Assembly (NCBI GenBank): GCA_963797555.1
Contig: CAWCPV010000004.1
Span: forward strand, 32,001 to 96,000
Origin: an uncultured Gammaproteobacteria bacterium
Lineage (GTDB): Bacteria > Pseudomonadota > Gammaproteobacteria > CAWCPV01
Reading direction: 5' to 3'
Length of the DNA stretch: 64,000 nucleotides
The position numbers were made by a program, and so were the translations under genes. Numbering within the stretch: position 1 is the stretch's first letter; every line of letters starts with the position of its first letter. Below, piece by piece: positions 1 through 64,000 of this stretch. A model generated the notes under the pieces. The model saw nothing but the letters and a program-made list of their open reading frames with translations, was not told where the DNA came from and searched no databases.

Positions 1-10631: not shown

Positions 10632-11014
10632 GGTTCTGGTTCAAGACAGACGCCCTTCCAATCCAGATGCGTCCAGCGCGTAGCGCATGCCCGCGCGGGC
10701 AGGTCTCGGTTCCAGCAGAATCGAGGCCTGGCTTTTTATCAAAATGTTCGACAACGCGTTGGAGCAGGCACCGCCGCGAATCCAACGCCTCCGGGTACGT
10801 TCCGCGTTACCAGGAGCAGCGTCGTGATCGCCTGGATGACCGCCGTGGCGAGCACAGGCATGATCCTCCCGGGAACTCTGACGCATTGGCGTAACAACTA
10901 TCCCCGCTCATACGTCCGCAACGCAATGTCGCGAGGGTACTTGCGCGCATCACCCCATAAGTGGGGTGATGGCTCAAGCGTCGCGCAGGGGAGTCCTTTT
11001 ATCAAAATCTCTTA

Positions 11015-11386
11015 TCAAAATCTCCGAAAACGCACAAGTTCGTCGCGCAGCCATTGGCTACTCGTCACCGGTGCGCCACCATTACACCTCACCTCATACG
11101 GTTTACCGCTAAGACTGCTTTGCGTGGCAGCTCTTTCAATAAAGTCCTCGCCGGTATTGATCAGATTGTTTGCCACCAGGTATTTATACTTGTCCCGTAA
11201 ATGCGTTTGCGCAGCTTTCCCGTCGTACCAGGTTCCGTTGCGATAAAACTCACATCCAGACCCCTCGATATAGCCAAGCAGAAAATTGACTTCTATTTGC
11301 ACATTTGTCGGGGGCTCCGCACGCGCAACTGGCACCACCAAGAGTCCCAGCATCAGTACCCAGTACCTTGTCAATCGTACGTTCAT
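11015..11386 (-). CDS. DUF5329-family exported protein
   Basis: EVNFLLGYIEGSGCEFYRNGTWY...HLRDKY...EDFIERAATQSSLSGKPYEVRC. Confidence 0.8.
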   Translation of the reverse strand: MNVRLTRYWVLMLGLLVVPVARAEPPTNVQIEVNFLLGYIEGSGCEFYRNGTWYDGKAAQTHLRDKYKYLVANNLINTGEDFIERAATQSSLSGKPYEVRCNGGAPVTSSQWLRDELVRFRRF

Positions 11387-12977
11387 AGTTCCTTATCCAG
11401 TTGCAGTACCGAGAACATATGGACCTTGACTCTTTGCCAGTTACTCCGCGCCGGTTCCGTGTCGTACTCAACGGCTTTTCCGTGTTCCTGAGTGAGCCAC
11501 ACCAAGCTTGGCGAACCCCCTGCGTCGTTCCGACGCAATGCCAGCTTGTAGGAATTGACCGGCTGCACCATGGCGTCGAAACGCGCAGCAATCTGTTGAG
11601 CAAGCGCGGGACTGTCAATGATCAAGCCAATCTCGGTGTTAAGGTGCATCGATCGTTGATCGAAGTTCATCGAGCCTATATACAGCCTCTGGCGGTCGAA
11701 TACAAACAGTTTCGCGTGCAGGGAATAATTTCCATAGCGCGATATTGCCTTCGTTTCACCGCTACCTCTGGCGGTACCCAGAAGCGAGCGGATCTCATAC
11801 AGCTCCACGCCCATCTCAAGCAGGGGCACCCGATAATGCATATAGCCGGACTGCGCCAGCAACGAGGCCGATGATGCGAGCGAGCTGGTCAGGACGCGGA
11901 TACGTACGTTGCGTTGGCGCAGGGTTTTGAACAACTGCATTCCCTCGTTCCCCGGTATCAGGTAGGGCGTGACCATCAGCAACTCGGACTTTACCGCGGC
12001 AGCGGCATTGGCCACCGCCCGATGCATCAGCCTGCCCACCATCGCGCCGTTTTCCACTTTCTTCTTGTCGGGGCTGTCGCAGATCAGCTGCGCGTGCGCC
12101 CAGATCAGAGGCAAGCGGCTGGAGAGTATCCCGTTAAATGGCTCGCCGGTCGCAACCCGCTTCACATAGTCAAACCCGTCCGCCTTCAACTGCGGGCTCT
12201 GTTCGTTCGATACCTCGCGATGCTCGGTTAAGGCGGCATGTGACGACTGTTTCCGTGAAAGCGCCCCAGCGGGGATCGACAGGCCGCTGTTCCAGTACTC
12301 GTCGAAGGTCGCCGAGAGCTGTTGGGCGATAGGACCGGCGGCAAATACGTCGTCGTCGGCGAATTGGGACTCAGGGTCGAGCTGAAAGTATTGATCACCT
12401 ATATTGCGCCCGCCTATTAGGGCTATCGCGTTGTCCACGACGAGCAATTTATTGTGCATTCTGTAGTCGAGCCGGGAGGCGTTAAACATGTATTCGATGC
12501 CTCGAAACAGCTTAGTATGACCGCGATACGCGAAGGGGTTGAAGATTCGAATCTCGACTGAAGGATGCGCCTCGAGCGCTGAAATCTGCTCGTCGCCGGC
12601 CACCGTGTCGCCATCGTCGATCAGCACACGCACACGCACTCCGCGATCTGCCGCATGCAGCACAGCGTCGGTAAGCAGCCGGCCGGTTTCATCCCCGCGA
12701 AAAATGAAATATTGAAGGTCGAGGGTTCGTTCTGCGGCATTGATCATTTGCATTCGGATCAGGAAACCGTCGGCACCTACCGGAATGATGCGAAAGCCGG
12801 AGTTGCCGTTATGTTCGTGCGCCGCATTTGCAAACCGTCGGCCGAGCCCAGTCTCGTCAGGATGAGCGAGCGCCGAGGACGCCGTTCTTGGAAAGTCGGA
12901 GCCGGGGGAAGCGATGCACATCCACTAAGGACCGCGACGACCAGTACGACAAGCGAAAAGCGGAACCGGCCGACCAT
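11383..12977 (-). CDS. Phospholipase D / ClsC-like lipoprotein (1-bp frameshift near 12905)
   Basis: Two HKD motifs (HNKLLVVD, HAKLFVFD). The lipobox LSGCASLPP lies in the adjacent frame. Confidence 0.88.
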
Positions 12978-13204
12978 CACCGTTCTCCAGCGAGGTTGCC
13001 CCATAATATGGAAAGAGGGCTCACTCGCCTGCGGCATCCATCGTCCGTTGGCGACACCTGAACCGCACGCCTAGGGCCGTGCCCCTCGATGCTTGAGCGG
13101 AGCCAAGAGGGTCCTGCCCGCAACCTTCGTTGCGTTGTTGAGACGGAGACGCTGGTTTCGCTGTCCGTTGAGTGGCCGCCGGAAGGCAAAATACGGGCAA
13201 CGCG

Positions 13205-13363
13205 CTATATCTTGCCCATCAGCCACAGAACGATCAGGATCACCAAGACCAGCCCAAGACCACCACTGGGACCGTAACCCCATCCCCGGCTGTAGGGCCA
13301 GCTTGGAATCGCGCCGATCAGCAGCAGAACCAGAATGACCAGCAGAATTGTTCCTAATGTCAT
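13205..13363 (-). CDS. DUF3309-family small membrane protein (52 aa, not in the ORF track)
   Basis: Hand translation: MTLGTILLVILVLLLIGAIPSWPYSRGWGYGPSGGLGLVLVILIVLWLMGKI. Confidence 0.88.
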   Translation of the reverse strand: MTLGTILLVILVLLLIGAIPSWPYSRGWGYGPSGGLGLVLVILIVLWLMGKI

Positions 13364-13558
13364 TTCATCTATCCTAACGGTGGGTCATGGCGGCGCAGCG
13401 TCCGATAAACCTCTCGCAGCGCGCCAATGGTGCTTTCCTCGGGGCGCCGACACCAGTCTTCCAACTGTGAGTAGAGCCCATTGTTTTCCCGAAGCCAATT
13501 CCAGAAGTTCGGCGTCCCCCGCATGGAGAGGTGAGGCTTTTTGAATAAGCTCTCACTT

Positions 13559-13789
13559 CTAGTTGCGGGGTGAAGGCACCGGCGCAGTGGCCGGGTCCTT
13601 GCCCTTCTCGGACTGCCCAAAGTTATGCATCTTCTCCTTGGCCTTGTTCTCGTCCTGCTTCATCTTGTCCTTGTCTACCGTGAACGTGACGTTGGATTTG
13701 TCCGACGAGACGTGGAACCACTTCAGGTAAAAGCCCACGCCAACCGCGGCGACCACGACGAGAATCAGCACCATCAGCAAGCGGCTCAT
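13559..13789 (-). CDS. Small membrane-anchored hypothetical protein
   Basis: AGGAGA RBS; one TM segment (LLMVLILVVVAAVGVGFY) and a Lys-rich tail. Confidence 0.65.
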   Translation of the reverse strand: MSRLLMVLILVVVAAVGVGFYLKWFHVSSDKSNVTFTVDKDKMKQDENKAKEKMHNFGQSEKGKDPATAPVPSPRN

Positions 13790-13974
13790 CGATCTCTCCT
13801 TGAAAGGTGGGGGAATGGTTTGAACGCGAATGTTATCCATGATCGCCTGGGCGAGCGCGCGCATCATTGATGTCCATGAACGGCGAACTATTGGGCAAGG
13901 TCAATGCGTCTGTGTGCCTGAATGTGTCTGCCCGGAATGGGCGCTTTAGCCAGTTCGCTACTACAAGCGGTCGG

Positions 13975-14280
13975 CTACCAACGTCTCCACCACCTTCCTC
14001 CCCAACGCCCTCGCCATCCGCCTCCGCCGCGAACGAGCCAGATAATAAATAGGAGTACCAGCGCGCCGATGGTGGCGTTGATGATCGCTGCGATAATGCC
14101 CGAGCCAAGGTGGATGCCGAGTTGGGGCAGCAGCCAACTACCGATGAAGGCGCCTACGATTCCAATGAGGAGATCGCCGACGATCCCAAACCCGGTACCT
14201 TGCACGATCTGGCCGGCCAGCCATCCGGCGATGAGGCCGACCACCAGTATGATGAGGAGACTTTCACCTGAAATGTACAT
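13975..14280 (-). CDS. GlsB/YeaQ/YmgE stress-response membrane protein
   Basis: LVVGLIAGWLA...GIVGDLLIGIVGAFIGSWL...ATIGALVLL. Confidence 0.9.
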   Translation of the reverse strand: MYISGESLLIILVVGLIAGWLAGQIVQGTGFGIVGDLLIGIVGAFIGSWLLPQLGIHLGSGIIAAIINATIGALVLLFIIWLVRGGGGWRGRWGGRWWRRW

Positions 14281-14454
14281 CTCTACGTATCCTCCAGACT
14301 CATCAGATAGCTGGATAAATCCCACCAGGCTCAGAAAAACTCAAGTCCCATCGACAAATACGGCCCTGGCCGCAAGTGAACATTCGCCTGTCAGGGAGGA
14401 GGGGAACGACCCTCCTGCGCCAGTGAAGCTATGCCCATGCCAAGGTGAAGATAA

Positions 14455-14650
14455 GGATTGGAAATTGAACGGCCCTAGCATGGGAGGAGTGTAGCGGGGA
14501 GGCGCAGAGCGGTCAAGGCGCCGCGGGAGCAGGGAAGGTCGCAAGTGCGGGTTGGGCTGCACGAGGTCGGCCGAGTCGGCCCAAGGGGGGTGGGTTTGGG
14601 GCCGCGCTTGGGGGTCTCCCGGCGAACTGCGCGAACGCCGCCGAGCAAGG
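14455..14650 (-). mobile_element. ISCR/IS91-type oriIS end remnant (non-coding)
   Basis: GGATTGGAAATTGAA followed by motifs shared with 3947-4135 (GAGGAGTGTAG, GCGGTCAAGGCG, CCCGGCGA...GCGAACG). Confidence 0.65.
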
Positions 14651-14740
14651 GGGTGCGCCCCGTTCTTGCGGCGTCTATGCGGCGGCCGGGAAGGGTCCGG
14701 GTATTGCCATGCAGTTTGTGAATCCAGTATCGTCGCGCAC

Positions 14741-14825
14741 ATGTACCTGCGTGAGACCCGCCAGAAGCGCACCGACGGGTCGGTGATCATCCATCTGCAG
14801 CTCGCGGAGAGCGTCTGGAACCCCC
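14741..14825 (+). pseudogene. IS1634-like transposase N-terminal fragment
   Basis: MYLRETRQKRTDGSVIIHLQLAESVWNP. Confidence 0.55.
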
Positions 14826-14888
14826 CGGCCGGCGCCAACATTTCGGGTGCGGCGGCTAACCCTTCGCGCGGTCCCGCCCTGCGGCCCC

Positions 14889-15710
14889 TCAGCCGGTTGC
14901 CCCCTCGTTCACCTCGTCGGTCCAAATCTTGAAGCTCTGCAGGGTATTGGGACCGAAGGTACTGCTGATGGCGACATCGGCGGCGTCGCGGCCGCGGGCG
15001 ATCAACACACGTCCGATGCGCGGCGTATTGTTGCGGGCGTCGAAGGTGTACCAATGGCCGTCAAGATAGGCTTCGAACCAAGCGGCGAAATCCATCGGCC
15101 CATAAGGCGGCGGCATGCCGATGTCGCCGAGGTAACCAGTGCAGTAACGTGCCGGGATATTCATGCAGCGGCAGAATGCGACGGCGAGGTGCGCGTAGTC
15201 GCGGCAAACGCCGGTCCTCTCGTGGAAGACTTCCCAGGCCGTCTTGGTGGGGCGCGCGTGTTCATAGCCAAACGTGATATGCCGATGGACATAGTCGCAG
15301 ATCGCCTGGACACGCCCCCATCCGGTCGGCGAATTGTCGAACAGTCGCCAGGCTGTCTCCGACAGGCGATCGGTCTCGCAATAGCGGCTACCCAGCAGGA
15401 ACAGCAGGGTCTCGTCCGGTAGTTCTTCCACCGGCGTCTGTCTCGCGTATGGAACAACCGCATCCGGCAGGCCCGTATCCCTCACGAGCGCATCGGTTGA
15501 CAGCCTGACCTGTCCCCGGGGGGCGACGATACGGCTGCACCAGTTGCCAAAGCTGTCGCGATAGGCAGTGAGCGGAACGGGCGGGTCGGCGATCAGGTGG
15601 TCGGGAATGATGATGTCGGAGACGCGCGTGTAATGCACGCTCAAGGTCAGGATCATCGGGGTCGGCTGCGGGCAGTCGTAAATCAGTTCGTAGCCTATAC
15701 GGATCTTCAT
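14889..15710 (-). CDS. Transglutaminase-family protein
   Basis: GVCRDYAHL catalytic Cys motif, IPARYCTGYL, DFAAWFEAYL and GRDAADV. Confidence 0.92.
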   Translation of the reverse strand: MKIRIGYELIYDCPQPTPMILTLSVHYTRVSDIIIPDHLIADPPVPLTAYRDSFGNWCSRIVAPRGQVRLSTDALVRDTGLPDAVVPYARQTPVEELPDETLLFLLGSRYCETDRLSETAWRLFDNSPTGWGRVQAICDYVHRHITFGYEHARPTKTAWEVFHERTGVCRDYAHLAVAFCRCMNIPARYCTGYLGDIGMPPPYGPMDFAAWFEAYLDGHWYTFDARNNTPRIGRVLIARGRDAADVAISSTFGPNTLQSFKIWTDEVNEGATG

Positions 15711-15784
15711 GGAGGGACTCCTGCTGACCGCCAGCGTGGCCCGGGGCAAACTCTGGCAGTTTGGGTTGCTTGTGGTGGGGGCAG

Positions 15785-16561
15785 CTACGTGGAAATCCCC
15801 GCACAGCGGCTCGCAAGCGCCCTGCCCAGAGATTCGACGATTACCTTGCGCAGGGCAGTCCAATGGCGACCTGCCCTGATAACGTGCTTCTGGTTGACCT
15901 CCAGCTCAATACCCACGTAGGCGTCGGCGGGAAAAGACCGACGAAACCAGGCGGTCAGGCCATCGTCTTTGCCCGCATACGGGTAGTTGCGCCGGACCGC
16001 GAGATCGGGCGCACAAATCCTGAGGGCTGCCTTCCAGCGCTCGCACAGATTCGCCTCACCCGGTCGAGCCGGGTCATAGAGCAGGCCGATATCGGCCTCT
16101 CGTACCTTTCCGTCCAGCTCGGGCGTAAAGCTGTGGGACGAGAGATGGATCACCAAGCCATGCTCCGCGATCGCCTGCCTGACCAAACGCTCCGCTTGCG
16201 CGCGGTACGGCTGGTAATAGTGCTTCAATATCCGCTGACGCACCTCGGCATGCGCTTTGCGGGTCGCCTCGGAATGGAGGTGCGGATGGCCGACGGATCG
16301 ATTCAGGTCCACGAGCAGACGGCTTACGGTCGAGGCCACCAGCGGCGCTGCCAATGCCGTTGCCAACGCTCTTGCCATGATCAGAGCGCCGGGGTCAAAG
16401 CCGCGGTGGGAGTCCAGCAGCGCCTGATGGGCGTGAAACAGGCCGCGATACGGCTCGGGAATCCGGTTGCCACCGTGCTCGCAGGTGATGACCAAGCCAT
16501 CGCTTGCCAGACTACCACAGTCCGCTGCGCGTCCATCCATCGCCGTGGTCTCCGCCGACAT
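15785..16561 (-). CDS. N-formylglutamate amidohydrolase family protein
   Basis: ITCEHGGN, SHRGFDPGA, SRLLVDLNR, HSFTP, NYPY and ELEVNQ motifs. Confidence 0.9.
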   Translation of the reverse strand: MSAETTAMDGRAADCGSLASDGLVITCEHGGNRIPEPYRGLFHAHQALLDSHRGFDPGALIMARALATALAAPLVASTVSRLLVDLNRSVGHPHLHSEATRKAHAEVRQRILKHYYQPYRAQAERLVRQAIAEHGLVIHLSSHSFTPELDGKVREADIGLLYDPARPGEANLCERWKAALRICAPDLAVRRNYPYAGKDDGLTAWFRRSFPADAYVGIELEVNQKHVIRAGRHWTALRKVIVESLGRALASRCAGIST

Positions 16562-16579
16562 GCTCAGTGGCCAGTGGCC

Positions 16580-17305
16580 TTACCAGTCCAGCGCGGGCAG
16601 TCGGCTAAACACCTGCCGCGTGCCCTCGGTCCATTGCTTGCCGAGCGCGCTGAAGTACGCATCCCCCTCGTCGAAGCGACGACGCATCCGCACTTCAAGG
16701 CTGTCACGTTCATAGCAGATCAGATCGATCGGCATGCCAACGGACAAATTGCTGCGCATCGTTGAATCGAACGAGACGAGGACACATTTTGCGGCATCGT
16801 TCAGCGGGGTCGAGCGAGTAATTACCCTATCGATGATCGGCTTCCCGTATTTGGTTTCCCCGGTCTGGAGATAGGGCGTCTCCACGCTTGCCTCGATGAA
16901 GTTGCCCTCCGCATAGATCCGGAAAAGGCGTGGCGCGTCGCCCGCGATCTGGCCGCCAAGTATGAACGAGGCGTTGAAGCGGACATCGCTTGCTGCCAAG
17001 TGTTGGCCGTCGCGCCGATCGACGTCCCGCATCGCGTCCGACGCCAGCATCGCGGCATCGAACATCGAACGCCGCGCTCCAGAGATTGGGCCCGCGTCCC
17101 TGGCGTTCCGCTGCTTCAGCACGCTGATGACGGCCTGTGTCCCGGCCAGGTTGCCCGAACTCAATAGAACGATGACCCGGTCACCAGCGCGTTCAAACAC
17201 GGTCATCTTGCAGAAACTCGCAAAATTGTCGACCCCGGCATGGGTGCGCGAGTCCGACGCAAATACCAGTCCGGCGTCGAGCATGATGCCTATACAGTAG
17301 GTCAT
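16580..17305 (-). CDS. Proteasome-type protease (Anbu)
   Basis: N-terminal Thr nucleophile MTYC..., SDSRTHAGVD, GETKYGKPIIDR and STMRSNLSVGMPID. Confidence 0.92.
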   Translation of the reverse strand: MTYCIGIMLDAGLVFASDSRTHAGVDNFASFCKMTVFERAGDRVIVLLSSGNLAGTQAVISVLKQRNARDAGPISGARRSMFDAAMLASDAMRDVDRRDGQHLAASDVRFNASFILGGQIAGDAPRLFRIYAEGNFIEASVETPYLQTGETKYGKPIIDRVITRSTPLNDAAKCVLVSFDSTMRSNLSVGMPIDLICYERDSLEVRMRRRFDEGDAYFSALGKQWTEGTRQVFSRLPALDW

Positions 17306-17719
17306 GGCTGCATCTCCCCATGCATCGTTTTCAAGCCAAGTATCCTGTGCCACTTGAAGAGGGTTGTGTGCCGGTGGGTGCTGGCGTCGCAATCGTTGAG
17401 GACGAGCAGTTCCAGCTCACTTCTGGATGCTCATTTCATTCGCCGGCATACTGCGCCCGTTCCACGTCGCGCGCGATTTCGATTGCGCGGTTGGCTTGGG
17501 TTCGATTGTCGATCGTCACGCCGTATGGTCCCCGACACCCCGGACTTCTTCTACACGTTGTCGCACGGAGTGCGAACAGTGCGTCGCTCTCCATGGCGGT
17601 CACCTGTGCACATTTAGTTCGCAAGCACTGACACTCGCGACCGAGTGTTCCTGCTTGACTGATTGATCGTCAACCAGGGGCATTGCCTTGTCGTGACATT
17701 CGACGCCATCGACCGTCAT

Positions 17720-18015
17720 GCTCATCAGCCGCTCTCCGGCCGCCGTCGCGCGCCTCCCAGCCAGATCGACTTCCGGTCCCGGTAGAGCGGAATGGAGAAC
17801 TGTCTCGTCATCGCCACGTTCTCCGGCGCCACGTGCAGCTCGATCTCCAGCCGGTCCGGATGATGATCGCTCGCCTCGTCCACCACCACGTGTCGGCTGG
17901 TCACCAGGAACAACCGGCCATCCCGCTCGGAGAGGAAGCCGGTCGCGTTGGTCAGGTGTTGCTGCTCGAACATCGTCGTGACGCGGGTCACGGCGAACAG
18001 CAGCGACTCGATCAT
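17720..18015 (-). pseudogene. Truncated trypsin-like serine protease
   Basis: LTNATGF...LFLVTSRHV; C-terminal half missing. Confidence 0.6.
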
Positions 18016-18486
18016 GATGCGAGCCTGCGCCAGACGCTCGCGAGCCACGGCTGCCGTTCGCGCGGCAGGCCGGGAGGGCCGTAATAGTGGGTAAGCTCGA
18101 CGAAACCCGCGGCCGACAGGTAGCGGCGCCAATTCTCGAGATCGTGGTAGGCGCCGTAGCGCCCGGGGTTCCAGCCTTCCTCGTTAGGGCCGTGCGGATT
18201 CGAGCTGAACAGCACGCCGCCCGCTTCCGCGTGGCGTGCAATTCCAGCAATCGCGCGGCAACTCGTGGCTGGGTACGTGAAACAGTGCGGCGTTGGCGAA
18301 CACGCCGTCGAACCGGCTCTGCGACCGTTCGAGCTTGAGGAAGTCCTTCTGCCACACTTCGCAGCCGCTGTCGGGGCACGCCATCTCGTCGAAGAGGCCG
18401 GCCGCGTCCAGAGGCCCTACCGGGATGTGACCGAGGCCGGCGAACACCTAAGACGCGACTTGGCCCGCAGCCGAAATCGAGTGAAA
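18012..18486 (-). pseudogene. Frameshifted class I SAM methyltransferase
   Basis: LDFGCGP, FDGVFANAALFHVP and LFSSNP.G.NEEGW motifs across several frames. Cut at the oriIS-like end at 18487. Confidence 0.7.
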
Positions 18487-18830
18487 GGATGGGAACTTCA
18501 ACCATATCTAGCGTAGGGAAAGGGTAGTCCTGGGACGGGAGACCAGTCAACACCAGGTCAAGGTTCGGGGGAAGCTCGGTGCGGTGGAACAGGTGCGCAG
18601 GGCGGTTCTGTGGACGAGGCCAGCCGAACCCGCCCAACGGGGCGCCTGCGGGTTGCGGTGGGGTTTCCCGGCGAGCTGCGCGAACGCTGCCGTGCCCGTT
18701 ACCGACAGGCTTGGTTGGGGGGGCTCACCAGAGCCTGATCTGGTCGCATTCGAAGCCGAGATCCAGCTCGCCCTGGGACGGGTCATAGGCCGGGCTGTGG
18801 TGGACAGACCCCTCCCACGCGGGCCGACCG
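18487..18830 (-). mobile_element. Third ISCR/IS91-type oriIS end remnant
   Basis: GGATGGGAACTTCAA, GGGGTTTCCCGGCGAGCTGCGCGAACG, and a degenerate FEFDQ-coding stretch (CTGGTCGCATTCGAAG). Confidence 0.65.
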
Positions 18831-18860
18831 CCGGGGTTATCCCCGCTGGGTGTCCGGCCT

Positions 18861-18980
18861 TGTTAAGGGTTATCAGACGCCTACCGCCGACCACCCTAAG
18901 CACCCGCTCCAAAGGCAATCTTCCAACCCAGCGTCCTCGATCGCCTCCACTCGGCGGTAGGCATCTGATAACCCTTAACA
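18861..18980. mobile_element. MITE-like 120-bp element
   Basis: 30-bp terminal inverted repeats, 29/30 identical (TGTTAAGGGTTATCAGAYGCCTACCGCCGA), with TG...CA ends. Confidence 0.7.
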
Positions 18981-19119
18981 TTTGCGGCCGTTCAGGACTT
19001 CCCGGCCGAACGGCTGTTCAACTCTGGAAGCGGTCATACGGAGGCAGACAGTGGTCGTCGGGTGCCGCCTGCGCCTCATGCGCCCCGCGAAGGTCGTCAA
19101 TGCGGCCTGGTACCCCGCG

Positions 19120-19933
19120 TCAGGGAGGCGGCTTGGGCCACGTGTTTCCGGACATCGATCCCGTGCTGGGCGGGCTCACCGCCGAGCGGATCTCCAGCGA
19201 AGCAGACTGGGCTGCGACCCCCTGCGTCAATAGGTCAATGACCGCCGGTACCGGATATTGCCGGCCGTCCGCGTCGAGGACGACGAGCACCATGGGCTTA
19301 AGCCGATGGTTCGGGTGCACCGAGATGACCAGCCCAATGTGGCCCGTGTTCATCTGGACGCAACTCCCCACCGGGTAGATGCCGATGGCCTGGATGAACC
19401 GCAGCACCAGTTCCTCGTCGAAATGGCTTGCGCGTTGCTGGTACATGTAGCCCAGATCGGTCTCCCGCAGATGGTTGATGAGCAGCAGGGCATCGGGGTT
19501 GCGCAGCACGCTCTGAGTCATCTCCTCCACGACCTCGCGGGCTCCCGCGAAATTCACGCTTCTGCCGACCCGCACATCGTCCAAGAGCCCGGTGATGAAC
19601 TGCGTCGCGTGCCGGTGGAGATTCTGTGGCGGGCCCGACCTCGTTCTCGAACGTGGCGGGATAGGCGGCCGACGGAGGGTGGGAGAGCGCCGTGCGGCGT
19701 ACCGCAGCCGAAGTCTCCTCGACGTGACGCGCCGGGTCCACCGCCTCGGGCAGATCGTCGCCGTACTCAGGGTCGATGTACACGTAGCTGCAGCAACGCG
19801 CGACTTCCTCGACCTGACCCCACGAGCCCAGTCGGAAACCTTGCAGCAGGAACGGAGTGCCGAGCCGGGGGCGGTCCAGGCGCGATACGAAGACTCCCGG
19901 GCGCAGGTACCTCACGTGAACGATCTTTTCCAT
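19120..19933 (-). pseudogene. DUF3391/HD-GYP phosphodiesterase lacking its catalytic core
   Basis: N-terminus V..LRPGVFVSRLDRP..GTPFLLQGF and C-terminus HFDEELVLRFIQAIGIYPVGS are present. No HD or GYP motifs; frameshifted. Confidence 0.75.
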
Positions 19934-20074
19934 GCTCCCATCCCCCCTCCGAGACGCGCCGCTCTGAAGTGCGCGGCACTGCCCCTGCCAAGCCCGGTGG
20001 ACCGGTCGTGCGCGTGTGAGCGGCCTCTTCACTCCGTACCTCGCCCCGCGATCTGAAGGGTGCGGGGCGGGTTT

Positions 20075-21919
20075 TCAGGCCAGCCCACCCGCCGGGTAGC
20101 CCTCTCCACGGTCGTCATCCCCGGCGATGGGTGCCCGCCGTGTTTCCCAGTCGCCCTGGATGAGGAACCGAGCCATGTCATCGCTCGTCATGGGGCTGCT
20201 GAAGTAGTAACCCTGAGCGGTATCACATTGCCAATTGCGCAGCAGCGCGAGCTGTTCTGCGGTCTCCACACCCTCTGCGACCACCTCGAGCCCCAAGGTG
20301 TGCGCCATCGCGATGACCGCCTGCGCGATCGCGGCGTCCGCCGGGTCCCTCGTGATGCTCGCAATGAAAGAGCGGTCGATTTTCACCGCATCGAGCGGAA
20401 AGCGCCTCAGGTAGCTCAACGAGGAGTATCCGGTACCGAAGTCGTCCATCGCTATCCTCACTCCCAGCGCCTTCAGTTCCTCCAAGACGGCGATCGCCGC
20501 CTCCACGTTCTGCATCAACTGGGTCTCGGTCAGCTCCAGCTCCAAGCGCGACGGGTCCAGGCCGGTATCCTCCAGTACCCGCGCCACCAAGGCCACCAGG
20601 CTCTGCTGCCTGAGCTGATGCGCCGACAGGTTCACGGCCAACACCAGCCCTGTCAGCCCTGCGGCGCGCCAGGCGCTACTTTTTTCACATCCCTCGCGCA
20701 GTACCCACTCGCTGATGGAGGTGATGAGGCCCGTGTCCTCGGCCAGCGGGATGAATTCGGCGGGCGAAATCCATCCGCGCTCGGCATGATGCCAGCGCAG
20801 CAGTGCCTCGACCTTGGTGGGCACACCCAGCGTGACGCTCATGAGCAGCTGGTAGTGCAACTCCAGCTCCCGGCGTTCCAGATCTCTGCGCAGGTTCACG
20901 TCCAGCCACATGCGGTCGCGCGCGTAAGCGTCCATTTCCGCGCTGTAGAACTGATAGCGAGCCCTGCCCTGTTCTTTCGCGCGGTACATCGCCGTGTCGG
21001 CGTTCTTGAGCAGCACCGCCGCGGCGTCCGCATCCTCCGGGAAGACGCTGATCCCGATGCTGACGCTGGTGTAGATCTCATGCCCTTCCACGCTATACGG
21101 CTGTGACAAGCCGTGCACGATCTTCTGCGCGACCGCGGCCGCGTCCTCCTACAGCTCGATCTGCTCGATCATCACGGTGAATTCGTCTCCACCCAGCCTG
21201 GCTACCGTGTCGCTCTCGCGAACGGAAGCGGCGAGCCGGACGGCGACCTCCTTCAACAGGCGGTCGCCCACGTCGTGTCCGAGCGAATCGTTGATGAACT
21301 TGAAACGGTCAAGGTCCAGATACATCAGCGCCACCCGCGAGCCGGAGCGGCCCGCTTGCAGCAGCGCATGCTGCAGGCGCTCGCGAAACAGCATACGGTT
21401 GGGCAGACCTGTCAGGGTGTCGTTATAAGCGATCTGGTAAAGATGCTCCTCCCCCTGCTTGAGCCGCGTGATGTCGGAGAATACGACCACGTAGTTGCTG
21501 GTCGCGCCGACATCATCTCTCACCGCGTTGCATCCCAGCCATGCCGCGTAGGACTCGCCATTCTTGCGCCGCCCCCAGATCTCGCCCTGCCATTGGCCCC
21601 CGGTCCTGAGCGATCGCCACACCTGTCTGTAAAAGGCCCGGCCGTGCCTGTCCGAGACGAGCATGTCCGGGGATTTCAGCAGCACCTCCTTGCGGGAGTA
21701 CTCCGTGGTGCCGGTAAACGCCCGGTTGACCGCAACGATCCGCCCACGAGCATCGAGCAGCAGGATGCCCTCGTTGGTATTCTCGAACACGGCCGCGAGC
21801 AGCAGCCGCTCTTCCGCCTGCTTGCGCTGGGTGATGTTGAGGTGAGCGATCACGGCGCCGCCGCGCGCGCTCTTGAGGGCACTCACTGATACCATGAACC
21901 ACTGCAGAACTCCTGACAT
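20075..21919 (-). CDS. PAS-GGDEF-EAL protein (frameshift near 21140; N-terminus truncated)
   Basis: PAS (NRAF...Y...EV, WQGEIW.RRKNGE), DTLTGLPNR, RLGGDEF, VEALLRW, DDFGTGYSSL and AEGVET motifs. Confidence 0.88.
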
Positions 21920-21995
21920 GCGCTACCTAACCGATTGAGAAGGCGCTATAATCGATGCTGGTATCGAAATATAAATACGAGACCAGAGGAATGCT

Positions 21996-23638
21996 ATGCC
22001 AGGCACCATTGAGCTTCCCCTGCTGCCCGAACAGGCTGTGACATTGGGTTTGCGGTTGACGGTCATCGAAACGCCCAAGGAACTCGTGTTCATGAATGCC
22101 TCCGGTCCGTTGATGAGCTGCGCGCGTACGGATACGACGGCTAAGCGTTACCTCGAGGCGGTGTTCATGACGCAGGGTTTAGCGAAGGGTGAGGACTTGG
22201 CGGCGGTGTTGGGTGTTCACCGCTCGACGGTATTTCGCAACCAGACGCTGTATCGCGAAGGGGGTCTTGATGCCATACGCGATGGCCGAGGCCATGGTGC
22301 GCCGCGTCGTGGGCATTAAGCTCACCGATGAGGTTTTGCCGATCGCTCAGGCGTGCTTGGACCAAGGGTGCTCGCAGTCGCAGGCCGCGCGTGCGCTCGG
22401 TGTGAGTGAGACGGCGGTGCGCCATGCGATCAAGACCGGACGGCTGCGCCGCCAGCGGCCTCGACAACACCGCGCCGCGCTCTTGCCAGGCGAGCGGGCT
22501 GAGCGTGACGCCGCGCAGGCCCGCGGGGCGGGTACCGCGGTCAAACGCTTGGAGGAACGCGTCCTCGCCTGCCAAGGGATGCTCGGCGAAGCAGCCCCCC
22601 ACTTTGAGCCTGCGGAGGGCGTGGCGAACGCCGGCGTCTTGCTTGCCTTACCGGCCATGATTGGTGAAGGTCTGCTGTGCCACGCCGAGCGTGTTTACGC
22701 GCCGCTCAAAGCCGGGTTCTATGGTCTGCATTCGATCCTGTGGTGCCTGGTCATGATGGCGTTGTTGCGCATCAAGAGCATTGAGCGCCTGGTGAGCTGG
22801 GCATCTTGCTGGGACTGGATCGCGTGCCGGAAGTCAAAACGCTGCGGCGTAAGCTCGCGCAACTGGGAGCTCGCCAACAGGCGGCGCAACTAGCCGCGGC
22901 GTTGACCGCCCAGTGGGCGCAGGGGGAGCCCGATGAGCTGGGCATACTGTACGTCGACGGTCACGTCCATGCCTACACGGGGCGCAAGCATCCGCTGCCT
23001 AAGACGTTGGTGCAGAAACGCCGCCAGTGTCTGCCCGCCTCGACGGATGTTTGGGTGCATAACGGAGCGGCCGAGCCGGTGTTCTTCGTCACCAGCCCCC
23101 TCAATGGACACCTCTTGGCGCTGATCGAGCAGGAGGTCATTCCCCAGGCGCGCCAGCAGATCGGCCCCGACCGGACGCTGACCTTGGTGTTTGACCGTGA
23201 GGCTTGGAGCCCCCAGTCCTTCCAGCAGTGGCACAGCCAAGGGGCCGAAGTCATCACGTATCGCAAGGGTAAACAAACGCCCTGGGACCCGGAGGACTTC
23301 CGCCCCTTAAGCGTCGAGCACCACGGTAAGTCTGTGACCTATAGTCTGGCCGAGTGCAGCGTGCAGGTCATCGCTGCCAATCGCAAACAACCCGCCTTGT
23401 GGATGCGCGAGATCCGCCGCTTATGCAAAAACGGACATCAGAGCGCGATCCTGACGACCCGGCAGGACTTACCTGCCGCAGAGATCGCCCATCGCATGTT
23501 CGGCCGTTGGCGCCAAGAGAACTTCTTCAAATACCTGCAGGACGAATTCAACATCGACCACTTGAGCACCTATGCCACCGAACCAGCCGATCCTGAGCGG
23601 ATGGTTCCCAATCCTGAGCGCCGAGCGCTGATAAAATC
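21996..23638 (+). pseudogene. Frameshifted putative transposase, cut by ISL3
   Basis: Two HTHs, AGVLLALP, GLDRVPEVKTLRRKL, LYVDGHV, LVFDRE and RWRQENFFKY motifs. Confidence 0.75.
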
Positions 23639-25153
23639 GGCTCTTTCGGTAATTGTGTGGATCGTGGTGGTCGAGTAGCATCCGTTCTGAGCAATCGTCT
23701 ATCACAACATCTTGTGGTTGGGCCTGTGGGGTTGTGGGCGAGAGGCCCGCGAGTGTGGGCAACCGGGAGGTTGTCCACACGGTCCTTGGGACGCGGGCCG
23801 CTCCGCAGGACTCGTCCACAAATCCACAGGCCATCAAGGGGGGAGCGCCATGGAGCCAACGCATCTATTCACGACGGCACTGGGCCTCACGGCGCCTTGG
23901 GAAGTCACCGGCGTACGCTTTGACCCCGAGGCTGGGCGCATCGACCTCGAGGTGGCCTTTGCCAAGGGGAGCCGCTTCGCCTGCCCGGCGTGCGGAGTGC
24001 CAGGCCAGCCGGTGCATGATACCCGCAAGCGCAGCTGGCAGCACCTGAGCTTCTTTAAGTCGCGGGCAGACCTGCACGCGCATCTGCCGCGAGTGCGCTG
24101 TGAGAGCTGCGGCAAGACGACTCAGGTCGAGCCGCCGTGGGCGCGCGCACAGAGTGGCTTCACGGCGCTGATGGAGGCACTGGTGGTGACGCTGTGCCAG
24201 GCGATGCCGGTGGCGACCGTCGCCCGGCACCTGGGCGTGGGCGATGAGCGCCTGTGGGGGGTGCTCGAGCACTACGTGGAGGCGGCCCGCGCCCAGGAGG
24301 ACCACTCCCCGGTGCGCGCCGTGGGCCTGGACGAGACCGCCGCCCGGCGTGGGCAGCACTACATCAGCCTGTTCCATGACCTCACGGGCAAACGCCTGCT
24401 GTTCGCCTGCGAGGGCCGCGACCAGAGCACCGTGGCGGCCTTTGCCGCCGACCTCCAGGCGCACGGGGGCGACCCGCAGGCCATCGAGCAGGTGTGCATC
24501 GACCTGTCCGCCGCTTATCTCGCCGGGGTGACCAAGCATCTGCCTAAAGCCACGGTGAGCTTCGATGCCTTCCATGTCATCCAGCTCGCCAACCAGGCCG
24601 TCGATACAGTGCGCCGCGAGGAGGTCAAGACCGAGCCCGCCCTCAGGGGCACCCGCTGGACCTGGCTCAAAGACGCCCACGACTGGACCTGGGAGCAGCT
24701 CACCGACTTTCACTGGCTCTCCCGCGCCCGCCTCAAGACCGCCCGCGCCTGGCGCCTCAAGGAGGCGCTGCGCGATATCTACGCCACGGCCACCACCGCC
24801 GAGCAGGCCGAGACCGCGCTCACGCGCTGGTATAGCTGGGCACGGCGTAGCCGCCTGCAACCCATGAAGCACCTCGCTGCCACTCTGAAAGACCACTGGG
24901 ACGGTGTGCTCGCCACGTTCGACTCCGGCCTCACCAACGGCCGCGCCGAGGGCATCAACTCCCTCATCCAGGCCGCCAAAGCCCGCGCCCGAGGCTACCG
25001 CACCACGCGCTCGCTCATCACCATCGCCTACCTCATCGCGGGCAACCTGGCCCACTTGCCGGCCTCGCCGTTCAACACACGATCTTGTGTCAGACCTCAG
25101 GCAGAGGCTGCCGCAGCGTAAGCATATCTACCCACACGATTCCGGTAAGAACC
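23639..25153 (+). mobile_element. ISL3-family insertion sequence
   Basis: Imperfect IRs GGCTCTTTCGGTAATTGTGTGG and CCCACACGATTCCGGTAAGAACC flanking an intact transposase. Confidence 0.85.
23850..25121 (+). CDS. ISL3 transposase
   Basis: CPACG zinc finger, GLDET, CIDLS, FDAFHV and TNGRAEGINS...ARGYR motifs. Confidence 0.93.
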   Translation: MEPTHLFTTALGLTAPWEVTGVRFDPEAGRIDLEVAFAKGSRFACPACGVPGQPVHDTRKRSWQHLSFFKSRADLHAHLPRVRCESCGKTTQVEPPWARAQSGFTALMEALVVTLCQAMPVATVARHLGVGDERLWGVLEHYVEAARAQEDHSPVRAVGLDETAARRGQHYISLFHDLTGKRLLFACEGRDQSTVAAFAADLQAHGGDPQAIEQVCIDLSAAYLAGVTKHLPKATVSFDAFHVIQLANQAVDTVRREEVKTEPALRGTRWTWLKDAHDWTWEQLTDFHWLSRARLKTARAWRLKEALRDIYATATTAEQAETALTRWYSWARRSRLQPMKHLAATLKDHWDGVLATFDSGLTNGRAEGINSLIQAAKARARGYRTTRSLITIAYLIAGNLAHLPASPFNTRSCVRPQAEAAAA

Positions 25154-25770
25154 CCAAGCATCTGCCTCAGGCTACGGTGAGCTTCGATGCCTTCCACGTG
25201 ATCAAGCTCGCCAACGAGGCGGTCGACGCGGTGCGCCGCGAGGAGGTCAAGACCGAGCCCGCCCTCAGGGGCACCCGCTGGACCTGGCTCAAAGACGCCC
25301 ACGATTGGACCTGGGAGCAGCTCACCGACTTCCACTGGCTCTCCCGCGCCCGCCTCCAGACCGCCCGCGCCTGGCGCCTCAAGGAGGCGCTGCGCGATAT
25401 CTACGCCACGGCCAGCACCCTCGAGCAGGCCGAGAGCGCCCTCGGGCGCTGGTATAGCTGGGCACGGCCGCCTGCAGCCCATGAAACGCCTCGCCACCAC
25501 CCTGAAAGAGCACTGGGACGGCGTGCTCGCCGCGTTCCACTCAGGCCTCACCAACGGCCGCGCCGAGGGCATCAACTCCCTCATCCAGGCCGCCAAGGCT
25601 CGCGCCCGGGGCTACCGCACCACGCACTCGCTCATCACCATCGCCTACCTCATCGCCGGCAATCTCGCCCACCTGCCCGCCTCGCCGTTCAACACACCCG
25701 CTGGTGTCAGAGATCAGGCAGATGCCCCCGCGCCATAGGCATTGCTACCCACACGATTCCGGGAAGAACC
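25154..25770 (+). pseudogene. 3' part of a second, diverged ISL3 copy
   Basis: Closely repeats 24532-25153 with substitutions and a small deletion; has its own right IR CCCACACGATTCCGGGAAGAACC. Confidence 0.88.
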
Positions 25771-25839
25771 CTTTATGTGCGATCCCTTCGCGCGACCCTC
25801 TTTACGGGCTGCGGGCTAACCCGGCGGGCGCTCGGCAGG

Positions 25840-25877
25840 TTGACTTGCCAAGCACGCGCCATATGCTATTCCATATG
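25840..25877 (+). promoter_or_regulatory. Putative TA promoter with paired CATATG operator boxes
   Basis: TTGACT-16 nt-TATGCT; CATATG at 25860 and 25872; ATG only 7 nt after the -10 box. Confidence 0.45.
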
Positions 25878-26997
25878 ATCGTTGTGCTGGACACGGACGT
25901 TATCGTCGCCGCTGTTGTCAGTTCCGACGGGGCATCCCGTTTCCTAGTGTGCCCGGCATGGGCCAAGACTTGTGACCTGAGAGGAGGTCACCGGAGAGAG
26001 TGACGACAACCGTAGTGAAGCGCAAGGGGGAAGCCGCGAGGCCAACCTGAAAGAAGCGCGGAGCAAAGGCACGAGCGCAGGAACACGAACAGGCAGTGAG
26101 GCCGGGTGCGGGCGATGAGCGTGCTAGGGAACGCGAAATCCAACGGTCACCGAAAGACGCATCAGGTAGAGCCTGGCGGCACGGGCCGAGAGTCTTGGCA
26201 CCTTACCCGGGGAGATCTCCCGAGTGAGAGCTTGGGAGAAGTCAGCAGAGGCCATATGAGCGAGGAGACCCTCTGCAATGGGGGGTGTGGAGCGAAGGGC
26301 CGAAGGACCGAGAGACAGGCTAGTCCGAGCAGACGCTGTGGTGACCGCGAAGTCGTCTGAAACCGAGGGCCGTTGCAACTGCGGCAGCCATCCCTTGGGC
26401 GGTGGAGCGAAAGATAGTGGAGCTATCGGACGCGAGACTGGAGGCGGCAAGGAAACCGTGGCGGAAGGAGGATGAATGAAAGCGCTGAATGAGAGCTTGA
26501 TGGAACGGGTAGTCTCCTGGTTCCATCGGATCTCGCGGCCGCCTGATGGCCGCCAGGTCCAACCGCCGGATGCGGAAAACCGCTTGTCCGGTGGTGTGGG
26601 AGGGGTGACGGGCGCAATCCCGTCACCTCGACCCGATCTTCGGGAGATCGGCCTCGGCCGCTTGGCCGCGGCAGCCTCGGTGCCGCTCCTGCTCGAGTAT
26701 GATGCCGTGCTGAAGCGTCCGGACACGCTGCGGCGCGCTGGCGGCACGGTGGAGGACATGGATGTGATCCTTGATCAGCTGGCCGCGACCCTGCAGCCAG
26801 TGCCGATTTGGTATCTGTGGCGACCGATGGTGCGTGACGCCAATGACGATATGGTGCTGGAGGCGGCGGCTAACGGCGCGGCGACGCATCTCGTGACGTT
26901 CAACATTCGCGATTTCGGGGAGGCGCCGCGCCGGTTCGGTGTTGAACTCTGCCGGCCCGCCGATCTGGCGAGGAGATTGCGCGATGGACAAGAGTAA
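25875..26997 (+). CDS. PIN-domain toxin, two exons 25875-25946 and 26638-26997 (143 aa when joined)
   Basis: Joined sequence MIVVLDTDVIVAAVVSSDGASRFL|LREIG...SVPLLLEY...WRPMVRDANDDMVLEAAANGAATHLVTFNIRDF contains all the acidic PIN motifs. Confidence 0.88.
25947..26637 (+). ncRNA. Group IIC intron with the RT ORF deleted (691 nt)
   Basis: 5' GTGTGCCCGGCATGGG; CTTACCCGGGGAGATCT; AGAAGTCAGCAGAGGCCATA; domain V AACCGCCGGATGCGGAAAACCGCTTGTCCGGTGGTGT; domain VI ending ACCCGAT. Confidence 0.92.
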
Positions 26998-27235
26998 CTA
27001 CGCATTGAGTGCGCCGAAGAGCATCCTAGCGGCGGCGCGGCGCGCCGCCAAGCGAGACGGCGTGAGTCTCAACCAGTTCATCAACACCGCTTTGGCCGAG
27101 AAGGTTGCGGCACTGGAAGCCGAAGAGGTGTTCACGCGGCGAGCCGCCCGCGCCGACCGGGCGCGCTTCCTCGATGTGTTAGAGCGGCTCGGGGGTGAGC
27201 CCCCGCAGGCGGGGGACGAACTGGACGCCGGCTGA
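26984..27235 (+). CDS. RHH/HicB-like antitoxin
   Basis: SNYALSAPKSI..AARRAAKRDGVSLNQFINTALAEKV...PPQAGDEL; overlaps the toxin stop; AGGAG RBS. Confidence 0.85.
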   Translation: MDKSNYALSAPKSILAAARRAAKRDGVSLNQFINTALAEKVAALEAEEVFTRRAARADRARFLDVLERLGGEPPQAGDELDAG

Positions 27236-27417
27236 CAGCTCAAGCTGCCAGCCCGCATACCGCGGCTTCCCTGCCAGCCCCTCGTGCCATCCGGTAAGCG
27301 CAGGCGAATGTTCCGCCCCTCCGCCCGATCATCCCCGCCTGCAAACCCCGCCGCTTGTGTATTACCGCCGCGAACAAGAGGAGGCACAGCAGGAGGGGCA
27401 CAGGGTCAGTGCTCGCC

Positions 27418-28533
27418 TTAACCTCTGGCCGGTGTCCTCACATGCGCGGCCGTGCCGTCGGGGTGAGTGGCCGACCCGGCGGCGTGGATGGGGGAATCCT
27501 CCGCCCCGGAGCTGGGCCTGATCGCCGGCGCTCGGTTGCCGCTCATGGCCTGCCGCGAGAAGAAATCCCACGCGATCCGGGTTAGGCTCGGGCCGCGGCT
27601 GTACGCCCAGGCTTTGGGGTCGTCGTCCTCGCCGCTGTAGTAGTGCCCGCAGCCCAGGCTCTCGCACTGGGTCCCCGACACCGCCCCGTCGTAGAACACG
27701 GTCTCGACCACGGTCTTGCCTGCGCGGTCCTCGTAGATGTCGTGCGCGCAGGAGATGCCCTCGGCGGAGCAATCCTCTTCGGCCGCGGGTGTCCGCTCGC
27801 CCCTGAAGACGGTGAGGTGCGCGTCCCGGATCAGCTCTGCGGCCCGGGGGCGCACCACCTCGTCGTTTCGCGAGTTGACGACGAGCAGCGGAATGGTCCT
27901 CCGGTCATCCAGCTCGCGCCGCATGGCATCGACGTAGTCTTGCAAGGGCTTGAAGCGGCCGGAGACGGCTGAATCCGGCCAATCGCCGTAGGGGAGTCCT
28001 TCCACCGAGGCGGCCGCGGCCCAGTATTCGTTGTAGGCAATGGCCGAATCGACCGCCATGCCCCCGCCGGACGAGAAGCCGATGATGTAGCGGCGCTCGG
28101 GGTCGATGCGGTAGTTCTTCTCCACCTGTCGGGCCAGGCGGTGCAGGTCCTCGACCTCGCCCTTGCCCTCGTGGATGTGGGCATCGAACCAGTATCCCCA
28201 GCAGTTCCGACTGCGCGGCTCGGTAAACCGGGTAACGAAGGGGAACACCACGATCACGTCGTTGCGGTCGGCCACCAGGTCCCAGTTCCAGTCGTCGAGC
28301 GCATCGTCGTTGGTCATCGCGCAGCCGTGCAGCGCGAACACCATGGGAACCGGCTTGCTGCCGTCGTAGGCGCGCGGTACATAGACCTTGTATTGCCGCG
28401 TCTGCGAGCCGGGATGCGAGGCACTCTCCAGCGTATAGGCGCGGACCGTCCCGGTCCCGGTCAGGGTGCCGGCATCGGCGCCGGCGACTGCGAACAGCGT
28501 GATGCAGGCGAGCGATAAGGACAGAACCTTCAT
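27418..28533 (-). CDS. Secreted PHB-depolymerase-family esterase
   Basis: Signal peptide, ALHGC oxyanion motif, CWGYW and lipase box GFSSGG. Confidence 0.85.
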   Translation of the reverse strand: MKVLSLSLACITLFAVAGADAGTLTGTGTVRAYTLESASHPGSQTRQYKVYVPRAYDGSKPVPMVFALHGCAMTNDDALDDWNWDLVADRNDVIVVFPFVTRFTEPRSRNCWGYWFDAHIHEGKGEVEDLHRLARQVEKNYRIDPERRYIIGFSSGGGMAVDSAIAYNEYWAAAASVEGLPYGDWPDSAVSGRFKPLQDYVDAMRRELDDRRTIPLLVVNSRNDEVVRPRAAELIRDAHLTVFRGERTPAAEEDCSAEGISCAHDIYEDRAGKTVVETVFYDGAVSGTQCESLGCGHYYSGEDDDPKAWAYSRGPSLTRIAWDFFSRQAMSGNRAPAIRPSSGAEDSPIHAAGSATHPDGTAAHVRTPARG

Positions 28534-28940
28534 CGCTTTCAACGCTCTTCTCCCTTGCTGGTCGTTGGGCAAGACCCACCGGAGGCGCCCGAGAGTCGCT
28601 GTCCCGTTGGGGGAACCCCAGCCGCTTCGGATACTCCCCCTCGAGACTCGGAAAGGGTCGAGCCCACGCCCATGCCCCCTGTCAGGAGCGCAGCCTGCGT
28701 ACCGGGGCGATCTGCCATCTGGCGTTGCACCGGACGAGAGGTCCGTCACGAAGCCCCAAGGATCCGCAACTTGATGGTCACAAGCCCTATCGTTCGGTAA
28801 CGGTCGTTTACCCGGAGGCTGCGAGCGAGCGGTGGTTGACCTTGGGGTTCGTTCCTCACCCCAGGCCACGCCTCCTTTGCTCCCGCCTTCACCCGAGCGT
28901 GCGGCTCGACCGGTGGCGAAATCGCGGACCGGGCGCGCCG

Positions 28941-30476
28941 CTATGCCGCCGCCTCGGCGCCGCCGCCGGCGGTCGTGAACGGCGGGCGGGCGAGCCACAC
29001 CAGGACCAGCAGCGCGACGAATATCCAGCCCGAGAGCCAGAAAAAGTCGTTGGTGGCCAGCATGAATGCCTGCTGCGAAACGGTCCTCGCCAGGGCCGTC
29101 GAGGCGGCGAGGGGATCGAGGCCGAGACTCTGGAGCTGTTGGAGGCCGTGTTGGCTCATCGGGTTGTAAGCCGTGATGTGCTCGGTGAGGCGGTAATCGT
29201 AGAATGCCTGGCGCCGGTCCCATAGGGTGATGCTCAGGGAAACGCCGAAGCTCCCGCCCAGGATGCGCAGGAAGTTGGTGAGACCGGAGGCGCTGGCGAC
29301 CCGGTTCGCCGGCAGCCCGGAGAGCGACATCGCGATGAGCGGGATGAAGAAGCACGGCACGCCCAGGCCGAACACGAGCCGCGGCAGCACGAGCTGGCCG
29401 AAGGCTACGTCGGTGTCGAAGGAGGCATTCCAGAACGAGACCACAGCGAACACCACGAAGGCGAAGCTCACGATCACGCGCAGGTCGACCTTCGACAGGA
29501 TCTGACCCACGATCGGAGACACGACGAGCGCCAGTATCCCGATGAACGCGGCGGCGAGCCCCGCCCAGGTGGCCGTGTAACCCATCTGGGTCTGCAGCCA
29601 GAGCGGGAAGATCACGACGCTTCCGAAGAAGACCAGGTAGCCGAGGCTGATGGCCACCGTGCCGACGGTGAAGTTGATTCCCTTGAACAGGGTCAGGTCC
29701 ACGATGGGGTTGCGTTCGGTGAGTTCCCACACGACGAAGAAGCTCAGCGTGACGAGCGCGATGACGGCGAGCGTGACGATGGCGGGCGAGCCGAACCAGG
29801 CGAGGTCGTTGCCCTTGTCCAGCATGATCTGCAGGCTCGCCACGCCGACGACGAGCAGTCCCAGACCCACGCCATCGACGGGCAGCCGGGCGGTCTGAGT
29901 CTCGCGGCGGCGGAGCAGGCGCCAAGTCACGTAAGCCGCGAGCAGGCCCACTGGCACGTTGATGTAGAAGATCCAGGGCCAACTGTAGTCATCGGTGATC
30001 CAGCCGCCGAGAATGGGGCCGGCCACCGGCGCGACCACCGCGGTCATGCTCCAGATGGCAAGCGCGAGGCCCTTCTTCTCGTCCGGGTAGTTCATGAGCA
30101 GCAGGCTCTGCGACAGGGGAATCATCGGGCCTGCCACGGCGCCTTGCAGCACCCGGAACACCACCAGCGTCGCCAGGCTCCCGGACAGCCCGCACAGCCA
30201 CGAGAACAGGGTGAACCCCAGCACCGACGCCACGAACAGGCGGACCTCCCCGAACCGCTTGCCGAGCCAGCCCGTGAGCGGGAGCGCGATGGCGGTGCTG
30301 ACCGCAAACGAGGTGATGACCCAGGTCCCCTCGTCCGGGCTGACGCCGAGGTCGCCGGAGAGCGTGGGGATGGCCACGTTGGCAATCGAGGTGTCCAGCA
30401 CGTTCATGAAGATCCCCAGCGACACGGACACCGTCAGCAGAACAAGCTTCCCGCCGCGCAGGCAGGTTTCAGCCAT
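28941..30476 (-). CDS. emrB: DHA2 MFS efflux permease
   Basis: FMNVLDTSIANVAIP, WVITSF, GPMIPLSQSLL and WPWIFYINVPVG motifs. Confidence 0.92.
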   Translation of the reverse strand: MAETCLRGGKLVLLTVSVSLGIFMNVLDTSIANVAIPTLSGDLGVSPDEGTWVITSFAVSTAIALPLTGWLGKRFGEVRLFVASVLGFTLFSWLCGLSGSLATLVVFRVLQGAVAGPMIPLSQSLLLMNYPDEKKGLALAIWSMTAVVAPVAGPILGGWITDDYSWPWIFYINVPVGLLAAYVTWRLLRRRETQTARLPVDGVGLGLLVVGVASLQIMLDKGNDLAWFGSPAIVTLAVIALVTLSFFVVWELTERNPIVDLTLFKGINFTVGTVAISLGYLVFFGSVVIFPLWLQTQMGYTATWAGLAAAFIGILALVVSPIVGQILSKVDLRVIVSFAFVVFAVVSFWNASFDTDVAFGQLVLPRLVFGLGVPCFFIPLIAMSLSGLPANRVASASGLTNFLRILGGSFGVSLSITLWDRRQAFYDYRLTEHITAYNPMSQHGLQQLQSLGLDPLAASTALARTVSQQAFMLATNDFFWLSGWIFVALLVLVWLARPPFTTAGGGAEAAA

Positions 30477-30479
30477 GGC

Positions 30480-31817
30480 TCAGCGCATCCGGCTGTCTGC
30501 GGTGGTGTCGAGCCCGCTGCCTTTCTCTCCTTGGCTGCGGGGCTGCCGTCGCGGAGGAGGGGGGCCGGCGGCTGCGGGGGCTGCTCCCGTCGCAGGCGAC
30601 CTCGTCACCGTCGTCGGCAAAGCCGTGACGGTGTTGTCCTGGATGATGCGGGCGATCAGCACCCCGGCCCCCTTATCCTCATCCTGGTCGACGGTCGTTA
30701 CGTAGCCCTCTGGCGGCGTTGGATCGTCCCTCAGGGCAGCGCCCCGGCGGTCGTGGGTGTCCACGGTCGCCTCCATGGACAGGCCGATGCGCAGCGGGTG
30801 CCGGGCGATCTGTCCCGGGTCGAGCCCGATGCGCACCGGGACCCGCTGGACGACCTTGATCCAGTTGCCGGTGGCGTTCTGCGGCGGAAGCACTGCGAAT
30901 GCGCTGCCGGTACCGGCCCCGAGACCGAGCACGCGGCCCCGATACTCGACCAGCCCGCTGTAAAAGTCGGAGGCGAGGGTGACGGGCTGCCCGATCCTCA
31001 CGTTACGCATCTGCGATTCCTTGAAGTTCGCGTCGACCCAGATCTGATCGAGCGGAACGATGGCCATCAGCGGCGTACCGGGGCTGACGCGCTCGCCGAT
31101 CTGGACACTGCGCTTGTCCACGTAGCCCGTCACGGGGGCCGGGATGGTGGTCCGCTGCAAGGCGACGTACGCATCGCGCAGGTTGGCCGCCGCCAGCTTC
31201 ACGTCGGGATGGTCGGCGAGGTCGGTGTTCGCCACCGCCGTCCGAGTGGCCGCGAACTGACGCTCGGCCACGTCGAGGCCGGCTCGGTCGATGTCCACTT
31301 GTGTGGCGCGGTGCTGAAAGTCCTCGACGGTCACGTACTTCTTGGTGACCAGGTTCCTGTCCCGGCGATAGTCGATATTCGACTGCGCCAGCCTGGCCTG
31401 CTGCAGGGCCACGTTGGCCTCCTGTTGGGCCTCCGTCTGGTAGAGACTCTGCACCTGGCGCACCGTCTGAGCGAGCCGCGCCTCGGCCTCGTCCAGCGCG
31501 ATGCGCGCGTCGGTACTGTCCAACAGCACCACCGGCTGGCCCTCTTTCACCAGTTGGGTATTGTCCGCGCGAATGGCGATCACCGTGCCGTTCACCCGCG
31601 GCGTGAGGGGTACCACGTTGCCGGCCACGTAGGCGTCGTCGGTGCTCTCCTGGAACCGGCCGATGAAGGCCCAATACGCCCCGAACGCGGCGCCGCAGAG
31701 CAGAAATAGCAGGCTGAGCGCACCCAGGAGCCACTTTCGCTTGCCGTGCGGGGCGGCTGCGGCCTGGGGTGCGGGCTCGTCCCGCTTGGTCGTCCCGGTC
31801 CTGGTTTCGTCACCCAT
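30480..31817 (-). CDS. emrA: EmrA-type periplasmic adaptor
   Basis: STDDAYVAGN, WVDANFKESQ and LPPQNATGNWIKVVQRVPVRI motifs. Confidence 0.92.
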   Translation of the reverse strand: MGDETRTGTTKRDEPAPQAAAAPHGKRKWLLGALSLLFLLCGAAFGAYWAFIGRFQESTDDAYVAGNVVPLTPRVNGTVIAIRADNTQLVKEGQPVVLLDSTDARIALDEAEARLAQTVRQVQSLYQTEAQQEANVALQQARLAQSNIDYRRDRNLVTKKYVTVEDFQHRATQVDIDRAGLDVAERQFAATRTAVANTDLADHPDVKLAAANLRDAYVALQRTTIPAPVTGYVDKRSVQIGERVSPGTPLMAIVPLDQIWVDANFKESQMRNVRIGQPVTLASDFYSGLVEYRGRVLGLGAGTGSAFAVLPPQNATGNWIKVVQRVPVRIGLDPGQIARHPLRIGLSMEATVDTHDRRGAALRDDPTPPEGYVTTVDQDEDKGAGVLIARIIQDNTVTALPTTVTRSPATGAAPAAAGPPPPRRQPRSQGEKGSGLDTTADSRMR

Positions 31818-32226
31818 GGGTCTCGCGTCCTCCAAATAACCAACCCTTTCCGTCAAGAATAGCAGAAACAACGTCTGGGCCGCCGATCTGCGACCGCAGC
31901 CCATGACCGCTGCGCTGTTCGGCATCCGGGGTGGGTGGGTATGGATGCGCCGGCCGGGCATCGGGCGCGGTGGCCTTCCACCGGCGCAGAGAGTGTCGGC
32001 CTCAAGGAAGGTTGTGTATACCAGGGACGCCCGCGCCGAAGGCCCCCAAACCAGGCCCGCAGGCCCGAGAGGAGACTCCTCACCGGGCAACTTTCATGGT
32101 CGAGCATCGGTGGGCCCGCGAGTGCGAACTGGCTCCGGCAACCGCAGCCGTCCGGGCGCCCCCGGCCCCGGGGACGCGGAGCCCCCGGCATGGCGACGGC
32201 CGCAGAAGGCCGCGCCGCCGGCTGCC

Positions 32227-34164
32227 TCAGCTCGGCGCTGCCCTGATCCCGCGCGCCACCAACTCCCTCACCTTCGCCTGGATCGAGTCCGGGTCCAGAC
32301 CCTGGTGGTAGAACTGCTCCCACAGGCCGCCCGAGCCCTCCCTGTGGGCGCCGATGTGGTCGTACGCCGGCGCATGGCCGCGCTGCAGCAGCCATGTTCC
32401 AAACCGCGAGCCCAGTCCCGTGCGCCGGCTCAGTGACTCGACGACCAGCACGAACGGCGACGATCCGACCTTCGCCAGCGCTTCCTCATCGATCACGTTC
32501 AGCGTCACCTTGTTGATGAGACCGACGTCCAGCCCCTGTTGTTTCAGCCGCTCGACCGCATCGAGCGCCCGATACAGGGCGTCGCCGAAGGTGACGATGT
32601 AGCCGGCCGTGCCTTCGCGCACGATCTCGTCCTTGCCGGGCTGGAAGACGTACCCGTCGCCGTGCAGATCCCTGCCGTTGGCGTCGAGGATGTTCGGCGT
32701 CGTGGATCGGGTCGAAAATACGAACCGCAGCCCCGGGTCCTTGAACACCCGCCGGATGCAGGCGCTCATCTGGGCCGCGTCCGCGGGGAAATAGAGCCTG
32801 GTCTCGTAGCCGTCGTCCAGCCCGTTGTCGGCGAAGAAGTTGTTCAGGCCGAAGTGGCAGGTGTTGTCGGCCATGTCGTCGATGCCGGCGTGCGAAAAGT
32901 GGCACAGCACATTGGAGAAATTCAGTCGGGCCATGGTGATCTCGCTCACGCACATCTCGAGGAACGCGCTGAACGTGCCGAAGATGCCCTGCTTCCCCTG
33001 CTCGTAGCCGAATCCCGCCGCAGCGGAGAAGTTGCTGCGCTCCATGATGCCGCTGGAGACGAATATTTCCGGATGGGCCGTATGGATCTTGTTCAGCCCG
33101 GTGGAGCCCTCCAGGTCCGAGTCGATGCACATGACCGTGGCCCTGCGTGTTGCCTCGTCCATGCCGTCGAGCACCTGCGCCACCGCCGAGCCGAACACGT
33201 TGCGATTCGAGCCCCAATTGTCGCCCGAGCCGAGGAACCGGTAGCCGTGCTGCTCCTTCCGGATGGACTTGAGATAGGCGACCGCATCGCTGCGGCGCGA
33301 TCCCAGATACTGGATGGCCAGATCGACCTTGATCACGTCGTGCGCGTGCGGCGAGCCTTCGAGGCCCACGATGCCGACCGCCATCTTGCGCTTGACCACC
33401 ACGGCGACCGGGCCGTCGGTCACGGCCGCCTCGCGGAGTGCCGCGTACAGCGCGTCCAGGTCTTCGCCATCGCAGCGCAGGACCTTCAGGCCGTGCCCGG
33501 CGAGCGTCTTGCCCACATCGTAGCCGGGCAGGTACTTCGACGGGTGGCCGGCGATCGTCACGTCGTTGTCGTCGACGAGGATCTTGACGTTCAGCCCCTT
33601 CGCCACCGCGAGCCGCGCCGCCTCGGCGTCGTTGCCCTCTTGCTGCGAACCGTCGGAGCCGAGACAGAACACCGTTTTGCCTGGGTTCGCCATGGCCACG
33701 CCGTTGACGTAGGACCACATGTGCCCGAGGCGCCCCGACGAGAACTGGACGCCCGGCGTTAGCCCGCGCTCGGGATGACCTGGGAGGCGCGAGTGGGCCT
33801 CGCGGTAATGCACCAGCCGCTCAGGCTCCAGCTCGCCGTGCAGCGCCGCCATCAGGTACTGCGTCGCTACGCGGTGGCCGGCCTCGTCGAAGAAGATCGG
33901 CACGAACCTCTCCGGTGCCCCGCGGAAGAAGGCGTCCATGATCACCACCTCCGGCGCCGTGTCGTACGGCCCCCCGGTGTGTCCGCCCAGCCCCTTCGCG
34001 GCCGCCGTCGCCGTGAAGAAGACGATCGCATCGCGGCAGAGGGCGACGTTCGCTTTCAACGTCGCGCGCTGATGGTCGTCAAGGGTCTGCGTCAGCCAGG
34101 GGTTGACGGCGATCTTGCGGTACTCGCCCAGGTCGATCGGAAACGAGGTGGTCGCGGTGGTCAT
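32227..34164 (-). CDS. Atypical transketolase-family ThDP enzyme
   Basis: GGHTGG, LPGHPE, SGRLG, ThDP motif SDGSQQEG...DDN, and GIMER. Confidence 0.85.
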   Translation of the reverse strand: MTTATTSFPIDLGEYRKIAVNPWLTQTLDDHQRATLKANVALCRDAIVFFTATAAAKGLGGHTGGPYDTAPEVVIMDAFFRGAPERFVPIFFDEAGHRVATQYLMAALHGELEPERLVHYREAHSRLPGHPERGLTPGVQFSSGRLGHMWSYVNGVAMANPGKTVFCLGSDGSQQEGNDAEAARLAVAKGLNVKILVDDNDVTIAGHPSKYLPGYDVGKTLAGHGLKVLRCDGEDLDALYAALREAAVTDGPVAVVVKRKMAVGIVGLEGSPHAHDVIKVDLAIQYLGSRRSDAVAYLKSIRKEQHGYRFLGSGDNWGSNRNVFGSAVAQVLDGMDEATRRATVMCIDSDLEGSTGLNKIHTAHPEIFVSSGIMERSNFSAAAGFGYEQGKQGIFGTFSAFLEMCVSEITMARLNFSNVLCHFSHAGIDDMADNTCHFGLNNFFADNGLDDGYETRLYFPADAAQMSACIRRVFKDPGLRFVFSTRSTTPNILDANGRDLHGDGYVFQPGKDEIVREGTAGYIVTFGDALYRALDAVERLKQQGLDVGLINKVTLNVIDEEALAKVGSSPFVLVVESLSRRTGLGSRFGTWLLQRGHAPAYDHIGAHREGSGGLWEQFYHQGLDPDSIQAKVRELVARGIRAAPS

Positions 34165-34481
34165 CGCAGGTGGGCTCCTGTAGATGCGTTCGGATGGAAT
34201 AAGCGCGTGCGACAACTCTGCTGCGCGTCCCGATAGCGGCGTTGCGCGCTGTGCTCGGTGCGCCCGGCTCTCCGGGCCGCGTGCGAGCATATCATCACCA
34301 GCTCCGAGCACATCGCCGTGTCGCGGCGGCCATCGGATTATCGAGAAATGATGCCGCTTCCGCAACACGGCACGGCGGAGACGACGGTCACGCGGCCGCG
34401 GCGGCCATGCGGTGACTCCGGTGCGGCGTCGGTCCCTGGCGCCGGCTACCGCACCCCAGGGGTATAAGCCGCGGCAGGCGG

Positions 34482-36245
34482 CTAGAGATCGATGACCACG
34501 TCACTGCTCGGCGTGGAGCAGCACACGAGCACATTGCCATCGGCCGGCGCGTCGAGCGGTTCGGGGAGGTAGGCGACGGTGCCATCGACCAGGCCGCTCT
34601 CGCACCGATGGCACATCCCGGTGCGGCACGACCACCCGACCGGAACGTCGCATGCCTCGGCCAGCTCGAGCAGGCTGCCGAAGGATGCATCCCAGCGCAC
34701 CGTCAGCCCCGAGCGTGCGAACGCGACCTGCGGGCCGGTGCCGGTCATGCCCGGCGGCGCGTGCGGCGGGCGCAGAGGTTGCGCGACCATTTCGGGTCGA
34801 GTGATGGCCTCGGGGCCGAATACTTCTCTGCGAACACGCTCTGGCGGGACGTCCCATGCCGCGAGTCCCGCCGCCACGTCGCGCATGAACGCCTGAGGGC
34901 CGCACAGATAGAAATCAGACTCGCGCGGCAGCCCAAGCTGGCGCATCCGCTCCGCGCTCAGGTGGCCGACAGCGTCGTAGTCGCGTCCAGGGAGGTCCTG
35001 CTCACCAGGACGACTGTAAAACACGTAGCTGCGGGCGTTACCGAGCTGGGCGACCAGCGCTCTGACTTCCTCCGCGAACGCATGCTCTTCGCGGCAACGT
35101 GCACCATGGACCCACCAAACCTCGCGCGGGCTCTTCGCCGACGCCAGCCAGGCGAGCATCGCGAGGACAGGGGTCGCACCCACGCCCGCGCTCGCCAAGA
35201 CCACCGGCGAAGTCGCCGTCGGGTCGAGCGAGAACGCTCCCCGGGGCGCGCCGACGTCGAGCACGTCACCGGCTCTCGCCACGGTGTGCAGGTAGGTGCT
35301 CGCGAGTCCGTCGCGTTCAAGCTTGACGCTGATCCGGCAGTGGTCGGGATGGGGAGGTGTCGACACCGAGTAGCTGCGCAGCACCGCGCGATCGCGCCCG
35401 GGCAGCCGCAGGCGCACGATGAGGAACTGGCCCGCCGAGAAGTCGGGTATCGGCCGTCCGTCCGCGGGCACCAGCCGGTAAGAGGTGACAGTGCGACTCT
35501 CACGGCGAATCGAAGCGATCCGAAACGGCCGGAACCCGGACCATGCGGGCAGGGGCGCGGGCGAGGGCGCAAGGCCGCGGTTGCCTTCGCGCTTGCCCTC
35601 CCGTTCGGCCTGGTCGAGCAGCGCGGAGAACGAGCCTCGCCAGCCCTGCGACAGCGCCGGGATGGAGAGGGCAAGCGTCAGCCTGTCCGGCGCGTGGCCA
35701 GGCAGGTAGAGCAGGTTGCTGATCTCCTGCACGGTCATCCCGTGGGGACCGCGCGCCATCCGTTCGACTTCGTCGCCGGGACCGACTTCCCCCTCGCGGA
35801 GAACCCGCAGATAGTAGCCGGGCCGGCCGTGGGAGACGAATAGAGCCGGCATGCGCGGCTCGTTCATGCGAATGCCGAGCCGGTAGCAGGTCACGCGGGG
35901 CTGGGTCACCTCGAACGCGGCGCTGCCGATGCGAAACCGGTCACCGATGCAGACCTCGTCGTCGGGCATCCCCTCGACCGTGAAGTTCTCGCCGAACTGT
36001 CCGTATCCGAAGTCCGTTCGCCCCAGGAACTTCTCCCAATAACGATAGGACTCGATGCTGTAGACGCACACGGCGCGGTGCTCGCCACCGTGAGCCTTGA
36101 GGTCTCCCTGGCCGTCCCCGTCGATGTTGGCCTTCCGCACCCAGCGACGCCCATCGACCGGACGCTTCCAGATGCCCGTCCGGATGGTCTTCCCTTTCCA
36201 CTGGATGTCCTGGGGTCGCCCAACGTTCACCGACAGCAGGCGCAT
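34482..36245 (-). CDS. MOSC + FAD/NAD reductase + 2Fe-2S ferredoxin fusion protein
   Basis: FGENFT, QPRVTC, RSYS, AGVGATP, YLCGP and CRTGMCHRC...C motifs. Confidence 0.92.
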   Translation of the reverse strand: MRLLSVNVGRPQDIQWKGKTIRTGIWKRPVDGRRWVRKANIDGDGQGDLKAHGGEHRAVCVYSIESYRYWEKFLGRTDFGYGQFGENFTVEGMPDDEVCIGDRFRIGSAAFEVTQPRVTCYRLGIRMNEPRMPALFVSHGRPGYYLRVLREGEVGPGDEVERMARGPHGMTVQEISNLLYLPGHAPDRLTLALSIPALSQGWRGSFSALLDQAEREGKREGNRGLAPSPAPLPAWSGFRPFRIASIRRESRTVTSYRLVPADGRPIPDFSAGQFLIVRLRLPGRDRAVLRSYSVSTPPHPDHCRISVKLERDGLASTYLHTVARAGDVLDVGAPRGAFSLDPTATSPVVLASAGVGATPVLAMLAWLASAKSPREVWWVHGARCREEHAFAEEVRALVAQLGNARSYVFYSRPGEQDLPGRDYDAVGHLSAERMRQLGLPRESDFYLCGPQAFMRDVAAGLAAWDVPPERVRREVFGPEAITRPEMVAQPLRPPHAPPGMTGTGPQVAFARSGLTVRWDASFGSLLELAEACDVPVGWSCRTGMCHRCESGLVDGTVAYLPEPLDAPADGNVLVCCSTPSSDVVIDL

Positions 36246-36617
36246 CCCGTGGCCCTCCTTGCTGCTGCGCAAAACCGAGTGGGCCCGTGACTCCGCAACG
36301 GGCGCCTTGGTGCGGCGCGCCGCTCAGGGTGCGACCCTCGAAACGAGGTCAGGCGCGTGGACCCGCTCCGTTCAGGGTCGGAACACCCTCGATGGCCGGG
36401 CCAACTCGAGGGGAATCGATCTCTTCGCATCCGGCCGGCTCTCGTGCATCGGACCCCAGCCTGAACCAGCGGCGGCAGGATCGGAGAAGGGTCAGATGCA
36501 CCGCCGGGGGCCAGGAGGGCCTGATGTGGTCCTGGGCGAGGTGGGGTGTGGCCGGTTGCACATCGCGTGCTCATCGAATGTGAGCCTGCCGGGCCGATGG
36601 AGCGGGCGGGGCGGGTT

Positions 36618-36878
36618 TCATTCGAGGAAGATTTCGTCGACGTAGCACCAGCGCCAGTGCTCGCCCGGCTCGAAGGCTTCGATGATCGGATGCCGCGTCG
36701 CGTGAAAGTGTTTCGTGGCGTGCGTATTCTTGGACGAGTCGCAGCAGCCGACGTGGCCGCAAGTCTGGCAAAGGCGCAGCTCGACCCAGGTGTCGCCCAT
36801 CTCCACGCATTCCTTGCAGCCCGGGCCGCTGGGCGTAACTTCGCGAATCTCTTTGATGTGGTCGCAGAGCTGTTTCAT
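36618..36878 (-). CDS. UBP-type zinc-finger protein
   Basis: CDH...CKEC...LRLCQTCGHVGCCDSS...HATKH...WRWCYVD. Confidence 0.9.
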   Translation of the reverse strand: MKQLCDHIKEIREVTPSGPGCKECVEMGDTWVELRLCQTCGHVGCCDSSKNTHATKHFHATRHPIIEAFEPGEHWRWCYVDEIFLE

Positions 36879-36971
36879 GATGGTTCCCTCTGCGGCGGCA
36901 GCCCCATACACGGACCGCCGGGCTCGCACCGATGTCGCTGCCGGAACTCTTCGCCGTCTGCGGCCGAGAGC

Positions 36972-37923
36972 CTAGGCAGCCAGGATTTCTCGTTCGGCGA
37001 CCCGCAATACCAGCTTCCCGCGGGTATGGCCTTTCAGTCCGCGCTCGAAAGCCTCACGGGCGCGGTGCAAGGGCAGGAACGTCGGCCACGATCGGGCGGA
37101 GCTTGCCTGAATCGATGAGTCCGGCGATCTCCATCAATTGCGGCCGGCTCGGCTTCACGATGAAGAATACGCCGCGCACTCCGTGTGCGTCAGCCTTGTC
37201 CGCGGGTGGAGGAGCGGGAAGCGTGATCAGCACCCCGCCGCGTCGCAGGATCCCCCAGGAGCGCTCCAGGGTATCGCCTCCGATGGTGTCGAGGACGACA
37301 TCGAGGTCCTGGGTCTGGTCCTCGAAGCGCCCCGAGGTGTAATCGATGATCTCGTCGGCGCCGAGAGCCCGCAGGAACTGGAAGTTGCCGGGAGACGCCG
37401 TTGCGATCACCTGGGCCCCGCGCCATTTCCCCAACTGCACCGCGAAGGTCCCGACGCCGCCGGCTGCGCCATGGATCAGGACCCGCTGGCCGGCGCCCAG
37501 ATCGGCGTGTTCGAAGAATGCCTGCCACACCGTGAGCGCCGACAACGGGACGGCTGCGGCCTGGATGTGGTCCAGGGCCTGCGGCTTCGGCGCCAGGTCT
37601 GCTGCGCGGACCGCCACGTACTCCGCGGCGCTGCCGTCCCGGCAGAACTCGGTGAGTGCGTATACCGCGTCGCCAACCTCGACCTCCGTCACCCCGGCGG
37701 TGACCTGCTCGACCACCCCGGAGAGCTCGTGGCCCGGTATGGAAGGGATGCGCTCGGCGCCGTCGCAAGTCCGGTAGGTCTCTGCCCACGACAGCTCGGC
37801 TGGCGTGATGCTGCTCGCGTATACACGCACGAGGGCGTAGCCGGGCGGCGGGAGGGGCTTCGGCGCGTCCTCGTAGACGAGCTGCTCCGGGCCGCCCCGG
37901 CCGCGCAAACGTATGGCTTTCAT
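36972..37923 (-). CDS. NADP-dependent MDR/quinone oxidoreductase (frameshift near 37075)
   Basis: PGHELSG, AAAVPLSALT and HGAAGGVG motifs. The normal C-terminus GHTRGKLVL lies in the shifted frame. Confidence 0.88.
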
Positions 37924-38160
37924 GTCTTCAACTCCTGAGTCCGCGGCCGCAATTCGAACCGCTGCTGCGAGCCTGCCGCCTGGCCGAGAGCGGTGGGCGG
38001 AGTGCATAGCTCGTGCTGTCCCTGGCCTGTTCGGTACGCTCTGTTCAGAATGCGTGAAAAGGTCGCTGTAGCCCTCGCCGCTCTCTCACCATAGTATAAA
38101 GACACGTTCAATTGCAGCGCCGGACTCATCCGCCCCTCCGGCAGCTCTCAACCTCGCAGC

Positions 38161-38599
38161 CTACCGGATGGGTACTACGACTTGCTCCTCCTTCTTCGAG
38201 ATCACAAAGGCCAAGAGCTTGGCCGGCTCGGTCGCACTCGCATTCCGGGAGACCAAGTGGGGCTGCTTCGGGCTCTCATACCAGCTCTGCCCGGCGTGGT
38301 ACGTGGCCGGCGCCTGTCCCTTCAGTTGAGACCTCACCGACCCTTCCAGGACGTAGGCGAATACCGGGCCGGGGTGGTAATGGGACGGCGAGCGACCTCC
38401 AGGCGCGTACTCGACCAACGCCAGCGTCGCCTCCATGCCGGGCCCGTCGGGGAGATCACGCTGTAGCAGCACCCGTGACCTTTTCGCCTTGCGCCGGGTC
38501 GGCCTGGGCTGTCACGGCGCCCGGCACTGCGATCAGGCCGGTCATGAGCGCCAATACGAGCGTGCCGGCCTTCGGTGCGTGCATTTCAGTGGATTGCAT
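38161..38599 (-). CDS. Secreted cupin-domain protein (frameshift near 38470)
   Basis: VEYAPGGRSPSHYHPGPVFAYVLEG...AGQSWYE...H; the signal peptide is in the neighbouring frame. Confidence 0.8.
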
Positions 38600-38796
38600 A
38601 TCCGTTCCTCCTTGACTGGTGAGGCGACGCGCTCCGCAAGCTGTGACCACCAGCGCTCACCGACCGATCCAGGATACGCCGCACGGCCGCGCTGCTCGAG
38701 TGCCCGCGCAGCGACAGCGCTCCGATGCACGTCCGGCTCGTCGGCGCGCCCCGCTCCACGCCCCGTCTGCGGGAGTCACTACGCGGACAATGGGGG

Positions 38797-39810
38797 TTAT
38801 GGATAGCCCACGTCGCTACGTACCTTGCCGCGGAACACCCAGTAGGACCACCCCGTGTAGAGAAGAATAATCGGCAACAGGGGCAGTGTGCCCACCAACA
38901 GGAACGCTTGCGTGCTCGGGGAGGAGGCAGCCTCCCAGAGCGTGAAACGGAAGGGGACGATCATCGGCCACAGACTGATGAACAGGCCGAGATAGGCCAG
39001 CAGGAACAGTCCGACGGCGCCGATGAACGGCGCCGCTTCCGAATCGTTGTGGAGCGACCGCCAGACCCAGAGCGCCAGCAACAGCGTCAGGATCGGAACC
39101 GGCCATAGGAACGCCGGATTCGGCCAGGAGAACCAGCGTTGTGCGACAGAGGGGGAGAGAAATGGTGTCCAGACGCTGACGACACCGATAGCCGCGACCA
39201 CGCCCCAGAAGCACCGCCGTCCCATGCGGCGCGCCCACTGCTGCAGAGCCCCGTCGGTCTTGAGGATCAGCCAGCCTGCGCCGATCAACGCATAGCCGAA
39301 GAGCAGCGCGAGGCCAGTGAAGGCCGAAAAAGCGGTGAAGCAATCGAGCGAAGTTCCGCTGAAGTGCCGCCCGGCGGTCTGGAAACCCTGGACGAAGGCG
39401 CCGAGAACCGTGCCCTGGGCGAAGGTCGCAATCGCCGAGCCGGCGAAGAAACCGCGGTCCCAAAAAGTTGGGCGTTCGGCCTCCTTGGGGCGAAATTCGA
39501 ACGCCACGCCGCGAAAGACGAGCGCCAGCAGCATGACCAGGATCGGGAAATAGACCGCCGGGATGATGATGGCGAAGGCCAGCGGAAACGCGGCGAGCAG
39601 TCCGACCCCGCCCAGCACCAGCCAGGTCTCGTTGCCGTCCCAGATCGGGGCGATGGATCTCATCACCACGTCGCGTGAGGGCGCGTCGGGCGCAAAGCCG
39701 CAAAGGATGCCCACTCCGAGATCGAATCCGTCCAGCAGCACGTAAAAAAACACGCCCAGACCTAGAATGACGGTCCAAACGCCCACGAAATCCAGAACGG
39801 GTGGTGTCAT
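38797..39810 (-). CDS. cydB: Cytochrome bd oxidase subunit II
   Basis: LDGFDLGVG, PIWDGNETW, FRGVAFEFR and YWVFRGKV motifs. Confidence 0.95.
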   Translation of the reverse strand: MTPPVLDFVGVWTVILGLGVFFYVLLDGFDLGVGILCGFAPDAPSRDVVMRSIAPIWDGNETWLVLGGVGLLAAFPLAFAIIIPAVYFPILVMLLALVFRGVAFEFRPKEAERPTFWDRGFFAGSAIATFAQGTVLGAFVQGFQTAGRHFSGTSLDCFTAFSAFTGLALLFGYALIGAGWLILKTDGALQQWARRMGRRCFWGVVAAIGVVSVWTPFLSPSVAQRWFSWPNPAFLWPVPILTLLLALWVWRSLHNDSEAAPFIGAVGLFLLAYLGLFISLWPMIVPFRFTLWEAASSPSTQAFLLVGTLPLLPIILLYTGWSYWVFRGKVRSDVGYP

Positions 39811-41213
39811 GGTGCGTTCCTCTTGGGCTCGGCGGCGGGGGGCAGCGCATGCACCGGGGCTGCGGGCCGGCCGCTTCCCATCGGCGGCTTCTCGGCTACC
39901 GCTTCCGACGGTCCCTGACGCACGATGCGCGCCATCATCAGGAGACCGGTGGGATATACGACCAAGTAGACGAGCCCGTAACCCAGCAGAGACAGCAGGA
40001 CGTCGCTCCCGGTGAGGGACGGGGACACCGAATCCGCCGTGCGCAGCATCCCGTAAACCGTCCACGGTTGTCGGCCTACCTCGGTCGTCGTCCAGCCGGC
40101 GAGCACGGCGATGAAGCCGAGCGGCGCGGCGAACTCGCAGGTGCGCACGAACCACGCAGTCTCGAAGAGACGTCGCCGTGCCCGCAATACCCAGCTCGCG
40201 GCCACCAGGGCGAGCATCAGGATGCCTATCCCGACCATGATCCGGAACGCGAAGAACACGATGGCCACCGGCGGTCGCTCGTCGGGTCGCCATTCTTTGA
40301 GCCCGCGGACGGTGCCGTTCAGGCTATGGGTCAGGATCAAGCTGCCGAGGTACGGAATGTCGATGGCCAGCCTGTTGCGCTCCCTTTTTTGATCGGGGAT
40401 CGCGAAGAGTGTCAACGGCATCCCCGCCACGGTCTCCCAGCGCCCCTCGATGGCGGCCGCCTTGACGGGCTGATATTCGAGGGTATTGAGGCCGTGCTGA
40501 TCGCCAAGCAGCAGTTGCAGCGGCACGAGGACTGTCAGCAGCCACAGGGTCATGGACAGAGTCGTGCGGCCTTCTTGCACGAAGCGGCCGCGCCGGATCA
40601 TGTAGGCGGCTACGCCGAGCGCGACGAACCCGGCCGTTACGTAGAAGGCGGTGACGGTGTGCGCCAGCCGATAAGGAAACGACGGGCTGAATATGATGTG
40701 CAGCCAGGACTTGGGAAAGAAGCGACCGTCGATGACCTCGTAACCGGCCGGGGTCTGCATCCAGCTATTGACCGCAAGGATCCAGAACGAGGAGAACAGC
40801 GTACCGACCGCGACCATCAAGGCGGCGAGAAAATGTACCCAGCGGGGCACCAGTCTTCGTCCGAACAGCAGGACACCGAGAAAGGCCGCCTCGAGGAAGA
40901 ACGCCATGATGCCTTCGTAAGCCAGGAGCGGCCCGATCACGTTGGACGCGGCATCGGCGAAACGGCTCCAGTTGGTGCCAAACTGGAACGGCATCACGAC
41001 GCCGGATACGACACCCATGCCGAAAGACACCGCGAAAATCTTGATCCAGAAATCCGCCATCCGGAGATAGATTTCCTCTCCGGTTTTCAGGTACATGCCT
41101 TCGAGCACCGCGATATAGGAGGCGAGGCCCACGGTGAAGGCCGGCAACAGGATATGCCAGCCGATTACCCAAGCGAACTGCAGCCGCGACAGCAATACCG
41201 GGTCGAGATGCAC
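39807..41213 (-). CDS. cydA: Cytochrome bd oxidase subunit I (short Q-loop)
   Basis: SRLQFA...H, FQFGTNW, AFFLEA, NSWMQTP and EVGRQPW motifs. Confidence 0.95.
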   Translation of the reverse strand: MHLDPVLLSRLQFAWVIGWHILLPAFTVGLASYIAVLEGMYLKTGEEIYLRMADFWIKIFAVSFGMGVVSGVVMPFQFGTNWSRFADAASNVIGPLLAYEGIMAFFLEAAFLGVLLFGRRLVPRWVHFLAALMVAVGTLFSSFWILAVNSWMQTPAGYEVIDGRFFPKSWLHIIFSPSFPYRLAHTVTAFYVTAGFVALGVAAYMIRRGRFVQEGRTTLSMTLWLLTVLVPLQLLLGDQHGLNTLEYQPVKAAAIEGRWETVAGMPLTLFAIPDQKRERNRLAIDIPYLGSLILTHSLNGTVRGLKEWRPDERPPVAIVFFAFRIMVGIGILMLALVAASWVLRARRRLFETAWFVRTCEFAAPLGFIAVLAGWTTTEVGRQPWTVYGMLRTADSVSPSLTGSDVLLSLLGYGLVYLVVYPTGLLMMARIVRQGPSEAVAEKPPMGSGRPAAPVHALPPAAEPKRNAP

Positions 41214-41273
41214 TGGTTCCTCTATTCGTCCCTGCCGCTATGGCCCATTGGCCTGCGGCAGCGGCGCCTCGCG

Positions 41274-42077
41274 TCAGCGCCGAGCGGGGCCTGCCGACTG
41301 CTCCCCGAGCGCTGCCCGCGCGCGCAGAAACCCCTGGGAGGACTTGACGGCGAAGCGCGGAACCTGCAGAAGCATCTGCTGCAGGGCGCGGGCCCTCTCC
41401 GGGTCGGCCAAATGAGATGCCCCATCGGCGCCGGGAAGGCGCCGGGCGACCGTGAGCATGGCATGGGGGTCGAAGCCGGCGTTCGAGAGGAGCCGCACGG
41501 CGTAGCGGTCTGCTTCGCGCTCCTTGGAGGGCTCGATCACCTGCGTGAGGGAGCCGATGGCGGCATAACGGGTGCCGCCGTCTTCCCGATTCCCTCCGCC
41601 GAACACGTCGAGGAGTTGCTCCCACAGCGTTGGTGGCGGGCCCGCACACAGATGCCCGGCGAGCTCGTGACCCATCTCGTGGCCAAGCACCGCGGCGAGC
41701 TCGGACTCGTTGTGCGCAAAAAGGAGGGTGCCGTCCGTTACGAACACGTGCCCATCGCCTACGGCGAAGGCATATACGGACCGGTCGCGGATGACGTGAA
41801 ACCGCCACCTCGGGGGTAGCTGCCCAGGGACTGGGGAAGCAGCGCGCGCGAGCCGCAACCCCAGCCCCTGCACGTAGGCCGCGATGGGATCCCCGGATGC
41901 TCGCAGCGGCCACTCTTCCTGAACCCTGCGCACCGTCGTTTGGGCTCCCTGCTCGTCACAGGGGGTGCCCGCAAGCGGCCATCCCAGACCACCGACGCCG
42001 CCCACCGCGAGCCACCAGACCGCGCCGACCCGAACGCCAGCCCGGCGTTGCAAGGCCCCTCGGGGAGCCGCCCTCAT
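41274..42077 (-). CDS. M48-family metallopeptidase
   Basis: WRFHVI.D...AFA..G.VFV.DG, ELAAVLGHEMGH and EREAD..A...L..AGFDP motifs. Confidence 0.82.
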   Translation of the reverse strand: MRAAPRGALQRRAGVRVGAVWWLAVGGVGGLGWPLAGTPCDEQGAQTTVRRVQEEWPLRASGDPIAAYVQGLGLRLARAASPVPGQLPPRWRFHVIRDRSVYAFAVGDGHVFVTDGTLLFAHNESELAAVLGHEMGHELAGHLCAGPPPTLWEQLLDVFGGGNREDGGTRYAAIGSLTQVIEPSKEREADRYAVRLLSNAGFDPHAMLTVARRLPGADGASHLADPERARALQQMLLQVPRFAVKSSQGFLRARAALGEQSAGPARR

Positions 42078-42694
42078 CCCGCCCCGACGTAGAAGACCGA
42101 AGTCTGGGAATCGGAGACGGTTCCGGCCTGAACCTTGTGCTCGATAACGTAAGTTCCGTGGGGGGCGTTCCCTGGTATCGGAATCCCGGCTTGTGCCACG
42201 TAGCCGCCGGCAGAGCGTTGTACGGGGGGCTGCGCGAGGTTGGCGAGCACTTTGCCGTCTTTGGTCAGCGCCCACGACTCGACCACATCGACCTGCGAGG
42301 TCCCAGGGGGCAGGATGACCGAGTAGTCCGTCGATACGTTGACTTCCTGGCCGGGCTGCACGTTCTGGGGCGCAGCGCTGGACTTGCGCACGACCACCGA
42401 GGTGCTGTCGGGTGGAGCCGTCAAGCCATAGATCCGGTTGTCCGACTGCGAAGAACGTACTTGAGCTGAACGATACTGGCTCACCTTCACGGTTCCCCAG
42501 CCGATGGCCGCTCCGGCCGCGGCGGACGCCAGGCATGCTGCCGTGTTACCATGCAGCGCGGTACAGAGCAGTCCGCCCGCCAGGCCGCCGACTGCCGCCC
42601 CCCCGAGCTGTTGGTTCTGTTCGGTGGTTGCGCAGCCTGCGGCGAGGCTTAGAGAAAGCGCAACCACGACTGCGCACTTCACTGGTCCAGACAT
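42074..42694 (-). CDS. Glycine-zipper lipoprotein
   Basis: Lipobox LAAGC, GGAAVGGLAGG...AAAGAAIG, and a beta-rich C-terminal domain. Confidence 0.75.
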   Translation of the reverse strand: MSGPVKCAVVVALSLSLAAGCATTEQNQQLGGAAVGGLAGGLLCTALHGNTAACLASAAAGAAIGWGTVKVSQYRSAQVRSSQSDNRIYGLTAPPDSTSVVVRKSSAAPQNVQPGQEVNVSTDYSVILPPGTSQVDVVESWALTKDGKVLANLAQPPVQRSAGGYVAQAGIPIPGNAPHGTYVIEHKVQAGTVSDSQTSVFYVGAG

Positions 42695-42745
42695 CGCTTT
42701 TCCTCCCTCAGTCATGAAGATGGGAATTCAGGATTGCGGCAACGC

Positions 42746-43924
42746 TCACTCGTGCCTAGTGCCCGCTGGCGCCGCGGCCGGGGACTCGAAGTATGGATCG
42801 CCGTCGGGAACAGCGGGAATGATCTCGGCGAGGCGATCCAACTGCTGCTTTATACCGCCGACCGGGGGCGGCTCGATGGCCTCGAAGTGTGCCCCCTCGT
42901 AGCTGAACTTGCCGCTGCCGGAGGGATACTCTATGCCTATCTTCAGCGCGTGGGACTCCCCGTCGGGGGGAATGTAGGAGCGGAATGTCAATACGTAATC
43001 ACTCTGCAGAATATTTTGGATGTCTTCGACGATGGCCTGCATCCGGTCGACTGTTTTCCCAACCGGAAAGTAGAGGCCGAAGGAGTTCTTGGAAAGCGCC
43101 TCCAGGTTCTTGAAGTGTTCCGGGCTGAGGTGGGAGTAGGCTATGGAATAGATCGGAATGGGAATGGCCAGGCTGGTGATTCGATTGTTGAGCTCTTCCC
43201 GGGACAGGGCGCTTCCCTCGTCTTTGCCGTCGGAGAGGACCACCACCGAGCAAGACACGACGAAGTTCTCCGGGCTAGGCGTCACCGATCCCTGTGCAGT
43301 CATGGCGCACATCTGCATCGCCGCACCGATCGCGTCGTACAGCCGAGTCCTGTGGCCATCCGCTTTAACGTCCATGAGGCGGCGCCCGAGTGCGGCGGCA
43401 TCCCGCTCGAACAGGGAGACCACCTGGTAGCCCTCAGGCGTGTCCCGGACTGACAGGATCGCCACCTCGTCCTGGGGCCGCTTGCTGTCGATGAACCGGG
43501 CGGCGGCGCGAAGGGCTGCATTGAACGGCGCGCCGGCCATGGATTTGCTCGCGTCCAGGACCAACACCGAGCGTATGGCCTCCTGGCGCTGCCTCAAAGT
43601 GTTCACGAGATACTGGCGCTTGGTCGGATCATAGGCCCGGCCCTTGACCATCAGCCCGATATTCCGTTCGTTCAGGTTCACGAGCGGCCGCATATTCGCG
43701 TCGAAGGTCCGGAAGTAGACCTGGACGAAGGGATACAGACCGTAGTTCACGGAATAGATCTTGAGGCCGTAGCCACCAGGAGCCCCGGGGGCGAAGGTCT
43801 GCGCCGCGCTCGGCGAGACACACAAGGGTGCCAGTAGGAAGAGCACCGCGGCGCAAATTGCGCGCAGCCATGTGTTCCTGCTGAAAACTTGGAAAGCAGG
43901 GGCGTCATCGGTGCACATCGGCAT
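42746..43924 (-). CDS. Exported VWA-domain protein
   Basis: Signal-like segment; MIDAS DASKS, TRLYDAI and LSDGKD motifs. Confidence 0.85.
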   Translation of the reverse strand: MPMCTDDAPAFQVFSRNTWLRAICAAVLFLLAPLCVSPSAAQTFAPGAPGGYGLKIYSVNYGLYPFVQVYFRTFDANMRPLVNLNERNIGLMVKGRAYDPTKRQYLVNTLRQRQEAIRSVLVLDASKSMAGAPFNAALRAAARFIDSKRPQDEVAILSVRDTPEGYQVVSLFERDAAALGRRLMDVKADGHRTRLYDAIGAAMQMCAMTAQGSVTPSPENFVVSCSVVVLSDGKDEGSALSREELNNRITSLAIPIPIYSIAYSHLSPEHFKNLEALSKNSFGLYFPVGKTVDRMQAIVEDIQNILQSDYVLTFRSYIPPDGESHALKIGIEYPSGSGKFSYEGAHFEAIEPPPVGGIKQQLDRLAEIIPAVPDGDPYFESPAAAPAGTRHE

Positions 43925-43959
43925 TTCCTCCCGGTTGGTGTGGTGTTGGATGCGTCGCT

Positions 43960-45711
43960 TCAATAGACCTTTTCCGTGCGCTTTGGAATGATCGTCCATT
44001 GCGTGTTCTCCTCGGACTTGGGCGAGTGTGCAGTCGACCGTCTCGGGGGCGCCTTCCGTTCCGCCCTGGCGCCGGTGGCGACGTCTCTGTCTCGCGACGT
44101 GCTGATCTGGGCCTGGACGGTCTGGCCCTTTGCCGCGGGACGAGTGTCGGGTCGGGGGGCTGGTGGAGGCTCCGGCGCCTGGGGGCCCGCAGAAGGTGGT
44201 AGCTCGTCCTCCCGCTTCAGATGCTGCTCGAGAATTTCCATTGCGGTCGGCTCGGACGGCGCCGTGGCGGAGGTCGAGGCTGTCTCGGCGCTGACGGGCG
44301 GCTTCGCTGCTACGGGCGCAGGACCGGTCTTTGTAACCGGTGCGGGGCCGCTTTTTGCGCCGGCGGTCTGGGGAAGCGCAGGCGTCTCGACCGGATGGGT
44401 CTCCTGTGGGAGCTCAGGTCCGCGCCCGGCGGCGGGGGGGACCTGCGGGGTTGGGCTGGGCCGCCGCTCGACCGAAACCGGGTGCGGACCGCTCTGGTAG
44501 TTCCACCAGATACCGATGGACGCCGCGGCGGCGACCGCGGTCAGCACGGTCACCGTCACCCATGGCCTTCGGGTTCGGGTTACCGGCCTGGATGGCCGGG
44601 CCACCCCCGGCGCCGTTGTCGGGATTCTGAGGCTGTGAGGTGCGGTCACGGGCCGCGCCGCGGCTCCCGTCACCCGGACCGTCTTGGTATTGGGGACAGA
44701 AACGTTCACCTCTCCCGCCTGAAGTGCTTCCGTGAATTCCCGGATCGACTGCTGGCGGTTGTTGGGGTTCAGCTCCAAGGCCCGCAGGAGCGTCTCATCG
44801 AGCGTCGACGGCAGACCGGGTACCTTGGACGACGGCGGGGCAACCTCCTTGCCGGCCAGCCGTTCGTTCACGGCTGGTGGAGTGTCTCCGGTCAAGAGCA
44901 TGTAAACCGTTGCGGCGAGCGCGTAGATGTCCGACCGCGGGTCGGTGCCGGTACCCATGACCTGCTCGGGCGGGCTGAAGCCATAGGAGGCCGCACGGGC
45001 CTGCAAGCGGGTCATGGAGGAGGGAGTCGACTCCTTGGCGATGCCGAAGTCGATGAGCATGACCCGGTCGCTGTCGTCGAGCAGAATATTCTCCGGCTTG
45101 AGGTCCCGATGGACGATGGGGGGCTGCTGGGAGTGCAGGTAGGCGAGCACCTCGCAGAGCTGGCGCATCCACGGGAGCAGAACAGGCAGCGCGATGCGGC
45201 CCCCCACGCGGATCCTCTCGGTTTCCAGGGTGCGACTGCCTCCGAACTCGAGCACCAAGTACATCATCTCCCCGACAGTGAAGCGGTCGATGATGTCCGG
45301 TATCGAGGGATGGCTGAGTCGGCTGAGAACCTCGATTTCCTGCTCGTCGAATTGAGGCTTGGGGATCTCCTTCAGGGCACGTTTCTTGTCCTTGAGGCGC
45401 ATGTCCTCGACGAGGTAGGTCGCCGCGAACCCACCTTTCCCGAGGATTCCTTTTATCCGATAGCGGTCTTGGATGACGTCCCCGGGGGGGTGGAGCCACC
45501 CAAGAATGCCGCGTACCGAGCCATTCGGTGCAACGTCGAGATGCGCGAGATCGAAGCCGCAGTGCTGGCAGCGTGTGTTGGACGGACCCAGGGCCGCCGG
45601 ATCGTTCGCCCCGCCGCACTTCGGACAGGTTCTCCCCCCGGAGTCTGGCTCGAGGGTCCGAACGCCGTCCTTCGAGCTCCCCTCGGGCGCGGCGTCAACG
45701 ATCTGGTTCAT
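43960..45711 (-). CDS. Membrane Ser/Thr protein kinase with N-terminal zinc ribbon
   Basis: CPKC...CQHC, GKGGFA, ALKE, HRDLKPEN, DFG and PPEQ motifs; one TM segment and a Pro-rich tail. Confidence 0.9.
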   Translation of the reverse strand: MNQIVDAAPEGSSKDGVRTLEPDSGGRTCPKCGGANDPAALGPSNTRCQHCGFDLAHLDVAPNGSVRGILGWLHPPGDVIQDRYRIKGILGKGGFAATYLVEDMRLKDKKRALKEIPKPQFDEQEIEVLSRLSHPSIPDIIDRFTVGEMMYLVLEFGGSRTLETERIRVGGRIALPVLLPWMRQLCEVLAYLHSQQPPIVHRDLKPENILLDDSDRVMLIDFGIAKESTPSSMTRLQARAASYGFSPPEQVMGTGTDPRSDIYALAATVYMLLTGDTPPAVNERLAGKEVAPPSSKVPGLPSTLDETLLRALELNPNNRQQSIREFTEALQAGEVNVSVPNTKTVRVTGAAARPVTAPHSLRIPTTAPGVARPSRPVTRTRRPWVTVTVLTAVAAAASIGIWWNYQSGPHPVSVERRPSPTPQVPPAAGRGPELPQETHPVETPALPQTAGAKSGPAPVTKTGPAPVAAKPPVSAETASTSATAPSEPTAMEILEQHLKREDELPPSAGPQAPEPPPAPRPDTRPAAKGQTVQAQISTSRDRDVATGARAERKAPPRRSTAHSPKSEENTQWTIIPKRTEKVY

Positions 45712-48015
45712 CGTCCCTCGCGATCCTTTAGTTTCAGCCCCAGGAGGGCAACGACCAGGAACACCAGTCCCAGTGCGGCGACTGCCGCCAGGTCGCCCCA
45801 GTAGCCGCCCGATAGCGGCACCACCGGCTGACCCGCGAGATCTCGCGCCGAGGGTGCCCGGGCCGAGGGTCGCTTTGGCGGCGTCGAAGGCCCAGAACGA
45901 TATCATCGTGACCTTTGCGGTGGCGAGGGCCAGTCCCTGCAACCTCACGACGGCGTCCGCCAGGACCACCTGGGGGACGAGCAGAATGGGAACGACCGCG
46001 ATCGCCTTGTCGTTGGTGCCGACAAACGCGCTGACAGCCAGCCCCATGTTGGTTGCGGCCATCGCGGCGGCGAATAGCGCGAGCAGGCGCTTCCCGGTAT
46101 CGCCTTCGAGCGGTACGAACGGCGCAACGACGCAGAGCAACAACACGCACTGGATACCACAAAGAACCGCAAGCGGGATCAGCTTGCTGGCCACATAGGG
46201 CGCAATGCGGAGATTGACCGACCGCTCCCGCAGGTAGACGGGAAGCTCCTTCACGATCTCCCGGGCGGAGTTGAGGCATCCGAACCAGATCGCGGCCAGA
46301 ACGAGGACGAACGTGACTTGGCCGTGCAGCGCTGCGGGGAGGGGGCCATCGGTGTGGAAGACCAGAGCCACCACGCCCGCGATCGCCGGCGCCTGCAGCA
46401 GCAGGATTGCCAGGTTCCGCCGGTCCGCCAGCAGGAGGTCGAGATACCGCCGTATCAGGATCCCGGCCTGAGACAGAGCAAACGAGCCTCCGGGCTCGCT
46501 GACGATTGTGGCCGGAACCCCTGCCGCTGCGTCGTTATCGGCGCCGCTCGGCAGCGCCATGCGCGCCGCGACGTATTTTTGATAGTGCTCGCTGCCGGCG
46601 AAGCGCCCCGCCCACTCGGGCCCAGGGGCCGTCTCGAGCACATCATAGACCTCCGCCAGCCGCCGTACGCCGAAGAACTCCGGGGCATCTCCGGGAGGCC
46701 CGAAAAACACCAGACGTCCCTGATGGAGCAGCGCCACGAGGTGGCAAGCGTCGATGTTCTCGAGGCTGTGCGTGACGCAGATCACCGTCTTGTGGTCCGA
46801 GGCCAGATCGGCGAACAAATGCATCATGCGCTTGTCGGTAGCGGCATCCAGGCCACTCGTGACCTCGTCGAGGAATAGCAGATTCGGGTTCGCAACCAAC
46901 TCCACGGCCAGGCTGACTCGTTTGAGCTGACCGCCGCTCAACGGCGCGGGCGTATCGATGCGAAACGTGGCCTTCTCGCCGAGACCCACCCGCTCCAGCA
47001 CTCGGGCGATGTGGTCGTCGATCTCTCCGTTCGACGTATCCGGAGGCAGCCGGAGCCGAGCGGTGTAGCGCAGAGCGTGATCGATGGTAATCCGCCGGTG
47101 AACGATGTCCTGCTGGGGCACGTATCCGATGGCCGAGCGGAACTGGTCGAAGGCATCGTACAGACTGGACCCGTTGTAGAGCACCCGGCCGCCGGTCGCC
47201 GCGCGGCGTCCGCTCAGAGCATCGAGCAGCGTAGACTTGCCGGAGCCGCTGCTGCCAAACACGCCCACGAACTCGCCCGGCTCTACGGTCAGGTCGATAT
47301 CGTCGAGGAGACGACGCGTGGACTGCCCCGTGCGGTCACGAACCTCCTTGTAGAGCCCCTGGGCCTGCACGCGCACGGTTCCGCTGAGGTCTACCGGCTC
47401 CAGGGCCTCTCCCGTGAAGGAGAAGACGAACGTCGCGATCTCGACACGATCGCCGGGTTGAAGCGCTGTCCTGTCCGCGACACGGCGCCCATTCACGAAC
47501 ACGCCGTTGGTGCTCTGCAGATCCTCCAGGATGACTCGCGAGGGCTCGCAGATGAGCCTCGCATGGTGTCGCGACACCAAGGGCGAGGGGAGAGTGAAGT
47601 CGCACTCGGGGAGTCGTCCGATGGTGAGCACCGTGCTGGCGCGAGGACCCTGCGGGCTGGCGTCGGAGGGCCAGGTCGGCGCGGTGGTCTTGTCGGTGAC
47701 CACCCTTAGCTGAAAGGGCGTTTGTCCGAGGAGCAGCCAGTCCCCGTCGCCGATGGCCGAGGGGGCACGGATGGACAGGCCATTCACGGCGATAGCGTCG
47801 CTACCTACCGGCTCGACGGACAGCGCCGCGCCGGTGAAGCGAAACCGGGCATGCCGGGCCGCGATCCCAGCGCCCCCGAGAACGATATCGCTCCCGGCAT
47901 CGCTGCCGAGCACGTAGTCCCTTCCGGCAGACAGGTCCACACGGGTCCGCTGGCGGGTGAAGGAGCTCAGGAGTTCGACCTGCGCGCCTGGCTCACTCGC
48001 CGTGTTGTCCGCCAT
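45708..48015 (-). CDS. FHA-FHA-ABC ATPase-ABC2 permease (Rv1747-like; frameshift near 45845)
   Basis: FHA IGR...SRHHA...STNG, a degenerate first FHA, GSSGSGKS, LSGGQ and FLDE. The last TM helix (YWGDLAAVAALGLVFLVVALLGL...R*) is in a shifted frame ending at the kinase ATG. Confidence 0.88.
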
Positions 48016-48527
48016 GTAGCCGTATCCTCGCTATACGGGGATCATGCGCACGCGGAGCCTCCGGCGGACTCGCGCGAACCGCTTCGGGCAAGGGACGACA
48101 GCGGGCTGTGCGGTGTGTGGGTCCCGCCGGCGCTGTTCGTTCGTCCCGATCTCTTCGCCGCGCGGGCTGCCGCTGCGCCGGGCATCTCCCCTGACAGCCC
48201 GGTTTCGACGGGTCGGTCCACGGCGGACACGCTGGCGGATGGACCGGAGCTTCGGCATCGGAGTCCTCCCTGGCATTGGGGACCTCCTCCGATGCAAAAC
48301 AGCGGCTGAGTGCGCACGGCCGGTGCGTTGCGGGAAGGAGATCAACCCGGTCACCTGCCGGAGCCTCCAGTGACCGCCGAGACATCCGGCCGCCATGCTC
48401 TTCGGGTTCCACCCGGACGGCCTCGCGCACGGCGGCTATGGGGAGGCCACCCCCTCATTTGCCGGATGAACCCCAAAAAGGCCAAGTTCCTATCCGTCAG
48501 CACGCGACATCGGTCCGTCGCCACACT

Positions 48528-49352
48528 TCACGACAAGAACTGCCCGACCAGAATAAGGACGAGCATCATCAGGCCAAAAGTCACTAAAACAAATCCGAAG
48601 GACTTGCCGCCCACGCGAAGCCATTTTGGAGGAGGTCCGGTTCTCCGCTTGTCAAGCTCCCGGGTGTCTCTGAGCCTCTGAAGCTCCAGGGGCTTGTCGT
48701 GCTCCATTTCCTCCAGGGAGAGCCTCCCCGTAAAAATAACCGTGTCCATGGGAAATTTTTCCGGCCTAAGGTGAGTGTTAAAGAAGTGTATGGTGAAGAT
48801 GAAGCCGGCGGCAAGCAGCGCCTCTTCGCTGTGTATTATGTGCGCCACATTGAATATCCATCCAGGCAGAAACCGGCTGAAGAGATCCGGAAACCAGAGC
48901 AGGAGCCCCGAGAGTCCTATCATTCCTACGCCCCAGAAGACTGCCCAATAGTCGAACTTCTCCCAGTACGTCCATCTGTCGAAAACGGGCCGAACGCCCA
49001 GGCCCAGGAACCACTTGAAGCTTTGATAAACGTCCTGGATGTCTCTCCAATTTGGCACCATGGACTCGGGTCCAAAAATATCGAAGCGAAATCTCTTTTT
49101 GACAGCGATGAAGTAAGCCACGAACAGGAGGTGAGCACTGAAGTACCCGAAGGTTATGACAGCACATGCTCTGTGGATAAGACCCGCCATCTTGTACCCG
49201 CCGAGAATCCTCATGAATGGCGCCGCCCAGGCCGCGTAATGGTATTTGAGGGGCATCCCGGTTATGACCAGACCGAGGAAACTAATGGCCACGAAGACGT
49301 GCAGGACCCTGTGGTAGGGGCTCAAGCGCTTTATGTAGACGGCTTCATCCAT
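48528..49352 (-). CDS. FdnI/HydC-like di-heme cytochrome b
   Basis: [26 protein letters not shown] and [18 protein letters not shown] motifs. Confidence 0.88.
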
Positions 49353-50319
49353 TTCCTTCACCCCGTTTCCGTTCGAGAAGCGTGCGTAATATCCACAGAA
49401 AAGTATGCAGCAGGAAAAAAGCAAATACGCCGATGAGAAGGATCTTCATGAACCAGTGCGTGTAGAAAAGAACGGGGTATTTCGCCCTATTGTGTTCGTC
49501 GGGGTGAGGATGGTACTCGGTGATGCCCCGGCCTGCGAATAGGTGGCATGTTCGGCAGGTGCCGAGGATTTTGCCGCTCGAGATGGTCGAAGCCGCCGCG
49601 CTTTTTGGCAAGATCTCGTGGAAGCCGTGACAGTCCGAACATTTGGCAACGGTGGTGTATCCGAGGTGGGTAACCTCGCCGTGTATTGTCTTACGGTAGG
49701 TCTCCAGCCTGTGCTTGTGGCAGCCACCGCACTCCTCGATTAGCCAGAGCTTCCAGCGATCTTCCGTCACTCGAGGCGCCGCGTGCTCCATGTGGCAGTC
49801 ATAGCAAATGGCAGCCTTCAGATCGCCCTTCTCGAGGACCTCGGTGCCATGGATACTGCGGCTGTATATCTTATATTCGAAATAATGGCAACCGGAGCAC
49901 AGCTTAGGGACATTTTGCCTGTAAGTCCTCGAATCAGGGTTGTCAGATGGAAGGATTTGGTGCGTGCCGTGGCAGGTCTTGCACGCAGGCCCGGACCCTT
50001 TTCGCACCGCTTCTGCATGAGGGCTCTGGCTGTAGGCACGGGCCGCTTTCTGTGAGGCGCCCAGACCGCCGGTCAGGTGGCAGGAGTCGCAGTCCACCCT
50101 GTGGACCGTCCCGTGAGGGTAGCCCTTGACCCTGGTGTGGCATTGGGTGCACTTGAGGGCTTTGTGGACAGACTGGCGCAAAAGGGACTCATCTATATAT
50201 GGCGTCATCCCTTTCTGGCCGTGGCACGAAAGGCAGGACTCCTGTGCGCGAGCTTGGTGAGGAACAGAGAGTGCAATGAGCCCTGAGGCGAACAAGACCG
50301 CCGATGCGATATAACGCAC
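49345..50319 (-). CDS. Nonaheme c-type cytochrome with C-terminal membrane anchor
   Basis: Nine CxxCH motifs (CLSCH, CTQCH, CDSCH, CKTCH, CSGCH, CYDCH, CGGCH, CSDCH, CRTCH); signal peptide and C-terminal TM segment. Confidence 0.92.
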   Translation of the reverse strand: MRYIASAVLFASGLIALSVPHQARAQESCLSCHGQKGMTPYIDESLLRQSVHKALKCTQCHTRVKGYPHGTVHRVDCDSCHLTGGLGASQKAARAYSQSPHAEAVRKGSGPACKTCHGTHQILPSDNPDSRTYRQNVPKLCSGCHYFEYKIYSRSIHGTEVLEKGDLKAAICYDCHMEHAAPRVTEDRWKLWLIEECGGCHKHRLETYRKTIHGEVTHLGYTTVAKCSDCHGFHEILPKSAAASTISSGKILGTCRTCHLFAGRGITEYHPHPDEHNRAKYPVLFYTHWFMKILLIGVFAFFLLHTFLWILRTLLERKRGEGNG

Positions 50320-50576
50320 TTATCCTCCTCCCCGGCCCCGTGATGGCAAAATAGGAAACCGGGTTCCCTTATCCCTTAGGCTTCAAGAAAGGGGCGAGCG
50401 CCGTGGCCTTGCCCTTACAAGACTGCGGCACTCTCGCGCGTGTCCAGTTTCAGGCGGAGGCCGGTCGGCCGCACCCTGGCATCGATGAGAACGTCGACGA
50501 TCCCCGCGGCCCCCGGCAAGCCCACCTGCGCGACTCCCCCGGCGGGCTGGGCTCGGAGACCGCATCATATCCCAAT

Positions 50577-50732
50577 CTAGGCTGTAGTGCCTGCGGCGCT
50601 TCGCACCCCCTGCTTGCAGGACCCCTGACGAGTGAGCTTCATGAAGCGAAGGGACAGCATCATGAACCGCCAGATCTGGCGCACGAAGCTAGTCTGACGA
50701 CGCTTGTCGGCCTTGGTGATGATGTATTGCAT
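50577..50732 (-). CDS. Small basic protein downstream of sqr
   Basis: AAGGAGG RBS right after the sqr stop; MQYIITKADKRRQTSFVRQIWRFMMLSLRFMKL is amphipathic. Confidence 0.55.
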   Translation of the reverse strand: MQYIITKADKRRQTSFVRQIWRFMMLSLRFMKLTRQGSCKQGVRSAAGTTA

Positions 50733-50745
50733 GGCTGCTCCTCCT

Positions 50746-52180
50746 TCAGGGAAGGTGCTTCCACATGGGCTTGGCACTCAGCTTGTAAAGGAACGCATGA
50801 TGGAGGCCTTTTTTGAGCCACGCGCCGGCAAGCCCCATTTCCACTGTGCTCCCACCGAACGTCTCGGCCGTGTTCCGGATAGAGCTGACGGTTGCGCACG
50901 ATGGGGTAGATTCCGATCACCGCGGCCGAGCCCCGGGTCCAGGAGTTCTTCATAGAAGCGATGCACATGCCCGCGGTTTCTGCCAACGAGGCCGAGTGGC
51001 ATGGCTCGCGTCCCTGGATCATCTCCGCGACGTTCAGTGCCGCCGCCTTGCCAGTCAGCTCGGAGGTGTAACCGGTACGGGGAATCGCGGGACTGATCGG
51101 AGTGCCATGGGAGGAGACACAAGGCTTGGACATGCAGCCAGGCGGCGCGAAGGCGATGCCTACGGCGAACAGGTTCTTGTAGGTTGGGTTCTGGTAAGTC
51201 GAGGGCCAGTCACGGGCATCCAGCTCCTTGTAAGGTTTGCCGTAGACCGCGTCCACCTTCATGAAGCCGGCCGGGTTCAGCAGCTTGTCGGATAGATCGT
51301 TCCCTTCCCGGTCAAGATAACGTATCGGCTTTCCCCTGAACGGAGGGATGAGCATGGCGAAGTCGTAGGGGATCTCACCGTACTCGCCGTCTTCGTTCTC
51401 GGTGTAAATGCGCTGCTCGTCCACTTTGTGGACAGCGGTCTTCACCTGCCATTGGATGCCGTAGTCAGCGAACACGGCCCGGCACATATCCTCCGAAGTG
51501 AACAGAACCGATCCCATCCGAGCCTCGAACCCGTCGATCCCGAAGTCGCCCGGGCACGGTTCGTTGGAAACCCACTTGAGATCGACCTGATCTCGGACTT
51601 TGCGATCCACCAAGTCGTTGTGAACCAGGGAAATGAACTCGAAGGCGGCACCCTGGCAGGTGCAGGCGCCGTGCCCGGTACCGACGACAATGGTGGCACG
51701 TCGGCCCCTCTTGAGCTCTTCCACCAGCTCCAGATAACGCTGGGCTGTCTGCTTGGCGTGGTCCGGGGTGCAGACGGAGTACGTGTGGCCTTTTTCGGGC
51801 CCGAGCCCAGGGGTCGCATCGAAGTTGAGGTGCGGACCCGTGGCGTTGATGAGGTAATCGTAACTGAGGCGGAGAGGTTCCGTGCTTGCATTGCCGCGCG
51901 GCTCCACGACCACATACTGCTCGTCCGGATGCACCTCGGTGGCGAGGCCCTGAACGAAAGAGATACCCAGTCGGTCGTACACGGGCTTCAGCTCGAACTG
52001 GGCTTTTTCCGGCTCGATCTGGCCGATGCCAACCCAGATCATTGACGGGATGTACGTGAACATCGGCGTCGGGTTGACCACTACGATCTCGTGGTTACCC
52101 TTGCCTTTCAGAGCATCTTGCAGAATCAGCGCGGCATACTGGCCGGCGAAGCCGGCACCCAGAATAACTGTCTTCGACAT
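50746..52180 (-). CDS. sqr: Sulfide:quinone oxidoreductase family flavoprotein (frameshift near 50860)
   Basis: GAGFAG, YDYLINATG, SVCT..HA, CTCQGAAFE, MLIPPF, PRTGY and C.A motifs. The C-terminal amphipathic helix GLAGAWLKKGLHHAFLYKL is in the shifted frame. Confidence 0.82.
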
Positions 52181-53016
52181 GTTACATCCTCCTCCTGATG
52201 GCCGGTCGTCGGCGACAACCGGCGTCCTCTTCATCTATCGCGATCCCCTGGCCCCCTGGAACTCCGCCAAGGCGACCGCCGTATCTGTTTCACGCATTTT
52301 CTTATGGCGGGGGCAGGCGCGGACGCGACCTTAGTCCCCCCTCCTGGTGGACAACTGAGCCTCGTTCATTCAAGACCGCCGGCACGTATGCCATAGGACT
52401 GCCCTGACCCCCGGAAGCGGGCTCCGCCAGGCAACCGCGGCGAACTGGAACTCCGAGACCACGGTGGCGGACCCTGTCCGAGTGCGATGCGCTTGGCTCC
52501 GGAACCCCGCGCCATCGACCCTCGGCCCGGTTTTTGCGCAGCCTGGATTGCCACGGACTCGCGAGCGCCCCTCCATCGTTCGCACCCAATGGGAGAAGCG
52601 CCCTCTGGGCCCGACTCGCGCGCTTGCGGGTGAGGCGAAGCTGAATGTGCCGACCCACCCGGGACGGGTCGCGCGCGTGGACGAGCCAGAGGGTGCGGCA
52701 CGAACTTGCCGTGCGGTGCCGCCCGGCACCAGCACTACGATGGCACAGCCAGCGACTAACTGAGGGCACTGCCGTCGTGCCGGTCCGAATCTGCTGCAGG
52801 AATTTTCCCGCACGGTCAACATGCGAGCAGTTGTCTGGCCAGCAGCACTCCCCGCTTCGCTCGACGCGCCGCGAAACGTACTCGCGGCGCTACCGCGGTC
52901 TCCAGGGCTCGCCGCTTCCTGCCTTCCATGGCTCCCCATAGCAAACTCTGCGACCCACCGTCTCAACGAGAGGTTAGTCCCTGGAGAGGGCGTGGTCAAG
53001 GCTCGCGCATCCCGCG

Positions 53017-53120
53017 TGTAGCGCCAAAAGTCCTAATATCCCCTTTTGGCGCTCGGAGGGGGACGCATGAGAGAAGGGGTCATTACGATGAGCCGGAGAG
53101 AGTTGGAGCGGCTGCAGAGG
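53017..53120 (+). pseudogene. ISNCY/IS1202-like transposase N-terminal remnant
   Basis: TGT-starting end with hairpin AGCGCCAAAAG/CTTTTGGCGCT, then MREGVITMSRRELERLQ. Confidence 0.45.
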
Positions 53121-53221
53121 GGGCAAAACACCCTTGCAAGTCACGAAGGACGGGTATCAATCGCACTCTCAGCTCTTTTTCGCAAGCTGCATGATCGTGC
53201 GGGACTTGATACCAACGCCAA

Positions 53222-53914
53222 TCACGCTTGCGCGCCCGCCGGCCTCAGCACCTGCACCCGGCGCATGGACCGGCGAGCCAGCCGTCTGTCGATGATGTTT
53301 TTCAGCGCGATGATTAGTCCCAATCCGATAAAAGCACCGGGCGGCAGAACCGCCAGCAGGAAGCCCCGGTAGTTCTCGATCAGGGTCACCGTCAGCCACT
53401 CCGTGCCGTGCCCGAACATGAGGTACGCATGATCCAGGAGGGTGCCGTGGCCCAAGACTTCTCGCAACCCGCCGAGCGCCACCAGTACGCCCGTGAAACC
53501 GAGCCCTATGCTGAGTCCGTCCAAGAAGGCACAGTCCACCGGGTTTTTTGAAGCGAACGCCTCGGCCCGCCCGATGACCGAGCAGTTGGTCACAATCAGT
53601 GGGATAAAGATGCCCAGGATCTTATAGAGTTCGTGCCAGTAGGCGTTCATCGCTAGCTCTATGGCCGTGACGAAGCAGGCGATGACCAGCACGAAGACCG
53701 GAATCCGCACCTCGGGCGGGACCAGATGGCGTATGAGGGACACCGTGACGTTGGTGCCGACCAGCGTGAGGGTCGTGGCGAGTCCCAGACCGAGCCCGTT
53801 GATCACGGTGCTGGAAACGGCGAGCAGCGGACACAGGCCGAGGAGCTGTACCAGCCCCGTGTTGTTGGTCCACAACCCATCCCGGGCGATGCGTGCGTAT
53901 TCCCCACTGCTCAC
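53222..53914 (-). CDS. rnfE: Rnf/Rsx complex subunit E
   Basis: [26 protein letters not shown] and LPPGAF motifs. Confidence 0.95.
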
Positions 53915-54558
53915 TGACCGGGCCTCTCGTGGTGGGGAGCGGCAAAAAGCTCATCGCGGTGGGACACGAAGTATTCTAGGGTTCGATGAACGGCGTTTAC
54001 AACCGCTCGGGGGGTGATGGTGGCGCCGGCGAATTGGTCGAACGCACCCCCGTCACGCTTCACCTTCCACTGCTTGGGTGGCGGATTCCCCAGCGAGTGC
54101 CCGTTGAACCCCAATATCCAGTTGGAGCGCTGCTCTTCGATGGCATCGCCCAGTCCAGGGGTCTCTTGGTGGGAGACCACCCGAACTCCGGCGACCACGC
54201 CGTCGTAGCCGACTGCCACCAGCAGAGAGATGGGTCCGCCGTAACCGTCCGGAGCGACCGGGGTTAGGATCGCGGCCACGGGCTTTCCGTCCTTACGCGC
54301 CCGGTAGACGGTCACCGGCTGACTGGTGCCCAGCGCCTGCGGCGCCTTCACCCGAACGGTGTCCTGGAGCAGATTGTTGTCGTAACGCTGAGGCGGCACC
54401 AACGCCTGGAGCTCCCGGAGCAACGCCTCACGCTGGTTTCGCACAATGCGTTCTTTGGTCGTCTCGTAGGTCGTCGCAACGAGACCCGCGCCGACCAGCG
54501 CGAACGCAGCCAGCAGCAGCGCCGTCTGCAGCATATGACGCAGCGCAGAAGCAGTCAC
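53911..54558 (-). CDS. rnfG: Rnf/Rsx complex subunit G
   Basis: [17 protein letters not shown] and FMN site FAGATIT. Confidence 0.93.
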
Positions 54559-55589
54559 CGCCCAGTATGACCAAACACGCGTGGCTGGGTGTAACGGTCG
54601 ATAGTGGGCGCGGCCATATTCATTAGCAACACCGCGAAGGCGACCCCATCCGGATAGCCGCCCCAGGTTCGGATGACGTACGTAAGCGCACCCACGCCGG
54701 CCCCGAAGATCAGTTGACCGTGTGGCGTCGAGCAGCCCGACACCGGGTCCGTCGCGATGAAGAACGCCCCCAGCATGGCCGCTCCGCTGAACAGGTGAAA
54801 GAGCGGCGAAGGGTGCGTGTCGGGATCCATGAGGAAGAACACCCCGGCGGCGGCAAACAGGGTGCCCAGCATCGCCGCAGGCACGCGCCAGGTGATGACC
54901 TTCCTCACCACGAGCCAGACGCCGCCGAGGAAGAACCAGTTGCCCAGCCACTCCCAACCCTTGCCGCCGAAGTCCCCGAACAGCGCGCTGGCGCGGATCT
55001 CGCTCACCGTCCGTGCCAGGCCGAGCTGCGTCTTCACCGTATCCAGCGGGGTGGCCATGGTCACGCTGTCCAGTGTGAGGCCCTGCGGGAGGCGGCCGGT
55101 GAGAATCGCGGCCAGGGTCTGCAGCGGATCGAGGGGGTGGCTGTTCAACATCTCGGGCGGTAGCCAGGCGGTCATTTCGCGCGGGAACGAGACCAGCAGG
55201 ACCACGTAGCCGATCATGGCGGGGTTGAAGGGGTTATGCCCCAGACCCCCATAGATATGCTTGCCGAACACGATCGCGAAGAGTGCTCCCAGTGCGGTCA
55301 GCCACCACGGCGACAGCGGGGGCAGCGCCAAGGCCAACAGCACGGCGGTCACGACCGCGCTGCCGTCGGTAAGATAGGAGTGCAAGGGACGACCCCGCCA
55401 GCGGAGAACCGCCGCCTCGGCAGCGAGAGCGGTGGTTGCCGCGATGGCGATGTTGATGAGCAAACCCCAGCCGAAGTAGAAGACATAGGCCGCGATGCCG
55501 GGCACCAGCGCAAGCAGCACCTGGCCCATTACCGAGGTCACAGTCGCGGGCCCGTGGATATGAGCCGAGCCGCCCGTCCCGAAGCGCAT
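54555..55589 (-). CDS. rnfD: Rnf/Rsx complex subunit D
   Basis: YGGLGHNPFNPA, TMATPL, FIATDP and GGYPDG motifs. Confidence 0.95.
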   Translation of the reverse strand: MRFGTGGSAHIHGPATVTSVMGQVLLALVPGIAAYVFYFGWGLLINIAIAATTALAAEAAVLRWRGRPLHSYLTDGSAVVTAVLLALALPPLSPWWLTALGALFAIVFGKHIYGGLGHNPFNPAMIGYVVLLVSFPREMTAWLPPEMLNSHPLDPLQTLAAILTGRLPQGLTLDSVTMATPLDTVKTQLGLARTVSEIRASALFGDFGGKGWEWLGNWFFLGGVWLVVRKVITWRVPAAMLGTLFAAAGVFFLMDPDTHPSPLFHLFSGAAMLGAFFIATDPVSGCSTPHGQLIFGAGVGALTYVIRTWGGYPDGVAFAVLLMNMAAPTIDRYTQPRVFGHTGR

Positions 55590-57166
55590 CAGTCGACCTC
55601 GGCGCCGCGTTCCTCCCCGGCCTCCCGCGGGGTACCGGTCTCGCCCTGCCGCCGCGCTTGCGCACGAGCCAAGGCAGCCTGGATGACCGCCTTTTTCCCC
55701 TCTTGGTCCACACCGTCACCGAGCTGGGCTTTCTTCTGGGCCATGCGCGCCGCCCGGTCGGCCTTCTCCCGCTGCAGCCTTTCCTGGCGCAATTCGAATC
55801 GCCGGCGCGCGAGATCCGCCTTCTCGCGCTCGCGCTCCAACGCCCAGATCTCGGACTTGGCGTGGCGGTAGTATTGCACCAGGGGGAGGTTGCTGGGGCA
55901 CACATACGCGCAGCAACCGCACTCGATGCAATCGAAGAGCTTGTAGTCCTGCACGGTGTCGAAGTCCTTCGCCCGCGCGTACCAGTAGAGCTGTTGCGGC
56001 AGCAGCCGGACCGGGCAGACCGCCGCACACGCTCCGCAACGGATGCACGGCAGCACCGGGCGCGGAGCCGGCAAATCTGTGGCCGTGGCGGCGAGAATAC
56101 AGTTCGTCGTCTTGACCACCGGAACCTGATCGCTGTGCAGTGCGATTCCCATCATGGGTCCACCCATGACGAGGCGCTGGATGCGCTCGGTATCGGCGGC
56201 GCATTGGTCCAGCAACTCGGAGACGGGCGTGCCCAGGAGCACATCGAGATTCCGCGGCTCCGCGACCGCCCCGCCGGTCACGGTGACTACCCGCGAGACC
56301 AAGGGATGGCCGCGGTTGACCGCGCGGTGTATTGCCGCTGCGGTCCCGACGTTGTGACAGACGACTCCAACGTCCGCCGGCAGCGCCCCGCTGGGCACCT
56401 CCTTGCCCGTCAGCACCTTGATGAGCTGCTTCTCGCCGCCCGCGGGATAGAGGGTCGGCACAGCGACCACTTCCACCTCACCCGCAACTCCTTGCTTGGC
56501 TACCTCGGCGCTCAATGCTTCAATAGCGTCCGGCTTGTTGTCTTCGATCCCGATCACACAGCGCCGCGCACCGAGGACATGGCCCATCACCTGAGCACCC
56601 GACACCACCTCCTCAGGCCAGGTGCGCATGAGCATATCGTCGCAGGTGATGTAGGGCTCGCACTCCGCCCCGTTCAGAATGAGCAGCCCGACCTCTAGGT
56701 CGGGACCGGGATTGAGCTTGATGGAGCTGGGAAAGCCGGCCCCGCCGAGTCCGACGATGCCGGCCTCCCGGATGCGGTTCCTCAGGACGCCAGGATCTTC
56801 TCGCCTGAAATCGGGCACGGGCTTCGCTTCCACCCACTGATCGAGGCCGTCCGGCTCGATCAGGATGCATGGCGCGCTTAGGCCGGAGGGATGCGGAACC
56901 GGGTACTCGCCGACGGACACCACCCGCCCGGACGTGGGGGAGTGTGCGGGCACGCTGACGTACCCTCTCGCGCGGGCGACGATCTCCCCTTTGAGCACCC
57001 GTTGACCGGCCTGGACGACGGGCTCGGCGGGCTCTCCAATATGCTGCTGCAGCGGCACCATGAGGCGGGGCGGAAGGCGCGCCGGCACGACGGGAAGGCG
57101 CGTGGATTCCTCCTTGCGTGCAGGCAGATGGAGGCCGCCCGGGAAGCCCCAAAGCCTAGGCTGCAT
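55589..57166 (-). CDS. rnfC: Rnf/Rsx complex subunit C
   Basis: [28 protein letters not shown] and CIECGCC..CP motifs. Confidence 0.95.
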
Positions 57167-57713
57167 CCACGGCATCCAGCCGCTTCTCTGGATCAGGCCA
57201 TCTCCAGGTCTCCACGTCCGTCTTGACGGCTGCCATGTGGATGCAGTCCACCGGGCATACCGGCATGCACAGCTCGCAGCCAGTGCACTCCGAGGCGATG
57301 ACGGTATGCATCTGTTTGGCCGCCCCCAGGATAGCGTCCACGGGGCACGCTTGGATGCACAGCGTACAGCCGATGCAGAGCTGCTCCTCGATCCAGGCCA
57401 GCATGTCCGGCTTGTGCGTTCCGTGCTCGGCGCTGAGCGGCTTGGGGTCACGCCCCAGCAGGTCAGCCAGTGCCCGGATGGTGTTGTCGCCCCCGGGCAC
57501 GCACTGGTTGATGTCCGCCTCCCCGCTAGCGACTGCCTCGGCATACGGTTGGCAACCCGGGTAGCCGCACTGCCCGCACTGGGTCTGCGGGAGCAGCCCG
57601 TCGATCATGCCGGCGACCGGGTCGCCCTTCACCCGAAAACGCACCGCCGCGAAGCCCAGCAGGCCGCCCAAGACGGCCGCCAAGGCGGTAAGGGCCAGCA
57701 GCGCCGCCAGCAT
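57156..57713 (-). CDS. rnfB: Rnf/Rsx complex subunit B
   Basis: [26 protein letters not shown] and CTGCELC motifs. Confidence 0.95.
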
Positions 57714-57718
57714 GCCTA

Positions 57719-58300
57719 TCAGCCTCGGACCAGGCCCGAGAAACCCATGAACGCAAGGGACATCAGCCCTGCGGTGATCAGCGTTATGGGGGCGCCCACG
57801 AAAGGCCAGGGCACGTCGGCCGCCGCCAGCCGTTCGCGGATTCCTGCAAACAACGCGAGCACCAAGGCGAAACCGGCCGCGGCTCCGAAACCATAGAGAG
57901 CCGATTCCACGAAGCCGTGCTGCAGTTGAGTATTGAGGAGCGCCACACCCAGCACCGCGCAGTTGGTGGTGATGAGCGGGAGGAAGATGCCCAGCACTCG
58001 ATATAGCAAGGGGCTGGTCTTGTGCACGACCATCTCAGTGAACTGGACTACCGCCGCGATGACGAGGATAAAGGTAATGGTCCGCAGGTAGTCCAAACCG
58101 AGGGGCATGAGCAGGTACTCGTCCACGAGATAGCTGCACACCGACGACAGGGTGAGGACGAAGGTGGTTGCCAGGCCCATGCCCGTGGCGGTCTCCACCT
58201 TGCGGGAGACCCCCATGAACGGGCAAAGCCCCAGGAACTTCACCAGCACGAAGTTGTTCACCAGAACCGTGCTGATGAGGATCAGGGCGTATTCTTTCAT
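57719..58300 (-). CDS. rnfA: Rnf/Rsx complex subunit A
   Basis: [18 protein letters not shown] and [12 protein letters not shown] motifs. Confidence 0.95.
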
Positions 58301-58634
58301 GGGAACGCGCCGGCATACGTTCGAGCCGAGACAGGCTCACCGGTCATGGCGATATTCGCCGCCCCCCAATGTGAAAACGGGTTCCGCCGCCATGACCGGT
58401 CGCCTAACCCCGCACGTCCCGTCCCTCAGCGCCGGACTCGCCTGCCGAAGACCGGAGCGATCGTTCCCTGCTCCCTCCGGCAGAACAGCTACGGACGAGG
58501 CGAATGAGAGACACAAAGGGCACCTGCGGCGCATTCTCACGGTACGGAATAGTATGCTGTCCCCGCCGGTTCAGGACAACCGCATGCCAAGCCAGGGAAA
58601 GCGCCGACCCCGACCGCTCGCGTGATTGCTGCGG

Positions 58635-60750
58635 CTATCTGATACGCAGCCCCGGCACCGCCCCGGGATCGGGCCCAATAAGCCACAGGTCTTTCCCCCC
58701 TGGGCCCGCCGCGAGGACCATCCCCTCGGAGACTCCGAAGCGCATCTTGCGCGGTGCCAGGTTGGCCACCAGAACCACCAGCCGCCCCTGGAGGTCCTGC
58801 GGGCTGTACGCCGAGCGGATACCGGCGAACACGTTGCGGGTCTCCCCGCCGAGGTCCAGGGTCAGCCGAAGCAGCTTGTCGGCCCCCTCGACATATGCCG
58901 CCTTCACCACTCGGGCAACCCGCAGGTCGACCTTGGCGAAGTCCTCGTAGCCGATCTCCCGCAAGGACAGGCTCTCCCGGCGCCTGCGCCATGGCCTCTT
59001 TACGGGAGGCAGCCTCCTCCCGAGCAGCCGCGAGCATCGCCTCGACCTGCCTGCCCTCGATGCGCCTCGCGAGGTGCTCGTATGGCCGGATGACATGGTC
59101 CGTGAGCGGCGGGCTCGAAGCATCCGCCCACGTGAGCGGAGGGATGTCCAGGAACGCCTCCACCTTCTCCGCCATCTTCGGGAGCACGGGCTTGAGATAT
59201 AACGTCAGGAGCCGGAAGGCGTTGACGCCGATGCTGCACACGACATGCAGCTCCTGGTCTTTCGACGAATCCTTGGCCAGATCCCAGGGTTTGAATTCAT
59301 CGATGAAGCCGTTTGTCAGATCGGCCAGACGCATGACCTCGCGGAGCGCCTTGCCGTACTCGCGCATTTCGTAAAGCTGGGAAATATCCGTGCTTCGCTC
59401 ACTGATCTCCTCCAGTACCTCGACCCGCTTTACCGCCCGCGGGACTGCGGCCAGCCGCTCGCCTCCCAAGGGAGGGCTGGCCAGGCGGTCCAGGTGTTCT
59501 GGTATCCCTGGGCTTTCGAGGCTGGGTGCCAGCCGCCCTTCGAAACGCCTGGTGATGAAGCCCGCCGTCCGCGCTGCAATGTTCACGTACTTGCCCACCA
59601 AGTCGCTGTTCACCCGAGCGGCGAAGTCGTCGAGGTTCAGGTCGATATCCTCGACCAAGGGGTTGAGCTTCGCGGCGAAGTAATAGCGCAGGTACTCGGG
59701 GTCGAGGTGGTCCAGGTAGGTGCGGGCCCGGATGAAGGTGCCGCGCGACTTGGACATCTTCTCTCCGTTGATGGTGAGGAATCCGTGCGTGAAGATGGCA
59801 TCGGGCTTGCGAAACCCCGCCCCCTCCAGCATCGCCGGCCAGAAAAGCGCGTGGAAGTACACGATGTCCTTGCCGATGAAGTGATACAGCTCGGTGCCGG
59901 ACTCCCTCCCCCACCACTCGTCGAAGGAAAGATTCAGGCGAGCGCACAGATCCTGGAAGCTCGCCATGTAGCCGACCGGCGCGTCCAGCCAGACGTAGAA
60001 GTACTTGCCCGGGACGTCCGGGATCTCGAAGCCGAAATACGGCGCATCCCGCGACACGTCCCAGTCGCGCAGACCTTCCTGGAACCACTCCTCCAGCTTG
60101 TGGGCGACCTCCGGCTGCAGATGCCCGCCGTGAATCCACTCGCGCAGCATAGGAGCAAAAGCCTGCAGCTCGAAGAAGTAATGCTCCGACTCCCTCTGCA
60201 CCGGTGGAGCGCCGGACAGGACCGAGACGGGGTTCTTCAGATCCCAAGGCGAGTAGGTCGCACCGCATACCTCGCAGCTATCTCCGTACTGGTCTCGTGC
60301 TCCACAGCGCGGACACTCCCCCCGAATGAAGCGGTCCGGCAGGAACATCTCCTTGATCGGGTCGTAAGCCTGGGTGACGGTGTGCGTGGCGATGTGGCCT
60401 CCGTCCCGCAGCCGCTGGTAAATCAGATACACCAGTTCGCGGTTCTCCGGGGAGTGGGTGGTGTAGTAATTGTCGAACGCGACGGCGAAATCCTCGAAGT
60501 CGGCCCGGTGCTCGCGACCGACCCGTTCGATCAGTTCCTCCGGTGAAATGCCGTCTTGGGCGGCCCGCAGCATGATGGGCGTACCGTGGGCGTCGTCGGC
60601 GCACACGTAATAGCACTCGTGGCCGCAGAGCTTGTGGTAACGGACCCAGATGTCCGTCTGGACGTATTCCACCAAGTGACCTAGGTGGATGGGCCCGTTG
60701 GCGTACGGCAGCGCGCTGGTCACCAGTATCCTGCGGGGAGTGTCGGCCAT
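58635..60750 (-). CDS. metG: Methionine-tRNA ligase (frameshift near 58960, before the C-terminal tRNA-binding domain)
   Basis: [13 protein letters not shown], zinc knuckle and KMSKS. The C-domain DFAKVDLRV...[15 protein letters not shown] is in a shifted frame. Confidence 0.95.
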
Positions 60751-61582
60751 CGTCGTGGAGGAGATCCCGTCAAAAGTTGTTAAATTATCACCGAGCAGGC
60801 GCGGCCGCCAATGCAGCCGGATAACCCTGGGGTCCGCAGTGGCACTGGGCGACGCTAGACCGCTGACCGTCGATTCAGCCAGCGACCCCGCAAGTCCCAG
60901 GTGGCCGAATGCCACGGGGGAAAGACCATAGTCGCGAAGCGTGCGGTCGTGAATACTTTGTTTCTCTTGGCGCGTACTGGCCACAAGGCGGCAGCACGGA
61001 GCACCGAGCCTTGACCCGACAGGAATGTCCAGAAGGTTACATCGATCTCGAACGACGGTTTCGGGACTTTTCTGACGCGGAGAGCCCGGAGGACGCCTTC
61101 GTGAGGAGTTACCTCGCCGCGGCCAGGGAGGCGAAGCCGGTCTAGGTGGAACGAGGAAGTACAGATTCCTCCCGGCGGGGCCTATGGCGCCAAGGTCGCT
61201 ACTGCCGAGCTTGAAACGCATGGGTTCAGGATCTGGCCGACCAGATCGATGAGCTTTGGCGGGTGACTGCGGGGCATGCGCTGCACATCAAAGTCACGGT
61301 GGAGTTCGGGGAAGCGGGCAAGGTTGATCAGCCGGTGGTCGGTGGGGTCCATGCCATCCTGAGCAGGGTCAAACCCGGGTGGAAGGTGAGTTGAATGGAC
61401 GTTGAGAGGCAGACAAGGCCTGATGTCTATGGACGTCCGGGGAGTCTTTTGCATGACCCCGGTTTCGCGAGCGCGACCCTGGCGCGCGCATGTACCCGCT
61501 TGACGGCAGGATTGAGAGTGCCCGTTGGACAGAGAAACGACGACTAGAGTTGACTATATGATGCAGATATAAGCTTTCCAGC

Positions 61583-61611
61583 TTGACAATGTAAAATCAC
61601 TCACCGATAAT
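61583..61611 (+). promoter_or_regulatory. Sigma70-type promoter
   Basis: TTGACA-17 nt-GATAAT in an AT-rich stretch upstream of 61681. Confidence 0.65.
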
Positions 61612-61680
61612 GCAGCAACGGATATGCTCGCGAGCTGGCACTTCCGCCCGCGGCCCAACCGTCAGTTCACAGGTCTCCAT

Positions 61681-62256
61681 ATGGCGGAAAACGAGACGCT
61701 GGACCTACGACAGACCCCGCGCTGGAACCACGCCAGGCAGTTGCTGGAACGGGGTGCTTCGCCCGAGGAGGTTGCCGCCGAAGTCCGCCGCTGTCTCCAC
61801 TGGACGCTCAGGCGCTTGGGGGAGCTGATGCCGATGCCGCTCGCGGATCTCATTCGGTGCGCCGCCGCAGGCGATCCGCGGGTGGCTGCCATGGTCCGCG
61901 AAGCACGGAAGGCGCGCGACTATGTTCAGATCATCGAACGACTCGGAAGTTTCTGCCGTGACGACCCTGAGGCGCTCGCTCGCCGCGTCATCGGCACGAT
62001 CGCCGGACGCTTCTTTGACCAGGAATGCGAGCGCCTCGTCCCGAGTGAACGTCTGCCCACGTTTCAGGAGTTCGAGCGGGCGAGGCACGATATCGAGACG
62101 CGCCTGGCGGCTCCCATCAAGGCGCTCGCACGAGAACTGCTGGAGCATCCCGAGCGTTCGCATCGGATGCCGGCTTCGCTGAAAAAGGCGCCAGATGATG
62201 CCTTGCGGTCGACACTCAGCATGTCGCTCTTGGCCGAACCAGCGAAACACGGATGA
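61681..62256 (+). CDS. Hypothetical alpha-helical protein coupled to the QueC-like gene
   Basis: Long ORF downstream of a strong promoter; stop overlaps the next start (ATGA). Confidence 0.7.
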   Translation: MAENETLDLRQTPRWNHARQLLERGASPEEVAAEVRRCLHWTLRRLGELMPMPLADLIRCAAAGDPRVAAMVREARKARDYVQIIERLGSFCRDDPEALARRVIGTIAGRFFDQECERLVPSERLPTFQEFERARHDIETRLAAPIKALARELLEHPERSHRMPASLKKAPDDALRSTLSMSLLAEPAKHG

Positions 62257-63606
62257 GCGCGAGGACCGCGACATATCAGGTCACGTATGACCCGCATTCG
62301 CCCCTGAGCCCCGATGTCGTGGGAGCAGCGGTGCGTTATCACCTGGACGAGGAGGGCTTCAGCCGGCGTCTTCTGTCGCAGCCGGCCGCTCGCCTCCAGG
62401 ACCTCCTCCGCATCGCTATGGGGATTTATGCGGTAGACCGACGGGAGAAGCGGTCGTACCGCTCGACGTGGGCGGGACCATCGAGGGACATCACGGTCCA
62501 GATTCAGGTTGAAGATCTCGGCTTTTGGTCCGACAAGCAGGTCGCCGGGCTGATTCAGGACATCGTCAGGTTTCTCAGCGATGACTTCTGGGATGTCTCC
62601 TTTATTCCTCGCACGGGCAAGGGCCGCTCCCGTGCCGAGTTCCTGCCCTTTCCGAGCGAGTCTGATCCCCTGGTCTGCCTGTACAGCGGTGGTCTGGACT
62701 CGGCCGCTGGACTCGCCAACCGGCTGCGCCAGCACCAAGGACCAGTTTACGCGGTGACAGCCGCCCACCGCCCGGAGCTGAAGGGGCGGTGCGAACGGCA
62801 CGCTCGGACGCTGTCGGCCCACTACCGCCGGAATGGTTCCGGCCGCTTCATCCACCACCCTACGCAATCCCCCGCGGATGGCATACCAGGAGCTGAGCCA
62901 ATGCTGCCGGGCTTTCCTGTTCACCACGCTCGGGGCCGTGACCGCCATCGAACACGGGGCCGAGAGGGTCGAGGTGTATGAGAATGGCGTCGGTGCGGCC
63001 AACCTGCCGCCCATGACGGGGATGTGGGTTGGGGGACGCAGCACCAAAGGCTGTCATCCCCACTTCCTTCGCCTCATGGGTGAGCTGGCCAGCCGGGTTG
63101 CCGAGCGCAAGGTTGGCTTCGTACTGCCCTTCGCAGACAGGACCAAAGCGCAGACGGTCCATACCCTAATAGAAGACGGCCTCGAGCGACTCGCCTTCGA
63201 TACCGTGTCGTGCGTGCACCATTCGCCCCGTGTATCAGGCGGCAAGCAATGTGGGACCTGTTTCGCCTGCCTAGGTCGAAGACAATCCATGCTGACAGCG
63301 GGATTTCAGGAGCCGGCGGGAGCGTACCTGTACGACCTCTTCGGTCCGGAGGCTGGCCGCGTCCCTGGGTCGTACCTTCACGAGCTGAAGGCCACCCTGA
63401 TGCAGGTGGACCAACTGCGCTGCATCACTTCGGAAACAGTGCTGCCCGAGCCCTTGCGGCCGTGGCTCATAGGAACCCATGTCGTCCGCGACGTGTCGGA
63501 GGTCCGCCCATGGCTGGCCGCACTGGCCCGCTATCGCGACGAGTGGCTGGCTCTGGCCGAGCGCTGTCGGCAGGAAGGTGCAGGCTGGCCGCGGTGGCTG
63601 AATTAG
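62253..63606 (+). CDS. QueC-family (QatC-like) PP-loop protein (frameshift near 62830-62860)
   Basis: DLLRIAMGIYAVDR, LYSGGLDS, R.FLF, YENG, STKGCHP.FL, TK...TVSC and QCGTCFACLGRR motifs; about 450 aa, roughly twice canonical QueC. Confidence 0.85.
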
Positions 63607-63635
63607 CGACTACGACACCAACGAGAACCATCGGC

Positions 63636-64000
63636 ATGGCTCAACCGTCCAGCGTAGACCGTCACACGCTCGCGCAGCGGCTCCTTCAGGCTCGCAAGGC
63701 ATCCGGGATGACCCAGGAGCAGGCGGCGCAACACCTGGGATACAGCCGCCCCACCTTTATCGCGATCGAGAAAGGCAGCCGTTCGGTCACGCCGGAGGAG
63801 ATCGTCAAGCTCGCGGCCTTGTATCAGCGCAGCGTCCACGACCTAGTCCGTTCGGGACCCACCGCGGCGCCCTTGGAACCTCACCTGAGGGCGGCGGCCG
63901 CCGCTGTTGGCCAGGAGTCCGCCGAGCTCGAGGAGGCCATCCGCGTCCTGCAAGGATTCGCGGATGACTACCGACAGCTAGAGACTCTCGTGGGCGCCGT
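63636..64000 (+). CDS. XRE-family HTH protein, probably fused to an ImmA/IrrE peptidase (runs off the window)
   Basis: Hand translation: MAQPSSVDRHTLAQRLLQARKASGMTQEQAAQHLGYSRPTFIAIEKGSR...DDYRQLE; open to the window end. Confidence 0.8.
   Translation, partial: MAQPSSVDRHTLAQRLLQARKASGMTQEQAAQHLGYSRPTFIAIEKGSRSVTPEEIVKLAALYQRSVHDLVRSGPTAAPLEPHLRAAAAAVGQESAELEEAIRVLQGFADDYRQLETLVGA

Follow-up and report, generated by a model that had tools for sequence, protein, structure and literature searches.

A reverse-transcriptase-less intron assigned to class IIC interrupts a PIN toxin gene of an uncultured gammaproteobacterium: probably a recent opportunistic insertion

Does an intron that splits a toxin gene convert a toxin–antitoxin (TA) pair into a switch, or has the toxin gene simply been hit by a mobile element? 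This question is raised by a locus in a 64,000-nucleotide stretch of DNA from an uncultured gammaproteobacterium (hereafter the window, meaning the whole stretch analysed), where a first-pass annotation had described a PIN toxin gene interrupted by a group II intron without a reverse transcriptase (RT) and had proposed that splicing gates the toxin. The evidence presented here suggests that, probably, a class IIC intron that lacks an RT and is thus non-autonomous inserted into a PIN_3 toxin gene recently and opportunistically, and that the locus is not an evolved switch. The features on which this reading draws are collected in Table 1.

Table 1. Features of the interrupted toxin locus and its surroundings, in window positions.
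Feature	Positions	Strand	Basis or remark
ISL3-family transposase gene and, in tandem behind it, a second, partial copy of the 3′ end	23712–25766	+	Pfam DDE_Tnp_ISL3
Candidate promoter TTGACT-16-TATGCT, shortly before the PIN start	25840–25867	+	Consensus match only
PIN toxin exon 1 (24 codons; contains VLDTDV, the first acidic motif)	25875–25946	+	PIN_3 profile positions 2–24
5′-exon hairpin ACGGG-GCAT-CCCGT, IIC target mimic	25927–25940	+	Equivalent hairpins precede the other copies and most metagenome relatives
IBS1, TTCCTA (core CCTA)	25941–25946	+	(T/C)CCTA precedes all genome copies
Intron, RT-less, 691 nt, assigned to group IIC	25947–26637	+	Rfam matches; same ends as in three further genome copies
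Domain I–IV core	26030–26300	+	RF02001 and RF01998
EBS1 loop UAGGGA in stem GCGU/ACGC	26125–26130	+	Pairs with UUCCUA
Domain IVa remnant: Shine-Dalgarno AAGGAGG, ATG 26476, 11 codons of the lost RT	26465–26508	+	Common to all four genome copies
173-aa open frame from the intron's RT start codon through domains IV–VI into exon 2	26476–26997	+	In frame
Domains V (CGC triad, 2-nt bulge) and VI (GA unpaired near the 3′ end)	26561–26637	+	RF00029
PIN toxin exon 2, 119 codons (26638–26994) and stop	26638–26997	+	PIN_3 profile
Predicted antitoxin gene, 83 aa, RHH-like	26984–27235	+	14-nt overlap with the PIN stop; GAGGAG 9 nt upstream of the ATG

The intron begins with GTGTG at 25947 and ends with ...ACCCGAT at 26637, and its RNA termini (5′ GUGUG and 3′ ...GAU) fit the consensus of group II introns, which start with GUGYG, end with AY, and carry an unpaired A in domain VI. 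Three other full-length copies in this genome establish the boundaries independently, as their similarity to the intron starts and stops exactly at the two positions; the earlier placement of a 691-nt intron between codons 24 and 25 is thus exact (the junction would follow codon 28 if the gene begins at ATG 25863). The core of domains I to IV matched RF02001 (D1-D4-3; 81.5 bits, E 1e-14, at 26030–26201, Rfam gathering score 32) and RF01998 (D1-D4-1; 40.3 bits, at 26202–26300, gathering score 35), and domains V and VI (DV and DVI) matched RF00029 at 40.0 bits, which is exactly its gathering score of 40; the Rfam scores of the sister copies span 77.9–88.8 bits, a range that includes the PIN copy. 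Preservation of DV and DVI, noted earlier from the letters, is also supported by folding: in the consensus fold of the PIN copy and 11 relatives (12 members), this region has 28 pairs, four of them with compensatory changes, and the unpaired GA of DVI lies 7–8 nt from the 3′ end of the intron. The first bulge position of DV is U in all genome copies as opposed to A in the wider intron family. With DV, DVI, and EBS1 intact, the ribozyme looks competent. The RT is indeed reduced to a stub (a Shine-Dalgarno sequence, ATG 26476, and 11 codons), as the first-pass annotation had it, and this remnant in domain IV is identical in all four genome copies; domain IVa is the usual maturase-binding region. 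A contig from a marsh metagenome that matches up to 26508 continues in the frame of the stub as a typical RT N-terminus, in our reading of this loose end.

Removal of the intron restores an uninterrupted PIN protein, as had been predicted: the joined exons encode 143 aa that align to 94 homologues of 135–160 aa without a gap at the junction (...GASRFL/LREIGLGR..., the slash marking the junction) and retain all 34 of the 34 positions with at least 95% conservation. Exon 2 matched PIN_3 (PF13470) over profile positions 32–115 with 37.7 bits (cut-off 27) and had 172 homologues, the best being 92% identical; exon 1, a short piece, matched positions 2–24 of this profile with an E of 0.026. One homologue (P0006) matched TIGR00305 with 29.2 bits (threshold 29.15). 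Because two start sites are annotated among the homologues, the PIN gene may begin at ATG 25863, which would give 147 aa. In the unspliced mRNA, the frame from the PIN start stops 19 codons inside the intron, at 26001–26003, so full-length toxin needs splicing; since the intron lies in sense, the earlier statement that full-length toxin can come only from spliced RNA holds. The only gene call on record at the locus (P0001) is the 173-aa frame, which would yield an N-terminally truncated PIN. Two 120-aa homologues (P0010 and P0035) start exactly one residue before the junction, which could reflect a disruption at the same place.

The gene downstream of the PIN gene had been labelled an RHH antitoxin. 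Its status as a partner gene was upheld, as it follows the PIN gene in all four Chromatiaceae loci compared; the RHH label rests on matches that all fell below threshold (HicB, 19.5 vs. 21 bits; TacA1, 15.2 vs. 21 bits; YlcI_YnfO_N, 25.7 vs. 30 bits). Adjacency and conserved pairing suggest that the two genes form a type II TA pair. A promoter consensus scan returned one site, as compared to 0.2 expected from shuffles. Further upstream, the transposase gene matched DDE_Tnp_ISL3 with 244 bits and its partial copy, which ends approximately 100 nt before the PIN gene, with 56 bits; direct repeats D1 and D2 stand at 88–93%.

The position of the intron within the PIN gene follows a target rule shared by its family. 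Both the exon hairpin and the pairing of a TAGGGA loop with the exon end TTCCTA, proposed from the sequence at first pass, were confirmed in place; the UAGGGA/UUCCUA pairing comprises 6 bp, of which one is a G-U. A hairpin followed by (C/T)CCTA was found upstream in three of three independent genome insertions, the first 3′-exon base is C in all genome insertions, and among 66 distinct 5′ flanks from metagenomes 47 end in CCTA, which in most cases directly follows a stable hairpin. Among relatives, the EBS1 loop covaries with the flank, as illustrated by L137, where ACAGCG faces CGCTGT with six of six pairs. In a survey of 14 distinct rows in which the loop was found (the search pattern missed it in 13 further rows), UAGGGA or UAGGAA occurred with CCTA in seven, UAGGGA with ACTA in one, ACAGCG with CGCTGT in one, and ACAUCA with ..TGT in two; three rows (L067, L074, and L086) presented no pairing. 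The target rule, the EBS1 covariation, and a GsI-IIC-like RT in full-length relatives together agree with the first-pass description of a group IIC intron without RT, and on these sequence features the intron is assigned to class IIC. Targets of this class are terminators and attC sites according to a 2015 review (PMC4424553). By chance, the site in the PIN gene imitates what the family normally targets, hairpin plus CCTA; a clean hairpin and CCTA are both absent at the equivalent place in two intron-free homologues, L046 and L047.

Four near-identical copies of the intron, derived from three independent insertions, are present in the genome. The PIN copy and the copy on contig C12 are 98.6% (356 nt) and 99.7% (302 nt) identical over two aligned parts, and this difference of about 1% argues that the insertion is recent; the PIN copy also differs from each of its sisters at positions private to it. 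Another copy is antisense within the remnant of a queC gene, and a third is intergenic. The full-length sister that the first-pass annotation suggested looking for did not emerge: a sensitive blastn search and a tblastn search with the stub revealed no parent intron in the genome, only the four copies sharing the RT-stub remnant and two fragments (C5:288168–288334 and C5:225780–225878). A maturase would have to act in trans, as had been pointed out, because the PIN copy has no RT, and tblastn with the family RT found no cognate maturase in the 84.6%-complete assembly. The best match, 43.5% identical, was the sole intact IIC RT of the assembly (444 aa; 468 bits to the GsI-IIC RT and 401 bits to TIGR04416), which is encoded 586 kb away on the contig that also carries the PIN copy (C4) and might act in trans on its splicing. 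The intron encoding this resident RT matches the same two Rfam models as the PIN copy and shares its CGC-type DV (AGC in all other DVs of the genome); blastn detected no similarity between the two ribozymes, and their domain IVa regions differ. At 84.6% completeness, the assembly may just lack the sequence of a cognate RT; the three recent insertions argue that one was present not long ago.

Relatives of the intron in metagenomes include RT-bearing forms of 1867–1951 nt and RT-less forms of 674–805 nt. One RT-bearing relative (L136) encodes an RT of 408 aa, for which the best solved relative is the GsI-IIC RT (PDB 6AR1 in the structure matches; 411 bits, with 295 for 7UIM, 130 for LtrA, and 106 for 6ME0); the RTs of the full-length relatives are of the class C type, without an endonuclease domain. 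As one RT-less relative (L100) is 79% identical end to end, the intron appears to belong to a non-autonomous RT-less IIC lineage that has diversified in environmental samples. The 23-mer at the RT start, used as the first metagenome search pattern, gave no match. Tandem insertion behind the DVI hairpin of another copy was seen among relatives (L084), and many metagenome contigs break at the intron repeat. Open frames span the insertion site in five of 15 complete metagenome copies; none is PIN-like. In 60 relatives of the host and 400 genomes sampled from its class, all from other families, only short DV/DVI-like matches to the intron were found; the best class match (L051; 91% over 81 nt) was rejected as a DVI remnant without RT. 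Two of these genomes (G039 and G307) are unpublished, and no conclusion draws on them.

Occurrence of the same intron–toxin arrangement in other genomes, raised as a test in the first-pass annotation, was not observed: the intron-fused 173-aa frame forms a cluster with one member on one contig among approximately 15 billion proteins, none of the four Chromatiaceae PIN loci contains an intron, and none of the 80 metagenome loci carrying the intron family contains a PIN or antitoxin gene. The arrangement is unique within everything searched, the nearest genomes examined being of the same class and other families. These three comparisons also revealed no recurrent association of the intron with its host gene, unlike the Ll.LtrB type. 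No intron inside a TA toxin gene is described in the literature examined, a non-exhaustive selection consulted in part. A unique arrangement with intron-free orthologues in close relatives had been named as the mark of a recent neutral insertion; this picture was largely found, with intron-free homologues of up to 92% identity and with genome comparisons that reach to other families of the class. Public sequencing runs contained at most 0.16 of the sampled words from 25700–27300 in any one run; in runs X1, X4, X7, and X15, no contig linked 25946 directly with 26638, and the PIN exons were thinly covered by diverged relatives, a coverage with no bearing on splicing or on an empty site.

We therefore favor, as the likely history, that an RT-less IIC intron recently retrotransposed into the 5′ portion of a gene for a PIN_3 toxin, in an allele that happened to offer the family target, i.e., a short GC-rich hairpin and CCTA followed by C. 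Splicing in vivo would normally need a cognate maturase and, as none was found in the assembly, the toxin is probably largely silenced, while the antitoxin would still be made from its own ribosome-binding site. A toxin gene may be a safe landing place because a cell that loses its toxin pays no price. Within this TA family such losses are common, with a 5′-truncated PIN gene beside an intact antitoxin gene in two of the four Chromatiaceae loci. The dependence of toxin output on splicing would then be a by-product. The PIN copy is nearly identical to its sister, so selection is not required to account for the intact exons; undecayed exons would also be expected from continued use through splicing, and the competent-looking ribozyme and the intact IIC RT on the same contig might likewise count against an opportunistic insertion.

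The latter observations point to the alternative that fares best, although we consider it clearly less probable: the intron may be phenotypically silent, splicing efficiently, alone or with the help of the resident distant IIC RT, so that the function of the TA pair is unimpaired and the cell just tolerates the intron. This would fit the undecayed PIN exons, the presence of an intact 444-aa IIC RT on the contig, and the two Rfam models and CGC-type DV that the resident intron shares; the 2015 review (PMC4424553) also states that RT-less bacterial introns nearly always accompany related introns whose proteins possibly act in trans. However, the resident RT is just 44% identical to the family's own RT, the ribozymes lack similarity detectable by blastn and differ in domain IVa, and the first bulge position of DV, which is A in the family, is U in all genome copies. 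In addition, folding could be impeded by ribosomes that enter domain I for 19 codons or that initiate internally and read across DV and DVI.

That the intron has been kept to make the toxin conditional on a trans-acting maturase or on stress, as a sensor or kill switch, appears improbable. The sense orientation, the intact exons with their exact junction, the preserved ribozyme elements, and the domain IVa remnant, whose Shine-Dalgarno sequence and start codon are retained in all copies, would all be compatible with such a role, and host genes that depend on splicing are known, e.g., the relaxase gene containing Ll.LtrB (PMC1874635, PMC7293003). However, the arrangement was not found elsewhere among protein clusters, four PIN loci, and 80 intron loci; the PIN copy is young and almost identical to its sisters; its site follows the generic target rule of the family; one sister copy is found in the remnant of a pseudogene and another between genes; and the assembly has no cognate RT. 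Moreover, because the antitoxin is on the same transcript or operon, splicing would be expected to restore a neutralised, buffered pair and not to kill the cell. The evolved switch put forward at first pass is thus not supported. A more specific version, in our view slightly less probable again, is that toxin is made only with a cognate IIC maturase, so that the TA pair reports on or enforces the retroelement while the 173-aa truncated PIN titrates the antitoxin in the unspliced state; if this were true, the maturase could arrive with an RT-encoding family member on incoming DNA, and the host or the intron family would gain a TA module reporting or enforcing the presence of a retroelement. Finally, a repeat misplaced inside the PIN gene is conceivable for a multi-copy element in a 20-contig draft, given that many metagenome contigs break at this repeat, but is very improbable, as a misjoin would not produce together the base-exact group II junctions after hairpin and CCTA with C as first exon base, the gapless restoration of the frame upon removal of the element, and the private differences of the PIN copy from every sister.

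The locus by itself does not reveal a new regulatory principle. Its value is mainly that of a clean natural example of a IIC intron entering a coding gene, an entry enabled by a few synonymous choices that created the hairpin and CCTA. It also puts on record a lineage of RT-less IIC introns that has multiplied inside a single genome as well as diverging among environmental samples; the 2015 review (PMC4424553) calls RT-less bacterial introns rare and mostly immobile. The locus may further serve as a convenient substrate for studying the trans specificity of IIC maturases, with toxicity as a built-in read-out.

Compared with class IIC introns such as B.h.I1, O.i.I1, and GsI-IIC, the family shows the same insertion after a DNA hairpin, a short IBS1, a one-base IBS3, an RT without endonuclease domain in its full-length members, and CGC instead of AGC in DV; unlike them, the PIN copy has no RT and lies in sense inside a protein-coding gene, not at a terminator or attC site. 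A second parallel is provided by RT-less bacterial group II introns that are served in trans, whose mobilisation or splicing in trans was reportedly described by Simon et al. in 2008. As in these introns, the RT is deleted while the ribozyme and a domain IVa remnant are kept, several near-identical copies occur per genome, and RT-encoding relatives exist; the lineage of the PIN copy differs in being IIC and in having diversified as RT-less (79% identical metagenome relatives), and the host assembly differs in having no closely related RT gene. A cyanobacterial case of RT-less introns spliced or mobilised in trans is cited in PMC4424553. Ll.LtrB, which interrupts the relaxase gene ltrB on conjugative elements of Lactococcus lactis, is likewise a sense group II intron in a gene that belongs to a mobile or accessory module, and the gene product depends on splicing (PMC1874635, PMC7293003, PMC6003770); in contrast to the PIN copy, it belongs to IIA, carries the gene for its maturase, and has a long specific homing site, and its association with relaxase genes is recurrent and experimentally tested. 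The closest counterparts of the host genes, the Chromatiaceae PIN_3/TIGR00305 and RHH-like loci (L046–L049), share gene order and overlap, with a PIN part that is 78–84% identical and a near-identical antitoxin; they differ in having no intron, and in two of the four a truncation has instead removed the 5′ part of the toxin gene.

The PIN_3 toxin gene in the window is split by an RT-less group II intron, which is matched by the Rfam models D1-D4-3 (26030–26201, 81.5 bits, E = 1e-14), D1-D4-1 (26202–26300, 40.3 bits), and DV/DVI (26561–26637, 40.0 bits, exactly the gathering score of the model). In the source assembly (a 5.35-Mb draft in 20 contigs, 84.6% complete, in which the window is C4:32001–96000), three further full-length copies start and stop at the same bases (GTGTG...ACCCGAT), which defines the intron ends without recourse to a model. 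These sister copies presented 93–95% identity to the window copy (the search tool's own figure), and their scores for the first two models (77.9–88.8 and 40.5–41.8 bits) give a range within which the PIN copy was judged to fall, its second score lying marginally under it. Every structural detail in the first-pass annotation, including a 691-nt intron with these ends and preserved domains V and VI, was confirmed. At 26584, where the DV bulge begins, all five genome copies have U, against A in 10 of 10 aligned metagenome relatives and in most contigs from sequencing runs; because U-bearing copies transposed at least three times, the U variant is presumably active.

Features of the split PIN locus and of the sister introns (bare coordinates are window positions; C3, C12, and C20 are contigs of the same genome)
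Feature	Position	Length or extent	Description
RT-less group II intron	25947–26637	691 nt	Rfam models and ends common to sister copies
PIN exon 1	25875–25946		PIN_3 profile positions 2–24
PIN exon 2	26638–26994		PIN_3 profile positions 32–115
Partner (antitoxin) gene	ATG 26984		GAGGAG upstream; 14-nt overlap with PIN stop
Open frame	26476–26997	173 aa	Intron's own Shine-Dalgarno and ATG; through domains IV–VI, in frame with exon 2
Sister copy	C3:202415–203111	full length	
Sister copy (L002)	C12:28473–29128	full length	
Sister copy (L004)	C20:121339–121994	full length	

Exon 2 as a query returned 172 homologues (mostly 141–147 aa, identity up to 92%), which run uninterrupted over the junction position, reading ...GASRFLLREIGLGR.... 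The exons joined by script gave 143 residues that were gap-free at the junction against 94 homologues and retained 34 of 34 positions of at least 95% conservation; one position of at least 90% conservation was altered, conservatively (D46 for E). The proposed exact split with a restored 143-aa PIN protein therefore holds, except that the gene may start at 25863, since homologues begin at either of two alternative ATGs. In unspliced RNA, the PIN frame meets a stop at 26001–26003. As for the "intact RHH antitoxin" reported earlier, the partner gene is present, and the same partner lies downstream of the PIN gene in all four Chromatiaceae loci fetched; its family assignment is weak, all profile matches being below the cut-off.

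The intron's assignment to class IIC stands, based on its hairpin and CCTA target, EBS1 covariation, a GsI-IIC-like RT in relatives, and a CGC triad in DV. The 5′ flanks of the genome insertions are ACGGG-GCAT-CCCGT TTCCTA (PIN gene), GCGGC-TAAA-GCCGC TCCTA (C3), and GTCGGCG-GTCAA-CGCCGAC CCTA (C12 and C20), so that the exon hairpin noted earlier at the PIN gene has counterparts before the other copies; C is the first base of the 3′ exon in every case. The C12 and C20 copies were counted as one event, because both lie within a 7.4-kb repeat common to the ends of these contigs (98.9% identical), leaving three independent insertions. Terminator motifs and attC sites are the places at which IIC introns insert (excerpts of PMC4424553). 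The first 22 bases of the intron matched 119 stretches of metagenome contigs, of which 80 loci were analysed; among these, CCTA ends 47 of 66 distinct 5′ flanks, nearly all directly after a stable hairpin. The EBS1/IBS1 pairing proposed in the first pass was upheld, as the loop UAGGGA (26125–26130) is nearly invariant among CCTA-type relatives and the divergent relative L137 presents the loop ACAGCG with the flank CGCTGT, a six-for-six compensatory change; loop and flank do not pair in three (L067, L074, and L086) of the 14 rows in which the loop was located, the loop pattern being unmatched in 13 further rows. Full-length relatives (1867–1951 nt) each carry an RT of ~410 aa, with GsI-IIC RT as the best solved match (411 bits; LtrA, 130; IIB maturase 6ME0, 106). 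CGC in DV is typical of IIC; all other introns of the genome have AGC.

At several metagenome loci (L066, L083, L085, L098, L099, L124, and others), many independent insertions of the family lie behind near-identical hairpins (GTCGGGCAAC...TTGCCCGAC-CTA), which look like a dispersed palindromic repeat serving as a preferred landing site. At locus L084, family members lie head to tail: one copy directly follows the DVI hairpin at the 3′ end of its neighbour, as though DVI had acted as a mimic of the target. Sequencing run X1 contained a head-to-tail join (26635->25945; one contig, depth 5.7), which could alternatively be a circle junction.

The RT stub described earlier was recovered in domain IV as AAGGAGG, an ATG (26476), and 11 codons, running straight into the 3′ part of the domain. 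This remnant is common to all four genome copies, in which positions 390–691 are identical except for two bases in the C3 copy. One marsh metagenome contig matches 26115–26583, spanning the deletion point; in another, the match ends at 26508 and the contig continues, apparently in frame, as ILERENLREA, a typical RT N-terminus. Other samples contained RT-less relatives of 674–805 nt and 1338-nt intermediates, and locus L100 presented 79% identity to the window copy end to end. Because the remnant is in all genome copies and RT-less relatives occur in other samples, the sequences indicate that the non-autonomous lineage is an established one and did not arise here as a single case of decay. In bacteria, introns without an RT are rare, and related introns, with proteins that may act in trans, are almost always present beside them (excerpts of PMC4424553).

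While RTs are numerous in the genome, the sole intact IIC intron found in the assembly (C4:~644.2–646.1 kb) shares the window intron's Rfam model pair and encodes a 444-aa RT (468 bits against GsI-IIC RT). A search for an RT-bearing sister intron, as suggested earlier, yielded nothing nearer than this RT, which shares 44% identity with the RT of the intron family; no closer RT was found in the assembly (84.6% complete), and blastn detected no similarity between the two ribozymes. The similarity of the three insertions implies recent mobilisation, and hence that a cognate RT was recently present or lies within the unassembled 15%. Group II intron debris (several RT/maturase fragments, AGC-type DVs, and the one intact IIC intron) clusters at C5:~205–226 kb and C4:~644–653 kb; at C5:225780–225878, a 5′ piece of an RT-less family member abuts an unrelated RT fragment.

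Aligned with the C12 copy in two parts, the PIN copy shows 98.6% identity over 356 nt and 99.7% over 302 nt. The L002/L004 copy is in antisense orientation within a remnant of queC, which matches the Pfam QueC profile at positions 69–147 only and is then frame-shifted; its neighbours are genes for a delta-carbonic anhydrase and a PTPS/QueD-like protein. One sister copy lies between convergent genes; sister copies thus insert without regard for host genes. Housekeeping genes are free of most bacterial introns (excerpts of PMC4424553). Upstream of the PIN gene, the interval 23712–25766 holds an ISL3-family transposase gene (469 aa) and, in tandem behind it, a partial repeat of the gene's last ~620 nt (88–93% identical), which ends ~100 nt before the PIN gene, placing the toxin-antitoxin pair directly beside IS debris. 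On the minus strand at 27418–29982, an 854-aa open frame has an esterase/PHB-depolymerase-like domain only at residues ~530–700 and no Pfam match in its long N-terminal part, which may be an over-long frame in GC-rich DNA.

The first-pass annotation, right on anatomy, read the locus as a candidate splicing-gated sensor or kill switch, a purpose that is wrong, or at least unsupported, given an arrangement unique in our searches, a generic target mimic, gene-indifferent sisters, and an antitoxin on the same operon. The same intron-toxin arrangement was not found beyond this genome in the proteins and loci searched: the cluster of the 173-aa intron-exon frame, as gene callers see the locus, holds one sequence from one contig; none of the four Chromatiaceae PIN loci carries an intron; and the PIN and antitoxin genes are both absent from all 80 metagenome loci with the intron (370,943 bases). 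The PIN insertion site is a chance mimic of the family target; its hairpin is short and two bases farther from CCTA than the family norm, and the intron-free homologues L046 and L047 have neither hairpin nor CCTA at the corresponding place. With the antitoxin downstream in the same operon, the outcome of splicing would be an ordinary pair with its toxin neutralised. Toxin loss with the antitoxin kept is common in this PIN family, as in two of the four Chromatiaceae loci (L048, Thiocystis violacea; L049, Thiocapsa imhoffii), where 5′-truncated PIN genes (112- and 89-aa frames) accompany an intact antitoxin gene. In two 120-aa homologues from other assemblies (P0010 and P0035), the called start falls on the residue that immediately precedes the intron junction, as would be expected if these genes were disrupted there or close by.

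Because the exons show no decay and the ribozyme seems intact, the transcript may be spliced to some extent and so yield toxin conditionally. No protein other than the 173-aa frame (P0001) is recorded for the locus; its putative product would be a PIN domain without the first strand and first acidic motif. In each of the copies, no stop interrupts the intron-internal frame before the 3′ end, and the chance of in-frame entry into exon 2 is one in three. The literature searched gave no account of a toxin-antitoxin system with a group II intron in its toxin gene. In function, the nearest parallel is Ll.LtrB, which lies in a relaxase gene and controls conjugation through its splicing (abstracts of PMC1874635, PMC7293003, and PMC6003770).
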